Shown here piece after piece: positions 1-56,808 of a stretch of 56,808 nucleotides of DNA. Made by a program: the position numbers and the translations under genes. Numbering within the stretch: position 1 is the stretch's first letter; each line of letters begins with the position of its first letter. Below the pieces are notes generated by a model, which searched no databases, had not been told where the DNA came from, and was given only the letters and a program-made list of their open reading frames with translations. This stretch comes from a virus (taxonomy: Duplodnaviria; Caudoviricetes): positions 1 through 56,808 of the IMG/VR virus record IMGVR_UViG_3300039916_000013, one strand, 5' to 3'.

Positions 1-188
1 CCGATTCGCTCGCGCTCTACACGATCGAGGCGCTGCCTCAGATCCATGATCACATCACGAGCGCCATAGACGCGGGACTGCGCTTGCATGAGTTCGTCAA
101 CCTTGCACCCACGCCTCATATCATAAGTCGCGAAGGAAGCGCACTTACATGCTGCCAAGGCGTCGGAGACTGCTAAACTGCTACGCCA

Positions 189-524
189 CTATGAAAGAGC
201 GAAATGCGACAGAACCGCATCTGCGGTGATCTTGCATTTTTTATCTTCTGGATCCGGATCTTCCTCATAGGCGATCGCCCTGTTCCATGCCAAGCTCTGC
301 AAGGCAACTATGACGGTTCGCGTATTCCATCCAGCTTGAGCCGCGCGGTCGATCAGATCCTTCAGCGGCAGGTCGAGAGCTTCCTCGCAATTGGAAGCAT
401 ATTCCGGATGGGTCTTCGGGTGCTCTGGCGACGGTACGTTCACGGTGGTACTCCCTTTGGGGACCATGAACAAAGCCATCGGGGAGTCGTTCCATGGGCT
501 GAACCGGCTCGGTACGCTCGACAA
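189..524 (-). CDS. Hypothetical protein (true start probably downstream, at MALFMV)
   Basis: ORF with protein-like composition (CEEALDLPLKDLIDRAAQAGW), divergent from 601..843. Confidence 0.55.
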   Translation of the reverse strand: MSSVPSRFSPWNDSPMALFMVPKGSTTVNVPSPEHPKTHPEYASNCEEALDLPLKDLIDRAAQAGWNTRTVIVALQSLAWNRAIAYEEDPDPEDKKCKITADAVLSHFALS

Positions 525-574
525 CCCTTGGTCTGGTACCGTTCATTGATTCCAGCACCGATCTAGGTACGTTC
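501..574. promoter_or_regulatory. Degenerate alpha-type LexA boxes in the divergent promoter region
   Basis: GAAC-cggctcg-GTAC at 501-515 and GATC-taggtac-GTTC at 560-574, versus the GTTC-N7-GTTC / GAAC-N7-GAAC consensus. Confidence 0.4.
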
Positions 575-600
575 CGATCCGTAATGAACGGAGACGGTGG

Positions 601-843
601 ATGTCGACCAAGGGAAAGCTCATTGTGCTTGCGGCATTCGTCAGGAACGAAGACGGGGAACTTGTGCCTGCCTTCGACCCGCGCCAAGTGGAGACGGCAG
701 CGCGAGTCAGACTGGACGCCCTATTGCTTGGGGATCATTACGCCGGCGTCGTGGCCTGGAGCCGGGAGGCCGACGCTGCGGCCGGAGAGTATGGGCCACC
801 TATGGTCATCTACCAGCGAGGCGAGATACCGGACCTAGAATGA
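601..843 (+). CDS. Hypothetical protein
   Basis: 80-aa ORF, GGAG RBS, stop overlaps next ATG (ATGA). Confidence 0.75.
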   Translation: MSTKGKLIVLAAFVRNEDGELVPAFDPRQVETAARVRLDALLLGDHYAGVVAWSREADAAAGEYGPPMVIYQRGEIPDLE

Positions 844-1268
844 ACATCAAAACAGCAATCGCGATCCTCGCCCTCGCAACACCAGCTGCCGCCATCGAGA
901 TCTGCACTGGAGAAAACCGTGCTGAGCGGAAAGTGACCTGTGTCGTCGACGGCGACACAATATGGCAGAACGGCGTGAAGATGCGTCTGCTTGAGATCGA
1001 CACGCCAGAGACGTTCGAAGCCCAGTGTGATCGTGAGAAACATTTGGGGGAGAAAGCGAAGCTGCGATTGCATGCGCTGATGTCGAATGGATATCGACTG
1101 GCAGACAGCGGCACGAAGGATCAGACTTCGGATCAGCGCAATCTGGTTCATGTCATACTTCCCGATGGAAGAGATGCGGGAAAGGTCTTGGTCAGGGAAG
1201 GCTTGGCCCAGCAGTGGCCGAACAAGGGCAACAGGTGGTGCAACGGCCGGCAGGGTACAAGCCGATAG
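840..1268 (+). CDS. Secreted thermonuclease (SNase-like) family protein
   Basis: Signal peptide MNIKTAIAILALATPAAA; motifs VVDGDT, RLLEIDTPE, LVREGLA. Confidence 0.9.
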   Translation: MNIKTAIAILALATPAAAIEICTGENRAERKVTCVVDGDTIWQNGVKMRLLEIDTPETFEAQCDREKHLGEKAKLRLHALMSNGYRLADSGTKDQTSDQRNLVHVILPDGRDAGKVLVREGLAQQWPNKGNRWCNGRQGTSR

Positions 1269-1671
1269 CCACTTTCGGATTTAGTTTTATACCGCTCGGC
1301 TTGCGCGGATCACGTAACATGAGCGGGCGCGCTCGTCCTCCAGCAACGGAAACAGTTGAGTTTGGGAGAAAGTCAGTTAACGCAACGAAAACAATAAGGT
1401 TTGCGCTCGACTACCCCTCTGCCCTCCCATTGAATTTGTTGCAGTCTTTTGAACGACGCCCTCGCAGTTTAAGACAGCCGGAGTTCACGCTCAATCAAGG
1501 CGCCACCATATAAGTGCCTACCCCTTGCCGGGAAAACACTGCCAAGGCCGCTGCAGCACTCATGCTGGTATTTCACATTGTGAGATTGATAGGCCGCATT
1601 CTTGCAATCCGTCTTCCTGTCACCTATCTGTCTGCAGCATTCGAGGCGGAGAATAATGGGAGGGGCACAGA

Positions 1672-2106
1672 ATGGAAGCAAAAGGCTTCACAGTTCCAAT
1701 CGGAACGTCGGTCACGTCCGATGAAGGTCGCTACAATACTACCAGTGAGATTACATATCTCGTAACTGGACGCGAAACGACGGACGTTGCCAGGCTGATA
1801 GCTTTGTATGTCGGAGTTCGGTTTGGTCCATTTAACAACGGCGATGTTCCAAACAACCACGCCACCGGCGTGGACGAGTTTCGGACTGAAATACTGGCCG
1901 CTCAGAAGCTGACGGGATCAATTGAGATACTTGGCGCGATTGAAGCGCGTGATGTCAACGGTTTTAAATGGCTGCGAGTCACGGCCCGCGAGCAGGACAG
2001 GGTTCGCGTATATTTCGATAGCGTCGCTACCGGCGTCGAGATCGAGCCAGCAGTCCATCGCAATCGCGCAGAGACGATAGCCGAAGGGCTTATTAGCCAA
2101 TTCTAA
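1672..2106 (+). CDS. Hypothetical protein (paralogue of next gene)
   Basis: 144 aa, GGAGG RBS; shares GS-x-I...W-RV-A-E...RV pattern with 2122..2562. Confidence 0.8.
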   Translation: MEAKGFTVPIGTSVTSDEGRYNTTSEITYLVTGRETTDVARLIALYVGVRFGPFNNGDVPNNHATGVDEFRTEILAAQKLTGSIEILGAIEARDVNGFKWLRVTAREQDRVRVYFDSVATGVEIEPAVHRNRAETIAEGLISQF

Positions 2107-2121
2107 CGTAGGAGAGACACA

Positions 2122-2562
2122 ATGCAGGCTGGATACCTTCAGGTTAATAGCGGGCTGACTATCAACGATGGTGTTCGCGATTTCGCGCCATGCTCGAACG
2201 AGTCGTTTGTCGTCGTAGCTGACACGATCAAAAACGGCGTAGCGGCCTTGTCAGAGCTGACGCCTGCACTCGGGATGGATCGGACTGAAGCCTATACGAC
2301 GTCATTCTACCAGCACTCCAATTCCGATACACTTAAGGAGATGGTCGAACGCGCTAATAGACACCTCGGATCGGTTAGGATTGAGTCCGTGGTCGCGATC
2401 TATTCTTCAGATGATATTGCTTGGATCCGCGTCAAGGCCTTCGAAGGTGCTAAAGAACGCGTTATCTACCAGAACCCCAATACGAGTACAAAAAATTTGC
2501 TCGTGAAAGTCACGCATCCCTTCGCCGAAGATCTACGCGAAACGGTTCTCTCCTACTTCTAA
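2122..2562 (+). CDS. Hypothetical protein (paralogue of previous gene)
   Basis: 146 aa, AGGAG RBS, 15 nt after previous stop. Confidence 0.8.
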   Translation: MQAGYLQVNSGLTINDGVRDFAPCSNESFVVVADTIKNGVAALSELTPALGMDRTEAYTTSFYQHSNSDTLKEMVERANRHLGSVRIESVVAIYSSDDIAWIRVKAFEGAKERVIYQNPNTSTKNLLVKVTHPFAEDLRETVLSYF

Positions 2563-2623
2563 AATTAGCCGCCTTCGTGCGGCTTTCGTCCAACAGTAGC
2601 GCGAACATTAAGATATTGTTTAA

Positions 2624-3214
2624 TCAGGCTAAGCGGCCTAGGATCGGACCTACATCGTTGGCAACAAGCCGTATCGAACCAACCAATTCGGAATGATCCG
2701 CATCGTCTGCACAGATATGCTCTTGCGGGTCGTGGAGCATCGATCGAAGTCTCGCAATGATAAGAGTTCGCTCCGTACTGACTTTGCCCTTCGTCGCCTC
2801 GAACGGAGTACGTGACATTTCGATGTCGCAATGCTCGGGCAAACCAGGCAATGGGTGTAAATGGACCTCAAGTGTGAAGATATCAGTTGATGCGCAGTGT
2901 ATCGCGCCTACTGACATTAGGTAGTAGCCGCGATAAAAGGTCCGCTCAAAATTGGCGCCCGTCTCATCTGCTTTTGTACGATTTGCAGCGTTGGTTCTGA
3001 CGGCAACCCTACATCCGTAGTCGTGCCTAGATTCATGGGTTGGTAGCATTTTACCGCTGCCTAATGAGAGCGTGTAGTATTTGCTACCGTCGGAGCGGTA
3101 TTCGCCTCGAAGATCTGCAACTGCCTTTGCAGGCGAGATAACTCCCGAGATCACCATTCTCGGGAGAAGAGCAGCTCTGGTAACCGTCTCATCATCCTGC
3201 AGCATGCGTCTCAC
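2624..3214 (-). CDS. Hypothetical protein, possible toxin (ADP-ribosyltransferase/RES-like)
   Basis: Third gene of overlapping operon; DDETVTRA...TLS...HPLPGLPEHCDI pattern; function inferred. Confidence 0.6.
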   Translation of the reverse strand: MRRMLQDDETVTRAALLPRMVISGVISPAKAVADLRGEYRSDGSKYYTLSLGSGKMLPTHESRHDYGCRVAVRTNAANRTKADETGANFERTFYRGYYLMSVGAIHCASTDIFTLEVHLHPLPGLPEHCDIEMSRTPFEATKGKVSTERTLIIARLRSMLHDPQEHICADDADHSELVGSIRLVANDVGPILGRLA

Positions 3215-3782
3215 GGGTCAGCTGCGGAAACCTCGCGAGATATGCATCAAGCGCCTTTCCCTGAATTGGAAGCTGCGGATATGAGCACTCCACCAAGCTA
3301 GCGGAATGGACGTCTAGCACACCTATCTCACCGCCACTGACAGTCATATAACGTGTTACTTTACTCGTATCCCAAGTAAAAACGACAGCATCTCCACCGT
3401 GCGAGAAAATTTGAGGAGGTGGGATATCGTACAGATTGAGGTACCCGAGGATCTGCTCCGCCTCTTCTTTCGTCTCAGAATCGATGGCTTGATCAGATCC
3501 ATCCGGCAGGGACGCCATTCGAGCGATTACACTATAAACGTTGAAGAACTGAGCAGCATGCAAGGCAGCAGTTCCGAGTGACGACGATAGTGATCTAAGA
3601 GGTATGTAATACTGCGTGTCTACAACATCGCTTTCCGACTCACGAACTGAGGCATCAGTTTCATGGATCCACCTTGATCTAGGCGGGGGCGCTGTGCTGA
3701 TGCCGCCTGAACTTGAAAGCAGATGGGGTCGGTCGATTACAGTGGAGACTGATGTTCCGTCCAGTAGAACGTATGATTTCAC
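3192..3782 (-). CDS. Hypothetical protein, possible antitoxin-like middle gene
   Basis: Low-complexity Ser/Pro N-terminus, then PPPQIFSHGGDAVVFTW domain; overlaps both neighbours. Confidence 0.65.
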   Translation of the reverse strand: MKSYVLLDGTSVSTVIDRPHLLSSSGGISTAPPPRSRWIHETDASVRESESDVVDTQYYIPLRSLSSSLGTAALHAAQFFNVYSVIARMASLPDGSDQAIDSETKEEAEQILGYLNLYDIPPPQIFSHGGDAVVFTWDTSKVTRYMTVSGGEIGVLDVHSASLVECSYPQLPIQGKALDAYLARFPQLTRETHAAG

Positions 3783-4516
3783 GAAAGAGCCTCCACTCCT
3801 GCGATCTCCCTAATGCGCAAAACCTCTTCACCAATTGCTTCCCATATTCTCTCCTGCTTCGCGGGATCAATGGGCAATGTCGTTGGGACAGAATTAACGT
3901 CTACGTGTGTTATAGCTGCAAAAACATCGTGGGCCACAACGGATTCGGAGGTCCCGTCGCCGCTAACCATCTGAAACGCTCCAACCATAAAGCGCATTAG
4001 CCTATTAAGTATGAAGTCGTCTTGATCAAAGGACTTGCGTCTGTTCACTTGAAAGGTGAAGTCTGACCCATCCTCAAAGGAGATTGGGTTGCCGGACTGA
4101 GAAGTAACGAGAGAAAAGCCCTGCGCATAAGTCTCCATCGGCTCAGCCAACTGAACAACCATAGCGAGCCTATTGATAGTTGGTAAAACCAGTGCTGCGC
4201 TACGCGCGCGCCCGATTACGCGCACCAGCTGATCGTCCGTATCCGTGATCAAAGGAGGAATACTCACGTTTTCATCAATGAACGGGCTCAAGCTAAACTC
4301 AACGCGGCCGAACTGAACAGAAGTGCGTACTTGAAGAGATCCAATCAGACCCGTTGCGACAGCCAACGATGGATTGCCAATGGTTGGTGCTTTTGACGTC
4401 TGAACACTATCGGGCTCCTGCCCCATCATGAATTCGTATAGGTTGGCAGCATCCTTCTGCCGTGCTTCCGATGTGAACCAGACAAGCTGGATCGACATAG
4501 CATCCCAATTACTCAT
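3779..4516 (-). CDS. Hypothetical protein, TIGR04255-like by eye
   Basis: 245 aa; GRVEF, INRLA, DFTFQVNR and DVNS motifs; GTGA overlap with next gene. Confidence 0.65.
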   Translation of the reverse strand: MSNWDAMSIQLVWFTSEARQKDAANLYEFMMGQEPDSVQTSKAPTIGNPSLAVATGLIGSLQVRTSVQFGRVEFSLSPFIDENVSIPPLITDTDDQLVRVIGRARSAALVLPTINRLAMVVQLAEPMETYAQGFSLVTSQSGNPISFEDGSDFTFQVNRRKSFDQDDFILNRLMRFMVGAFQMVSGDGTSESVVAHDVFAAITHVDVNSVPTTLPIDPAKQERIWEAIGEEVLRIREIAGVEALS

Positions 4517-4735
4517 TCAAAGACTCTCTGTAGGCGACCTGCTGAGACAAGTGCAACAATAACGCGACATATTCAAGGTGTGTCGCAGGGTACCATTACG
4601 TATGTTGTCAAATTAAGATTTCAATTGCGTAACCAAGCAGGCCGTTCGTGCCTTTCCATTTCGACCCTGAACAACGCAATGTGCTAGTCGTTCCCAGCCA
4701 CCCTTCAACGCCTAAGCAGCATTAGATACTGCAGC

Positions 4736-5206
4736 TCACGGATAGAATTTCGTCATCGTTGTCCAAAGGGGGTGGCAACGATGGAACACCTGCACAAAAC
4801 TGTTCTCTCGCACCTCGCCGGCCGGCATCGTCAACCGCCAGGGTCCGACGCGCTGCGTCCCAACTGCCCGGTTTGGGCTCGACGTATCATCTGGATCCTT
4901 GACCGGTATCATTGAGATCCGCTCGAAGTCGTTCGCCTCGCTTCCGCGATACCAGGCGATTCCCATGTACTCGCAGTTTCGGAGCTTTGTGAACTCAGCG
5001 CGCACCATGCTTGTCTCTGACGTGACCTCGTCGACGCTCAGGATCGTCAGCTTGCTCAGCACCGGCCGGTACCGCGTCTCGAGCGCAGGCCCGAGGACAA
5101 AGAAGCAGTATATGGCGCACATGATCCCGATCGTGCCGCAGAAAGCTTTGATCAGGGCAAGGCCGCTTGGCAGCGGCACACTTGCATCAAGGAGATGGCG
5201 GGACAT
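4736..5206 (-). CDS. Membrane-anchored periplasmic phage protein (lysis region)
   Basis: N-terminal TM segment, two later Cys; overlaps upstream membrane gene. Confidence 0.7.
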   Translation of the reverse strand: MSRHLLDASVPLPSGLALIKAFCGTIGIMCAIYCFFVLGPALETRYRPVLSKLTILSVDEVTSETSMVRAEFTKLRNCEYMGIAWYRGSEANDFERISMIPVKDPDDTSSPNRAVGTQRVGPWRLTMPAGEVRENSFVQVFHRCHPLWTTMTKFYP

Positions 5207-5468
5207 TGAACCCTCCTTTCACGATGAAGGTTAGTATGGTTGCGATGAGCGGACCAAAGAAGGCGATCAGCAGCCATTTGCCGATGCTCCAAAGGCCTTT
5301 CACAGACTCTTCGATACGGTCCTGATTTTCCTCGAAACGCTTGTCGCGCTCATCGCGAACAGCGCTCTGCGTCTTCAGCAGAGCAACTTCGTTCGTCAGG
5401 GCGGTAAGGCTGGATGCAAGCTGCGTGTGATCCTTACGCAGCATTTCGGTGCTGTCGGAGCTAGTCAT
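5187..5468 (-). CDS. Coiled-coil protein with C-terminal TM (holin/XhlA-like candidate)
   Basis: Heptad-rich N-terminus plus WLLIAFFGPLIATILTFIV. Confidence 0.7.
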   Translation of the reverse strand: MTSSDSTEMLRKDHTQLASSLTALTNEVALLKTQSAVRDERDKRFEENQDRIEESVKGLWSIGKWLLIAFFGPLIATILTFIVKGGFNVPPSP

Positions 5469-5542
5469 GTCGTCGGAAACCCCACAGCTGAGAATGGCAG
5501 AAATAGCGAAGTCGGCAGGTGTTGACTCATGTCAAAGAATTA

Positions 5543-5557
5543 GAACATAGTAAGAAC
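5543..5557 (+). promoter_or_regulatory. Alpha-type LexA (SOS) box over a sigma70-like promoter
   Basis: Perfect GAAC-atagtaa-GAAC; TTGACT -35 at 5522-5527. Confidence 0.8.
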
Positions 5558-5658
5558 GAAGTGCCGCATGAGGTCGGCAATCAACATCCTATTCGAAGGC
5601 GAACACGTGCCCCGTGCGCGAGCGAGAACCCGTGTCCGAAAGACAGACGAAACCTGCT

Positions 5659-5898
5659 ATGCCGCTTCCAACGCTCCGAGACTATCGCGCCGAGACCGTC
5701 GAGATGGTCTGCACCCCATGCGCCCGACAAGGCGTTTTCAGCCACAAGAGCTTGGTCAAGAAATTCGGAGCAGATGCGGAGTTCGTCCAGATCCGGCGCG
5801 TACTGGCAATGGGATGCGAGCACGCCGGGACCGAGAAATGTCGGGCAAGATTTCCCTGCCTCCTGCAAGCGCAAATCCTCTGGGAGCCACGCCGATGA
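5659..5898 (+). CDS. Small Cys-rich (putative Zn-binding) protein
   Basis: MPLPTLRDY...CTPC...C...C; downstream of LexA box. Confidence 0.7.
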   Translation: MPLPTLRDYRAETVEMVCTPCARQGVFSHKSLVKKFGADAEFVQIRRVLAMGCEHAGTEKCRARFPCLLQAQILWEPRR

Positions 5899-6098
5899 GC
5901 GACGAGACCAGGACAGCCCTAAGCGGACCAACAACGCTCTTCGTCCATTGGTGCTGCATACCGTCATGCAAGCAGTGGGGCGGCTTCGGCTTTTCGAGCA
6001 ATCGCGGTGAGCCGCAGTGGTGGTGCTGGGAGCACTACCCCCACAAACCAAACCAGGCGCGCAGTGAAGCGGCCGAGATTGCCGAGATGCTACGGTGA
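5895..6098 (+). CDS. Small Cys/His/Trp-rich protein
   Basis: ATGA-coupled; HWCCIPSCKQWGGFG...WWCWEH. Confidence 0.7.
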   Translation: MSDETRTALSGPTTLFVHWCCIPSCKQWGGFGFSSNRGEPQWWCWEHYPHKPNQARSEAAEIAEMLR

Positions 6099-6140
6099 GC
6101 GTCTCGGCAGAAGCTAACAGCGTAAAAGCGTGAGATTGCG

Positions 6141-6446
6141 ATGACGAAATCGGACACGAATGCGGGCTTCAAAGCTTGGTGGGACTTGCTCTCAGACGAA
6201 ACAAAGGCGGGGATTGATCGCCGCGTGGCGTGGATGGCATTCGTGGCAGGCAGCAGACACCGGATGTATCCCCCAAAGAACACCTATCGTTTTCGCGCCG
6301 GCCGTTGGATCGTCACTGTGACCGCCGACACTGTCGAAGATGCCCGCATGAAGGCTGTTGAGAAGCTGGACCAACGGGCGGAGAAGTTGGGGGCCACACC
6401 TCCGCCAAGCGGTTGGCCCCTAACTAAGCTGGCAGGCTCAGCTTAA
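6141..6446 (+). CDS. Hypothetical protein
   Basis: 101-aa ORF followed by hairpin. Confidence 0.65.
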   Translation: MTKSDTNAGFKAWWDLLSDETKAGIDRRVAWMAFVAGSRHRMYPPKNTYRFRAGRWIVTVTADTVEDARMKAVEKLDQRAEKLGATPPPSGWPLTKLAGSA

Positions 6447-6452
6447 AGGCCC

Positions 6453-6470
6453 GCCCCCCATCAAGGGGGC
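6453..6470. terminator. GC hairpin between convergent genes
   Basis: GCCCCC-catcaa-GGGGGC; weak U-tract. Confidence 0.45.
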
Positions 6471-6514
6471 TGCTTGGGCTGGAGATCCGCAACCTTCTAC
6501 TTTGACCAGCGTCA

Positions 6515-6844
6515 CTACTTCCAGCTTCGGCCTTCAGAATATCCGCTCCGTCTGAAATGCTCGCGTACTGCGGTAAGCGTATCTTCATTGCTACTTTTCA
6601 AGCTATCAGCGACGTCCGCGTTGCGTTCCAGATATGTTTTGGAATCGAAGCCATCAAAACCGGGAAACCTACCTTCAGCGAGGCCACTCTTACGGAAGTG
6701 ATCGAAACCACTTTGGAAATCGCCACGACGAACTGCCGCAGCGACATCCGGATGAGAATTCAGATAGTCCTTCTCGTTGTAAAGGTTGAGAGAGCGATAC
6801 AGGCTTTCTGCAGAGGCTTCCCGTTTAGACCGCTTGAAGAACAT
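6515..6844 (-). CDS. Small protein made of two YL-x2-(N/H)-x-DVA...HF-x3-G-x2-EGR repeats
   Basis: YLNSHPDVAAAVRRGDFQSGFDHFRKSGLAEGR and YLERNADVADSL...EHFRRSGYSEGR. Confidence 0.75.
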   Translation of the reverse strand: MFFKRSKREASAESLYRSLNLYNEKDYLNSHPDVAAAVRRGDFQSGFDHFRKSGLAEGRFPGFDGFDSKTYLERNADVADSLKSSNEDTLTAVREHFRRSGYSEGRSWK

Positions 6845-6908
6845 AGCATTTTCCTCTGAAAGGCACTTTCACAGATCTATATTGCAGTGCAGCAAGCTCG
6901 TCTAGTGA

Positions 6909-7433
6909 TCAAAGGCTCGCTGGCTGCACCAGCAGATCCGGAACCTTGGACATGATAATGTCTTGCAAGGCGTTGGGCGTGACGCCGAGCTTCTGCAGCG
7001 CTTCCGGGTTCTTTTCCTCGACATACTTTGTCGCGTCTCGCAGCATCGCGCTGGTGATCGCCGAAGCAGTAACGCTGGCAATCGACCCGCCAGCAATACC
7101 GGATCGAGCAAGTGCAAACTTCAGAGCGTTGGCGGCCGAGTCGTGAAGGGCTTGGCGAAGTTTCGCTTGAATGTCGAGCTGCTGCTTTTCGTCAGCTACC
7201 TTCAGTAACGAGATCAGACGCGCCGAGATCCACGTGATCAGCACGGGCCCCACGATCGACCCGAGCAGAACGACGAGCGGCTGAACGATAGCCCAGAGGT
7301 CGAACCAGATGGACGACCGAGCGATGACGGGCGCAGCCTCCTGCGCATGCGCCGGCTGCAGAGTGATTGCGAGAACGAACAAAATAGCGAGCAGCGCAAA
7401 GAAACGCGCCGCGATCATATCGATGCGGATCAT
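6909..7433 (-). CDS. Lysis-associated membrane protein (holin/spanin candidate)
   Basis: Signal-like N-terminus (AHA), TM helix, directly after endolysin. Confidence 0.65.
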   Translation of the reverse strand: MIRIDMIAARFFALLAILFVLAITLQPAHAQEAAPVIARSSIWFDLWAIVQPLVVLLGSIVGPVLITWISARLISLLKVADEKQQLDIQAKLRQALHDSAANALKFALARSGIAGGSIASVTASAITSAMLRDATKYVEEKNPEALQKLGVTPNALQDIIMSKVPDLLVQPASL

Positions 7434-7463
7434 AGGAAAGTTCCTTGTTTCGAGTGGTTGGTT

Positions 7464-8195
7464 TCAGAGCTTGGATTGGACCATGGCGCGCATCTGGTCG
7501 CCGATCGCGGCCGCGCCCTGGATCGATGCGTCGAAAGGCAGTCGAGCGATGTCCCATTTGCCTTTCTGCTTGATGCCGAGGTTCGTTTGCACCTCGGCAT
7601 GGCTGAGAACTGTCTTGCGGCTGACCTGGATGCCGTAGCGCTTGCAGAGCTGCGCCAAGACGTTTGCCAGTTCATCCCATTGGACGCGCGTGATAGGTTG
7701 CTTGCCGGCACTGAATGGGATCTCAACGGCGTCGGCCATGCCGCAAAGCGACACGCCGATAAAACCAGTGTTGCAGTTCAGCGTGTGCTGCGCATAGCCA
7801 GTCTTCGATTTCGGGAGGCTGTTGAGGTCGATCGAAGGAACGCCGCGGACGTGTTTGCCATCGTTCTCGATCAGGACGTGGTAGTGAGAACGATCGAGGT
7901 CACTGGCTTTGTTCTGTCCGGCAGTCCAGTGGAATACGATGCCGATGATCTTGGCATCAGGCATCCACGCGGAAGGGACCAGGTTCTCCCTCGTGTCGAT
8001 CGAGGTCGTCGGGACCGGTGGTGGCAGCGAGGTTGGAGGCGTGGCAGCAAGACTGCGCAGCTTCTCCAGCTCATCGAGCGCCGAATTTAAGGCGTCGTCA
8101 GCCTCTTTGCCGTAATCGCCGTCGGCGCCGTACTTCGGTAGCGAGAAGCCAAGCATGAGCAAGCGCTTCTGCGTTTTCTGCAGAGACGAGTTCAT
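7464..8195 (-). CDS. Endolysin, N-acetylmuramoyl-L-alanine amidase with N-terminal peptidoglycan-binding domain
   Basis: QKRL..LG....GADGDYG binding motif; amidase motifs FHWTAG, HYHVLI, NTGFIGVSL, LSHAEV; AAGGA RBS before ATG 8195. Confidence 0.9.
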   Translation of the reverse strand: MNSSLQKTQKRLLMLGFSLPKYGADGDYGKEADDALNSALDELEKLRSLAATPPTSLPPPVPTTSIDTRENLVPSAWMPDAKIIGIVFHWTAGQNKASDLDRSHYHVLIENDGKHVRGVPSIDLNSLPKSKTGYAQHTLNCNTGFIGVSLCGMADAVEIPFSAGKQPITRVQWDELANVLAQLCKRYGIQVSRKTVLSHAEVQTNLGIKQKGKWDIARLPFDASIQGAAAIGDQMRAMVQSKL

Positions 8196-8323
8196 ATCGA
8201 TTTCCTTGAAATGCCCCGTTTCAGAACAGGGGCTGTGGATGTTTACGAAGCGTTGAGGCTGGGGACGCTCATTCTTGGAAGGCGGCGCCATGCAGTGCTT
8301 TGATCGACGGATAGGAGGATCAG

Positions 8324-8410
8324 ATGCGGAACCTGTCCACACTGTTCGCGATCGTCGCGGCCGTTGCTGCAGTGCTCTATGTCGCTGCAGTTTTCATGAG
8401 TTACTGGTGA
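8324..8410 (+). CDS. 28-aa hydrophobic micro-protein
   Basis: AGGAGG RBS; MRNLSTLFAIVAAVAAVLYVAAVFMSYW (single TM); below ORF-track cutoff. Confidence 0.6.
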   Translation: MRNLSTLFAIVAAVAAVLYVAAVFMSYW

Positions 8411-8970
8411 GACAAAAACGCCAGTTGGCTTTGATAGAGCTTCAGTCTATCTACGCTCGCCATCGGATTTCATTCGGGCTGGCGGCCAGAGGTCTAGCGT
8501 AGCGGACCGCACCTTCAAGTGCGCGCTAGACTTCTGTGCCAGGCTAGATCTGGCATATGGCAAATCAAGCGACCGACCGTTACCCTCAGGGTGCCGTGGT
8601 GTTCCCCCAAGTTTGCTTGCCACGGTAGAGGCTCGGCGTTTGGGTGGTCCTTCCCTTCGACTAGCGCTGGGCCTCACTTTTTGTCAGTAAACTTCAACAG
8701 TTGCCATAACACCACTCGGCTGCTTACTAGGCCGCAACTACTTCCGAGGGACGGGGGTAGTTCTGGAGAGCCGACTGCGCCGCCGCAACGTCGGCTCTCC
8801 TTCAAATCATCACAACTAGCGAATCAGTCTCGCGCTCGCTACGTTTTCTGCGTCGCGGCAAGTTCGACAGTTGCTGCGGCAGAGGCTCGGCGTTGGGTCT
8901 CCAATTCCCTACAGTTGCGCCGAGCCTCACTTGTCATCAGTAAAGATACGTAGTTGTGGCGACATTCCAA

Positions 8971-8985
8971 GAACATTTAAAGAAC
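8971..8985 (+). promoter_or_regulatory. Alpha-type LexA (SOS) box
   Basis: Perfect GAAC-atttaaa-GAAC, 4 nt before element B2. Confidence 0.75.
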
Positions 8986-9211
8986 GATTAACTACTTCGC
9001 GGGACGGGGTAGTTTCGGAGAGCCGACTGAGCCGCCGCGAAGGTCGGCTCTCCATCAAAACTTGGCTCCACCTGTTGCCGTCGATCGGCCAAGTGCCAGC
9101 AATGGTCCGGCACCGTACTGATACCCATCAATCTCGAACTATTGCCGCCCTACCTATCGACTTGCCTACTCGCAGCTGTTCAAACACGGCAAAGATGCGA
9201 AAGGCTGACCG

Positions 9212-9337
9212 ATGGCATATGAATGGGATAGTGCAAAGGTCCGCAAAGCCTACAGAATAAAGATGGCCGTAGCCTGTCTGGCAGCGTTGATCATGGCCGC
9301 GATCCCTCTAGGCCTGATCTTTATCAGCCTAGATTGA
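9212..9337 (+). CDS. 41-aa small membrane protein
   Basis: MAYEWDSAKVRKAYRIKMAVACLAALIMAAIPLGLIFISLD: basic N-terminus plus TM. Confidence 0.55.
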   Translation: MAYEWDSAKVRKAYRIKMAVACLAALIMAAIPLGLIFISLD

Positions 9338-9561
9338 GGCCGCGGCGATACCCGCTGGCGAATCACTTCCGCCCGGGATTTTTTCTGATGCGTCGAGGTG
9401 GTGCCTTGTCACTACAGCGGCAGAGGCTCGGCGTTCGGTTCTAGCTCCCCTACAATTGCCGCCGAGCCTCACACTCCACTGCAGTGCGTGCGAACGGTGG
9501 TCATTGTGGTCTCCGATGTTTAGGGGAATTTCGATCAGGTCGAGACGACGGGCACGAAGAG

Positions 9562-9587
9562 AAAAGGCCCCCGTAAAAGAGGCCTCT
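9562..9587 (-). terminator. Intrinsic terminator after the RTX-like gene
   Basis: Minus strand AGGCCTC-ttttac-GGGGGCCT followed by T-rich tail. Confidence 0.7.
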
Positions 9588-9624
9588 GCATGTGTGTGAG
9601 GAGCTGTGCGCCGAAGGTACGTTG

Positions 9625-10764
9625 CTAGAAGAGGAAGTCGCCTTTGCTAAACGCTAGCGGATCGTCAAAGTGGATCGCGAAATCGATCTTCTTGTCACCG
9701 TTGAGATCGCCATACACGTAGCTGTCCGACGCGTGTTTCTCGTAGCGAAGCTCGCCGGCTTTCCCGGTGAAGTTCTTCGAGCCGATGAAGTTGAAGTCCT
9801 GGCTGCCGGCCAGCTTGGAGTTGGCATCGATCTGCGACAGATCGATTTTATCTCTCTGCGCTCTGCTGAAATCGAGAATGGTGTCGACGTTCGCACCCTT
9901 CGACTCCGACACGTTCTTGAACACGAACAGATCAGCGTCGGTCCCGCCCGTGAGGGTGTCCTTCCCCGCGCCGCCGATCAGCTTGTCTTTGCCGGCATAC
10001 CCGTAAAGCTTATCGTTCCCTGCGCCGCCGTCAATCTCGTCGGCACCACCAGCGCCTTTCAGTGTCTGGGAGGCCTTCGTGCCGACGATTTTATCGACGA
10101 CGTTGTTTACGTCGATAAGGAAAGCCCATGAGGTCGAGTTCCCGGCGGGGTCCCGAGCTTCGATGTTGATCGAGATGGCCTTCGCTGGTCCGAGCGTCTC
10201 GTAATCCAGAGGCTTGGCGACCACCAGTTTGTCGCCATCCACAGCAAAGTAGCCAGTATTGTCTGCCAGATGGAAACTGACTGGCATGCCTTCAGGGTCG
10301 GTCGCAGAGAGGGTTCCGACGACAGTTCCAATAGCAGTGTTTTCGTTGACTGAGGATCTGGAAAGCTGCGGAAAGGATGGCTCGAAATCGAATGACGGAG
10401 GCGTCCACGGGTCAATAACGGGTGGGACCCAAGGTTCAGAAACTACCGGCCTGTCGATCTCAATCGTTCGATCTAGAAACCTGAGGATCTCAACGTCTCC
10501 GCTGATCTGAATGCCATCCGGCATCCCTGGGCGCAGATCGCGGACCACGGCGCCAGACCCTATATAACTGTCGTAGGATGTTACGATCGTATAATCTGCA
10601 GCAAGACCGCTGAACACGAGAGTGTCGCGGCCGAATGAGCCATCGATTTTGTCGGCGCCCGACGAAGCGAAAATGACATCATCGCCTCCTTCCGCGAAGA
10701 TTGCGTCGGACTCTGAAGTCCCGTAAAATGTTTCTGCGCCAGCGGTCCCGAAATATGTAGCCAT
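9625..10764 (-). CDS. RTX-type Ca-binding protein with cadherin-like domain and serralysin-like C-terminus (probable type I secretion substrate)
   Basis: GGxGxD repeats (GAGGAD, GGAGND, GGAGKD); cadherin motifs VNEN, ATDPEG, LDYET; tail DTILDF...DKIDLSQIDAN...DFLF. Confidence 0.88.
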   Translation of the reverse strand: MATYFGTAGAETFYGTSESDAIFAEGGDDVIFASSGADKIDGSFGRDTLVFSGLAADYTIVTSYDSYIGSGAVVRDLRPGMPDGIQISGDVEILRFLDRTIEIDRPVVSEPWVPPVIDPWTPPSFDFEPSFPQLSRSSVNENTAIGTVVGTLSATDPEGMPVSFHLADNTGYFAVDGDKLVVAKPLDYETLGPAKAISINIEARDPAGNSTSWAFLIDVNNVVDKIVGTKASQTLKGAGGADEIDGGAGNDKLYGYAGKDKLIGGAGKDTLTGGTDADLFVFKNVSESKGANVDTILDFSRAQRDKIDLSQIDANSKLAGSQDFNFIGSKNFTGKAGELRYEKHASDSYVYGDLNGDKKIDFAIHFDDPLAFSKGDFLF

Positions 10765-10914
10765 TCCACCCTCACCAGTTAATAGGCCATATTCTCGCGT
10801 AGCTATCTACCGTCAATCCTCAGTTATCATCGATAACCCGCATACACCTGCCGTTAACGCAGCGGTTTATTCAGGCGAGGATCCATTAACAGCAATTTCC
10901 ACGACTTCGACCTC

Positions 10915-11151
10915 TCAATTGATGGTCTTCGCCGCCTCGATCGCTTCGCCAGCAGATGCTTCTACTGGCGCCAGCGCTGGTGCCCGGTTCGGGTTGGGCT
11001 TCGCGTCGACGTAATCCGGCTCATGTTTCTTGAGCGCGTCGTAGGCTTCAGTGAGCTGCGCAGACAGGTGGTCAATACCCTGGGCGAGGCTGTCGCATTC
11101 GTTCTGCAGGCCTTCGTTGCGGCGCTTCAGGGAGCTGATAATCATGGACAT
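10915..11151 (-). CDS. Hypothetical coiled-coil phage protein
   Basis: AAGGA RBS before MSMIISSLKRR. Confidence 0.65.
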   Translation of the reverse strand: MSMIISSLKRRNEGLQNECDSLAQGIDHLSAQLTEAYDALKKHEPDYVDAKPNPNRAPALAPVEASAGEAIEAAKTIN

Positions 11152-11204
11152 GCTGAGTTTCCTTGTGAGGTTGTCTTTGGTAGGGCGCACAGGTCTTCGA
11201 CCCG

Positions 11205-11885
11205 TCACGCTGCCCAGTTAACATCGGTCGCGGTATTGATTGCCTCGGCAGTCTCAGCGCCGGCGATCGCCATCTTGGCCGCCATGCGCTTGCCTTCTAT
11301 GCCAGCCGATACCTGCTGCCAACCGCGGAAGGTCTCGATGATCTCCACCGCCTTGTCGCCCTTCGACATGCCCGTCGCCTGCGCCTCGACCACGATGTGC
11401 GGGATTTCGGAGTCGGCAATCGAGCCGTTCGCTACCTTGGCGCGGGCTTCCTCCAGCTTCTGCTGGTAAGCCATGGACTGGCCGACACCTGCCGTAATGA
11501 ACTGGAGACGGAAAGCCTCGGCGGAACGATCGACCTTAACGACGGCAGCGGCGCGCAGCGCGTCGAGATCTTCTTCGGCAGCAACAGGCGCCCAGCGATC
11601 GACGATCGTCTGAATGTTCTGCGTGATCTCCGGCCAGTCTCCGACGTTGGCCACCGCCGCATCTTCGGCCTTGCTGAACTGTTCGGCCAGCGCATCCTGC
11701 TCAGGCTTCTCAAGCTCACTGAAAACCTTGGCGCCAAGAGCAAGCCAGAACTCGGTTTCGTTGTAGATCTGCTGGCGAGCAAGCCAGAAGGCGGCCGACG
11801 CAACCCAGCGGTCGACGATATTGGCCTGGCAGGCTTTGATGGCCGCGTCAGCCATCGCCTCGTACATGCTGTCAATCCGATACAT
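11205..11885 (-). CDS. Tail-fibre-associated / assembly protein
   Basis: Position after fibre; C-terminal GQSMAYQQKLEEA...IEGKRMAAK pattern; GGAG RBS. Confidence 0.7.
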   Translation of the reverse strand: MYRIDSMYEAMADAAIKACQANIVDRWVASAAFWLARQQIYNETEFWLALGAKVFSELEKPEQDALAEQFSKAEDAAVANVGDWPEITQNIQTIVDRWAPVAAEEDLDALRAAAVVKVDRSAEAFRLQFITAGVGQSMAYQQKLEEARAKVANGSIADSEIPHIVVEAQATGMSKGDKAVEIIETFRGWQQVSAGIEGKRMAAKMAIAGAETAEAINTATDVNWAA

Positions 11886-12315
11886 CTTCTTCTCCGGTTT
11901 TGTTTTCGAACGGGCCGCTATCAGGCCAAAGTTCATCTCGTTCGATGTTGACGATTTTCTCACCCGAACGTATTCGGGCTTTGAGATCGGACGCGCTTAG
12001 CGCAAGCGCGCTGATATACGAGAGCGCATGGGAACCAGCCTCAACGACCCTCTGTGCATCCATAGGTACGACTGTGTTGTCAGCCAGGATCCACGCGAAT
12101 TCCCGCGGCGGACCGTTCCACCCGAAATCCCCGGGTTTCGCGCCTTTGTCGATAGCCAGTCGAGCGGCGCTGATAGCCATGCCGATGAACGACCGGTCTT
12201 TATCTCGAACCTGGATCCGTCCCTCTAGTATGAAAAATCCGGCACCTTGACGCCGGATCAGTTCCTTGTCGACGACGTCTGTCGTCGCCGCGTTGCCTTC
12301 AAGTCGAAGTTTCAT
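11872..12315 (-). CDS. DUF4376-like tail-associated protein
   Basis: IQVRDKDR...WILADNTVVPMDA...LKARI...WP pattern. Confidence 0.7.
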   Translation of the reverse strand: MKLRLEGNAATTDVVDKELIRRQGAGFFILEGRIQVRDKDRSFIGMAISAARLAIDKGAKPGDFGWNGPPREFAWILADNTVVPMDAQRVVEAGSHALSYISALALSASDLKARIRSGEKIVNIERDELWPDSGPFENKTGEEDVSD

Positions 12316-12718
12316 TGACGATCACCTCAACTGTCAAAGGCTTATGGCTACCGAGCGACAGAGCGATTTCGTAGTTGCCCGCTACGTAGGCTACGATCTC
12401 CAATGTCTCGTCTTCGACTGTCGAAACATCACCACTGATATCAACCTCAGTCCCGTTCGGAACTGTGTAGGTCCGCTCCTCTCCCGGAGACATATTGAGC
12501 TGTTCCGGAATGTCGAAGACCGGCCGCGGCGTGAAGGTGATAGTCGTGAGATCCACGTACCAGTCGTTCATGTTCGAGACTTCAGCCATCTGCTCATCGC
12601 TGATTTGCAGATACACGTGATCGTCGGGCTTGCTCGCGTTGACGATCAGCTCCGGCGTGGTTTGCCTTGTGTGCTCGATCGCGCCGTTATCCAAGCTGTA
12701 GCATACGTAGTTGGCCAT
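12299..12718 (-). CDS. Hypothetical tail-associated protein
   Basis: 139-aa ORF 5 nt after the tail-tip gene. Confidence 0.75.
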   Translation of the reverse strand: MANYVCYSLDNGAIEHTRQTTPELIVNASKPDDHVYLQISDEQMAEVSNMNDWYVDLTTITFTPRPVFDIPEQLNMSPGEERTYTVPNGTEVDISGDVSTVEDETLEIVAYVAGNYEIALSLGSHKPLTVEVIVNETST

Positions 12719-12723
12719 GGTGC

Positions 12724-15700
12724 TTACCTCTTGGTTACGATCGCGGTTAGGAACCTGAGGCTGGTTGTCGCCGTCTGCGCGCCGACGGTGTCACGACGGA
12801 CGAGCAGTCGGTAGTTGAAGGTGCCGGTACCGGGGGTGTCTTTCAACATGACCACGAACTGCCACGGAGATTCAGCAGACCATCCGAAATAAGGGACAAT
12901 GCTGCCTCCCGTCGTCGACTCTCGGTACTTCGGCCCCCGCTGACGCTGCTCCATGCCGATCGCGGTACTGCCTCGATATATGCGGGCGAAGACGTCGGTG
13001 GTTTGCGCGTTGGAGTCCAGGACAACGCTGACGCAACCCCAGACTGTGACGTTCTCGCCCGCTGCAACGGTTACAGTCACGTCGGCAACCTGAACGCTGG
13101 CGGCTGTCGTCAGATTGAGCGTTGCACTCGAGTCAAACGTATCGACCTGTGTGACGGCCCCATTGTTGATGTTGCTCTTGTCGACCATCAGGGTTCCGAT
13201 GATCGCGTTGGAAATGTTGACGTTGCCGAGAGTTGCAGAGATTGCATCAAGGCGGTTTACGTTCAGCTGGCTGGCCGTGATGCTACCGTCGACGATGAGC
13301 TCGGCGGCGTTTTTCTGACGGACAGAGATACCGCCGATATAGACTGGACCGCTTGTGGCGCCGAGCCATACGCGCACTTCGATCAAAGCCGTGGCCGCGC
13401 CTGCGGGCAGCGTGACAGTCATGCTTTTATTCCACACACCCGATGCCCGAGCCTCCTCGAGATCGTAGTAAGCGATAACGCCGCCACTCCCGTTCAGGAT
13501 AAGGAAGCGGACGTGAGGATGCTGATTGTCGTTCGCATATGACCACGCCTCAAAGCGGTATTGCTTCCCCCCCTGCACAGGGAAAGGCAACCCTTGAACC
13601 GGTCCGGCGTAACTCTGCGACCCATAGTTTCCACCCGCATAGCGGACGGAGTTATACGAAGGCATGCCCGCGAGATTGTGATCTCCCCACAGTCCCCAAG
13701 CGCTACCCATGTTGGCCCAAGAAGCGGCATCGAGCATCTGGTTGTCGGGAACAAGATTATCAAACGCTGTGAGAACAAGATGCCTTGCCGTGATCTGGTT
13801 TGCGGCAATCTTATCAGATCCGATTGAGTTAGCCGCGATCTTGTCCGAGGTGACGGAGCCTGCGTAGATTTTGTCAGCGGTTACGGCGTTGGCCTCGATT
13901 TCGATGGCCCTGACTGCTCCGGTGTCAAGCTTTCCTGCAACGATCGCTTTAGCCCGGATCTTGTCGGCGGTGATTGCGCCGGTGGTAATATGGCCGTCGG
14001 CGATCAGGGTAACTGCACCGCTGCTCCAGTTGGATAGCTCGGTCTGGTAGTTGGTCGCTTCACCGAAGTACGGGTGGGCCAGCCAGGTATAGCTGTCTAT
14101 ACCGTAGGCATCGGTGTGACCCCAGCACCGGAAAAATACTTGAGCATAGACTGCGCCTGCGGGAGCGGTCGCGACGAGGCCTGCGCCACGACCATAATTG
14201 CCAAGGCTCTCACCCGGGTTGCCGTTTTGATGCGTAGGTTGATCCGCAAACGAATAATCTATGACTCCATCCGCGGCATTCCGCCATTCGATGTGAGCCC
14301 GCACGTAATCGCTTCGATGTCCGTATGCGTAGACGGAGACTTCATAGCGCTTGCTTGGTGTAGTTGCGAAGCGCATAGCGGCGCCCGTGGCTACATTGAT
14401 AGGGGAAACGTCTGCAAACTGACCGTTTACCCTTGCACCGCTTTGCAAAACCTGAAGCGAACCAGTCGGGATACCATACGTGTCGCTCCTGATCTGCACA
14501 TTACTCCAGGTGCCGCCGGAGTAATAGACCGACCACCCTGTTAAACCAGCGGAGAAGTCCGCATTCGGGATCTGATTGAGACCTGTGCCGACAGCCAGCT
14601 TGTCAGCGGAAATGGCGCCGGCCAGAATTTTCGGTGACGTAATAGCATCGGCCGCGATTTCCTGGGCGCGGACAGCGCCGGCCGCAATCTTACCGACGGT
14701 AACAGCGTTTGCCTCGATCTTGTCTGACTTGATCGCACCGGCTTCGATTTTGACGGCAGTGATCGCATTGGCCTGGATCTTGTCGGCAGTGATCGCATTG
14801 GTGACAATATTGCCGTTCTCGATAAGCGTGATGCCGGAGCTCGACCAGTCGCTGGGCTCAGTCTGATTAGCCTTCGCTTTTCCGAAAAACACGTTGGTGA
14901 CGAACATGTAGCTGTCACTACCTGCATTCGTCGCCTGCTTCCTGAAGTAAGCAATCGCAGCGACGGCATCAGCCGGAGCATTTCCAATCCAGAAACAGCG
15001 CTTGAAATCGTTCAGAGACTTTCCGCCCGCCTTCTCGCTCGCGTTCGTTGAGCCTACGAGTTCCGCCACGACATTGCCTGCCGAGTTGAGGAACGCAATC
15101 ATTGGAAATCCGGTGCAGCGATGGCAACCGAGATAACCAGAAACCTCGTAACGCTGACTGCCTTCGACCGGCCGGATACGGCTACCGCCCGACGGGACGA
15201 GATTGAGGAAGGCGCCCGTATTATTGTTAGGCTGGCCAACGATGGCGGTATGACCCTGATACGGAGTCCAGCTCCCGCTATTGTCTGCCACAAGTGTTCC
15301 GAGTGACGTGCTGCCTTCCAGCTGCCACCCCGTGATACCTGCGCTAAAATCAGGGTTGTTGAACCAGTTGCTGGCTACACCAACGGCGAGCTTATCAGCA
15401 GAGATCGCACCCGCTGCGATCTTCGCAGCGATAACAGCATTCGCTGCGATCTGATCGGCACTTACGGCGCCGGCCGCAATCGTTCCGGCTGTGACAGCAT
15501 TGGCTGCAAGTGTGCCGGCAGTGACAGCACCGGCATTAATCTTCCCAGCAGTGACCGCGTTCGCAGCGATCTTCTCAGCGATGATCGCATTGGCTGCGAT
15601 TTCGGCCGCGGTGACGTTCAAGGCTGCAATTTTCGCAGTCGTGACAGAGTCGGACGCAAGCTTCACTGTTGTGATAGCATTGGTTGCGATCTGGTCGGCG

Positions 15701-18700
15701 CTTACGGCCGCAGCAGCGATCGTACCGGCTGTGACAGCGTTCGCGGCAAGCGTGCCAGCAGTGACCGATCCTGCGTTGATCTTGCCCGCAGTAACAGCAT
15801 TGGCCGCGATCTTTTCCGCAATGATCGCACCAGCTGCAATTTCAGTCGCCGTGACGTTTAGCGCCGCAATCTTCGCAGTCGTGACGGATTCCGCTGCCAG
15901 CTTGACTGCGGTAATCGCATTCGCTGCGATCTGGTCGGCGCTTACGGCCGCTGCGGCAATTTTGCCCGCGGTGATAGCGTTCGCTGCGATAGTGTCGGCA
16001 GTGACAGCATTAGCCGCAATCTTACCTGCGGTGACAGCTTCTGCCGCAATCATGTTGGCGGCGATCGAGCCATCAACAATCAGCTGCGCGGCGTTAGCAC
16101 GGCGTAGTACCACGCAGTCGAAGTCGACGAGCGCGGTTGTCGTATTCGTGCTATGGTTATAGAGCTGAACGATGGCGAAGTCGGCACCCGCCGGAACATT
16201 CACTTTGCCGCTTTTGAACGTCCAGGAAGTTGCTATAGGCTGGTTGCCCACCAGGTCATTGAGGTTCGGTGTGACGGTGGCGGCTTTGCTCCCATCATAC
16301 CAAAGGATGCGGTAATAGGCGCCGGCGCCGGCGCCGGCCGCAGCATCTCCCTTATATGCAATTTCCCAATAGAGGACTTCACCGGGTACGACAGGAATGT
16401 ACTGCTGCCCACGAACATTCATACTGGTGGTCAGTGCGCCCGTCTTATCAAGGCGAAGGTAACGAGAGCCAGAACGCGCGTTTGCAGGATCTTCTACGAA
16501 GCTTACGGACAATCCGCCGCCCCGCCCCCAATATGCAGCGACGTTCGAGTTGTCAGAAAAATCGCCGTTTGGAACGATGTTCTGCATGTCGGTGAGCACA
16601 AGATGTCGCGCGACGATAGCCTGAGCGGCGATCTTATCGGCGACAACTGCGTTCGCCTGAAGCTGCGGCGTCGAGATCGCATCGTCAGCAATCTTTGTGT
16701 TCGTGATCGCGTTCGTCGCGATCTTTGCGGAGTCGACCGCGAGGGCTGCAAGTTTGGCGTTTGTGATAGCCAGGTCCGCAATTTGCGTGGCGACCAGCTG
16801 ACCAGACACATCAACAGCCGCAACCGATGAAATCCAGCCCGATCCCGTGTTTCGGTACTGCTTATCATCGGTTGTGAGGAATACGGTGCGCCCTTCGATA
16901 TGGGGAGCACCGGGAAGCACCGAAACCACTTCTACAGGCTTGATTGAAGCCGCAAATTTAGTGGCAGTGATCGCGGCATCAGCCATCTTTTCGGCGGTAA
17001 TCGCAGCGTCAGAGATCTGCGTCGAAAGAAGCTGTCCGGTAAGATCCACAGCCGCGACCGTCGAAATCCAGCCTGAGCCAGTGTTTCGGTACATCTTATC
17101 ATCGGTGGTGAGGAAGACAGTCCGGCCCTCGACGTGTGGCGTTCCAGGCAATACCGAAACGACCTCGACGGGCTTTACAGACGCTGCGAACTTTGTGGCG
17201 GTGATCGCGGCATCAGCCATCTTCGCCGCCGTGATTGCTGCGTCAGAAATCTGCGAACTGATCAACTGCCCGGAAACGTCCACCGCAGCGACCGTAGATA
17301 CCCACCCCGATCCCGTGTTGCGGTACATTTTGTCGTCGGTGGTGAGGAAGACAATACGCCCCTCGACATGCGGCGCGGCCGGCAACGAAGATACCACCTC
17401 GACTGGCTTGATCGACGACGCGAACTTGGTGGCTGTGATAGCGGCATCTGCCATCTTGGCCGCAGTAACGGCAGCATCAGCGAGCTTGGCCGAAGTGATG
17501 GAACCGTCGCCTACGTCCGCAATAAGCAGTTCATAAGAGTCTCCATCCCACTGCAGTAGCTTGCCGTTGTAGAAGATGGTTTCCGTCGACTTGACCGTCG
17601 GCTTCGGCTGGCCAGCGGCAATGATGGTGACAGGCTGAATTCCAGATGCAAACTTGGTCGCATCAACAGCACCTTGCGCAAGTTTCTGCGCTGTAACCGC
17701 GGCATCCGCGAGTTTGGTGGAGATGATGGCCTGGTTGGCAATTAGATCTGCCGTCACGGCAGCGATGGATATTTTAGACGTCGACACGGCTTGGTCGGCG
17801 AGCTTGAGGCTGGTTACCGCGTCGTTCATGATCTTAGAAGCGGTTACCGCAGCGTCGGCGATCTTCTGAGCCGTAATCGAATTATCAAGAACGTCGGCTT
17901 GGGAGATAAGAGTACCTGTTGCTTGAACCGTTTCCTTCCATCCCGTGTAGTTCTTTAGGCGATCTGGAACCGTAGTAATCGTTGCACGCGCAACGTAAAT
18001 CTCATCCGACACCACGTTCTTGGTAGTCGTGTAAGTTCCGGCCTCTGGATCGTTTGACTGATCCTCGAATAGCTCCTGACCGTCGTCATTAGGCCTATAG
18101 AAGAAGCGAACAGCCGTAATCGTCGGGTCATCGGGAGGATCCCACGTGAACTTAAGCGCGGGCACGTCGAAGCCAGAGGCACCAGTGATTACGCCGGCTT
18201 CAACGTTGAAATTCTGGACCGTCGAAAGCATTGACGGATTTACCGACGGCGTCGGCGGGATGACAACCGGCCCCGCTTCGATGTCGTCGTCGTCGTAGAT
18301 GTCTGCGCCCGTCTCAACGAGCTTCAACGTGACACGGAATTCTTCGTCGAGGTTCCACTCCGAGATCATCCACTCCCGGCCACGCCATTCGACCCATTCG
18401 CCTTCCTGAACACGGAAGCCGACAGCACGGCTGACAGGCAGCGTGGCAGTCGCGCCCTTGCGATTCTGGCGATAGCGGATGTTGAGCAGGTACTGCGCAA
18501 GATCCGGGTCGCTGACCTGCAGGAAGTCATTCGATGTCTGGCGGTTGCGGCTATCCTCAGCGATATCAGCGTTGACATAGACCGGCTTCAGGCTTTCCGG
18601 GTTCCACATCGATTCAATCGAGGTGAACTGACCCGCGAGATGATTGAACCTGTCGAACGCGGACTTGCGGAACTGGATGTCTTTGGCGCGATCGACGGGA

Positions 18701-19740
18701 ATATCGTTGGCCGTGATCTCAAGGACGGGGATCTGCGGTGCGCCGGGAATAACGCCTGAGAGGCCACGACGATTAAGACCATAGCCCGCCATCGCGTCCT
18801 CGAACTCGCGAAGGACTTCCGTGTGATCATCGTCACCGGTCACGAAGAGCGAGCACTGGTAGCGCTTCTTGCCATCGGTGCGCAGCGCATCACAGACGTT
18901 CATCGACAGGAAGTACGTCCCGAGGTCGAGCTGACCGAGCGACTTCCCCTCACCGATCAGCGTACGGCCCGAGACAAGAGCCCTGAGACCAAGCTGATAG
19001 TTCAGGCGATGGACGGCCGGGTTGTTCGTGTGGCGCCACGTCGAAGGGTTCGCCAGCCGCTGCGTTCCGGATCCGCCGGCAACAGTGGAGTCCTTGCGAG
19101 GATCGTATTCGCGAAGGCCGCGCAGGACGAACTCGATCTCCGGCTTGCCCTTGGCGCCGAAAAACTCTTCCGACCAGCGGCGCTCTACGATGACATAGCA
19201 GATACCGGCATTGACGCTGGTCGTCCTCCACTTCTGGCCAAGGTCCGAAGACACGTCGACCAGTCGCTGATCGACTGGCTGCCCTGGGCGCCCGTCGTAG
19301 AACCTAAGGACAAGCATGCCGTTCGGGCCGTCCATGAAGTCTTTAACGAAGTACCGGGCGGTTTCACCTCCGACAGTAGGCTGCGAGATGAGCGCCTTCT
19401 TCTCGCCGAAAACATAGATGTAAGGCTCGAGCCCATCGCACCATCCGTTTGCCAGCAGGAAGACGTCCGCGTTCAGGCGGTTGCCCTTGTCCCACTTAGC
19501 GTAAAAGACGCGCTGGCCCTTGGTCTTGCCGGTGCCATAGAGCGTCTGGGCGGAGATATCGCCGCCGTATTGGGTCTCACCCTGGACAGCGGAGTATTTC
19601 CGGGCCTTTTGTCGGTTCAGGTATTGCATCCCGATCCGGGCAGCAAAGGCCAGCCCCGTGCTGATTACCGTCGCAGCAAGCGCGGACCCAGCAAAGAGCG
19701 CACCAGCTATCGCCGTGCCGATCGCAGTGAAAATTGCCAT
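12724..19740 (-). CDS. Tail tip / host-specificity (central fibre, J-like) protein, 2338 aa
   Basis: N-terminal hub region (YDPRKDST, NNPA), FN3-like segment, three 78-aa repeats, AVTAxKIAAN repeats, four jelly-roll/CBM-like domains. Confidence 0.9.
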   Translation of the reverse strand: MAIFTAIGTAIAGALFAGSALAATVISTGLAFAARIGMQYLNRQKARKYSAVQGETQYGGDISAQTLYGTGKTKGQRVFYAKWDKGNRLNADVFLLANGWCDGLEPYIYVFGEKKALISQPTVGGETARYFVKDFMDGPNGMLVLRFYDGRPGQPVDQRLVDVSSDLGQKWRTTSVNAGICYVIVERRWSEEFFGAKGKPEIEFVLRGLREYDPRKDSTVAGGSGTQRLANPSTWRHTNNPAVHRLNYQLGLRALVSGRTLIGEGKSLGQLDLGTYFLSMNVCDALRTDGKKRYQCSLFVTGDDDHTEVLREFEDAMAGYGLNRRGLSGVIPGAPQIPVLEITANDIPVDRAKDIQFRKSAFDRFNHLAGQFTSIESMWNPESLKPVYVNADIAEDSRNRQTSNDFLQVSDPDLAQYLLNIRYRQNRKGATATLPVSRAVGFRVQEGEWVEWRGREWMISEWNLDEEFRVTLKLVETGADIYDDDDIEAGPVVIPPTPSVNPSMLSTVQNFNVEAGVITGASGFDVPALKFTWDPPDDPTITAVRFFYRPNDDGQELFEDQSNDPEAGTYTTTKNVVSDEIYVARATITTVPDRLKNYTGWKETVQATGTLISQADVLDNSITAQKIADAAVTASKIMNDAVTSLKLADQAVSTSKISIAAVTADLIANQAIISTKLADAAVTAQKLAQGAVDATKFASGIQPVTIIAAGQPKPTVKSTETIFYNGKLLQWDGDSYELLIADVGDGSITSAKLADAAVTAAKMADAAITATKFASSIKPVEVVSSLPAAPHVEGRIVFLTTDDKMYRNTGSGWVSTVAAVDVSGQLISSQISDAAITAAKMADAAITATKFAASVKPVEVVSVLPGTPHVEGRTVFLTTDDKMYRNTGSGWISTVAAVDLTGQLLSTQISDAAITAEKMADAAITATKFAASIKPVEVVSVLPGAPHIEGRTVFLTTDDKQYRNTGSGWISSVAAVDVSGQLVATQIADLAITNAKLAALAVDSAKIATNAITNTKIADDAISTPQLQANAVVADKIAAQAIVARHLVLTDMQNIVPNGDFSDNSNVAAYWGRGGGLSVSFVEDPANARSGSRYLRLDKTGALTTSMNVRGQQYIPVVPGEVLYWEIAYKGDAAAGAGAGAYYRILWYDGSKAATVTPNLNDLVGNQPIATSWTFKSGKVNVPAGADFAIVQLYNHSTNTTTALVDFDCVVLRRANAAQLIVDGSIAANMIAAEAVTAGKIAANAVTADTIAANAITAGKIAAAAVSADQIAANAITAVKLAAESVTTAKIAALNVTATEIAAGAIIAEKIAANAVTAGKINAGSVTAGTLAANAVTAGTIAAAAVSADQIATNAITTVKLASDSVTTAKIAALNVTAAEIAANAIIAEKIAANAVTAGKINAGAVTAGTLAANAVTAGTIAAGAVSADQIAANAVIAAKIAAGAISADKLAVGVASNWFNNPDFSAGITGWQLEGSTSLGTLVADNSGSWTPYQGHTAIVGQPNNNTGAFLNLVPSGGSRIRPVEGSQRYEVSGYLGCHRCTGFPMIAFLNSAGNVVAELVGSTNASEKAGGKSLNDFKRCFWIGNAPADAVAAIAYFRKQATNAGSDSYMFVTNVFFGKAKANQTEPSDWSSSGITLIENGNIVTNAITADKIQANAITAVKIEAGAIKSDKIEANAVTVGKIAAGAVRAQEIAADAITSPKILAGAISADKLAVGTGLNQIPNADFSAGLTGWSVYYSGGTWSNVQIRSDTYGIPTGSLQVLQSGARVNGQFADVSPINVATGAAMRFATTPSKRYEVSVYAYGHRSDYVRAHIEWRNAADGVIDYSFADQPTHQNGNPGESLGNYGRGAGLVATAPAGAVYAQVFFRCWGHTDAYGIDSYTWLAHPYFGEATNYQTELSNWSSGAVTLIADGHITTGAITADKIRAKAIVAGKLDTGAVRAIEIEANAVTADKIYAGSVTSDKIAANSIGSDKIAANQITARHLVLTAFDNLVPDNQMLDAASWANMGSAWGLWGDHNLAGMPSYNSVRYAGGNYGSQSYAGPVQGLPFPVQGGKQYRFEAWSYANDNQHPHVRFLILNGSGGVIAYYDLEEARASGVWNKSMTVTLPAGAATALIEVRVWLGATSGPVYIGGISVRQKNAAELIVDGSITASQLNVNRLDAISATLGNVNISNAIIGTLMVDKSNINNGAVTQVDTFDSSATLNLTTAASVQVADVTVTVAAGENVTVWGCVSVVLDSNAQTTDVFARIYRGSTAIGMEQRQRGPKYRESTTGGSIVPYFGWSAESPWQFVVMLKDTPGTGTFNYRLLVRRDTVGAQTATTSLRFLTAIVTKR

Positions 19741-19746
19741 TCAGGT

Positions 19747-20160
19747 TTATCCGATGTGAAAAGCTGCGGTGACGTCAGCGAGCGCGTGATCAGTTGCGCC
19801 ATTCGGTGTCTTCGTTCTGAAACGGGTTCCAAGGCAGACGGCCACGTGCTCGGCGCCGTCCGAAAGCTTGAGGATCGCGAGATCGCCGAACTGCGCTTCT
19901 GCCGGCGCCACCGCTGGGCGACCAAGTTCTGCAGTCCAGAAGTCGGTAAGGCTCGAGAAGCCACGCTTGCGAAGCGCCCTCTGAGCGCCAGCCAGCGTCT
20001 TGTAGGCGCCGGCATAGGTCCTGACCAAGGAATGCCCCTCAAGCTCATCCACGAGTGCGCAGCCCATCATGAAGCAGTCGGAGCGTTCGGGGTCGCCATA
20101 GGCATACGGCTTCGCAAGCTCACGCGCGAGCGCGGCCTGTACGATACGAAATCGATTCAT
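19747..20160 (-). CDS. NlpC/P60-like tail assembly protein (DUF6950-like)
   Basis: YAYG..SDC, GDLA, EHVAVC motifs; position before tail tip. Confidence 0.8.
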   Translation of the reverse strand: MNRFRIVQAALARELAKPYAYGDPERSDCFMMGCALVDELEGHSLVRTYAGAYKTLAGAQRALRKRGFSSLTDFWTAELGRPAVAPAEAQFGDLAILKLSDGAEHVAVCLGTRFRTKTPNGATDHALADVTAAFHIG

Positions 20161-20162
20161 GA

Positions 20163-20756
20163 TTACTGAGCTGTCCTCTGGCCCCATTCCTCAGGAATGG
20201 ATGCGTTGGTGGCAACGTATTCGAGACCGGTATCGGTCGAGAGATTGTCGAACTTCTGCTCGGCCATTGACCGCTTCACGCCGGTTGAACCCCGCGCCGA
20301 TCGGCCGGGAGGCTGCAGGTCGATGGAAAGGGTGAGGCTTCGCTCGGATCCCGACAACGCGCCCTCATTGAACCGGACCTGATCAATCTCGTAGATGGAG
20401 GACGCGAGGATCCCGACCACCTGATCGGTGTCGGGGTTCCCGGCGAGGTGGGCAACCATCACCGGCGCATTCTGATAGTTGAACTCCTCGATCCGGGCGA
20501 CAGCGTCGTCGGAATTCGAAACCGGGATGTTAGAAAAGACGATTGTCCGCGTCGTGACTGCAGTTCCGAGGGCGCTTGTCATACTGCCCATCTGAAGGAA
20601 ACGGTTCGGGAGGTAGACCAGCCCATTGTACGTGTAGGGGCGACCGCCGCGGTGGTAGCCGACAGACTTGCCCGGAAGATCGAAGCGGATGAGATCCAGC
20701 CTCGCGATCCGGCCGGCCATAACCAGCGCTTCTACGTCTGTTGCAAGCGCGCTCAT
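20163..20756 (-). CDS. Minor tail protein (gpL/DUF2163-like)
   Basis: Synteny; C-terminal RS..EQ...DTGLEYV...WG. Confidence 0.75.
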   Translation of the reverse strand: MSALATDVEALVMAGRIARLDLIRFDLPGKSVGYHRGGRPYTYNGLVYLPNRFLQMGSMTSALGTAVTTRTIVFSNIPVSNSDDAVARIEEFNYQNAPVMVAHLAGNPDTDQVVGILASSIYEIDQVRFNEGALSGSERSLTLSIDLQPPGRSARGSTGVKRSMAEQKFDNLSTDTGLEYVATNASIPEEWGQRTAQ

Positions 20757-21421
20757 GAGAAGAACACCTCGGTAGCTGAGAAGGATGGCGACCGGCTGCT
20801 CCACGACTTGGTGCCGTCGTAGCTGCCCGGATCGATCTGCATCGTGCAAGACGCCTTCTCGAAGTTCACGACGTTGGTGGCGGCGAACACCCCAGTGTCG
20901 AGCCCGTATTTGATCGAGAGGGTGACAACGCCGCCGGTACTCGCTGTCGCTGCGGCCATTATGCGATGCAGCGACCGAACGAGGGGTGTTTTCCGGATCT
21001 CGACATAATCCCCTGCGGCAAGCTTGAATGAGGCAGGGAGACCAGAAACGACGATAGTTCTGCTGTTGGTGATAGACTGGAGAACGCCAGTCCCGACAAA
21101 GGCCCCGCCCCCCGCCTTGGTACCGGAAAGCGGAACGCCGGTGTCGTGAGCGATCGGACGCGGTCGGAATGCGTCATGAGCAAGGAAAGTCTCGCCGTCG
21201 TCTCCCGCCTGCATCATAAAAGCGTCCATGACGCCGTATTCCGGCCTCATGAGAGGCTTGGGGACATATCGGGCTGTCCAGTAAGGGGTGCCGAACGTTT
21301 GCGCTTCAGTACGGCGCCCTTCCATCTGGTTGGTATCGCGTGGGCGGACCGGATCGAACTTGCATTCGACCCAGTCACGCCGACCGCCGCCAAAACTCGG
21401 GAGTGCAATAGGGTCAGCCAT
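20753..21421 (-). CDS. Distal tail protein candidate
   Basis: Directly after tape measure, beta-rich. Confidence 0.72.
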   Translation of the reverse strand: MADPIALPSFGGGRRDWVECKFDPVRPRDTNQMEGRRTEAQTFGTPYWTARYVPKPLMRPEYGVMDAFMMQAGDDGETFLAHDAFRPRPIAHDTGVPLSGTKAGGGAFVGTGVLQSITNSRTIVVSGLPASFKLAAGDYVEIRKTPLVRSLHRIMAAATASTGGVVTLSIKYGLDTGVFAATNVVNFEKASCTMQIDPGSYDGTKSWSSRSPSFSATEVFFS

Positions 21422-23454
21422 CAGGCAGCCTGTCCGTTCTGATAAAGTTCCCTCTGCTCGCTGTTGTTCTGCCGAACGACGCGAACCGTATGCTCAGACG
21501 TGTTCTGCACGATCCGAGCTTCGACATCTGGCGACATCCTTACCTCGACCACGGTCTTGCCTTCCCGTGTGTCGCCATTCGCAACAGTCGCGTGCGCCTG
21601 GAGACCAGCGTTCTGGTTAGCCGCCGACATGGTCTGTTGGCTCGGCACCACCTGCTCACCACCGCGGAAGCGCACAAGCTCCGGTCCCTTCTCGCCGACC
21701 AAGGCAACGCCCGATCGAGCCGACATGGTCCCGTTCGCATACTTCGAGATGCCCGTATCAAAGCCGCTGTTGAGCCATGAAGGGGCCGAAGCACCGCTTC
21801 CTGAGCCACCACCGGTGAACAAAGAGCCGAGGAAGCCAAAGATACCACCGCCGCCGGCGCCACTCCCTGCGTCAGACACCTTGAAAACGGCATCGAGAAC
21901 GTCGCTAAGGAGCTTGTCCGTGATTCGATCAAGAACGCCCATCGCGGCGTTGCCGAAGCTCTTCCAAAAGCCCTCGCCGTTCTTCAACCCATCGCGCAGG
22001 TCGTTGATGAAGCCAGCAGCTGTGCTTTTAACAAACTCCATCTGCTCTTTTGCCTTCTGGATAGCCTCAGCCTGCCTGTTCTGCTGCTCGGTGGCTTCAG
22101 CAAGAGCAGTGGCGGTCCTCTCGATCTGCGCGTTCAGCTCCGGTGTCATTTCTTTCTTCGCGCGTTCGGCTGCGGCCAGAAGGTCTGCCGAAGCTTTCGC
22201 CTTTGCGAGAGTAAAGCCATAGTCGTTGACGAGCGGGTTAAGGCTCGCCTGGGCTGCGGTCTCTGCCTGCATCGCCCGGGTCCGCTCCTCCATCGACTTG
22301 ATCGACGACTGATAGGTATCAGACTTCACCGTGGACGCCTTTGCACCGCCGCCTCTCCGCGAGCCCGGGAGACCTTCGAGTTCAACCAACGGGCGACGAC
22401 CGGGCGTGGGGCCGTCCCAAGGGAGAGCTTGAAAGCCGTCGCCACGGGTTTCCTGGATGTTGCTTGGTCCCAAGCCCGCACCCCGCCACGTCCTTGGGTC
22501 GTTGAGGGCCGTGTTGGACGCTGCGCTCATGGCGTTGTTCAACGCGTTGACTTGCCCGGTTGCGGCGAGCGCGATCTCCATCAAGCTGCTGAGCCCAGAT
22601 TTGAATGTATCGAGCCCTGATACACCATTCGCTCCCGCCGTTTCTGCAGCGTTTAGAACAGCGTTGAAATCTTCCTGCGTCGACTTTCCTTCGGCGACCT
22701 TGTCTCGCAGCGTCTGGAAAGCGTCGTTGAGCTTATTGATGATGTTCTCATCCTGCCCGGACTGCTGAAGCTTGCTCTGGAAGTCGACAAACTCAATATT
22801 GAGGTTCTCGACGGCCGCAATAGTCGGGTTGATGACATCTTCATTGATGATCTTCGCCGCAGCCAGCGCGTCGGTCAGCGTTTTCGCTTCATCGATCTTC
22901 GCGATGTAGGCGTCGATCGCCGGGATGCCTGTCCCCCAAGCTTCAGCCAAGCCTCGGATGAGATCCTGCTGCTGCTTGATTGAAAGACTGGCCTCTTCCG
23001 ACTTGGCGAGCCAACTTGAGAAAAAGGTTAGCGCAGCGCCGGCGGCGATTCCGGCTACAATACCGAAAGTTCCAAACCCTAGTGCAAGATCGGGAAGCTG
23101 AATTGCCAGAGACTGAAGAAAATTACCGGTCACCTGCGTCTGCTGGGCGACTTGGCTCAACTGCATGGACATAAGGCGCAACTGCGAGGTTCCGGATGAC
23201 ACCGCTGAGCTGTTTTGATTGGCAGCCCGCGTCATCAATTCGATTTGCCGAGACGATGATGCCGCGGCCGAGCCCTGGTTCGCATAGGCTCGAGCCGCCG
23301 CGGCTGTAGTTCCCGTCGAGCCCCCCGAGGCTTTCGAAAGTTCGGTGGTGGACTGCTCAGCTCGTGCAGCCGCACCGGATAGGTTCTCGAGGCTTTTCGT
23401 CGCCTCCGGAACGCCGGTTGACACGACCTGGATGCCGAGCTGAGCAACGTCCAT
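21421..23454 (-). CDS. Tape measure protein
   Basis: 677 aa, Ala-rich helical; QLSQVAQQ and C-terminal YANGT...ALVGEKGPELV. Confidence 0.9.
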   Translation of the reverse strand: MDVAQLGIQVVSTGVPEATKSLENLSGAAARAEQSTTELSKASGGSTGTTAAAARAYANQGSAAASSSRQIELMTRAANQNSSAVSSGTSQLRLMSMQLSQVAQQTQVTGNFLQSLAIQLPDLALGFGTFGIVAGIAAGAALTFFSSWLAKSEEASLSIKQQQDLIRGLAEAWGTGIPAIDAYIAKIDEAKTLTDALAAAKIINEDVINPTIAAVENLNIEFVDFQSKLQQSGQDENIINKLNDAFQTLRDKVAEGKSTQEDFNAVLNAAETAGANGVSGLDTFKSGLSSLMEIALAATGQVNALNNAMSAASNTALNDPRTWRGAGLGPSNIQETRGDGFQALPWDGPTPGRRPLVELEGLPGSRRGGGAKASTVKSDTYQSSIKSMEERTRAMQAETAAQASLNPLVNDYGFTLAKAKASADLLAAAERAKKEMTPELNAQIERTATALAEATEQQNRQAEAIQKAKEQMEFVKSTAAGFINDLRDGLKNGEGFWKSFGNAAMGVLDRITDKLLSDVLDAVFKVSDAGSGAGGGGIFGFLGSLFTGGGSGSGASAPSWLNSGFDTGISKYANGTMSARSGVALVGEKGPELVRFRGGEQVVPSQQTMSAANQNAGLQAHATVANGDTREGKTVVEVRMSPDVEARIVQNTSEHTVRVVRQNNSEQRELYQNGQAA

Positions 23455-23510
23455 AGGCTTTACCTCTTATGCGTGCGTAAGATATTGTTAGCGGAACCGG
23501 AGGAGACCGC

Positions 23511-23840
23511 ATGGACAAGACATTGAAGGCGCTGATCGCAGCGGCCTGTATCGTGGTAATCGCAGGGGGTGGCTATTTCGCTTGGAGCGAGTACCGGACC
23601 AGGCAGGTGACCACTGCAAGAAACTCGGCGGTCTCAACAGCAGCGCAGGAGCAGGCGCGGAAGACAAGCTTGTCCAAAGACGCCTGCTCAATTTTAGCAA
23701 CCAGCGCGTTGTCGAAAGTGACTGGCGAACAGTTCAGGACGCCCGAACGCATGGCCGACCTTCGTACGTGCTTCCAACTAGACCGCTTGGGGTATGTGGA
23801 GAGGCGAGACCTCGTCGACGCCGGTCTGTTTAAAGAATAG
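23511..23840 (+). CDS. Moron: N-terminally membrane-anchored protein
   Basis: GGAGG RBS, TM LIAAACIVVIAGGGYFAW, antisense to tail operon. Confidence 0.75.
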   Translation: MDKTLKALIAAACIVVIAGGGYFAWSEYRTRQVTTARNSAVSTAAQEQARKTSLSKDACSILATSALSKVTGEQFRTPERMADLRTCFQLDRLGYVERRDLVDAGLFKE

Positions 23841-23908
23841 CAACCTAAACTACCCACTCGACTCTGACGTCAGCCATGTCATGATGCCCTCATAGGTTGG
23901 AGGGCGTC

Positions 23909-24034
23909 ATGCTCAGAATAATATTCGTGACCGTTCTCGCAGTAGTGGCCGTGTCCGGCTGTCAGAAGCAATGCAAGAAGGGGAAGCCCTGCGGCAATGC
24001 TTGCATCTCAAAAGAATACACTTGCAACAAATAA
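23909..24034 (+). CDS. 41-aa Cys-rich small lipoprotein
   Basis: GGAGG RBS; MLRIIFVTVLAVVAVSG-C lipobox; mature CQKQCKKGKPCGNACISKEYTCNK. Confidence 0.75.
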   Translation: MLRIIFVTVLAVVAVSGCQKQCKKGKPCGNACISKEYTCNK

Positions 24035-24053
24035 AACGGGCCAAGAAGCACGC

Positions 24054-24341
24054 CTATGAGGCTTCGCGCTCTCGGATCGCCTCGGCCTCTCGATCGATCT
24101 CAGAGCAGTACCGAACATCCATCGTTCTGAGGATGGCGGCCTCCTCACGGCGCACGATATTGCCAGTGATCTGAAGCCAGTATGCGACCTCGATGTTCGA
24201 AACCCGCATCACTCCGTTGAAGCCTGAGTTCTGGGACGAGCGAATGTCCCAGAACCATTCCCAGAGTACGCTCCCCTCATCGGGGAACTTGAGTTCAGGA
24301 CTATCGATTTCGAACGCTTCATTGCGTTCCCGCCGCGTCAA
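24054..24341 (-). CDS. Tail assembly chaperone, frameshifted C-terminal part (gpT-like)
   Basis: In the -1 frame from the slippery site at 24419-24425; LWEWFWD...LRTMD. Confidence 0.8.
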   Translation of the reverse strand: MTRRERNEAFEIDSPELKFPDEGSVLWEWFWDIRSSQNSGFNGVMRVSNIEVAYWLQITGNIVRREEAAILRTMDVRYCSEIDREAEAIREREAS

Positions 24342-24376
24342 CCCGTCCTTATCGCGGACGCTGTCGTAGCGAGCCG

Positions 24377-24784
24377 TTATTTCGACGGCTTGGCAGAGGG
24401 CTTCGCCAAGCTCTTGGTAAAATTTGCCCGCTCCTCCGAGGCTGCGGACACCTGGTCATAGATCCAGCCCGCTTCCTCGACGACTTCGCGGGCCATCTCC
24501 ATCGAATGTTCAGGCTTTACGCCCTTCCAGTCGTGGTCGCCCCAGTCCCACGAGGCGATGGCGGCGGCAGCCTTGTCGAGCAGTTCGTCCTCGACCTTGG
24601 AAGACGTGAGCTTCTTCTTGCGGCTGGCGAGCAGCTTGTCGCTGTGCTGACGGGAGATCCGCTTGACCGCGTCACTTTCCGCTGACCGGATCATGAAGCG
24701 GATTCCGATCAACTCGTCGGTATCTGGCGCCGTGAGCTTCAGTTCGAAGAGGTCTTCGGAGTTTACGAGCTGTGAGATGTCCAT
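24377..24784 (-). CDS. Tail assembly chaperone (gpG-like)
   Basis: Between tail tube and tape measure; ends RANF at a slippery heptamer. Confidence 0.85.
   Translation of the reverse strand: MDISQLVNSEDLFELKLTAPDTDELIGIRFMIRSAESDAVKRISRQHSDKLLASRKKKLTSSKVEDELLDKAAAAIASWDWGDHDWKGVKPEHSMEMAREVVEEAGWIYDQVSAASEERANFTKSLAKPSAKPSK
24419..24425 (-). other. -1 programmed ribosomal frameshift site A AAT TTT
   Basis: X XXY YYZ heptamer in correct phase; -1 frame is open into 24054..24341. Confidence 0.85.
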
Positions 24785-24796
24785 GTGCTGGGCCTT

Positions 24797-25279
24797 TTAC
24801 GTAGCGTTGACGCGGATTGGGAGCTGGTTGAGCCCGATCGTATAGCGCTCGAGGTCGAAGTCGTCGGAACCGCCGCCCGGGTAAAGCGGGCCGGATACGA
24901 CGCCGCGGCTGTAGAAGATCGTGTTGGTGCCGGTGCTTGGCGTGATCTTGTCGTTGCGCTCGATCTTGATCGCCATGTTGGCCTGATTGAGAGGGTCGCC
25001 GAACGTGCGCAGGATGACCTGGCCGGCGTCGGCAGCAACCGATGCGACCTCAATTTGTGGGCTGCCGGCGGACGCTGTGCCCTTCTGCTGCTGGCTGACG
25101 GGCTCGTCGAGGGTGTTGTAGCTGTTCATTGTCGACGTGGCGCCAAAGTCACCGATGTTGCCGACTTTCCCCACCTGGACCCAAGTCAGGGCCGCGAATG
25201 TAGAGGACGTCAGGTCGGTTTCCTGAGCCGTCGCACAGACGAAGACTTTGCTGCCGAATTTCGTTGATTTGTTCGCCAT
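24797..25279 (-). CDS. Major tail (tube) protein
   Basis: 160 aa; WVQVGKVGNIGDFG, KGTASAG, DAGQ; synteny. Confidence 0.85.
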   Translation of the reverse strand: MANKSTKFGSKVFVCATAQETDLTSSTFAALTWVQVGKVGNIGDFGATSTMNSYNTLDEPVSQQQKGTASAGSPQIEVASVAADAGQVILRTFGDPLNQANMAIKIERNDKITPSTGTNTIFYSRGVVSGPLYPGGGSDDFDLERYTIGLNQLPIRVNAT

Positions 25280-25284
25280 GGGTT

Positions 25285-25710
25285 TTAGGTCTCCGGTTCG
25301 AAGGCGATGTAGGGGATTGTGACCGGGATGTTCATCCGGTCATCGTCTTTGATGGGGCGGGATGCCCACGGCTCGCTGTTGATCGTGATCTTCACGCCTT
25401 CAGCGAATATGGTTTGAGCCTTGAAGTGGCTGATGATCTTGTCGCACACTTCCATGGCATCGATGATCGCCGAGCCAATCGGCCACATGACGCTCACCTG
25501 GGCCATGCCGATCTTCTGCTGTGGGTCGTCACCGAGGGAGATCTGCCGCGTCCTATTCGGCATGAAGTCGTATTTCAGGAACTTCGACGGCTTTGTCTGG
25601 CCGGCCGGCGGGAACGTGATGCCTGGTGTTGCGATCGGCAGAACGCTTGTCATCCCCTTCAGATGCTGCAGCAGCGCAGCAAAGATCATTGCGTCAGTGC
25701 CAGTGGCCAT
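25285..25710 (-). CDS. Tail terminator-like protein (DUF4128-like)
   Basis: Synteny; G..QVSVMWP.G and IPVTIPY. Confidence 0.8.
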   Translation of the reverse strand: MATGTDAMIFAALLQHLKGMTSVLPIATPGITFPPAGQTKPSKFLKYDFMPNRTRQISLGDDPQQKIGMAQVSVMWPIGSAIIDAMEVCDKIISHFKAQTIFAEGVKITINSEPWASRPIKDDDRMNIPVTIPYIAFEPET

Positions 25711-25723
25711 GTACCGATTGCCT

Positions 25724-25999
25724 ATGCCAGGAAAGCCGCCCCTATCGGACAGCGAGGTTCATGAAGCGCTGCACAACGCATGGATGGCGCTTGCTCGCGA
25801 GGAAGGCTCGACAGAGTTCGGCAACAACACGTTGAAAGCTGCAAGGCTGTCGCTGTTCTCGTTCATGATGGCGATGATGATGAAGTCAGAAGGCCTCACA
25901 GACCAAATGCCTTCTTCACCTTCTCTGCATTCCGGTTCACATGGACATCCCAGTTCTGAACCGCAGAGCGAACAAAGCCCGCCGGCGCCCGGCCATTAG
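25724..25999 (+). CDS. Small inserted hypothetical protein
   Basis: Fills 25710-25896 gap on opposite strand (MPGKPPLSDSEVHEALH); 3' end overlaps convergent gene. Confidence 0.5.
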   Translation: MPGKPPLSDSEVHEALHNAWMALAREEGSTEFGNNTLKAARLSLFSFMMAMMMKSEGLTDQMPSSPSLHSGSHGHPSSEPQSEQSPPAPGH

Positions 26000-26342
26000 C
26001 TCCATACTCCTGGTGGCCTGCGTACGCTGCGGTATAGCCGAAATACAGATCGTCCTCGAGCGAAGCACCAGCAATCACCGCCTCGATCGTGCTGAAGTCG
26101 AAGCTGTAGGTCTTGCCGTCGACCGGGTTCGACGCCCCGTTGATCCTTGGCATGGCAGCCGTAGAGGCGAGCAACGATTCCTGTAGGAAACCGGTATCGA
26201 ACGGCATCCTTCCGCCTTCTGTGTCGAGCGTCTGCATGTCCTTCACGACATCGGCTGCGCTCTGGTTACGAACAGCCTCGACGCCTTCCGGAATATCCTT
26301 TGCCCAGTTCGCGACCTGGGCGGCGAACGATAGCGCAGCCAT
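25896..26342 (-). CDS. Neck / tail completion protein (HK97 gp10-like)
   Basis: MPFDTGFLQES, YTAAYA..QEYG, GFVR motifs. Confidence 0.8.
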   Translation of the reverse strand: MAALSFAAQVANWAKDIPEGVEAVRNQSAADVVKDMQTLDTEGGRMPFDTGFLQESLLASTAAMPRINGASNPVDGKTYSFDFSTIEAVIAGASLEDDLYFGYTAAYAGHQEYGANGRAPAGFVRSAVQNWDVHVNRNAEKVKKAFGL

Positions 26343-27400
26343 CAGGCAGCCCGTGCTCGATAGCGGCGCAATCCGGCTGCGATATAGTCGATCTCGTATT
26401 CCATGCGGCATTTGCAGCCGATGCGGTGGCGGGCCGGCGCCCGCGGGTCATGCGGGTACATCAGCATCGTGCCATCGGCTGCCACGAATGGCTGGTCGAT
26501 CGGGATGCCTTCCTTCTTCGACTGAGAGGCAAGCTGGATATGCTGCAGCCGAGGCTTCTCCGACCCGGAATGCTTCCAAATCTTGGTGACCTCATTGACC
26601 GCGATCTTGCCGGACTCAATTTGCTGGCGGATCACATTGTCGCGAACCGAGAACAGCGCCGTCCTTGTTTCTTCCAGCCCGATCGTCTCGCCGCGGAGCA
26701 GAAGGTTCTTGTCAGCCAGGCGGCGGATGATCTTGCCGACCATCTCGGCATCCACTGCCCTGCCCTCGCGGACGGCTTTCAGAACCGATCGGTCAAAGCG
26801 CCTGTCCCGCGTAGTGAGTTCAAGGTATTGCCTCATCAATGCCGGATCGCCGGAAAGCAGCTTGGCGCGGGCTCCATTCTCTCCGTAGATAAACTCTACC
26901 TGCCGCGAGGTAAGACCGATCGTTCCTCCCTCGCGCCGGCCGGTGATCCTGCTCATGCGCCCAACGACTTCGAGAGCCGTTGCTGTTGGGTTCCTACCTG
27001 CGGCCAGCCCTGTCTCGAAGGCAGTGCGCAGTGCGAGCCTCTGGTCTTCCGTGATGTTCGTGACCAAGGTCGACGACTGCTCTCTGATCAGCCTTTCGGC
27101 TTCCATGTTGCGCACGCCGAACTGGAATAGGACGCGCGTCCCATCCGGTGCGATCAGCGAGGGTAGGCTCTGCACCATGCCAAGCCCGCCGGCGTTGAAC
27201 GCCTCACGCAGAGACATCTCCAAGGCTGCGAACGCATCAGGGTCGAACTGTACCGCGGCTACGGCGCCGGCAATATCGCCGCGCTCCAACCGTTCCACGA
27301 TCGTTTTGATCACGACCGCCGACTTGATCGCTTCGACGGCATCGCGAAAGGCCGCGGCGATCCTGGGAGGGTACTGTGAGAGAAGCTCGTCGATCGTCAT
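26342..27400 (-). CDS. Head morphogenesis protein (SPP1 gp7 / Mu F-like)
   Basis: KIW...R..H, F......LMYPHDP......IGCKC. Confidence 0.85.
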   Translation of the reverse strand: MTIDELLSQYPPRIAAAFRDAVEAIKSAVVIKTIVERLERGDIAGAVAAVQFDPDAFAALEMSLREAFNAGGLGMVQSLPSLIAPDGTRVLFQFGVRNMEAERLIREQSSTLVTNITEDQRLALRTAFETGLAAGRNPTATALEVVGRMSRITGRREGGTIGLTSRQVEFIYGENGARAKLLSGDPALMRQYLELTTRDRRFDRSVLKAVREGRAVDAEMVGKIIRRLADKNLLLRGETIGLEETRTALFSVRDNVIRQQIESGKIAVNEVTKIWKHSGSEKPRLQHIQLASQSKKEGIPIDQPFVAADGTMLMYPHDPRAPARHRIGCKCRMEYEIDYIAAGLRRYRARAA

Positions 27401-27759
27401 TGCATGCGACCCTGCACGATGAAGACGACGTTCGTCAGGCCGTCGTAGTTGTTCGGATCACTGGCGATCACATGATAGGTCTTGCCACCGGTAGTGACGA
27501 TGTCGCCGACACTGGGCTCGATCGCCAGCCCCGCGCTGCTGATATAGATCTCCCGGTCCGCGGTCGTAATCGTTGTGCCGTTGATGTAGCGCTGATCGTA
27601 CGTCATCGGCACGAGCGTGGCCGGATATCTGACCTCGACTGGGTCCCCACCGAGAACGTCATCAGGGGTCTCCATGCGCGTCACGGTGCTCTGCTGGCCG
27701 AACTCGGTAATAAGCCCATCGGCAACCGCCTGCATCTCTGCATAGTCGAAGGTCTCCAT
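27397..27759 (-). CDS. Head closure protein
   Basis: Synteny; PSVGDIV, beta-rich 120 aa. Confidence 0.75.
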   Translation of the reverse strand: METFDYAEMQAVADGLITEFGQQSTVTRMETPDDVLGGDPVEVRYPATLVPMTYDQRYINGTTITTADREIYISSAGLAIEPSVGDIVTTGGKTYHVIASDPNNYDGLTNVVFIVQGRMQ

Positions 27760-28271
27760 CAGAACCGATCCAGCATTGTGATGGACGTGTTCCCCCGAAT
27801 GGGGATCAATAGACCGGAGAGAATGCCATCGATCAATGCGAACGCAGGCTTTAAAGAAGCGGATGCCGCATCCTGATATTCGATCTCTTTCTCAAGCTGG
27901 CCTACCTTCTTTCTCTCCGACTTAATGCCGGGTGAACCGTCGGAGTCGGGGGAGAGGCTGCCGGGCTTGATAAGTTCGCGGAGAGCGGATTCATAGGCTG
28001 CAGAAACGACCTCTTCAGGAACATCGCCTTCGTCGATCGCTTCGGCGGAGGCATCTGTCGCCCCGATGCGCGGCCATTCGCGTTCTTGCGTTCTACCCGT
28101 TGCCTTCCGGCCGGAGAACCGCGCTCGGTATGTGAAATCAACCCAACGCGAGGCACGGAGAAGTGCCGCCTCTCGCTGAGAATCTGTTACGTCCACCGCA
28201 GACCACTGCGGATTGCCATTCGAGCTGTGGTAGGCCAAAGCCCCGCTCAGGGTGCCGTAGGTCAAAGCCAT
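27759..28271 (-). CDS. Head-tail adaptor (DnaT-like family)
   Basis: AALLRAS.WVD...G......Q...WPR, VPEEV..A.YE.AL, KVGQLEKEIEY. Confidence 0.8.
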   Translation of the reverse strand: MALTYGTLSGALAYHSSNGNPQWSAVDVTDSQREAALLRASRWVDFTYRARFSGRKATGRTQEREWPRIGATDASAEAIDEGDVPEEVVSAAYESALRELIKPGSLSPDSDGSPGIKSERKKVGQLEKEIEYQDAASASLKPAFALIDGILSGLLIPIRGNTSITMLDRF

Positions 28272-28663
28272 TTTCTGCCCTTCCCCTGCGAAGACGTGTA
28301 GGCGTCGATCAACTTCTCGGTGATGTACTGGATGCCGTAGGCTTCCATCTCAGTGCCAGGATCAGCCTCACCGATGTGCCGGCACAGGAACTGCCATACG
28401 TGGACGGCCTCATGCACGATGGTGGAGATGACCTCGAAGGCGTCTCGCTCCCCACCGTCACTGATCACCACATAAATACGGCCTACGCCTGTTTTGCGGT
28501 CTTCGATCCACTGAGTATGGCCCGCTGATTGGGGCTTAGAGGGCCAAGGGTCGCTTAAGCCCATTGTCTTCATTTCTTGGTCCCACGCCTTCTCGGATGG
28601 GACAAAGCCGATCGCGACCGGTTGCCAGCCGCGATCGATCCATATCACACGGTTCTTCTTCAA
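28262..28663 (-). CDS. Hypothetical protein with HExxH zincin-like motif
   Basis: TIVHEAVH...EMEAY. Confidence 0.7.
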   Translation of the reverse strand: MKKNRVIWIDRGWQPVAIGFVPSEKAWDQEMKTMGLSDPWPSKPQSAGHTQWIEDRKTGVGRIYVVISDGGERDAFEVISTIVHEAVHVWQFLCRHIGEADPGTEMEAYGIQYITEKLIDAYTSSQGKGRKWL

Positions 28664-29244
28664 CCGCGGCGCTTCAGCTCGGCTTCGATTGCAGCATTGG
28701 CTTCTTCACCGTTGCTGATCGGATCGCTGCTCACCTTGGACGCCAGCGAGCGGCGCTCTTGCCAAGTGAGGTCGCGCCAGTTTGCCGGAATCTCCAGCTC
28801 GCTACCCTGGTTGACCTGGTTGGTCGCGAGGCCGCCGGCCGGCTGATCGCCGATGATCTTCTGAGCACCGGGGAATACCGCCTCGCCGGCCCTCTCGATC
28901 GTCTGAGCGGGGTTACCGGTGGACACGTCCGTATTGCTGGCCTTGATACCAATCCCGCCGACAGCAGACACCTCGGCATTGGCGGCGAAGTTGCCCTCGC
29001 TGTCAGCCAGAAGCCGAGCAGTGCCCTCCGGATCAGGCCGGATGGGCTCGATGCTGGACAGCGCGCGCGATGACTGGCGAGACGCTTTCTCCGCCTGCTC
29101 CGCCATCTTCTCGAAGGCATTCGCAAGACGCTCTGTAGCGTCTCCTCCGCTGCGGTTGGCCCGCGAACGAAGGATCTGTGCACGGCTTTCGTCACGGCGA
29201 GCGATCGCCTCCGCCAGAAGCGGATCGTTTTCATGATCGGTCAT
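28660..29244 (-). CDS. Hypothetical head-associated protein
   Basis: GGAG RBS, follows capsid gene. Confidence 0.7.
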   Translation of the reverse strand: MTDHENDPLLAEAIARRDESRAQILRSRANRSGGDATERLANAFEKMAEQAEKASRQSSRALSSIEPIRPDPEGTARLLADSEGNFAANAEVSAVGGIGIKASNTDVSTGNPAQTIERAGEAVFPGAQKIIGDQPAGGLATNQVNQGSELEIPANWRDLTWQERRSLASKVSSDPISNGEEANAAIEAELKRRG

Positions 29245-29293
29245 GATGTTTCTCCAGATTGGGGGAAGTGGTGAGGGGCCGAGGCCCCTGCAC

Positions 29294-30298
29294 TCAGCCG
29301 TTCGTGACGACGGCGACCATGCGGATGAGTTTCGGATCGTAGACCCGAGTCCAGTTCCCGCCCGTAGCGAGTTCGCCGTCGGTCACACCTGCCGCCGAAG
29401 CCGGTATGCCACTGAACGAAACGCCGCGTGGATGCATGACCCAATGCCTGCGGTACCAGACAGTCTCGACGCCTTCACCGTTGCCGGCTGCAGCAACGCT
29501 ATCGACCTCGACTGGCTTCTTGGGCCCGCCCTCTCCGGTCGCCTCGGCGTAGCCAATGGCCCCATTGCCGAAGAGGTAGGAGGTGTATTTGAAGCCGGAC
29601 GTCGTGCCGGCTTCGCGAGGGCACTGGTCGGAAACATATACGACCTTGTCGTCCCACATGTCGAAGTCGAGGCCGGTAGCCGGGTCCTTGAACTTCTCGA
29701 TCGCTCGTGCTGCACGCAGGTTGTAGAACACCCGCGAGTGCATGAGCACGGCCGAGAGCGTCTGGCCGTACTCGCCAAGCAACGCGTAAGCGTTGGCCGC
29801 GATCTCGGCATCAAGATTGACCGGGGTCGTGGCGCCTGCTTCCGAGGCGACGTTCAGGACGTTGCCAGCCATCGAGGCGGCAGCGAAGACGCCCTTCATC
29901 TGCTGGCCGAGAATGCGCTGCTCTTCGCGCACCCAGTATTCGCCAATCAGCTGAGCGACAGCGTCGAGCGGGTCTTCTGCGAGCATCGATGCAACCAGGT
30001 TGGCAGACTGCCAACCGTTGTTGCGGCGGATCTTCCGGGCCATATCCTGGCCCTGGGTCATTTTGTTCGGCGTAGCGCTCTGAGCCGGGTCGTCTGTCGA
30101 GACGTTGGAGTTGCCGGTCAGGTCATTCCAGAACGGCATCTGAACGAGGTCGCCGGGACCATTGGCAAAGCGCTGAAGCTCGCCGTCGGTGGAGACGATC
30201 GGCGAGTTGCGGATGCGAGACAACTGCGCAATGCGTTGGATCGTAGTCGGGAGGAAGAGCGGGCCATAGATGACGTCGCTCAGACGGGTGGTTGCCAT
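29294..30298 (-). CDS. Major capsid protein
   Basis: MATTRLSDVI, MPFWNDL, LMHSRV, HPRGVSF, NWTRVYDPK; AGGAG RBS. Confidence 0.92.
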   Translation of the reverse strand: MATTRLSDVIYGPLFLPTTIQRIAQLSRIRNSPIVSTDGELQRFANGPGDLVQMPFWNDLTGNSNVSTDDPAQSATPNKMTQGQDMARKIRRNNGWQSANLVASMLAEDPLDAVAQLIGEYWVREEQRILGQQMKGVFAAASMAGNVLNVASEAGATTPVNLDAEIAANAYALLGEYGQTLSAVLMHSRVFYNLRAARAIEKFKDPATGLDFDMWDDKVVYVSDQCPREAGTTSGFKYTSYLFGNGAIGYAEATGEGGPKKPVEVDSVAAAGNGEGVETVWYRRHWVMHPRGVSFSGIPASAAGVTDGELATGGNWTRVYDPKLIRMVAVVTNG

Positions 30299-30342
30299 TG
30301 CAAGGCTCCTGTCGTTTGGAGGATGTGGGGTGGATTGGGTCC

Positions 30343-31222
30343 GGTCACCCCACTGGGCATGACCACTTCTTTCGCTGGCGCCACTGGCGCCCGGTTACCA
30401 GGTAGGAGTGACGCCTGCGGCCTGGGCCATCTGGCGAGCCTTGGCTGCGTTCTCCTGAATGAGCTGCTGCTGCTTGGTCAGGTTCGGCTTCTTGCCGTTG
30501 CTGCTGTCCCATGGGTTGTCGCCGAACTGCCGACCTTCGCCGCCCTTGGCATCGCCGCCGGTTGCCTTGGCAACGAAGGGCTTTCCTTCATCCAGGCTCG
30601 CCCAAGAACGAACGTAATCAGTGAGAGGTGTCCGGTCGTTCACGCCGTCGTCAGCGAAGACCTGGATCGCATCGTCGTCCTCGACGAGTTTGATCTGCCC
30701 CTTCTCCTTAAGCAGCGCTTTGGCGGCAGGGAGGTATGTCTTGTCGATACCGGCTTCGAGCAGGGCCTTGGTTAGACCATCGTCGACCATTACACGACGG
30801 AGGGTGCCGTCGAGCTTGTTGGCACGGGCTTCAAGCTTCTCACGGTCTTTGGCGAACTTCGCCTCGAGCTGCGTCTTCTGAGCCGCAAGGCGCTCTTCGA
30901 TCTTCGGAGGCTCCTTGCCATCGGCTTGCTGCCGAAGGGTTTCGTAGGCCTCATTGTCGAAATCGTCCGGCAGGCCTTCGAGGCGGCTCTCTGCTGCGGT
31001 CAGCTTGTCGCTGATGGTGCGCTTCTCACCGCGCACGCGATCGAGCGCTGATTTGAGCGCTGCGGCTGCGGGGTGAGACTCGATCCCGTCTACCGCGAGG
31101 ATGAACTTGCCGTCCCTCTCTTCGTAGAGCGAGCGGAACTGCTCCTCGACACTGTCGAGGTTGTCGATGATTGCTTTCAAAGCCACTGGCTTACTCCTTG
31201 GTGCGCCCGGCCACTGCCGGAC
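30343..31222 (-). promoter_or_regulatory. Five C-AGU-G loop RNA hairpins near scaffold and capsid starts
   Basis: At 30343-30364, 30377-30391, 31144-31160, 31180-31192, 31205-31222; stems differ, CAGTG is constant. Confidence 0.7.
30395..31186 (-). CDS. Capsid scaffolding protein
   Basis: Coiled-coil, Gly-rich linker, NPW..NLTKQ tail; GTG start with AAGGAG RBS. Confidence 0.85.
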   Translation of the reverse strand: MALKAIIDNLDSVEEQFRSLYEERDGKFILAVDGIESHPAAAALKSALDRVRGEKRTISDKLTAAESRLEGLPDDFDNEAYETLRQQADGKEPPKIEERLAAQKTQLEAKFAKDREKLEARANKLDGTLRRVMVDDGLTKALLEAGIDKTYLPAAKALLKEKGQIKLVEDDDAIQVFADDGVNDRTPLTDYVRSWASLDEGKPFVAKATGGDAKGGEGRQFGDNPWDSSNGKKPNLTKQQQLIQENAAKARQMAQAAGVTPTW

Positions 31223-31250
31223 ATGATGCGCCCGCTGGCTGCAGGCTGGA

Positions 31251-32624
31251 TTATACGAGGGCGGCTTCCTGTTCCTCCGGGGAGCCGAAGCGTTCTTCGT
31301 CGATAAGCTTCATTTCAGCTTCGTGGTCCCGTTCGGCGCTGGCGATCTCGCCGCGCTGAAGGTTCTCGTAGAGCGTCTCGTAAGCGATCGCGCCGTTCTG
31401 CCATAGCGAGACCAGCGAGGACGCCTGCTCCGGCGTGAGCGTTGCGTCGACGAACGAGAGGTTCGGCTTCACTGTCACCGCTTCAGGCTTTTGCCCGATC
31501 ATGATGGCTATCTGCCGGAGCGCTTTTTCAAGACCCTGAGCGCTCGATAACGCGATTGACGTTAGCGTAGCGGTCTCGGCTGCAAACCGGATGCGCAACG
31601 CGTCTCCGCTCTCGACGCTCTTGCTTTCGCTGCTGTTGAACAACCTCGCGCCGGACTGAGCGGCGTTCTGCCGTTCGTCTAGAATAGCTGTGCGGTGAGC
31701 AGCGATGCCGGTACCAGCTGGCCCGACGTATTTGACATCAGGAGTGCCGGCGTTGTCGCCTTGCTTGATTGCGATAACCGCACCAGCGCCAACGGCCGAC
31801 GGCGGGTCACCGTTGATGACGACGAGCGTTTCCTGCCCGGTCATGAAGAGCTGCCAGCGGTAATCTGCTGAGAGCTGGTAAAGCGCGATCGCCGAGCGCG
31901 ACACGCCGAGGAGTGGCGGAAGCTCTGGCGCCAGTGAAAGATCACGAGCGCCAATGACTACAAACGGGATCTCGTTGAGCTTGGCATTGCCCCTGCCCGA
32001 GGGCGTCACTTCATCCCCTTGCGTGCGTTGCGTGCCGGTGTAGGTCTGGACTGTGTAGGTTCCTTCCTTCATCTCCAGCACGCGGAAGCGTTGTTCTGGC
32101 TCCCAGCGAAAGCCTTCCCGTATTAGCCCGCTCTCGTCGAGGACGAACATCGAGCGATCGTCGGCCCAGTTGATGAGCGCTTCGGCGGAATAGCCGGCCA
32201 ACCAGGGCAGGTCCGAGCCTTCCGGCGAGGCATCGGCGAGAAGAGCATACCGACCGGTGGTCAGTAGCTCCGAGGTGACCCGGCGGTGCAGCGCTTCAAG
32301 TGGAAGACCATCTTTTGTCGCCTTCTCCCAAAGGGGCTGCATTGCGTCCGGCAGTTCGATCTGGGCTTCGGTGCGATGGATCACGCCGACCATCCCGTGA
32401 ATTGTCGGCAAGACGATCTCCGGGAATTGCGCCCGTGTCTGGTATGCCGCGTAGAGTGCGCGGCCTCCGTCCGACTGGGCAGAGAAGCCCGAAGGTTGGG
32501 GCAGATAGGTCGGGCCGGCGCCTTTGACTTCCTTCTCGCCGCCAGCCGTATCCCGCATGAGCGACCATTCGTCGACTCGCTGGATGTAGGAAGGGTGCTT
32601 TGTGTCGACGGCGTTTGTCATCAA
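31251..32624 (-). CDS. Portal protein (DUF4055-type)
   Basis: HPSY...W...RD...G...VK....YLP pattern; follows terminase. Confidence 0.88.
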   Translation of the reverse strand: MMTNAVDTKHPSYIQRVDEWSLMRDTAGGEKEVKGAGPTYLPQPSGFSAQSDGGRALYAAYQTRAQFPEIVLPTIHGMVGVIHRTEAQIELPDAMQPLWEKATKDGLPLEALHRRVTSELLTTGRYALLADASPEGSDLPWLAGYSAEALINWADDRSMFVLDESGLIREGFRWEPEQRFRVLEMKEGTYTVQTYTGTQRTQGDEVTPSGRGNAKLNEIPFVVIGARDLSLAPELPPLLGVSRSAIALYQLSADYRWQLFMTGQETLVVINGDPPSAVGAGAVIAIKQGDNAGTPDVKYVGPAGTGIAAHRTAILDERQNAAQSGARLFNSSESKSVESGDALRIRFAAETATLTSIALSSAQGLEKALRQIAIMIGQKPEAVTVKPNLSFVDATLTPEQASSLVSLWQNGAIAYETLYENLQRGEIASAERDHEAEMKLIDEERFGSPEEQEAALV

Positions 32625-34030
32625 TAGAGTCCTTGCACCGTCGTTGTGGTGGTCACTGGCGGTGAGGCTATGAGCGCATTGAAGGCTCGGCTCGTGCTGT
32701 CCGCATCGTCGTCGTGCGCGGCTTCCGGAAAGCTCTCCAGTGCGGTGAACCAGTCCTCATTCCATCGTCCACGGATCACGAAGACATTGCCGGCCTCAGC
32801 CTGAGCTGAAAATCCGCTGAAGCGCGTGATCTTGTCGCCGCTCTCCGGTGATGACCGGACGGCAAAACCGACAAGCATCTTCGTCAACGTCGCTACTTGG
32901 CTTTTACCCGCTTGCCCCGGATCCTGCGGCAACGAAATGGCGACTGCTTTTCCATCCCCATCGGCCGTGTTCTTGATCATCCGCTCGACACCAGCCGGTG
33001 ATAAGCGATCTCGTCTATGATCGCCGATGAAGTAACGACCGTCCGGCGTCTTGCCTATCAGCGTGCCAGCAGTCCAGTCGGGGTCGTTGCTCTCGGTTTT
33101 CGGCGTCCCGGCCAAGTCCCAGCCGCGCATCCATCGAACATCGTGCGGCGCAGCGTCGACGACCTGGCACCAAGCGCGTTGGAAGTAGAGCCCGGCTGCG
33201 GGCCTGATCTTCCAGTTACCGCCAAGAAGGCGTTCCCGCTCCACCGTCGGCAATGCCATGAGGCTGGCGAGATAGCTCGGATCGGCCGCCATGAGCGCCC
33301 TGTTGTCGCTGAGCTTGGCCGGGATGAACGTCACGGACTTTGGCGGGATCGGTGCGTCTGCCCCGTCCTCATTCGGCGCGGTATAGTGCGCGAGATCCTG
33401 CGGGCTATTGCCCCAAATCAGCGCATCACCAATGCGAACGAACCAGCGAAGAACACCGGCCCTCTCTTGTATGGGAAGACCGGTCTCCTGATTGATCCAC
33501 CAGTCAATGAAGTCCGCCACCCAGCTATCAGCATCCGGATTGCAGGTTGCTCGGATATATGGCCGAACGCCGCTCATCGAGCGGTTACGCGAGACCATGT
33601 ACCAGAACTGCTTGGCGCTGAAATGCGTGAGCTCATCAAAGCAGATCAGCGGGATCTGCGAGCCCTGCCAATTCAGAACCGTCTTGTCATGTTCGAGATG
33701 CGCGAAGGAGACAGACGCCCCGGAGGGAAAGCTCCACTGCAGCACATGCTCTTTGGGCGCGGCTCCAATCGCTGGATACAGCTTTTCGCTCTCGTCCCAC
33801 AGGCCGCCTTCGTTGCGCACCTGCACCGTGGAGCGACGAAAGAATACCGCGCCAAACTGCGGGTTCGATACATGGCGAAGAGGCTCCATGAGCAGCGCCC
33901 ATGTCTTACCGCCTCCCGCCGACCCGCCGTAGATCGCAATGTCCGCCGGCGAACCGAGAAAGGCCATCTGAGGACCAGGTTGCGGCCGAATGATCTTCTG
34001 CGGTGCTGCCGGCGCTTCAGCTCCTGCCAT
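32621..34030 (-). CDS. terL: Terminase large subunit
   Basis: Walker A YGGSAGGGKT, Walker B ICFDE, ATCNP, nuclease GWDLA...HDDDAD. Confidence 0.95.
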   Translation of the reverse strand: MAGAEAPAAPQKIIRPQPGPQMAFLGSPADIAIYGGSAGGGKTWALLMEPLRHVSNPQFGAVFFRRSTVQVRNEGGLWDESEKLYPAIGAAPKEHVLQWSFPSGASVSFAHLEHDKTVLNWQGSQIPLICFDELTHFSAKQFWYMVSRNRSMSGVRPYIRATCNPDADSWVADFIDWWINQETGLPIQERAGVLRWFVRIGDALIWGNSPQDLAHYTAPNEDGADAPIPPKSVTFIPAKLSDNRALMAADPSYLASLMALPTVERERLLGGNWKIRPAAGLYFQRAWCQVVDAAPHDVRWMRGWDLAGTPKTESNDPDWTAGTLIGKTPDGRYFIGDHRRDRLSPAGVERMIKNTADGDGKAVAISLPQDPGQAGKSQVATLTKMLVGFAVRSSPESGDKITRFSGFSAQAEAGNVFVIRGRWNEDWFTALESFPEAAHDDDADSTSRAFNALIASPPVTTTTTVQGLY

Positions 34031-34481
34031 TGTCGGGCAACTGGAAGATCGTCACCGGTGACACTGGCACTGGCAAGTCCTTACCATCCTTCCCTGTCAG
34101 CTCGCGCCGATTGGTGTAGCTTCCGCCGACTTCCTCGGCAGCCTGCTTGAGGAGCGAGGACGCCAGAACCATGTTGCCGCTCGTTTCGGCCTTGTCTGCC
34201 ATGCGCTGCAAAGCGCGTAGGCGAACAGCCCGGTGGCTGATCGCTACGGAGGCGGTATCTTCGAGAAACGTCTTACGGGTCTCTTCGAACAAGGCTTTCC
34301 AGCGATGCGACAAGTTGCGCCCTGCTTTCTTGGTAGGGTCGTAACACTCCACCGCCTGCGGGCTGATGACGACGGCAAATTCCCTCTTGAGGGAAGCCAC
34401 CACGACCGCCGGGCTGTCGAAGCAAGCTAGAGCCTGCACGGCAAAGGTTTGCTGTTCCCGATCTAGCTTTGCTTTGGCCAT
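34017..34481 (-). CDS. terS: Terminase small subunit (DUF2280-like)
   Basis: LACFDSP, YDPTK, RLRALQRM, ELTGKDG. Confidence 0.85.
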   Translation of the reverse strand: MAKAKLDREQQTFAVQALACFDSPAVVVASLKREFAVVISPQAVECYDPTKKAGRNLSHRWKALFEETRKTFLEDTASVAISHRAVRLRALQRMADKAETSGNMVLASSLLKQAAEEVGGSYTNRRELTGKDGKDLPVPVSPVTIFQLPDNGRS

Positions 34482-34562
34482 GTTTCTATCAAGACGCCAT
34501 CAGGTAGTGCGCTTGCCTTTAGGCGAGGTTATGAGACGCTGCGGATCCATTGAGGACCCGCC

Positions 34563-35096
34563 ATGATTCTGCTGCCAACTGTCACAGTGAAGCTCATATT
34601 CGATGTATCGCCAGGAGAGCTGATTGCCTTCGCATTCAGATCTCACCGAGCTCTCGGCCTTGCTCTGTCAAGAGATGACGGCCGAGTGCTTATTGGCCTA
34701 CTGAAAACCGAGGAAGAGCTGGTTGATCCCCTGCCGCCGTTTGCGATTCATATCGAGCGGCGATCCGCCGGCCGCGCTGAATGCCTGTCGTACGGCGCAG
34801 ACTGGGTCATGGACCTTGCGCCTAGCGCTGGCAGCATCCCGGGTAGACGAAGCGATTGGAACACCTCGGGATCGATCTACTTAGACGCTGACGGCGCAAG
34901 GATCTTCTTCAAGGATCTGGCTGAGCGATCTTTCGGAGGCGGATACTCGTTCAACCTTTCAACGAATGAACTCACAGGCGACACAGACACTGGTACGCCA
35001 CACTTGTCATGGCGGATATGGGCGACTGAGGCTGATCGAGACCACCCATCACGCGAACCATTGTTTATCTTTGAACAGGCTCCTCGCGCGGATTGA
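34563..35096 (+). CDS. Hypothetical protein (moron)
   Basis: 177-aa ORF antisense to late operon, GAGG RBS. Confidence 0.7.
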   Translation: MILLPTVTVKLIFDVSPGELIAFAFRSHRALGLALSRDDGRVLIGLLKTEEELVDPLPPFAIHIERRSAGRAECLSYGADWVMDLAPSAGSIPGRRSDWNTSGSIYLDADGARIFFKDLAERSFGGGYSFNLSTNELTGDTDTGTPHLSWRIWATEADRDHPSREPLFIFEQAPRAD

Positions 35097-35097
35097 A

Positions 35098-35790
35098 CTA
35101 AGCGACGCGAAGATTGCACGTTCCACATGCATGTTCGATACGAGCGCGAGCAATCTCGGGTGGGCGGTTGGCTGCATCGACCATGTCCCTCACGCCTGAT
35201 GCATCTGCACCATAACGACGGACGACACCGACGAACTGCTCAACGTCATGCCCGCGGATAGTGAACACTGGCTCTCCAGTGCTCTTGCTGAACTTGGGCT
35301 GGCCGAATGCATCGACATCCTGGGCAGCGTGGTAAAGCTCGTGCTCGACGAGTGCCATGAACTCCGCGTCTCCACACTGTGCGCAGTATGCAGCATCGAG
35401 CGTGATGATGAAGTCCGGTATAGAGCCGAACCACTCTTCTACCTGCATGACTGCACGGGCGCGGGGCCACTTTCCCATCGCGCCTTGCGGTGATCCTGTC
35501 TCGCACTGGCCGATCACGCGCCGGCCCTTGCTGTTGTTCTCGATGGCTGTCCAGAGGAAGCCTATGCGAGCGTTGGCGAGGTGGGCATGATCCGGGTTGG
35601 CGACAGGGGAAGCCTCATCAAAGAATGTGGCCTCTACCCATGATGCGACTTCAGGGGCGGGCTCGAATGGCTTGCCGCCGACTTCCAGCATGGCTGCTGG
35701 TGGATAGGGGCGCGCCAGCGATACCATCTGCTTGCCTTCTCTTTGCTCTTGGGCGAACGTCTCATGCCGTGCGTTCTTGAGGACCGGCAT
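35098..35790 (-). CDS. Putative phage metallopeptidase (core likely starts at 35727)
   Basis: NPDHAHL, PDFIITLDA, HELYH, GHDVEQFVGVVRRYG. Confidence 0.85.
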   Translation of the reverse strand: MPVLKNARHETFAQEQREGKQMVSLARPYPPAAMLEVGGKPFEPAPEVASWVEATFFDEASPVANPDHAHLANARIGFLWTAIENNSKGRRVIGQCETGSPQGAMGKWPRARAVMQVEEWFGSIPDFIITLDAAYCAQCGDAEFMALVEHELYHAAQDVDAFGQPKFSKSTGEPVFTIRGHDVEQFVGVVRRYGADASGVRDMVDAANRPPEIARARIEHACGTCNLRVA

Positions 35791-35814
35791 GGGGTAACCT
35801 TGGGAGTATAAAAG

Positions 35815-36432
35815 GTGTCGATTTGGGAATGGGTGGCCGAGCTTAAGCCAGCACAGGCGACAGTATTTGGGACTGCTTTAGGGTCTGGACTTGGGCTGCT
35901 CGCTATCACTCTTGGCGCTTTGCTTAATGCCGCATTGAACCGGCGGAGAGACAGGGTGCTGCACCGGGCGGAGCAACTGAACCTACTCAGATCCATCACG
36001 ATTGAGATTGCAAGAATCTCTATGCTTGTGCGTCATCAGAACGTGATGTTGAAAGAGGCGGATCCTGCTGTGGCGTGCGCTTCAATCATCAACCCACTGA
36101 GCTTGAGCATTATCTACTCAGCGAATGTCTCAAAACTACACTTGCTGCCGCCACAGGCACTTTACGAGGTCATCGCCTTCTACATCGGGTTGTTCGAACA
36201 CGAGTACAATGCGGTGACGGCCGGTGTGGAATTGATCGAGAGTAAAGACAGCAACTTCAAGTCTCTCTCGTTCGGCGGCCATTTGATCCCACTGATCATG
36301 GAACTCAATGGTCGGATCGATAATAATGCGCAGACCGCCCTTAGCGTCAGTTATCCTCTCGTCCGAGGACTTGAGAAAGAACTAAGAGACCGCGTCCTGA
36401 AGCCTGAAAATGTGTCCGAGAGACGCTCATGA
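35815..36432 (+). CDS. Hypothetical membrane-anchored protein (moron)
   Basis: N-terminal TM followed by RRRDR; 205 aa. Confidence 0.7.
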   Translation: MSIWEWVAELKPAQATVFGTALGSGLGLLAITLGALLNAALNRRRDRVLHRAEQLNLLRSITIEIARISMLVRHQNVMLKEADPAVACASIINPLSLSIIYSANVSKLHLLPPQALYEVIAFYIGLFEHEYNAVTAGVELIESKDSNFKSLSFGGHLIPLIMELNGRIDNNAQTALSVSYPLVRGLEKELRDRVLKPENVSERRS

Positions 36433-36599
36433 TCTGGCTCCGGCTGGGCGATGTTAGGCGAATACCCTAGAACGCGATTGCGCGCTAACGCGACAATCTC
36501 AACTTGACGAACCGACTTCCGAGCACGACGAGCTTTGCGGGATGAGATCACGACAACCAGTCGGCCTTACCCTTCATATCAGGAGAAAGGAGGTGCTAG

Positions 36600-36677
36600 A
36601 TAGACCAAGCTCTTACGCTGCTGACTATCGTCGTCATGCTGATACAGATCGTCGACGCAATCGAAGCAAAACTGTGA
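36600..36677 (+). CDS. 25-aa hydrophobic peptide, type I toxin-like (non-canonical ATA start or pseudogene)
   Basis: AGGAGAAAGGAGG RBS 6 nt before ATA; (M)DQALTLLTIVVMLIQIVDAIEAKL. Confidence 0.4.
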   Translation: MDQALTLLTIVVMLIQIVDAIEAKL

Positions 36678-36847
36678 TACAGCAATCTCTGCCCTATCAG
36701 GGTACAGATTGAGGCACCAGAATGGAGACGCCCCGTTGTCGGCGGCGTCTCCTCTATGAAGTCAGCCTGCGCCCCGCACGATAAAAGGGCGAGTTACGAA
36801 ACAATTATATGTTGCATCTATCGTCCGACCTAACCAAAGGTCGTGCA

Positions 36848-36934
36848 TTGGATTATTCATACGCGCTGGCGATCGTCGGCTTCTTCGTCGTTGTAGGTAT
36901 TGTGATGATGTGGATTGGACTGCGCGGATGGTGA
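36848..36934 (+). CDS. 28-aa hydrophobic micro-protein
   Basis: TTG start; MDYSYALAIVGFFVVVGIVMMWIGLRGW. Confidence 0.4.
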   Translation: MDYSYALAIVGFFVVVGIVMMWIGLRGW

Positions 36935-37099
36935 GAGAAATTCTCTCCTATGACGAGTGATGCCACCGCATAGTTTTCTTAGCAGAACCAACAATCGGTC
37001 AGTCCCTGAGATTAACACTAATGCTCAATGCGACTTGCGGAGATACGCAGGTCGGGTACTACTCGCGTGCCACAATAATGTGGTCCAGGGGATGATTAA

Positions 37100-37459
37100 A
37101 TGACTTCCGTTATCCGCGCCGTGCTTACGGGCGCAGTATTTTCTTTCGCACTGACGACGTCTGCGTTTGCAACAGGCGCGATTGCAGTAAATGATTCGAC
37201 CGGTACTGCAGCAGAAGAAGCAGGATACGCCGTCGGTTACGGCTCGACAAAGAAAGAAGCTTCTTCGTCAGCTGTCAGCGAATGTAAATCCGCAGGCAAT
37301 GAATTGTGCGAGGTCGTGCTGACCTTCGAACAGTGCGGCGCTTACGTTGGCAACAAGGCAAGCTATGGCACCGGGATCGGTAAGACCGAGAAGGCTGCTA
37401 CGCAAGCAGCGCTCGCCGATTGCCCCGAGTGCAAGCTTATCGTCGCGGACTGCCATTAA
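37100..37459 (+). CDS. Secreted DUF4189-like protein
   Basis: Signal peptide (AFA), GAIA, A...C......C......CGA, terminal Cys motif. Confidence 0.8.
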   Translation: MTSVIRAVLTGAVFSFALTTSAFATGAIAVNDSTGTAAEEAGYAVGYGSTKKEASSSAVSECKSAGNELCEVVLTFEQCGAYVGNKASYGTGIGKTEKAATQAALADCPECKLIVADCH

Positions 37460-37462
37460 GAC

Positions 37463-37495
37463 AAAACGCCCGCTGGCTCGTTGTCAGCGGGCTTC
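37463..37495. terminator. Hairpin between convergent DUF4189-like gene and tRNA
   Basis: aaaac-GCCCGCTGGC-tcgtt-GTCAGCGGGC-ttct. Confidence 0.7.
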
Positions 37496-37540
37496 TCATC
37501 TCGGACGACGCTTCCAGTGCATGGTCGCGGCCGATCGATT

Positions 37541-37617
37541 TGGTTGCGGGGGCAGGATTTGAACCTGCGGCCTTCAGGTTATGAGCCTGACGAGCTACCG
37601 AGCTGCTCCACCCCACG
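37541..37617 (-). tRNA. tRNA-fMet (CAT, initiator type)
   Basis: CGTGGGGTGGAGCAGCTCGGTAGCTCGTCAGGCTCATAACCTGAAGGCCGCAGGTTCAAATCCTGCCCCCGCAACCA; C1:A72 mismatch, encoded CCA. Confidence 0.95.
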
Positions 37618-37778
37618 TAAATGATGCCGGGCTACCCTCCCGGCTTGGCTGCTGGCGATCGTCATGACGACCGAGATCTAAAGGCGGGGCTCAGCGGCTT
37701 CCCCTGGGTATGGGTTTTGGAAGTGGATGGTGAGCGCATCGCGCAAATCACCACCATAATCAATACATAGCCAACAGG

Positions 37779-38378
37779 TTATAGGTTGGCAAGCGGCTTA
37801 CGCGTTTTCGTCTTCATTCCCCACAGGTCTGAAAGGTCGTCGAGTGCATTGCGGAGATAGTCGGCAAGCGTTGTTTTCTCGCGGTGACTGTTGCCCAGCT
37901 TGGCGATCGGCACCCCCTCGCCCGCAACTTTCTCGACAATTCCAAAGCAGCGCGTGCCGATATGCTTGCGGGCTTCCTCGAGCTTGAAGCCCGCATCAAT
38001 CTGCCTTTCGGTTATGGGTTCCTGTGGTCCGCCTCCATCGACCGGTTCACGGGTGTAGTCGAAAGACCCTGCACCTGAACCACCAAGCGACTCCCATAGG
38101 CGGCGAAACTTGATCGCTGCTTCGACCTGATGGGTTTCGAGATGCCCCTTTGCTGCCATCATAGCGATTGGGCTTTCTCGCAGGTTCAGCGCAGCGCTTA
38201 CCAACTTCGGATTGCCCGAGGCCCCCGCATGCCTCTTGCTGTAATGCGGGTTGTCGATCTCAATGATTTTCATCTCTGAATGCTGGTTGCCCAGGCCAAT
38301 GAACTCGAAGTCTGTGTTCGCAATCTCGAGCCCCTTGAAGGACCGGACCGACTGCTTCCGTGTTTTCTTTACCGCCAT
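37779..38378 (-). CDS. Late transcription regulator candidate (Q-position gene)
   Basis: Last gene of early operon; C-terminal HTH-like region ending LRNALDDL...WG. Confidence 0.65.
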   Translation of the reverse strand: MAVKKTRKQSVRSFKGLEIANTDFEFIGLGNQHSEMKIIEIDNPHYSKRHAGASGNPKLVSAALNLRESPIAMMAAKGHLETHQVEAAIKFRRLWESLGGSGAGSFDYTREPVDGGGPQEPITERQIDAGFKLEEARKHIGTRCFGIVEKVAGEGVPIAKLGNSHREKTTLADYLRNALDDLSDLWGMKTKTRKPLANL

Positions 38379-38393
38379 CTTCGTTCCCTCGCC

Positions 38394-38690
38394 TTAAGCC
38401 CGTTCGACCTGGATAGTTCTGCCCCCGCCGAGGAACAGCATTTCTGCTTTCATGCGCGCCGAGCTGGTCGGCTTCGTATCGAACACCTCGCCGCGGATCG
38501 GTCGGCCGTTCATGAACGCGACCAAGTGCTTCAATGCTTCTTCCGCAGCCTCGCCCTTGGTGGCGAACACCTTCGGCCTGTCGGCTTCGGCCATGATTGG
38601 AGCCGGGTGAGCGTCACGGCATAGGCGAAGCATTGCCCAATACCCGAAGCCGCCGGGGATGCGATGGGGATAGGCGCTGTATTTGTTCAT
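38394..38690 (-). CDS. Hypothetical phage protein
   Basis: AGGAGG RBS, overlaps upstream stop. Confidence 0.7.
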   Translation of the reverse strand: MNKYSAYPHRIPGGFGYWAMLRLCRDAHPAPIMAEADRPKVFATKGEAAEEALKHLVAFMNGRPIRGEVFDTKPTSSARMKAEMLFLGGGRTIQVERA

Positions 38691-38944
38691 GGCTTTCCTC
38701 CTAAAACCGGCTCCACTGGATAGGCGTCTTCCCAGCCTCGCCACCCACTTGCGGCAGCCCTAGTCCGCATGTAGACGGCTTCCTTGTGCCATTTCGCCAG
38801 GAGTGTTTCCTCAGGCTTCCCGGCATAGGCCTTCATTGCATCGACCATGACTTTCTCCATGAGCATCGCCTGCCTTGGGCTGTTGAGGGTGATGATCGCA
38901 GAAACCAGCCCGAACGCGGGCTTAGGTTGCGCATAGACGCTCAT
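38687..38944 (-). CDS. Hypothetical phage protein
   Basis: ATGA-coupled in operon. Confidence 0.65.
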   Translation of the reverse strand: MSVYAQPKPAFGLVSAIITLNSPRQAMLMEKVMVDAMKAYAGKPEETLLAKWHKEAVYMRTRAAASGWRGWEDAYPVEPVLGGKP

Positions 38945-39465
38945 GCCTCACCTCTCAGCGCTGCGATTTTGGTGACTGCATGGAGCACCGTCGTGTGATC
39001 GCGCCCGCCAAACCATCGCCCGATCATCGGGAACGACATGTCGGGCCGCTGCTTGCGGATCTCGAACATGGCCGTCTGGCGGGCGATGACGAGTTCCTTA
39101 CGGCGGCCGACGCCCTTGAGCATCGGGATGGTGATCTTCGGATGTTCCTTGAGGACTTCGTTCACGATCTCCGAGATGGAACGGCGCTCGAACGCAACCA
39201 TCTCGATCTCTCCGGACGCAACCATCTCCCGGATTCGCATCGCTGTCCTGAACGCGAACATGTGCTCCTCGAACATGGTAGGCGCGAGCATCCAGCTCGG
39301 CTTATCGGAGACCCGGCTTGGTCGCCGCCGGCTGATCTGGATGACCTGCGCCGGTGGTGCGGCTAGCCTCCTCACCTTTGGTGCATCAAAGCAGCGGCGG
39401 TGGACGGCTGCAGCGGCTGCCATCATCTCTGCGGCTGATGTGAACTCTCGGGCTGTGACTATCAT
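38941..39465 (-). CDS. DnaA C-terminal (domain IV) HTH-containing protein
   Basis: ARQTAMF...SFPMIGRWFGGRDHTTVLHAV.KI. Confidence 0.9.
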   Translation of the reverse strand: MIVTAREFTSAAEMMAAAAAVHRRCFDAPKVRRLAAPPAQVIQISRRRPSRVSDKPSWMLAPTMFEEHMFAFRTAMRIREMVASGEIEMVAFERRSISEIVNEVLKEHPKITIPMLKGVGRRKELVIARQTAMFEIRKQRPDMSFPMIGRWFGGRDHTTVLHAVTKIAALRGEA

Positions 39466-40220
39466 CTGAAGCTCCGTTGTGATCTCGCCAACTCCTGGGC
39501 GATGTATTCTTCTCGGGTCTGTGACTTCTGGAGGTGAGCGAGTCCGCTCGGCTTTGGAGGAGCCTTGTCCGGAGGCTTAGCCGGCTGGTCCTTCCACCGG
39601 TCGTCGGAGAGCCATCGCACCGGGGAGCACCACTGCCGATCGTCAGTCTTCGCGGCGTAGGTTCTGACGCCCGCCATGATCTCGTCGAGGCTGGCGCGCT
39701 TTATGGCTTGTGAGAAAGCCTTCTCAGCCGATGGGCGTCCCGTCTTGTTAGGATAGGCTTCCCAGAACTTTTCAAATGGCTGCGCGCACGTGTCTACCGA
39801 ACGTAGTGAGGTAGAGATTGGTGTTACTGGTGTCTTTTGTGTCTTTCCGGTGTCTTCTGGCTGTGTTTTCGGTGTCTTCTGCCTGTCTTCTACATTCTGA
39901 TATTTGTAGTAATTGCAGATGCTTACGTGTGTTTTTCCTGTCTTCGCAGTGTGCTTGATCATGCCTTGGGCCTCAAGAACCTTGAGGAAGGCAGAAACAC
40001 GGGTCGTCGACTTCCAACCCCAGCGCTTTTGCATGTCTCTGATCGTGGCGAAAAAGCTTCCGGTTGGAACCTTCACGACCTCTGCGCCTATGCGATGGAT
40101 TGTATCCTTCCATGCAGCGTTGGTGATCATCCAGAGCCAAGCTTCGCGCTCGCTAAATGGCTCCGCGGCAAACAATTCGTGGTCAAAGATCGAGGTCTGA
40201 ACGCGAACCCAGCGGCTCAT
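39462..40220 (-). CDS. Phage replication initiation protein
   Basis: N-terminal wHTH (EREAWLWM, RWGW); FEKFWEAYP.K..R..A.KAF...WL...RW.D. Confidence 0.85.
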   Translation of the reverse strand: MSRWVRVQTSIFDHELFAAEPFSEREAWLWMITNAAWKDTIHRIGAEVVKVPTGSFFATIRDMQKRWGWKSTTRVSAFLKVLEAQGMIKHTAKTGKTHVSICNYYKYQNVEDRQKTPKTQPEDTGKTQKTPVTPISTSLRSVDTCAQPFEKFWEAYPNKTGRPSAEKAFSQAIKRASLDEIMAGVRTYAAKTDDRQWCSPVRWLSDDRWKDQPAKPPDKAPPKPSGLAHLQKSQTREEYIAQELARSQRSFR

Positions 40221-41014
40221 TTCGTGCCGCCTTTCGCCTTCTTATATGCAATGAAGTCTTCCAGACCTCGCATGAACTCACGGTAGCTTTGGCACGACCG
40301 AGCGACATTCTTCGCGTGGTCAAGACATACATTCAGCGAAGCCCCTTCCCTGAGCTTCTCTAGGCAATAAGTCTGATCGATCGTGAAGCGGTTGCGGAGT
40401 ATGCCGCGGATGTAGAGGATCTCGGCTTCTTGCTCGCTGTTGCCGCCTCTGCGCCGCATGTCGATGATGCGCGGGATCATGGAGAAAGATTTCTCCCAGC
40501 TATCCTCATCAACCTCGTCGTCGACGTATCTGATGTACTGGTCGAACGACGTTATCACCGCATCCAAAATCTCGGATAGCTCGTACTTCTTGCACCATTT
40601 CTTGATATTCAGACGGCCATTTTCATTGGGGCGATAGTCGCCAGGCTGCAAGGCAAGCGCTTCTATCACTGCATCGATTTCAGCCTCGCCGATCTTCAGG
40701 AGTCCTTTACGCCATTGGAGCATGGCATCGAGCTGCTCGCGGCGGGCTTGAAGCGCATCCAGCTGCGCCTTCTGCTTTTTGACGGCAGAGCTATCATCGA
40801 TTTCGATGTTGCTTTTGCCGCGGTTGCAATCCTGGCAGCTCGTGATGAGGTTCAGAACGTCATTGTCCCCGTCCTTGGAAACTGGCCGCAGGTGATCGAC
40901 CTCAAGCAGCACATCAGGCGCTCCCGCACCGCAGTACTGGCAGGTAAAGGAATCCCGCTTGAACACTTCAAAGCGGAGGCGCTTGCCGATCGGCTTGCGG
41001 TTACTCATTTCCAC
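40217..41014 (-). CDS. HNH endonuclease domain protein
   Basis: RFEVFKRD.FTCQYCG...VDH......G.N...NL.TSC..CNRGK. Confidence 0.88.
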   Translation of the reverse strand: MEMSNRKPIGKRLRFEVFKRDSFTCQYCGAGAPDVLLEVDHLRPVSKDGDNDVLNLITSCQDCNRGKSNIEIDDSSAVKKQKAQLDALQARREQLDAMLQWRKGLLKIGEAEIDAVIEALALQPGDYRPNENGRLNIKKWCKKYELSEILDAVITSFDQYIRYVDDEVDEDSWEKSFSMIPRIIDMRRRGGNSEQEAEILYIRGILRNRFTIDQTYCLEKLREGASLNVCLDHAKNVARSCQSYREFMRGLEDFIAYKKAKGGTK

Positions 41015-41400
41015 ACCTCGACTTCAATGTTGTAGGCAGCCTTGATGATCTTCTGGACGCGGCGAAAATCCTTGGTGACGACGCCCTTGACGTCGATCGT
41101 CCGAAATTTGCCGTCCTGGTCGTGGTCGATGAAGCAGAAGTCGGCGCGGTAGGTGCCGATGATCTGCCCATTGACGATCAGTTCGAATTTGCGCTGGAGC
41201 ACGAGGCCGGAGATGCGGCCGGCACGCTCAAGGGTCTTGAGGTCGCTGTACACCTCGCTCTCGCGCTTGCTGTCGAAGGTGATGCCGTCGACGACTGTGC
41301 GCTTGGCGCCGAACTTGTTTGTCTTCTTCTCGCGGCGCTTGCCATGTTCAATCATGGCAATCTCAGCGCGGTACTGGTGGCGGGTGAGCGTCTCGGTCAT
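41005..41400 (-). CDS. DUF1064-family endonuclease
   Basis: NKFGAK, DGITFDSKRE, YRADF, IDVKG. Confidence 0.88.
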   Translation of the reverse strand: MTETLTRHQYRAEIAMIEHGKRREKKTNKFGAKRTVVDGITFDSKRESEVYSDLKTLERAGRISGLVLQRKFELIVNGQIIGTYRADFCFIDHDQDGKFRTIDVKGVVTKDFRRVQKIIKAAYNIEVEVWK

Positions 41401-41630
41401 ACGTGAGCGCTCCTGATCTCGCGGAGGCGGTCACGGGTGCGGCGCATGCGCTCGCAGTCGCTGACCTGGCGCTTATATTCGCTGATGCGGTCTTTGCGGC
41501 GCTGGATGTACCTATCGGTCATCACACCGTTCACGAGGCTATCGACTTCAGGCGGGGCTATGCCGGTCTCCGCGGCGATGCGTTCAACGTCTGGGCCGTA
41601 GGTGGCGAAGGCTTGCTCGAAGGTGATCAT
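41397..41630 (-). CDS. Hypothetical phage protein
   Basis: ATGA-coupled; MITFEQAFATYGPD. Confidence 0.65.
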   Translation of the reverse strand: MITFEQAFATYGPDVERIAAETGIAPPEVDSLVNGVMTDRYIQRRKDRISEYKRQVSDCERMRRTRDRLREIRSAHV

Positions 41631-42298
41631 GCGGCCACCTCTCGATAAGCGGCATAGTCCTCGGCGCGCTCCAGCTTCTTCCGGCAAGGCGGGATCCAGA
41701 CCAGCTTTGTGCCGGTGACGCCCTCGATCCAAACCAGCGAGCAATATGACGTGGCAGTCGACCCGGTAGCTGTCAGCTTGCCTTTGACCATTGGGACGCG
41801 CTCCGAGAACTGCGCAACGATGGATGGCGGGTTCTTGCTGAAAAGCTTCTCGTACCGCCCGACGCCCTCAAGGAATGAGGTCCGCACAATCATGGCAAAG
41901 CCGACCTTGGCTATCTGGCTGGCACGGTCAATGAATTGCTCCGCAAGCCGGAAAGGCGGGTTGGTGATGATCCAGTCGACGCCATTCACTTCCATGCACT
42001 GAGATTGGCTGAACGGGAAAAGGAAGTCCGTCACACGGTCTTGACCATCCCATTCGTGGCTGTAATCGTGGATGTCGGAGGTATAGACGCGCTTGAAATA
42101 CTCGCTCAGCGGCTTCGCCATGTGCCCGCGATTGCAAGCAGGCTCCCAGCATGATTGATCGGACACGCTTCCGAACTCTGCGCGAATAACCTTTTCAATC
42201 AACGCTCGCGTTGCCCAAGGCTGGGTTGGGAAGTCGTCAAGGCTATCGTGCGGCTCGCTGCGCTGCTGCATGACTGCAGATGATGTGTTCTGGCTCAC
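41627..42298 (-). CDS. SAM-dependent (amino) DNA methyltransferase, orphan
   Basis: WEPACNRG motif I and ITNPPF motif IV. Confidence 0.85.
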   Translation of the reverse strand: MSQNTSSAVMQQRSEPHDSLDDFPTQPWATRALIEKVIRAEFGSVSDQSCWEPACNRGHMAKPLSEYFKRVYTSDIHDYSHEWDGQDRVTDFLFPFSQSQCMEVNGVDWIITNPPFRLAEQFIDRASQIAKVGFAMIVRTSFLEGVGRYEKLFSKNPPSIVAQFSERVPMVKGKLTATGSTATSYCSLVWIEGVTGTKLVWIPPCRKKLERAEDYAAYREVAA

Positions 42299-42471
42299 GA
42301 CGCGCTCTCCCTACGCTGGAGAGCCGACCGGAGGCGTTCAAGCGTCCGGGTGACGCACGCAAGCTTGATGTGCTGGTAGCCGTTGTCCTGCTTCGCCATG
42401 CGGGCCTTCAGGCCTTCCGCGATGTCGGACTGGATGGTGATCTCTTGGGTGAGAAGCTCGATGTCGTTCAT
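42295..42471 (-). CDS. Hypothetical 58-aa protein
   Basis: Fills gap with 4-nt overlaps at both ends; MNDIELLTQEI. Confidence 0.6.
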   Translation of the reverse strand: MNDIELLTQEITIQSDIAEGLKARMAKQDNGYQHIKLACVTRTLERLRSALQRRESAS

Positions 42472-43133
42472 TCGGCACCTCGCCGCCCACGACGCAACTC
42501 ACTCACCTTGTGATCAACGCGGGCGATGGTCATCAGCACAGGTTTCAATTCATCCGGTGCAGTGTCGTAAGCCATGACACGGGTCGCACGACCGCCGTTG
42601 AGGCGTGGGAGAACACCACGAGGGATGCAGATCCAGTTGGTCGGGTCAGTATTGAGACGATTCCCATCGACGCACTTCAGGCACATTCCTTCTGGCGTCG
42701 GGCCGTTGGCCTTCTCCCACTCGTGAAGGTGCTTCAGCACGTAACGGCGTTCGAACCCGGTATGAGGGTTCACCTCATCGATGCTGACTTCGACGTAGCC
42801 GTCCTTGGAGACGCGCTCATGGCCCAGATAGTTCGTGTTGTGCGGCAGTTGCCCTTTGCGGAACTGGGTGTTCCGAGCGTTTGGGTGACGACCACCCTTC
42901 CCCGGCTCGCATGGGACGCCTTTGTTAACGGGCGCTTGGCCTTTGGTGAAAATCCCGGTTCGGCCAGTCTTCCAGCCTTTCCGCTTGCGCAGCGAGTGGA
43001 GATTGCCGGCGGATACGTCGGTGCGGCTGAACATTTTAGCGAATGCACCGTAATAATCAGCGATCGGCAGAAGACGGTTTTCTTCAAGCCACGCCATTTC
43101 CTCCGCGCTGTACCGGATAGCACTTCCCTTCAT
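42468..43133 (-). CDS. HNH endonuclease
   Basis: F.KG..P.N repeats; H...WE..NGP, DGNRLN....N. Confidence 0.85.
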   Translation of the reverse strand: MKGSAIRYSAEEMAWLEENRLLPIADYYGAFAKMFSRTDVSAGNLHSLRKRKGWKTGRTGIFTKGQAPVNKGVPCEPGKGGRHPNARNTQFRKGQLPHNTNYLGHERVSKDGYVEVSIDEVNPHTGFERRYVLKHLHEWEKANGPTPEGMCLKCVDGNRLNTDPTNWICIPRGVLPRLNGGRATRVMAYDTAPDELKPVLMTIARVDHKVSELRRGRRGAE

Positions 43134-43429
43134 GTGCCTGCCGCCTTGATCAGAGGACGCTGCGGGCGGGGCTGCGTGGTGTCCACCGCTGACAGTTCAG
43201 GCGGCGAAATCATCGGTAGCGCCGCCGCGAACCGGTCGCCGTGCGTTGCGACAAGGGCCACTGCTTTGAGAGACAGTTCCGCATTTCGGATGATCTGCTC
43301 GCTGACACCGACGATGGCATCCGTGCGCTTCACCTCGCTATCGATCTGCTCTGCCGTCAGGCCTTCCTCGCTCAACCGCTCAAGCTGAGAGAACAGGTGA
43401 TTGTTGAGGTCGATCAGGCGGTTCTTCAT
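43130..43429 (-). CDS. Hypothetical phage protein
   Basis: MKNRLIDLNNHLFSQLERL, a motif commonly seen upstream of such HNH genes. Confidence 0.75.
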   Translation of the reverse strand: MKNRLIDLNNHLFSQLERLSEEGLTAEQIDSEVKRTDAIVGVSEQIIRNAELSLKAVALVATHGDRFAAALPMISPPELSAVDTTQPRPQRPLIKAAGT

Positions 43430-43809
43430 GATAAAGTCCTCGGGTTGTTTTTGATCGTTTCGACCCATTTCAGGATCATCGAGGCATCCTTCGCGCGGCG
43501 ATCGGTCAGCCGGCCCTCAAGCTCCTCGCAGGCGTAAAACAAGGCGTCTTCACGCGTTTCTGCGAACTTTCCCCACTTCGGACCGACGCGGTAACCCCCG
43601 CCCGAGTTGTCGGCGTGGTAGTTGGTCGACCACATCCACAGCCCGTCGATGTGGCGGTGAAGCTCGATCTCCGCATAGGCCCAAGCCATCCGCGGGTGCG
43701 GCAGCCGATAGGCAGCGTCAACATCGCATTGGATTACACCGCCATCAGGATCTACCGGCTGGCGGATTGGCGGACTCCGGACGCTGTCGAAGAGATTGAG
43801 CTGCTGCAT
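43426..43809 (-). CDS. Hypothetical phage protein
   Basis: GGAGG RBS; MQQLNLFD. Confidence 0.7.
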   Translation of the reverse strand: MQQLNLFDSVRSPPIRQPVDPDGGVIQCDVDAAYRLPHPRMAWAYAEIELHRHIDGLWMWSTNYHADNSGGGYRVGPKWGKFAETREDALFYACEELEGRLTDRRAKDASMILKWVETIKNNPRTLS

Positions 43810-43848
43810 CTTCAGTCCTCCATGATCCATTCGGCGCGAGCGGCCCAC

Positions 43849-44247
43849 TTACTGGCGCGTTTCCGCCACTTCTTCGCGAGCTGTGACCGCGTCGAACGCG
43901 GCAATCTTCTCATCCAGCGCAGCCAGACGGGCACGCAGCTCTCGCTGCTCGATGCGGGCTTGTTCCCGCTCTGCTTCTCGTAGGGCATCCATTTCCTCGC
44001 TATCGATGCGCCTTGCCGTGCCCTCGTAGATCGAACGGGCGCGACGGGCTGTGAACTGCTTGTTGACGCGCGGCGAAATGAACCGCACCGCTTCATAGAA
44101 AACGTTGTCGAGCTTGCCGTACCGGGTGAGCGGCCATGCTTCTCTGAATGTCTGTTGCGCTTCGAAAACTGCCGCCATGGCCTTCTTCCTGCTTCTCAAA
44201 ATCTGCTTGGGACGAGATCCCAAATTCTGGTTGTCAGTTCCCAACAC
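43849..44247 (-). CDS. Hypothetical DNA-binding regulator (CII-position)
   Basis: RRARSIYEGTARRID HTH-like motif plus coiled coil. Confidence 0.65.
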   Translation of the reverse strand: MLGTDNQNLGSRPKQILRSRKKAMAAVFEAQQTFREAWPLTRYGKLDNVFYEAVRFISPRVNKQFTARRARSIYEGTARRIDSEEMDALREAEREQARIEQRELRARLAALDEKIAAFDAVTAREEVAETRQ

Positions 44248-44292
44248 CTTGTCGAACTCCTGTGCGATTGATCTCCTTGCAACCGGAGACGC

Positions 44293-44589
44293 GTGATGCG
44301 CAGAAGCGATGATGTAAGCGGCAGAGGAAAAGACCTTGCAGGGCCTTCGCCCTCTGCCGCCGGCTCAGACCGCCGCCTGGGTGCCGTAATTCAATTTCAA
44401 AACCGCAGAGCCGAACCGTCATCCGGCTTTGCCGCCGAAGCTTCTCCGCCGGAGGCTTCGGCACCTTTCGTCGCGCTGGGGCCGATCGTCCAAGCCGTTG
44501 TTCTCAGGCTCAAAGACGATCGGGTCAGGCTGCGAGTTGAACGGGTCCAGACCGATCGGGAGGATTCATTCGGCCTGGACCCGGATTGA
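44293..44589 (+). CDS. Possible hypothetical protein
   Basis: GGAG RBS; overlaps structured RNA candidate. Confidence 0.35.
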   Translation: MMRRSDDVSGRGKDLAGPSPSAAGSDRRLGAVIQFQNRRAEPSSGFAAEASPPEASAPFVALGPIVQAVVLRLKDDRVRLRVERVQTDREDSFGLDPD

Positions 44590-44617
44590 CGGGCTGGGAG
44601 GAGGTCAGCCCGTCAAT
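44542..44617 (-). ncRNA. Two-hairpin cuckoo-like (CCUCCUCCC loop) RNA
   Basis: ATTGACGGGCTG-ACCTCCTCC-CAGCCCGTCAAT and CGGGTCCAGGCCGA-atgaaTCCTCCCga-TCGGTCTGGACCCG. Confidence 0.6.
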
Positions 44618-44780
44618 TGATCAGCCGAGCCAATCGAATGGCCTCAGGCTGAATATTGTCGTCTTGGCTCTTGTTCTCGTAGGCTACGGATTTCGAGCCG
44701 ATCAGGAGTGCTGCGAGAAGAAAGCCGGCAGGTGCGCCAATGACGCCGCCGACAAATGCTCCGAGAAGAAACATGCTCAT
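44613..44780 (-). CDS. 55-aa membrane protein
   Basis: ATGA-coupled; [28 protein letters not shown]. Confidence 0.6.
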   Translation of the reverse strand: MSMFLLGAFVGGVIGAPAGFLLAALLIGSKSVAYENKSQDDNIQPEAIRLARLIN

Positions 44781-45121
44781 GCGTGCTCCTCGACCCGTGA
44801 AGGGTTCAGCATTGCTTTGAAGATGGAAATGTCGGACTTGCGCTCGACGACCGGACGGAAGCAGTCGGCATTGAATCCGATCTCCCCGATCTTGCCGTTC
44901 GTGAATTTCATCCGCTTGTTGTGGATCTCACAAAGACGAAGGACGAGAACCTCTTCGCCAGTAGAGCGAGTGACGACGGTAGCCTCTCGAACGGTATAAA
45001 CCTCTCCCTTTTTAGGGAAGACGACGCCATGCTTGAGGGCTGCGTTGAAGTTCAGAGTTTCAGACTCAGAAAGCTGACGGCCGATCGGCGTCACTTTTTG
45101 CCCTATATGAAAGATCGTCAT
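44777..45121 (-). CDS. Hypothetical phage protein
   Basis: FHIGQKV...GEVYTVR...[14 protein letters not shown]. Confidence 0.75.
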
Positions 45122-45864
45122 GCCACTTCCCTTTCCCGCATCGCGACCTTGCAGCTATGGCAAAGGGTAGTCCCATGACCGGCGCAGGTTTCACCGGGGT
45201 TCCGGCAGTCTGGTCGGAGGGAGAAGGTGGCAGGAGCCTTGAACGATGCTCCTGCCTGATGTGTTGCGGCGTACTGGGGTTGAGCTACTTGATCATCTGG
45301 GCACTCTCCTGTGTTGGCGTCGGGGGTATCGACGCTGGGGGAATGGGGGGCGGACGACGACGGCTCAACGTCAGCGACGTTCGCCAGTCCCGCCTTGCGG
45401 TTCACTGCAGCGATTGCGTCGTCGTCCGATGGGGAATTGACGGGGAGGTCGGACGCATTACCTGCCGCCTCCCCTTCGTCCGCTTCTTCGCGGTCGATCA
45501 TGATGTCCACGGCAGCGATCAGCGCGGCGCGACCGGCTTCGGTCTGCATTCCATCGACGACCTGCTTGGCAAGGCGGGGATTGATGCGCTCGGGCTCAGG
45601 TTCACGTTCTCCGAAATCAGAGATCATGCCGAGCGCCATTTTATAGGTATCGAGGATGGCTTCCTCTTCCATGCGCTCCTGATCGTCTTTCTTGCGGAGC
45701 TTGATGATCTCGTTGATGGCTTTGACCGAGAAGCCCATTGCCTTGGCTTCCGATTTCACATCGCGAATATCATCCGCAATGGTTTTGGCCTCTTCGGAAA
45801 GTCTTTCGATCCGCTCAATGAAGGCGCGGAGCTGGTCGCGGGCTACGCCGTGTGCGTCGGTCAT
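45118..45864 (-). CDS. GapR/DUF2312-family DNA-binding protein with long C-terminal extension
   Basis: [15 protein letters not shown]...I.DDI.DV..EAK..GF..K....IIKLRK....ER.EEEAILD.Y..ALGM. Confidence 0.9.
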
Positions 45865-46100
45865 GCTGATATCGCCTTCCTGGAAGATGTGTGCCGGGTA
45901 GCAAGCCACTGCCAATCGACGCCCGCGATGCTCTTGCGGGCGGCCGCTGCGATCACACCATTCCAATGCCGAGGCGAAATGCTGTCTCGCAGCCTCATCT
46001 GGCGGGCGGCTTCGTATCCGCAGCCGACGTCATTGGCGAAATCACCAATGGTGTCCCAGAGGGCAATGAGGCTCGAAATGGAAGTGGGTGTCTTGCTCAT
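45861..46100 (-). CDS. cro: Cro-like repressor
   Basis: Small HTH ([21 protein letters not shown]) divergent from cI. Confidence 0.8.
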
Positions 46101-46107
46101 GGTCCGT

Positions 46108-46161
46108 ATCGTACAAAAAGTACTGCGACCGCGCAAGATGAAATCGTACACATTGCACGAT
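46108..46161. promoter_or_regulatory. Repressor operators between cro and cI
   Basis: ATCGTAC-aaaaa-GTACTGC (46108-46126) and ATCGTAC-acatt-GCACGAT (46143-46161); extra half-site at 46178-46182. Confidence 0.85.
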
Positions 46162-46183
46162 AAATTTGAGCGATAATGTACGA

Positions 46184-46915
46184 ATGGAATTGCCAAAGGA
46201 CAGATTGAAGCAAGTGCGCGCCGCGGCAGGGTATGAGAGCCCGACCGATGCGGCGAACGCGTTCCCGCGTGACATCAACAAGAATACGCTCATCAGCCAC
46301 GAGAACGGCAATCGTCCGATCTCACGCAAGGCCGCCGAGAAATATGGCGAGTTATTCGGCGCTCAGGCGGGGTGGATTCTTTTCGGTGATGGACCGGGAG
46401 AGGATACCAGGGCAGCGTTGAGCGAAGTGACGCTCAGCCGGGTGGGTATGACGGTCGGGCGCGTTGCTGGCGTGGTCGAGGCCGGCACTTTCCGCGAGGT
46501 CGACGAGTTCGATCAGTCGGAGCCGATCGAGATCATGCTACCGCGGGACGAGAAGTTTCCGAACGCTCGGCAGCTGGTGTTCGATTGCGCTGGCGACAGC
46601 ATGAATGATCTGCGCCCTCGCCCGATCTTCCCCGGCGATCGCCTCGTCTGCCTGGCATATGAAGACATCGGGCATGTTGAGTTGCGTTCGGGAATGGTTG
46701 TCATTGTCCAGCGCTCGCGGGACGGTGGGCACTTCAGGGAATGGTCCGTGAAACAGATCGAGGTGTTCCCCGATCGAGCAGAGTTTCACCCGCGATCTAC
46801 AAACCCCAAACACAAACCGATCATAGTCGAGCGTGATGATGAGGCTGACGAAGGCGTCACTGTTGAAGTGATCGCATTAGTACGTCGCGTCATGAATGAT
46901 TTGCCGGGGTTCTGA
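46184..46915 (+). CDS. cI: CI-like repressor (XRE HTH plus S24 autopeptidase)
   Basis: HTH SHENGNR, AG cleavage site (VEAG), catalytic GDSM and SVK. Confidence 0.92.
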   Translation: MELPKDRLKQVRAAAGYESPTDAANAFPRDINKNTLISHENGNRPISRKAAEKYGELFGAQAGWILFGDGPGEDTRAALSEVTLSRVGMTVGRVAGVVEAGTFREVDEFDQSEPIEIMLPRDEKFPNARQLVFDCAGDSMNDLRPRPIFPGDRLVCLAYEDIGHVELRSGMVVIVQRSRDGGHFREWSVKQIEVFPDRAEFHPRSTNPKHKPIIVERDDEADEGVTVEVIALVRRVMNDLPGF

Positions 46916-46917
46916 CG

Positions 46918-47130
46918 ATGACACCTGATCGCTTCAACGAATGCCTTTACGTGAGACGTTGGACGCCTATCAATCTGGCGTCGGCGCTGCAATGCGATCT
47001 GTCTTTGATCAAGGCGCCGGAAATCGGACGCGAGGCTAGTCCGTTAGGCCTCGCGGCTTGGTTGGAGGTGTTGGCGATAGTGCATGGAACTGCGCCACTG
47101 CCTCAGGCGTACCGAGGCAAGCATGTCTAA
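46918..47130 (+). CDS. Small HTH-like protein (possibly degenerate)
   Basis: MTPDRF..CL....W....LA..L.C pattern; 2 nt after cI stop. Confidence 0.55.
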   Translation: MTPDRFNECLYVRRWTPINLASALQCDLSLIKAPEIGREASPLGLAAWLEVLAIVHGTAPLPQAYRGKHV

Positions 47131-47189
47131 TTGGCACTAAACCGGCCACCCTATTATCGTTCAAAATCATGATCTTGAGGAGGATCTTC

Positions 47190-48104
47190 ATGGCTCTACC
47201 GGCCACCCAACGGCAAATGAAATTGGATCTTGGCGTCGAAGTTGAGAGCGACGTCGGTGGGATCGAGATGGGCGTATTGGACAACGGCATGGCGTATCTG
47301 ACGCAGAGAGGTCTGTCCTCTATGGCGGGGGCCGCTCGTTCAACCATCCAAGAGATATCGAAAGAATGGGAGGAGAATTTCGGGACCGGCATGGAGCCGC
47401 CTGGTCGAGTCCGTTGGTTCTCCGATTATTTGCGTGAGTCGGGATATGACTACCCAACGCTGTACATGGAGATTGAACGCAACGGCTCTCCGCATTATGC
47501 TTACTCGGATGCTGTTTGCATGGCATTCATCGAGTACTACGCATTTGAAGCTCAGCGCAAGAACGATGCGGCGATGGCAAACTACCGACGCCTGGCTCGG
47601 TACGGCCTTAACAAGTTCATCTACGATGCACTCGGCTACAAGCCGATCGACAAGTGGAAGTATTTCAATGACCGCGTCTCGCTTCTGAACGACGCCGCAC
47701 CCGAAGGCCACTTCATCGTCTTCAGCGAAACGAACGGCCTGATAGTCGACCTCATCAACGCCGGCCTCCCGATCAGTGATAAGACGATTCCCGATGGGAG
47801 CGTCGGCGGCGTATGGGGAAGGCATTGGACGGACAAAAAGCTTTCGGAGAATTTTGGTGAGCGAAAGCCATATGCCCACTATTACCCCGCCTACTATCCA
47901 CAGGCAAAGAGCAACCCGCAACAAGCTTGGGCGTATCCTGAGGACGCCCTTGTCGAGTTCCGTAGATGGTTTAGAAACTTCTATCTCCCCACGAAATACC
48001 CTGAGTACATTCTCAGGAAAGCGAAGCTTCTGGCGGGAGGGAAGGACCAGGCCAAAGAGATTGCTAGTTTGTATGAGCCGAAAAAGCTTCCCGAAAAAAA
48101 GTGA
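47190..48104 (+). CDS. bstA: BstA-like phage-defence (abortive infection) protein
   Basis: 304 aa; motifs GIEMGVL.NG..YLT.RGL, EYYAF, PD.SVG..W, HYYP.YYPQA.SNPQ, YPE.AL.EFR.W match my recollection of BstA; located downstream of cI. Confidence 0.8.
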   Translation: MALPATQRQMKLDLGVEVESDVGGIEMGVLDNGMAYLTQRGLSSMAGAARSTIQEISKEWEENFGTGMEPPGRVRWFSDYLRESGYDYPTLYMEIERNGSPHYAYSDAVCMAFIEYYAFEAQRKNDAAMANYRRLARYGLNKFIYDALGYKPIDKWKYFNDRVSLLNDAAPEGHFIVFSETNGLIVDLINAGLPISDKTIPDGSVGGVWGRHWTDKKLSENFGERKPYAHYYPAYYPQAKSNPQQAWAYPEDALVEFRRWFRNFYLPTKYPEYILRKAKLLAGGKDQAKEIASLYEPKKLPEKK

Positions 48105-48108
48105 TATT

Positions 48109-48130
48109 GCCCCGCTTCGGCGGGGTTTTT
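48109..48130 (+). terminator. Intrinsic terminator
   Basis: GCCCCGC-TTCG-GCGGGGT followed by T-tract. Confidence 0.9.
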
Positions 48131-48143
48131 CATGTGCGCTAAC

Positions 48144-48452
48144 TCAAGCTGCAAATTTCCGCAAAGCCTTCAAATCAAACTGCTGGCAGGCGTCTGCGAT
48201 GTCCTGCATAAACCATCTCTTCGGCGGATCGCACATAAAGCTCCGCCCATCCGGTCCCGGATAATTCATCACCGGCAACACACAGAACTCATCTTCATCG
48301 CCGACCGGGGCGAATGGGCCAACCGTAAAGTCGTAGCCGGGGAAGCGGCGCGACAGGTAATCCTCGAACCGCTCTTTCGCCGCTGTGACTGCCGCCCGCT
48401 GTGCGTACGGCGGCACGATGATGAAACTCAAGACTTCCCGCTCAATAGCCAT
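48144..48452 (-). CDS. Hypothetical protein
   Basis: Overlaps upstream Zn-ribbon gene; MAIEREVLSF. Confidence 0.7.
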   Translation of the reverse strand: MAIEREVLSFIIVPPYAQRAAVTAAKERFEDYLSRRFPGYDFTVGPFAPVGDEDEFCVLPVMNYPGPDGRSFMCDPPKRWFMQDIADACQQFDLKALRKFAA

Positions 48453-48675
48453 TGGATACACCTTCATCGATCCCGACAAGCCGGCCGATCACGCTTCCGC
48501 ATGGCTGGCACCTGAATGGGATATTTTCCAGATAAACGCTTTCGGTCAGCTCATCCGCATCACGCGGGATTCCCTCACCTACCGGCATGACGATAAACTT
48601 CTGACTGTGCCGTAAGCAGTTCTCGCACCGGATTTGGAGCGTGAACTCTGCTGATACGTGTAGTGCGGCCAACAT
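48442..48675 (-). CDS. Small Zn-ribbon protein, LexA-controlled (antirepressor candidate)
   Basis: CENC...CQPC; LexA box overlaps its AAGGAG RBS. Confidence 0.7.
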   Translation of the reverse strand: MLAALHVSAEFTLQIRCENCLRHSQKFIVMPVGEGIPRDADELTESVYLENIPFRCQPCGSVIGRLVGIDEGVSNGY

Positions 48676-48678
48676 TTC

Positions 48679-48693
48679 GTTCTCCTTCTGTTC
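48679..48693 (-). promoter_or_regulatory. Alpha-type LexA (SOS) box
   Basis: Perfect GTTC-tccttct-GTTC. Confidence 0.8.
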
Positions 48694-48765
48694 TCATGAA
48701 ATCAGAACCGTGACGGAGAGTCGAATCGATTTTTCGGGTTTCGCTAATTTTCAAAGATCCGGAAA

Positions 48766-48810
48766 ATCGTACAAAATGTACTTGCATAGACATCGTACAT
48801 AAAGTACGTT
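48766..48810. promoter_or_regulatory. Repressor operators at the early + strand promoter
   Basis: ATCGTAC-aaaat-GTACTTG (48766-48784) and ATCGTAC-ataaa-GTACGTT (48792-48810). Confidence 0.85.
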
Positions 48811-48866
48811 TATCTCATCGAAGCAACCCAAGAAAAGCGGGTTGGCGCCAATGATGAGACAAAGCC

Positions 48867-49211
48867 ATGCACACCTTAGCAGACATCACAGCCACCGCAC
48901 TGAGAGAGAACCTCAAGACGGTTGACGCGAAGATCTTCCGGGTTCGTGCGCGTACCGCTGAAGGCCTCAACTCACCAAATGCTGCATCGGCTTATGTAGA
49001 GGCTCTCCGGGTCTGCCAAGAGCTTCGCGAGAAGGGCAACGACCTCGGTGAGACCGGGCCGCTTTTTGCCGATCTCGCCCCCACCCCCATCAACGACCAG
49101 CTCGTCGGCATCACCGCTGACCAGCGCAGGGAACGCGAATGGAAGGGCGTCTTCGCTCGCTTCCCGTTCCCGGTCGCCGCCCCTTTCCAGTTCCTCGAAG
49201 CTGCGGAGTAA
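48867..49211 (+). CDS. Hypothetical early protein
   Basis: First ORF after operators. Confidence 0.7.
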   Translation: MHTLADITATALRENLKTVDAKIFRVRARTAEGLNSPNAASAYVEALRVCQELREKGNDLGETGPLFADLAPTPINDQLVGITADQRREREWKGVFARFPFPVAAPFQFLEAAE

Positions 49212-49216
49212 CCGCC

Positions 49217-49444
49217 ATGAACAATCGCATCCATTTCCCGCTGGCGAAGCTCGCCGCAACCGAACTCTTGGAAGGCCTCGTCGCACTCCAGCATGACCAG
49301 AAACACGCGATCATCCATCGCGAGACGATCGAGCAGCAGTTCACCGATCTCGCCCGCGAGCTTGGCTTTGCTGTGTGGCCCGTCATCGATGGACACGCCC
49401 TTGCGTCAACGGTCGCCGCCCTCAAGGAGCAGGCCGATGCATAG
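49217..49444 (+). CDS. Hypothetical early protein
   Basis: GGAG RBS; MNNRIHF. Confidence 0.65.
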   Translation: MNNRIHFPLAKLAATELLEGLVALQHDQKHAIIHRETIEQQFTDLARELGFAVWPVIDGHALASTVAALKEQADA

Positions 49445-49679
49445 CGGAACCGACTTCGACGAAGAGCTGGTCCTCATGGAGGCTGGGATTTTCGCCAAGC
49501 GCGCTGAAGAGATCAACCGCAAGATCATGGCACGGCAGAAGGCAGACGCCTTCCTCGTACCGCTCGCCTTTGCCGGGGCATTCGCCCTCATCGCGTCATC
49601 TTTCATCTTCTCCGCCATTCCGAACAGCAACCGGACGGCGAAGGTCGAACAGGAGTATATTTCCTATGCCAACCGATAA
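49437..49679 (+). CDS. Hypothetical membrane protein
   Basis: AAGGAG RBS; one TM segment. Confidence 0.6.
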   Translation: MHSGTDFDEELVLMEAGIFAKRAEEINRKIMARQKADAFLVPLAFAGAFALIASSFIFSAIPNSNRTAKVEQEYISYANR

Positions 49680-50661
49680 CCCTTGGAAGTGGTGGCAGGA
49701 CGCCCTCGCCGGCAACCTTGGCCCGATCCACGACAGCGACCCCCAACAGGGCTTCTATCGCACTCGCTACAAGGACAAGCCTTGGGAGCCGGTCGCCATC
49801 TGGTTTGAGGATGGCAAGTGGAACGCGATGCGCGGCGATCGCACTACCGACGCCTCCGAGATCTGGACATTCTGCTGCCGGAACCCGATCACCCACGAAG
49901 CCTACACCAAGGCTATCGAAGGCGGCGGATGGGATGACGAGCCTGAGCAGGTTCGAGGCATGGGCGATAATCTGCCCAGCGATCCGTTCGAGGCCTTGAA
50001 GTTGGAATTTGCCGGCGAGCAGGAGCTTGCCGACGCACTGCTCAAGTCCAAGGTCGAAACCCAGGATCAGGCGAACAAGATCGGCGTACTGTCGAAGCGT
50101 ATCGCTGGCATCGCCAAGCGCGCCACCGACCTGCACAAGGTCGAAAAGCAACCGCACCTCGACGCCGGCAGAAACGTCGACAACAAATGGCGCGACCTGA
50201 AGGAGGAGCCTGACACCCTCTCCAAGCGCCTCAAGCGCCACCTCGATGCCTTCCTGCAGGAGGAAGCGCGCAAGGAACGCGATCGCCAGGCAGCAGCTCG
50301 GGCGGAGGCTGATCGCATTCAGCGGGAAGCTGATGCTGCCCGCATTGCCGCCGAACAAGCGTCCGCGAAGAACGACAATAGCGCCGCAGCAGCTGAAGCC
50401 GAGGCGGAACGTCTCGCCCGGCAGGCTGCCGACGCGGAGAAGGAAACGCAGGCTCGGAACGCCAGCGCCGGCCGCACCGGTGCCAAGGTTTCGCTCCGCA
50501 CCTTCGTCTTTGCCGAGATCACAGATTTCGACGCTCTTCTGCTTGCGTTGAAGGACCGGGCGGAGATCCGCGAAGTCGTCGAGACGCTGGCGAACCGCGC
50601 GGCCCGCTCCGGCGTCGAGCTGGCCGGCATGGCGATCAAATCTGAACAGAGGGCTGCCTGA
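49666..50661 (+). CDS. Hypothetical recombination-region protein with coiled coil
   Basis: AGGAG RBS; PQQGFYR...WEPVAIW; HKVEKQPHL. Confidence 0.75.
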   Translation: MPTDNPWKWWQDALAGNLGPIHDSDPQQGFYRTRYKDKPWEPVAIWFEDGKWNAMRGDRTTDASEIWTFCCRNPITHEAYTKAIEGGGWDDEPEQVRGMGDNLPSDPFEALKLEFAGEQELADALLKSKVETQDQANKIGVLSKRIAGIAKRATDLHKVEKQPHLDAGRNVDNKWRDLKEEPDTLSKRLKRHLDAFLQEEARKERDRQAAARAEADRIQREADAARIAAEQASAKNDNSAAAAEAEAERLARQAADAEKETQARNASAGRTGAKVSLRTFVFAEITDFDALLLALKDRAEIREVVETLANRAARSGVELAGMAIKSEQRAA

Positions 50662-51626
50662 TGAACGCTCACGTCCCTGCACTATCCGGCGGCGGCCAGG
50701 TCATGGCCATTGTGCCGCAGACCTTCGAAGAAACGATGCGTGTCTCTCGCGCCGTTGTCGCTTCCGGCCTCGCGCCCTCTGCCCTTGTCGGCAAGCTCGA
50801 AGGTGACGCGGCGGCTGCGGCCGTCGCCGTTGCTATCATGTCCGGCGCCGAGCTCGGCCTCAAGCCTATGGTCAGCCTCCGGAGCTTCACCGTTATCAAC
50901 GGCAAGCCAGCACTCTACGGCGATGGCCTGATCAACGTCGTCCGGATGTCCGGCAAGGTCACCTACCTGCGGACCGGCTGCGAGGAGGTCAACGGCAAGC
51001 TCATCGGCTTCTGCGAAGCGAAGCGGAGTGACACCGGCGAAGACAAGCGCGTCGAGTTCAGCCAGAACGACGCCGTTCGGGCCGGCCTTTGGCAGACTGA
51101 AGCCGTCGTCACGAAGTGGAACAAATGGGACAAGAAGAACGAGCAGAAGCCGAATGACAGCCCATGGTATCGCTTTCCGAAGCGGATGCTTGCATGGCGC
51201 GCGGCCGGCTACTGCCTTCGCGAACTGTTCGGCGACGTCCTTGGCGGTATTCGCGACGAGTTCGAAGCGCGCGAGATTGCCGACGCCGACGAGATGCGGG
51301 ACGTAACCCCGGCATCTGAAAGCCGTCCCACGCCTCCTAAGCCACCGAAGCCGCCAGCACCGCCAGCGCCGCCTACCGCGAAGACGATCGAAGCCGAGCC
51401 AGCCAAGGACGATGCAGGCGAAGATCAGTTCGATCTTGGCGGCTATCTCGAGGAAATCGAAACGGCGCTCGGAAGCGTGGCGGATGAAGCCAGCGTCGAG
51501 GAGATCTGGAACGACTTCGATGCGCCGGCCACGCTGGAAAGCGAAGGTCATGCTGACATGATCGATGCGGCATTCTCTATCAAGACCCGGCGTCTTGCGC
51601 AGCTCCGCCCGATGAACGGCGGCTAA
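50661..51626 (+). CDS. RecT/Red-beta-like ssDNA annealing protein
   Basis: GAELGLKPM...VINGKP.LYGD, W..FP.RML.WRA....LR..F.DVL.G. Confidence 0.8.
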   Translation: MNAHVPALSGGGQVMAIVPQTFEETMRVSRAVVASGLAPSALVGKLEGDAAAAAVAVAIMSGAELGLKPMVSLRSFTVINGKPALYGDGLINVVRMSGKVTYLRTGCEEVNGKLIGFCEAKRSDTGEDKRVEFSQNDAVRAGLWQTEAVVTKWNKWDKKNEQKPNDSPWYRFPKRMLAWRAAGYCLRELFGDVLGGIRDEFEAREIADADEMRDVTPASESRPTPPKPPKPPAPPAPPTAKTIEAEPAKDDAGEDQFDLGGYLEEIETALGSVADEASVEEIWNDFDAPATLESEGHADMIDAAFSIKTRRLAQLRPMNGG

Positions 51627-51627
51627 G

Positions 51628-52047
51628 ATGGGACGCGCTCTCCTTGTCCTCGCAAATGACCGCTTCAAGCGCCGCGCAATCGAATGGATTGAAAAAGCGC
51701 CATGGGAGACCCGCGTCGAGTTTAAGGGGCCAAAGCGAACCCTGCCCCAGAACGACCGCATGTGGGCCATGCTGACTGATCTATCGCTCCAGCTTGCCTG
51801 GCACGGTCAGCGCCTCGCACCGGACGACTGGAAGCTAGTCATGCTCGACGCATTGCGCCGGGAGACGCGGGAACCTCTGCGCATCGTCCCGAACACGGAT
51901 GGAACCGGCTTCGTAAATCTCAGCACGTCGTCATCGGATCTTTCGAAGGAAGAGATGACGGCGCTTATCGAAATCATCTTCGCCTTCGGGGCTTCTCATA
52001 GCCTCGAATGGTCTGAGCCTCAACAAGACAATAGGGGAGCAGCATGA
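51628..52047 (+). CDS. ninB: NinB-family recombination protein
   Basis: KRTLPQNDRMWAML.D.S.Q..WHG..L...DWK...SS.LSKEEM..LIE.I.AFGA. Confidence 0.88.
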   Translation: MGRALLVLANDRFKRRAIEWIEKAPWETRVEFKGPKRTLPQNDRMWAMLTDLSLQLAWHGQRLAPDDWKLVMLDALRRETREPLRIVPNTDGTGFVNLSTSSSDLSKEEMTALIEIIFAFGASHSLEWSEPQQDNRGAA

Positions 52048-52709
52048 CCGACAGACCCATCCTCTTCAGCACTCCGATGGTCAGAGCCCTGCTCGCCGGC
52101 ACCAAGACGCAGACGCGGCGGATCCTGAAGCATCAGCCGCCAGAGCTAAGCAGGTTCGCTGGCTTCTATTCAGTGCCGCTTTCCGGTGCCTTTCAATGTA
52201 AGCTGCAGGGTGAAAAAAACCTCCTAACGCAGCGGGTTCCGTATTCTGTTGGTGACCGCCTATGGGTGCGCGAGACATGGCAGGGCCTATCCTTCGGCGA
52301 CTATCTGCCGACAAAGAGCTGCCAGTGCGAAGTTCGATATGCGGCCACAGACCCCTGCGCCGATCTCGACGCCGAGGCGCGGGGCTATCCGTGGCGCCCG
52401 TCGATTTTCATGCCTCGGTTCGCATCCCGCTTGACGCTCACCGTCACCGACGTGCGGGTAGAGCGGCTGCAGGATATCAGTGGGTCTGACGCCATAGCCG
52501 AAGGTGCTGACATCACCGGCGAGCAAACGATGACCGGGCCAATGGTCAAGGTGGCACCTGGCACGTACCTCTCACCGGTCGCTTGGTATCACCGGCTCTG
52601 GGACAGCATCAACGGCGCTGGCTCATGGGACGCGAACCCATGGGTCGTTGCGTACACCTTCACCGTTCAGAACTCCAACATCGACCAGTTGGCGACGGTG
52701 GCCGCATGA
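52044..52709 (+). CDS. ASCH/PUA-like phage protein
   Basis: PILFS.PMVRALL.G.KTQTRR, GDRLWVRET, WRPSIFMPR, VERLQDIS, NPWV. Confidence 0.8.
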   Translation: MTDRPILFSTPMVRALLAGTKTQTRRILKHQPPELSRFAGFYSVPLSGAFQCKLQGEKNLLTQRVPYSVGDRLWVRETWQGLSFGDYLPTKSCQCEVRYAATDPCADLDAEARGYPWRPSIFMPRFASRLTLTVTDVRVERLQDISGSDAIAEGADITGEQTMTGPMVKVAPGTYLSPVAWYHRLWDSINGAGSWDANPWVVAYTFTVQNSNIDQLATVAA

Positions 52710-53041
52710 AGACCCCCAGCTTCGAATGCAAGCCTGGCTGCCATGGGTGCTGCGGCATCGTGCCGTTCTCGACGAGCGAGAAGAACAAGGTCGCAGCGCT
52801 CCGCCCGCTTGAGCAGTGGGAGCCATTCATGAACAGTTCGTGGGTGCCAGCTTCGGCACTCATGACCATGACCTGCCCGTTCCTCGGGAAGGACGGATGC
52901 TCGATCTATGAGGATCGTCCCATGGTCTGCCGTCTGTTTGGCGCCGTGGATCACCCCAACATGAAATGCCCGATGGGCTGCGGTCCGAAGCGCCTCATGA
53001 CCGATGCGCAGAGCCGCGAGATGATTGCGAGGGCGGCATGA
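52706..53041 (+). CDS. YkgJ-like Cys-cluster protein
   Basis: C..GC.GCC...CPFL....CSIYEDRPMVCRLF. Confidence 0.85.
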   Translation: MKTPSFECKPGCHGCCGIVPFSTSEKNKVAALRPLEQWEPFMNSSWVPASALMTMTCPFLGKDGCSIYEDRPMVCRLFGAVDHPNMKCPMGCGPKRLMTDAQSREMIARAA

Positions 53042-53280
53042 GCATCAAGGTCAAAGCCCACACCCGCGGCGCTCCTGATCCATTCGCACCGGTCATGGAA
53101 GCCAAGCGGAAGCGCTTCGCCTCGAAATGGGGTGTCGAGCTCGTCTCTGCGAATGACGACCGCCTGGCAGCACCTATCCCCGATCCAGTACCGGGGCCGG
53201 CGCCTATGAGCCTTGCCGAAATCGCGGAGCAGCTTGCCGAGCTATCGAAGCTGGCTGCCCAGATCGGGAGGCAGGTATGA
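53038..53280 (+). CDS. Hypothetical protein
   Basis: ATGA-coupled at both ends. Confidence 0.65.
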   Translation: MSIKVKAHTRGAPDPFAPVMEAKRKRFASKWGVELVSANDDRLAAPIPDPVPGPAPMSLAEIAEQLAELSKLAAQIGRQV

Positions 53281-53909
53281 CGAAAGCCCTCAACATCCAG
53301 CCTGGTGCCCGTTTCGGGAGGCTTACGTTAGAGCGCGAGCTTGATCGCCAAAACGGCATGAGGTTTTGGCAAGTAAAGTGCGACTGTGGCGTTAGCTTCC
53401 AAGCCCTTCAGAAGAGCTTTTCATCTGGCGGGAAACGCAGATCATGCGGTTGCCAGTCCCGCCATGAAATCGGGCACGGTTTGTCAAACACCCCAGAATA
53501 CCGGCATTGGGTGAATATGATTTCAAGGGTCGAAGACCCGAATTCCACAGGCTTCCAACACTACGGCGGGAGAGGCGTTTCAGTCTGCGCGAGATGGCGA
53601 GAAAACTTCGCGAACTTCTATGAGGACATGGGCAGACGCCCATCACGATTCCATTCCGTCGATAGGATTGATGTCAACGGAAACTACGGACCCGAAAATT
53701 GCAGGTGGGCGACGAGATCCGAACAGAATCGCAACCAGCGGGGCAATCACTTAGTCGAGGTCGGCGGTCGAACGATGACACTGGCGGAAGCGGTCGAGGT
53801 GGCGCCTGTACCATACAACACGGTTCTGTACCGTTTAAAACGGGGTTGGCCGATCGAGCAAGCCGTATCGCGTGAAGCTCACAAAGGGGTCAAACCCAAT
53901 GCGGCGTAA
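53277..53909 (+). CDS. HNH-type homing endonuclease-like protein
   Basis: CDCG, SCGC, YGGRG..VC.RW, DRIDVNGNY.PENCRWAT..EQ.RN. Confidence 0.85.
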   Translation: MTKALNIQPGARFGRLTLERELDRQNGMRFWQVKCDCGVSFQALQKSFSSGGKRRSCGCQSRHEIGHGLSNTPEYRHWVNMISRVEDPNSTGFQHYGGRGVSVCARWRENFANFYEDMGRRPSRFHSVDRIDVNGNYGPENCRWATRSEQNRNQRGNHLVEVGGRTMTLAEAVEVAPVPYNTVLYRLKRGWPIEQAVSREAHKGVKPNAA

Positions 53910-54288
53910 AGAATTCACGGGAAAGATCAGAGCCGCTGCATTCCTCCGCTGCGGTGGGAAATGTGAAAATTGCAAAGCTCAGCTGAAACTCGGCGAGGGC
54001 GAATACGACCACATTATTCCCTACGCTCTGTCAGAAGACTCGTCGATCGAGAATTGCCAGGTGCTCTGCGTTCCCTGCCATCGTGGCGTTGGCGCGAAAA
54101 CCGCGCAGGACCAGAAGACGATATCAAAAGCGAAGCGAAACAATCAAAAGCACCTCGGCATCACGAGGCCGAAACAGACAATCAAATCGGCGCCGTTCGC
54201 GAAGTCCAAGAAGCCAGACCGAGGCGCCCCGAACAAGGGCATGCCGCCCCTTCCCCGTCCCCAGCTATACCGCGAGGAATCCCCATGA
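53899..54288 (+). CDS. HNH endonuclease
   Basis: CENC...EYDHIIP......S..ENCQVLC..CH. Confidence 0.85.
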   Translation: MRRKEFTGKIRAAAFLRCGGKCENCKAQLKLGEGEYDHIIPYALSEDSSIENCQVLCVPCHRGVGAKTAQDQKTISKAKRNNQKHLGITRPKQTIKSAPFAKSKKPDRGAPNKGMPPLPRPQLYREESP

Positions 54289-54494
54289 CCGAACAGAAGC
54301 GCCAGCCCATCACGCCTCTAACGCTCACCGAAGACCAGCAGAACGCGATCCGGGCCGTCGCCGCTCGCATGGAGGCTTCACCAGAAGCAGTCCTCAAGCG
54401 GGCGATCGGAAGCTACTGCGCGAAGTTCGGCGGGGAACGCGTGGCAATCGAGGATGACACAACGAACGTGACGATATTTGGAGGCCAGCCATGA
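54285..54494 (+). CDS. Small ribbon-helix-helix-like protein
   Basis: LTLTEDQQNAIRAVAARMEASPEAVLKRAI. Confidence 0.6.
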   Translation: MTEQKRQPITPLTLTEDQQNAIRAVAARMEASPEAVLKRAIGSYCAKFGGERVAIEDDTTNVTIFGGQP

Positions 54495-54751
54495 CCGAAC
54501 AGAAGAACCCAGCAGCCGAAACGAAAACGAGCGATGTAACTCTAGCACGCTGCAGATCGTCAGTGGTCTTTGAGCGTCAGTTCCCCTCGATGCTAAAGCG
54601 AAATCGAGCAAAGCATTTGTACGGGACCGTTTTGCGCCGCACGAGCAGCCCGGATTTGTTCCTAGTAAGGTGGGACGGATACAAAACTGCCCACCGGCTT
54701 CACGTCACCATGTTCAACATTGCCGAACCTTGGGCGGGGAAGAATCCATGA
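54491..54751 (+). CDS. Hypothetical protein
   Basis: GGAGG RBS, ATGA-coupled. Confidence 0.65.
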   Translation: MTEQKNPAAETKTSDVTLARCRSSVVFERQFPSMLKRNRAKHLYGTVLRRTSSPDLFLVRWDGYKTAHRLHVTMFNIAEPWAGKNP

Positions 54752-54957
54752 CCGAACAGAACAAGCAGTCTGATACCCCAGCGCCCGCGCAGCATACGAT
54801 TTCGACAGAAGTCGCGTGGAAGGACGGTTTCATCGTCGGCCAAGCCAACCCCGGAATGAATGTTCAGTGGCTTTGGATGCAGCGTCGTGATGCGCTCAAG
54901 ACCCCGGCACCCGAAACGAGGGCGCAGGGTCCGAACGCAGAAAGGGTGGAGAGATGA
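54748..54957 (+). CDS. Hypothetical protein
   Basis: ATGA-coupled. Confidence 0.6.
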   Translation: MTEQNKQSDTPAPAQHTISTEVAWKDGFIVGQANPGMNVQWLWMQRRDALKTPAPETRAQGPNAERVER

Positions 54958-55307
54958 TGACGGGTTTGCCAACGGTATTCACCCCCGAGCAGGTCGCTGA
55001 ACACATCGGCTGCAGCGAGCGCACTTTGCGCGAACTCGCACGAGAGCTTGGCGCTTGCCGGATTTTGGGCAATCGTATGGTGCTCACCCAACAAGACTTT
55101 GACGCGATCATGGAGGCCAGCAGGCCATGCCCCTCACCCTCTACAAGCGCCCCGGCGGTAAAATCTACCACTACCGTGGCTCTATCAACGGGCAAAGGCT
55201 ACGCGGGTCTACTGGAACTGCGAAGAAAGCAATCGCAGAGCGATTCATCAGCCAGCTCGAGGAAAAGCACTGGAAAGGTGATTTCGATGGCCCCGAAGCC
55301 ATCCTGA
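54954..55307 (+). CDS. Excisionase-like HTH protein
   Basis: TPEQVAEHIGCSERTLRELAR; directly upstream of and overlapping the integrase. Confidence 0.75.
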   Translation: MMTGLPTVFTPEQVAEHIGCSERTLRELARELGACRILGNRMVLTQQDFDAIMEASRPCPSPSTSAPAVKSTTTVALSTGKGYAGLLELRRKQSQSDSSASSRKSTGKVISMAPKPS

Positions 55308-56131
55308 GATTTTCCGACGCGGCTGCCCACTACCGGCTGGCCGAACGATCGCACCGGTTCCTCTCAATGGTCGAGGACTATTGGAAGGATACGCTCGTGA
55401 AATCGATCACCTCAGGGGCCGTGCGTAAAGCCGCGATGGCGCTTTACCCGAAGGCGACAGGGGCAACGCGAAATCGTCACGTGATCGTTCCGACGCAGGC
55501 AGTGATCAACCACGCCGCATCGCTCGATCTATGCAGCCCGCTGAAGGTTGAGCGATTCCCAGAGAATTACAAGATCAAGACGCCGGTGACATGGGAATGG
55601 GTGCAGGCCTTCATGGCCGCATCGAACCCGCACCTGGCGGCGCTCTGCTGTTTCATGTTCTTGACCGGCGCCAGAGTGAGCGAGGCCATCAATCTTCGTT
55701 GGGAGGATGTGGATCTCGTTAAGCGCCGCGCAAAAATCCGGCAGACAAAGATCGGGGACGAGCGCAATGCTCATCTGCCGGCCGCACTTATCGCTGCAAT
55801 TGCGAATATCGAGAGCAATCGGGAACGTGGGTCAAAGGTCTTTAAATATTCGACGCGAAGCACAGCCAACCCGCAATGGATGAAGGCTTGCAAGCGCGCG
55901 GGCATTCCGTTCTACAGCTTCCATTGCTGCCGGCATGGGTTCGCTACCTCGCTCTTGCACAAGGGCGTCGATCCGATCACTGTTTCGAAGCTTGGCGGGT
56001 GGAAGTCTGCGCAGCACGTCTTTGAGACATACGGGCACGCGATGAGCGACGATACCCTCGCGGATCGGCTGACTGACACAGCCGACAGCGTCGTACGGCT
56101 CGGAAATATTTCAAAGTCGGACGCTTCATGA
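55127..56131 (+). CDS. int: Tyrosine integrase
   Basis: TGARVSEA, TK, HCCRH, LGGW...TYGH catalytic residues. Confidence 0.93.
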   Translation: MPLTLYKRPGGKIYHYRGSINGQRLRGSTGTAKKAIAERFISQLEEKHWKGDFDGPEAILRFSDAAAHYRLAERSHRFLSMVEDYWKDTLVKSITSGAVRKAAMALYPKATGATRNRHVIVPTQAVINHAASLDLCSPLKVERFPENYKIKTPVTWEWVQAFMAASNPHLAALCCFMFLTGARVSEAINLRWEDVDLVKRRAKIRQTKIGDERNAHLPAALIAAIANIESNRERGSKVFKYSTRSTANPQWMKACKRAGIPFYSFHCCRHGFATSLLHKGVDPITVSKLGGWKSAQHVFETYGHAMSDDTLADRLTDTADSVVRLGNISKSDAS

Positions 56132-56808
56132 TCACCACTCTGCACAAAGTGACGATTACCTCCCTCCTCAACAAAGACGTTAAGGTCTTCGAGATCGCGT
56201 CCATCATCGACGCAACTGAACAGCACGTCAGAGATTTGTGCGACGGCAGGGTTTCCCCGACGAGCAGAGAGCTTGCCATATTTCGGCTCATTGCCAACGT
56301 GCCGCGCGTCAGGCTTCGGAATATCTTAGATGCGCTTGAGGAAGGCAGCGAATGGCGGAGGATCCCCGGCTATTCGCGATACGAGGCAAGCGTAGACGGG
56401 CATATCCGCCGAGCGGTCGCGGGACATGGTTCAATGCCTGGTCACGTCCTACGGCCAAAGCAAAGCGAAAGTGGCCATTACCTCGTCAACGTCTCGTCGG
56501 ACAGTGGCAAAATACGTTCCGTTGGCGTCCACGCTCTTGTCTGTATGGCCTTCCACGGTTTGCCTCCGTCGAAGAATCACATGGCATGCCACCGGGATGA
56601 TGTTAAGTCCGACAACTCGAAGGGCAACCTGTATTGGGGACCTGCAATGCAGAACGCCAGAGATAGATCGCGGAATGCCTATTCCACAAAAAGTGGCACA
56701 CCACTGACACAAGGCCCATTTTCATACGGACCGCCGACCCTAAAACAGCTCCGAGATTTCAACAAAAAATCAATGGCTTACAGGCTAAAACTGCTTGTTG
56801 AAAAGTGA
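56128..56808 (+). CDS. HTH + NUMOD4 + HNH endonuclease
   Basis: EWRRIPGYSRYEAS.DG.IRR; VH.LVC.AFHG.PP...ACHRDD.KSDN...NLYWG...N. Confidence 0.85.
   Translation: MITTLHKVTITSLLNKDVKVFEIASIIDATEQHVRDLCDGRVSPTSRELAIFRLIANVPRVRLRNILDALEEGSEWRRIPGYSRYEASVDGHIRRAVAGHGSMPGHVLRPKQSESGHYLVNVSSDSGKIRSVGVHALVCMAFHGLPPSKNHMACHRDDVKSDNSKGNLYWGPAMQNARDRSRNAYSTKSGTPLTQGPFSYGPPTLKQLRDFNKKSMAYRLKLLVEK

What the first reader, a model, noticed from the sequence alone, without database searches (positions are those of the whole stretch)
8324..9470. Non-coding island of periodically repeated RNA hairpins: candidate prophage multi-sRNA / micro-peptide module
Seen: the 1.4-kb gap between endolysin and the RTX gene has no credible long CDS, but holds two element types in the order A-B-A-B-(micro-ORF)-A. 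A1 to A2 and B1 to B2 are both exactly 254 nt. A is a GAGGCTCGGCG stem with variable loops carrying pyrimidine tracts (CCTTCCCTT, CTCC..TTCCCT, CTCCCCT). B is a GGGA-loop hairpin plus a GGAGAGCCGAC hairpin with GCCGCCGC in the loop. Stems are conserved while spacers have diverged, and stem variants form G-U pairs only on the + strand, antisense to the late operon. A further long + strand hairpin lies at 8487-8536. Inference: selection on RNA structure, so a duplicated sRNA cassette (anti-Shine-Dalgarno sRNAs, a protein sponge, or antitoxin RNAs for the adjacent hydrophobic peptides). I cannot assign it to a named family.
Basis: partly seen in the sequence, partly recalled or inferred. Interest (0 to 1): 0.85.

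Follow-up and report, generated by a model that had tools for sequence, protein, structure and literature searches.

The report
Tandem two-hairpin RNA units in prophage
The gap between a prophage's endolysin gene and its tail-fibre region holds two tiny membrane-protein genes and three copies of a two-hairpin, small-RNA-like unit that also occurs with ordinary terminator tails in Phyllobacterium genomes; what it does is untested.

Summary
They fold better on the + strand, and G-U pairs lie almost only there. The island recurs in related prophage and metagenome loci.

The reading needs reshaping. Both micro-ORFs are conserved genes: 28 aa at 8324-8410 and 41 aa at 9212-9337. Each A hairpin is the second half of a two-hairpin unit, P2-A.

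A covariance model of that unit hits the window three times, strongly only on the + strand. It also hits 20 of 31 Phyllobacterium genomes, often in tandem and mostly followed by U runs. Both helices covary. No Rfam family matches.

I read the island as four tandem + strand units:
- the ORF28 mRNA;
- an ORF-less RNA (B0-P2-A1 plus a U run);
- an ORF-less RNA (G1-B1-P2-A2);
- the ORF41 mRNA (G2-B2-ORF41-P2-A3).

The 254-nt period is a duplicated block of terminator, promoter and 5' hairpins.

The closest analogue is the cuckoo/CcsR/ar14 small RNAs, but the defining CCUCCUCCC motif is absent. Promoters, transcript ends, targets and peptide function are inferred only; no RNA data were available. 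This is a new variant of a known kind, of moderate interest.

The parts
8324..8410 (+). ORF28: a 28-aa single-helix hydrophobic peptide (MRNLSTLFAIVAAVAAVLYVAAVFMSYW) with a GGAGGA Shine-Dalgarno 5 nt upstream
   Evidence: There are 8 distinct 28-aa relatives, all with GGAGG upstream and all ending in [YH]W. No Pfam or NCBIfam family matched.
8425..8452 (+). Promoter-like TTGGCT-N16-CTATCT upstream of B0 (inferred start of ORF-less RNA 1)
   Evidence: The hexamers are identical and the spacer differs in the window, L125 and L123. The comparison with the alpha-proteobacterial consensus is recalled, not tested. The E. coli-type scan found nothing.
8487..8536 (+). B0: a B-type hairpin with the GCGGACC internal-loop motif and an inner stem
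   Evidence: Across 6 loci, 7 of 16 pairs have changes on both sides.
8590..8627 (+). P2 hairpin of unit 1 (GGTGCCGTGG...CCACGGTA; C-rich loop)
8628..8684 (+). A1 hairpin (8628-8675) plus its CACTTTTTG tail: terminator-like 3' end of unit 1
   Evidence: R1 scores 70.1 bits over 8585-8683.
8701..8729 (+). Promoter-like TTGCCA-N17-TTACTA, 6 nt before the G1 hairpin
   Evidence: The same layout lies before every G hairpin in the window, L113, L125 and L123. This is inference.
8736..8762 (+). G1: a hairpin with a GAGGGAC loop and two U-G pairs, putative 5'-terminal stem-loop of ORF-less RNA 2
8765..8800 (+). B1 (B') hairpin GGAGAGCCGAC/GTCGGCTCTCC with a GCCGCCGC loop
8816..8826 (+). Conserved box CTAGCGAATCA in the linker, with a second copy at 9355-9365 (CTGGCGAATCA)
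   Evidence: (D8).
8850..8881 (+). P2 hairpin of unit 2
8882..8928 (+). A2 hairpin
   Evidence: R1 scores 75.9 bits over 8844-8936.
8954..8982 (+). Promoter-like TTGTGG-N17-TTAAAG, 7 nt before G2
   Evidence: The layout compares as for 8701-8729. This is inference.
8990..9053 (+). G2 hairpin (8990-9014) and B2 hairpin (9017-9053): putative 5' end of the ORF41 mRNA
9212..9337 (+). ORF41: a 41-aa protein with a charged N-terminus and a C-terminal membrane helix (MAYEWDSAKVRKAYRIKMAVACLAALIMAAIPLGLIFISLD)
   Evidence: There are 8 distinct relatives in L101 (two), L104, L109, L113, L123 and L125. One 95%-identical protein is in the protein collection.
9392..9470 (+). P2 hairpin of unit 3 and the A3 hairpin (9423-9470), at the junction with the minus-strand tail-fibre/RTX block
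   Evidence: R1 scores 55.4 bits over 9384-9478.

Best explanation
The 1.4-kb gap is a moron-type island read on the + strand, away from the endolysin gene. It consists of four tandem small transcription units:
- (1) the ORF28 mRNA;
- (2) an ORF-less RNA of about 220 nt, made of B0, a small hairpin, P2 and A1 plus a U run;
- (3) an ORF-less RNA of about 195 nt, made of the G1 5' hairpin, B1, a linker carrying the CTAGCGAATCA box, P2 and A2;
- (4) the ORF41 mRNA, with the same G2-B2 5' part and the same box-P2-A3 3' part.

The 254-nt period is a duplication of the block 'A terminator, promoter, G-B' 5' hairpins'.

The recurrent P2-A pair belongs to an unnamed small-RNA-like family. A UGCY..RGCA hairpin with a C-rich loop is followed directly by a GGCUCGGCG..CGCCGAGCC hairpin with a large loop. 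In Phyllobacterium genomes most copies then carry a U run.

SHOWN:
- the hairpins, their strand and their covariation;
- conservation of the ORFs;
- family membership of P2-A;
- recurrence of the island beside related endolysins.

INFERRED:
- P2-A forms the 3' end of each unit, as a terminator and stabiliser;
- whether transcribed alone or cut out of the UTRs, it acts in trans through its pyrimidine-rich loops on ribosome-binding regions, as cuckoo/CcsR RNAs are thought to do;
- the G hairpin protects the 5' ends;
- the two membrane micro-proteins are lysogen-expressed cargo.
For: Strand and structure:
- The 18 P2-A units sum to -717.1 kcal/mol on + against -635.4 on minus.

Covariation:
- B-type hairpin, 6 loci: 95.8% of cells paired against 86.2% in shuffles (0 of 500 reach it). 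Seven of 16 pairs change on both sides. Slid controls reach at most 57%.
- P2-A in 27 matches from Phyllobacterium loci: 10 of 15 pairs change on both sides, and 95.6% are paired against 85.2% (0 of 500). Slid controls reach at most 43%.

Family:
- Model R1 hits the window at 75.9, 70.1 and 55.4 bits on +, and only 13.5 and 11.7 bits on minus.
- It hits 20 of 31 Phyllobacterium genomes, 48 places in all, some clustered. Most carry TCTTTTTT-type tails.

Recurrence:
- A-type hairpins with the same loop occur in 5 of 7 viral pattern hits and 9 of 23 metagenome hits.
- Six of the 14 endolysin-anchored loci I examined carry an A-type or hybrid hairpin upstream of the endolysin.

3'-end position:
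- A follows the stop of a 70-aa ORF by about 35 nt in L113.
- A lies 8-20 nt from the stop of the convergent gene in L006 and L007.
- Internal A copies are followed by CACTTTTT or CACTTTC, whereas terminal ones are not.

Selection on the non-coding parts (window against L125):
- ORF28 is 72% identical and ORF41 70%.
- P2 of unit 1 is 89%, A1 86%, G1 92%, B1 86% and A3 82%.

Promoter-like hexamers are conserved while their spacers vary. Pyrimidines fill 66% of the unpaired hairpin positions.

A related phage, L096, has the endolysin directly next to the convergent gene, with no island. This fits an inserted island.
Against: - There is no transcript evidence at all. No RNA run holds the stretch, so starts, ends and even expression are unshown.
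- The promoter readings rest on a recalled alpha-proteobacterial consensus. The sigma-70 and terminator scans found 0 sites.
- A2 and A3 lack a U run, and 25-nt loops are unusual for intrinsic terminators.
- The A stem is invariant in the 13 prophage copies, so its covariation comes only from the Phyllobacterium copies.
- Alignment A5 was fitted to the model, which biases its pair counts. It also includes weak matches.
- Four of the seven double changes in the B-type helix come from two related rows, so they amount to one event.
- No target was found inside the phage.
- The host genus is not established. In 31 Phyllobacterium genomes, ORF41 was found in 0 and the endolysin in 1, at 55% identity.
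- GC content does not differ from the flanks.
Confidence: 0.5

Rival explanations
1. The hairpins are only transcript-end and insulator elements. They act as terminators or 3' stabilisers for the two micro-protein genes, shielding the tail-fibre operon from antisense read-through. The ORF-less copies are leftovers of lost cassettes and have no trans-acting role.
For: A sits at the convergent junction in every single-copy locus. Phyllobacterium copies carry U runs. L125 has the same island without unit 3. Some copies decay: L125's A1-like copy folds at only -14.3 kcal/mol, and L123's A-like copy has a mismatch.
Against: Loop sequence and the box are conserved beyond what a terminator needs. Non-coding modules are more conserved than the ORFs. 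Stand-alone copies lie in long intergenic regions, for example L135. A1 keeps its pairing through G-U pairs rather than decaying.
Confidence: 0.25
2. The island is a type I toxin-antitoxin-like module. ORF28 and/or ORF41 would be membrane toxins held in check by RNA structure or by an RNA antitoxin. The ORF-less paralogue of the ORF41 mRNA would act as a decoy or competitor. The role might lie in lysis timing or phage exclusion.
For: The peptides are small and hydrophobic with strong ribosome-binding sites. ORF41 has a long structured 5' leader. The loci are tandemly repeated. A second, unrelated amidase gene in a Phyllobacterium genome (L172) faces a similar array that includes a 25-aa hydrophobic ORF. 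A type I system in a prophage that aids phage release is in print (PMC8621323; abstract and passages read).
Against: No antisense or extended complementary RNA was found. The best inverted matches to the ORF regions are 12-16 nt at 75-92%. The ORF-less RNA shares sequence with the ORF41 mRNA rather than complementing it. Toxicity is untested. Neither peptide matched a family.
Confidence: 0.12
3. The repeated hairpins bind a protein. They would work as a sponge or assembly site through the GGAC motifs in the G loops and B-type internal loops, or through the invariant A stem, rather than by base-pairing.
For: The A stem keeps its sequence and does not covary in 13 prophage copies. The motif G[CU]GGA[CU] recurs in B-type internal loops, and GGGAC or GAGGAC in the G loops.
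Against: There are only about three GGA-type sites in the island. The A stem does covary in the Phyllobacterium copies. No candidate binding protein was identified.
Confidence: 0.06
4. The elements act as DNA, for example as ends of a mobile cassette, recombination boundary sequences, or single-strand hairpins recognised by a transposase or recombinase. Alternatively, they act on the minus strand as a leader or antitermination signal for the lysis genes.
For: The island is mosaic: modules are shuffled between phages and L098 carries a hybrid hairpin. The A hairpin abuts a truncated minus-strand ORF at different codons in the window, L098 and L113. The island lies upstream of the endolysin on the minus strand.
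Against: G-U asymmetry excludes the minus strand and duplex DNA as the selected form. No transposase or recombinase gene lies beside the prophage islands. U-run tails in the Phyllobacterium copies point to RNA 3' ends.
Confidence: 0.05

Closest known systems
Cuckoo / CcsR small RNAs (Rfam ar14, NfeR1) of Alphaproteobacteria
   Same: Each unit has two hairpins with pyrimidine-rich loops. Several homologous copies lie in tandem next to a small ORF, in its 3' or 5' UTR. The families named include 'Phylobacteraceae' (the paper's spelling) and Rhizobiaceae, and copies are duplicated and reshuffled (PMC8034643; passages read).
   Different: The defining CCUCCUCCC motif is absent: 0 occurrences in 8197-9624, and CCTCC also 0. 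No Rfam family, ar14 included, matched at E up to 10. The neighbouring ORFs are hydrophobic membrane peptides, not DUF1127 proteins (no Pfam family). The location is a prophage, beside the endolysin.
   Same: Small lysogen-type genes lie between late-gene modules that are adjacent in a relative (L096). They are oppositely oriented to the late genes, with terminator-like hairpins.
   Different: Here two of the four units carry no ORF, and the RNA modules are as conserved as the cargo or more so. There is no composition shift. Promoters and terminators are not shown.
Type I toxin-antitoxin loci in tandem repeats (hok/sok; ldr/rdl 'LDR'; ibs/sib); hokW-sokW in prophage Sp5
   Same: Short hydrophobic peptides, highly structured RNAs and tandem repeat units, in a prophage setting (PMC8621323 abstract; the other examples are recalled).
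   Different: No antisense or complementary RNA was found. Toxicity is untested. The repeated unit itself lacks an ORF.
Intergenic repeat families of rhizobia (RIME/REP-like palindromes); recalled
   Same: GC-rich palindromic hairpins recur in intergenic regions, with several copies per genome.
   Different: Copy number is low: 0-8 model matches per genome. The unit has a defined two-hairpin architecture with U-run tails and a strand preference. Both helices covary.

Membership tests
Cuckoo / CcsR / ar14 sRNAs | CCUCCUCCC anti-Shine-Dalgarno motif in each hairpin loop | tested here: not met
   0 occurrences of CCTCCTCCC or CCTCC in 8197-9624. The loops carry only shorter tracts such as CCUUCCCUU, UCUCC..UUCCCU and CUCCCCU.
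Cuckoo / CcsR / ar14 sRNAs | Match to the Rfam covariance model | tested here: not met
   cmscan of 8100-9700 at E up to 10 gave two unrelated weak hits only. The whole window at gathering score gave only a tRNA.
Cuckoo / CcsR / ar14 sRNAs | Two hairpins per unit, tandem copies, adjacency to a small ORF (DUF1127 in the CIN1 subgroup) | tested here: inconclusive
   The two-hairpin tandem units are present. The adjacent ORFs have no DUF1127 or any other Pfam match.
Unnamed P2-A two-hairpin family (model R1, built here) | UGCY..RGCA hairpin directly followed by a GGCUCGGCG..CGCCGAGCC hairpin, on one strand | tested here: met
   There are three + strand hits at 55-76 bits and minus-strand hits at 14 bits or less. 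Two window copies were in the seed alignment; A3 was not, and scores 55.4 bits.
Unnamed P2-A two-hairpin family (model R1, built here) | U run after the second hairpin | tested here: inconclusive
   A1 is followed by CACTTTTTG, but A2 (CACTTGTCA) and A3 (CACACTCCA) are not. Most Phyllobacterium copies have the U run.
Type I toxin-antitoxin system | Small hydrophobic toxin peptide | tested here: inconclusive
   The 28-aa and 41-aa membrane-type peptides are present and conserved. Toxicity cannot be tested with these tools.
Type I toxin-antitoxin system | Antisense or partly complementary RNA antitoxin | tested here: not met
   No complementarity between the ORF regions and the rest of the island exceeds 12-16 nt at 75-92%. 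A cis-antisense transcript cannot be excluded without RNA data.
Phage moron | Insertion between genes that are adjacent in related phages | tested here: met
   L096 (endolysin 91% identical) has no island. The content of the slot differs among the 14 loci examined.
Phage moron | Own promoter and terminator | tested here: inconclusive
   Hexamer pairs are conserved while their spacers vary, and A1 has a hairpin plus U run. The consensus scan found 0 sites, and there are no transcript data.
Intrinsic terminator | GC-rich hairpin with a short loop followed by a U tract | tested here: inconclusive
   The stems are GC-rich. The loops are 25-26 nt. A U tract follows A1 only, and the scan found 0 sites.

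The most novel reading that the evidence does not exclude
P2-A would be a portable RNA 'end module' that travels with micro-peptide genes between phage lysis regions and bacterial chromosomes. In this reading, the ORF-less copies are regulatory paralogues of the peptide mRNAs. They share the same 5' (G-B') and 3' (box-P2-A) parts, so they would compete for the same RNase, chaperone or ribosome-binding partner. That competition would set the level of membrane-active peptides that tune lysis timing or superinfection exclusion. It would be RNA-decoy control of type I-like toxins, with no antisense pairing involved.
Probability: 0.12. Interest if true: 0.7.

Novelty: new variant of a known kind. 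Interest (0 to 1): 0.5.

Why it matters
If the units are transcribed as inferred, this is an undescribed small-RNA family of Phyllobacterium-type bacteria and their prophages. It is absent from Rfam, both helices covary, and it has a clear modular relation to micro-protein genes.

It would add a second example, beside cuckoo/CcsR, of tandem two-hairpin RNAs built into the UTRs of tiny ORFs in Alphaproteobacteria. It would place such RNAs next to a phage lysis cassette, where they could affect lysogen physiology or lysis.

It also flags two conserved micro-proteins that gene callers miss. Only one relative of ORF41 is in a 5.8-billion-protein collection.

Tried and rejected
**Database searches**
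- Rfam found nothing relevant in the region, the whole window or six related loci.
- blastn of 8197-9624 against the phage and plasmid collections found no match.
- The exact B' stem pattern found 0 viral contigs.
- The A loop pattern added only two chance hits, both inside a coding sequence.
- Of the 79 genome-collection hits to the A stem, 0 carry the prophage-type loop. Most are chance matches in GC-rich genomes, or belong to a dispersed repeat of one Chloroflexia MAG.
- A family-wide scan with a 9+9-nt stem hit 33 of 301 genomes. About 12 genomes also hit the reversed control, so this is uninformative.

**Target and pairing searches**
- RNAduplex scans of the window used the A loops, G loops, linker and 5' regions as queries. 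The only outlier was the A1 loop against 48029-48052, inside the CDS 47058-48104 (-37.4 kcal/mol, a 12-nt perfect core). I estimate the chance probability at about 0.1, so I reject it.
- A kissing interaction between the G loop (GGGA) and the A loop (UCCC) has no covariation. L125 changes its G loop to GAGGAC with no matching change in A.

**Readings by eye, all rejected**
- The CTAGCGAATCA box plus the GTAGCGT box as an ECF-type or sigma-70 promoter: the spacing is inconsistent, and the hexamers are poor.
- GTTGGGT in the A loop as an integron attC core: there is no inverse core and no integrase.

**Expression**
- No RNA holder was listed for the stretch.

**Host**
- ORF41 was not found in 31 Phyllobacterium genomes.
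- The endolysin was found in 1 of 31, at 55% identity, and in 0 of 5 other rhizobial genomes.
- The host genus is left open.

**Other**
- An amidase gene was seen in only 1 (L172) of the 27 held Phyllobacterium-type loci that I searched.
- I did not try complex prediction or structure prediction, because the peptides are too short to be informative.
Full report
**1. Setting**

The window is a complete IMG/VR provirus record of 56,808 bp. The finding lies between two minus-strand genes:
- an Amidase_2 endolysin at 7464-8195 (Pfam 7e-16; PHROG endolysin 1e-40). The longer GTG-started frame to 8342 is probably not used;
- an RTX-repeat/cadherin-like gene at 9625-10764, which follows DUF4376-type tail-fibre genes.

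No long ORF is credible between them.

**2. The observation**

- A copies lie at 8628-8675, 8882-8928 and 9423-9470.
- GGGA-loop hairpins ('G') lie at 8736-8762 and 8990-9014.
- GGAGAGCCGAC hairpins ('B'') lie at 8765-8800 and 9017-9053.
- A further hairpin lies at 8487-8536 ('B0').

The 254-nt spacing holds for A1/A2 and for the G starts. The B' hairpins are 252 nt apart.

The 197-nt stretch 8736-8932 folds at -90.6 kcal/mol on the + strand (z -5.5) and -84.5 on the minus strand (z -3.8).

The + strand is favoured in every hairpin class, taken over all distinct copies from all loci:

| Class | Energy, + | Energy, minus | G-U pairs, + | G-U pairs, minus |
|---|---|---|---|---|
| G+B' | -180.2 | -146.4 | 18 | 3 |
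| B-type | -175.0 | -154.9 | 10 | 3 |
| A | -130.9 | -107.5 | 15 | 2 |

It holds generally.

**3. Relatives**

*Negative searches.* Rfam gives nothing. blastn against the phage and plasmid collections gives nothing.

*Pattern scans.*
- The exact A-stem pattern found 7 viral contigs. Five of them also share the loop TTGGGTYY....TYCCCTACAGT.
- A related pattern found 23 metagenome stretches, 9 with that loop.

*Anchoring on the endolysin* gave 15 loci. I read the upstream region of 14 of them.
- Six carry an A-type or hybrid hairpin: L094, L095, L097, L098, L099 and L100.
- Eight do not: L093, L096, L101-L106.
- In L096 the endolysin directly meets the convergent gene.

The island is therefore a variable insertion slot beside a conserved endolysin.

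**4. The micro-ORFs are genes**

- ORF28 (8324-8410) has 8 distinct relatives. All are exactly 28 aa, have GGAGG 5-7 nt upstream, and end in [YH]W.
- ORF41 (9212-9337) has 8 distinct relatives of 36-42 aa. These include loci with no A or B hairpins (L101, L104).
- Neither matches Pfam or NCBIfam.
- Other loci carry different small + strand ORFs in the same slot: an acidic MMEDEN... ORF in L097 and L098, and a roughly 70-aa ORF in L093 and L113.

**5. Anatomy across loci**

Directly before every A hairpin lies a second hairpin, P2. Its 3' arm ends in ..GGCA or ..GGTA, and its sequence differs between lineages while pairing is kept:

| 5' arm | 3' arm |
|---|---|
| GCCGTGG | CCACGGC |
| GCGGCAA | TTGCTGC |
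| GTCACG | CGTGGC |
| CGCGAT | ATCGCG |

About 55 nt upstream lies a conserved box, CTAGCGAATCA.

B0 is the window's copy of a 'B-type' hairpin found in L095, L097, L098, L123 and L125.
- The outer stem differs between loci through paired changes, for example GAGGCCCGACAC/GTGTCGGGCCTC against GAGGCTCGACGC/GCGTCGAGCCTC against GAGGTCTAGCG/CGCTAGACTTC.
- The internal-loop motif G[CU]GGA[CU]C and a small inner stem persist.
- On six sequences, 95.8% of cells pair against 86.2% in shuffles (0 of 500 reach it). Seven of 16 pairs change on both sides, and slid controls reach at most 57%.
- Four of those seven changes come from two related rows (the window and L125). They amount to one event.

Island layouts in relatives:
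- L125 has the window's island without the middle unit: ORF28-B0-P2-A1-G-B'-ORF41-box-P2-A.
- L113 has ORF70-P2-A-G-B'-ORF41-box-P2-A.
- L123 has two islands in tandem, separated by a remnant of an endolysin 5' end.

Between the window and L125, the non-coding modules are at least as conserved as the ORFs:

| Segment | Identity |
|---|---|
| ORF28 | 72% |
| ORF41 | 70% |
| P2 of unit 1 | 89% |
| A1 | 86% |
| G1 | 92% |
| B1 | 86% |
| A3 | 82% |

**6. A wider family**

The 11-bp A stem is invariant in 13 prophage copies. On that set alone it says nothing about structure.

The same stem, with other loops, occurs in Phyllobacterium genomes. There it is preceded by GTGCCAT..TGGCA[CT] and followed by T6-8.

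I built a covariance model, R1, of P2-A from 7 such copies and 5 prophage copies.
- In the window it scores 75.9, 70.1 and 55.4 bits on the + strand. The minus strand reaches only 13.5 and 11.7 bits. A3 was not in the seed.
- It hits 20 of 31 Phyllobacterium genomes at E ≤ 0.001, 48 places in all, with up to 8 in one genome. Five of these genomes contributed seed sequences.
- Some hits are clustered within a few hundred bases.

I fetched ten regions and aligned 27 matches.
- Both helices covary. P2 appears as TGCCAT/ATGGCA, TGCCGC/GCGGCA, TGCTGG/CCAGCA or TGTTGT/GCAACA. A appears as GGCTCGGCG/CGCCGAGCC, GGCTTGGTC/GGCCAAGCC or GGCTCGACG/CGTCGAGCC.
- Ten of 15 pairs change on both sides.
- 95.6% of cells pair against 85.2% in shuffles (0 of 500), and slid controls reach at most 43%.
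- That alignment was fitted to the model and contains a few weak matches, so the counts lean towards the structure.
- Most strong matches end in TCTTTTTT-type tails.

Some copies stand alone in long intergenic regions (L135). Others form arrays.
- In L171 and L172, from one genome, several units alternate with other GCCTCAC-tailed hairpins and a 25-30-aa hydrophobic ORF (MGIALAVFLVF.., MGFALSIFLVF..).
- The L172 array begins about 300 nt from a divergently oriented Amidase_2 gene (PHROG amidase, 2e-56). IS110 and IS240-type transposase genes lie nearby.
- This amidase shows no tblastn similarity to the window's endolysin.

**7. Interpretation**

Three features together make me read A, with P2, as the 3' end module of + strand transcripts:
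- where A sits: after ORF stops, and at the junction with the convergent late genes;
- U-rich tails after internal copies only (A1, the A1-like copies of L125 and L123, the A2-like copy of L113);
- U runs in the Phyllobacterium copies.

Immediately after A1 and A2, and in L113, L123 and L125, lies a TTGNNN-N17-YTAMWR pair of hexamers. It sits 5-7 nt before the first base of the G hairpin. Before B0 lies TTGGCT-N16-CTATCT. Its hexamers are identical and its spacers differ in the window, L125 and L123.

That these resemble alpha-proteobacterial promoters is my recollection of the consensus, not a test. The E. coli-type scan found nothing.

On this reading the island holds four tandem units, and the 254-nt period is the duplicated block A-promoter-G-B'. 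Unit 3 (about 8736-8930) is an ORF-less paralogue of the ORF41 mRNA. The two copies share the G-B' part, part ways after B', and share sequence again at the box, P2 and A.

Unpaired positions of the two hairpins are 66% pyrimidine (238 of 359), against 51% C+T for the region. This is the only pointer to an anti-Shine-Dalgarno mode of action.

**8. Comparison with known systems**

The nearest described system is the cuckoo/CcsR/ar14 family. Its features are:
- two hairpins per RNA, each loop carrying CCUCCUCCC;
- several tandem copies;
- derivation from the 3' or 5' UTR of a small DUF1127 ORF;
- presence in Rhizobiaceae, Brucellaceae, Rhodobacteraceae and 'Phylobacteraceae' (the paper's spelling);
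- duplication onto plasmids.

(PMC8034643; passages read.)

Membership fails here. The motif is absent, no Rfam model matches, and the ORFs are not DUF1127. The resemblance is one of design, not of descent.

The other comparisons:
- The moron concept (recalled) fits the placement, but it does not explain ORF-less units that are better conserved than the cargo.
- Type I toxin-antitoxin loci share the small hydrophobic peptides, tandem repeats and prophage precedent (PMC8621323; abstract and passages). I found no complementary RNA.

**9. What remains open**

- Expression, transcript ends, targets, peptide function and the host are all open.
- The host genus is not settled. The RNA family points to Phyllobacterium or a close relative. 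However, neither ORF41 (0 of 31) nor a close endolysin (1 of 31, at 55% identity) was found in the representative genomes.

**10. Verdict**

The functional reading is narrowed to a modular array of small transcription units built around an undescribed two-hairpin RNA family.

It is a new variant of a known kind. Interest is moderate, at 0.5, rather than the 0.85 first given, for two reasons: the design has a close analogue, and no function is shown.

Noticed in passing
L171:1400-2900 (minus) and L172:4000-5250 (plus), both from genome G327: These are Phyllobacterium arrays of P2-A units and other hairpins ending in GCCTCAC(T)n. Each includes a 25-30-aa hydrophobic ORF (MGIALAVFLVF.. / MGFALSIFLVF..). 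The L172 array faces an Amidase_2 gene (3321-3734, minus), and IS110 and IS240-type transposase genes lie within 3 kb.
   Followed up: partly
window 9480-9516 (minus strand): A strong GGAGACC Shine-Dalgarno and ATG open an 11-codon ORF (MTTVRTHCSGV) that runs into the A3 hairpin. L093, L098 and L113 have longer versions (MTTLRTSAAG.., MAARRTSAAGRKAIAQHEA..). These look like the 5' stub of a lost gene, cut at different codons where the island begins. My guess that the gene was a lysozyme is from recall only.
   Followed up: no
window 8205-8235: A hairpin, GCCCC..GGGGC, lies 15-20 nt upstream of the endolysin start. Its stem differs by paired changes in relatives (GCCAC/GTGGC in L099; GCCGC/GCGGC in L096 and L097). 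It could be a terminator or leader element on either strand.
   Followed up: no
window 9562-9592 (minus strand): GAGGCC..GGGGGCC followed by TTTTCTCTT lies directly after the RTX-repeat gene's stop. It looks like that gene's intrinsic terminator, so late transcription would need read-through or a separate promoter to reach the endolysin.
   Followed up: no
L098:2610-2654 (minus): A hybrid hairpin has an A-type stem (GAGGCTCGGCGC/GCGTCGAGCCTC, one G-U pair) around a B-type loop (GGCGGATCA..). L123 has the same hairpin with the G-U pair made A-U. The A and B-type stems are thus related or exchangeable.
   Followed up: partly
L123:2560-3160: Between two islands in tandem lies a remnant resembling the reverse complement of an endolysin 5' end. 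The ORF28 copy that follows has ATA in place of its start codon. This suggests recombination between two phages.
   Followed up: no
L014-L089 (contigs of one Chloroflexia MAG, and a Caldilineales MAG): The same 11-bp stem closes a dispersed repeat with AAGGRTCYC..GRGAYCCTT inner arms, on many contigs of these MAGs. The loops are unrelated to those of the prophage element.
   Followed up: no
window 48029-48052 (+), inside the ORF 47058-48104: A 12-nt perfect complement, extended by flanking pairs (-37.4 kcal/mol), to the A1 loop. I judge it chance.
   Followed up: partly
L101:2598-2917 and L104:2774-2902 (minus): ORF41-family genes stand upstream of more distant endolysins (67-68% identity) with no A or B hairpins. 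They share a conserved 5' leader (GTTGCAARGATGCACTCGACTCCCGGGC..).
   Followed up: no
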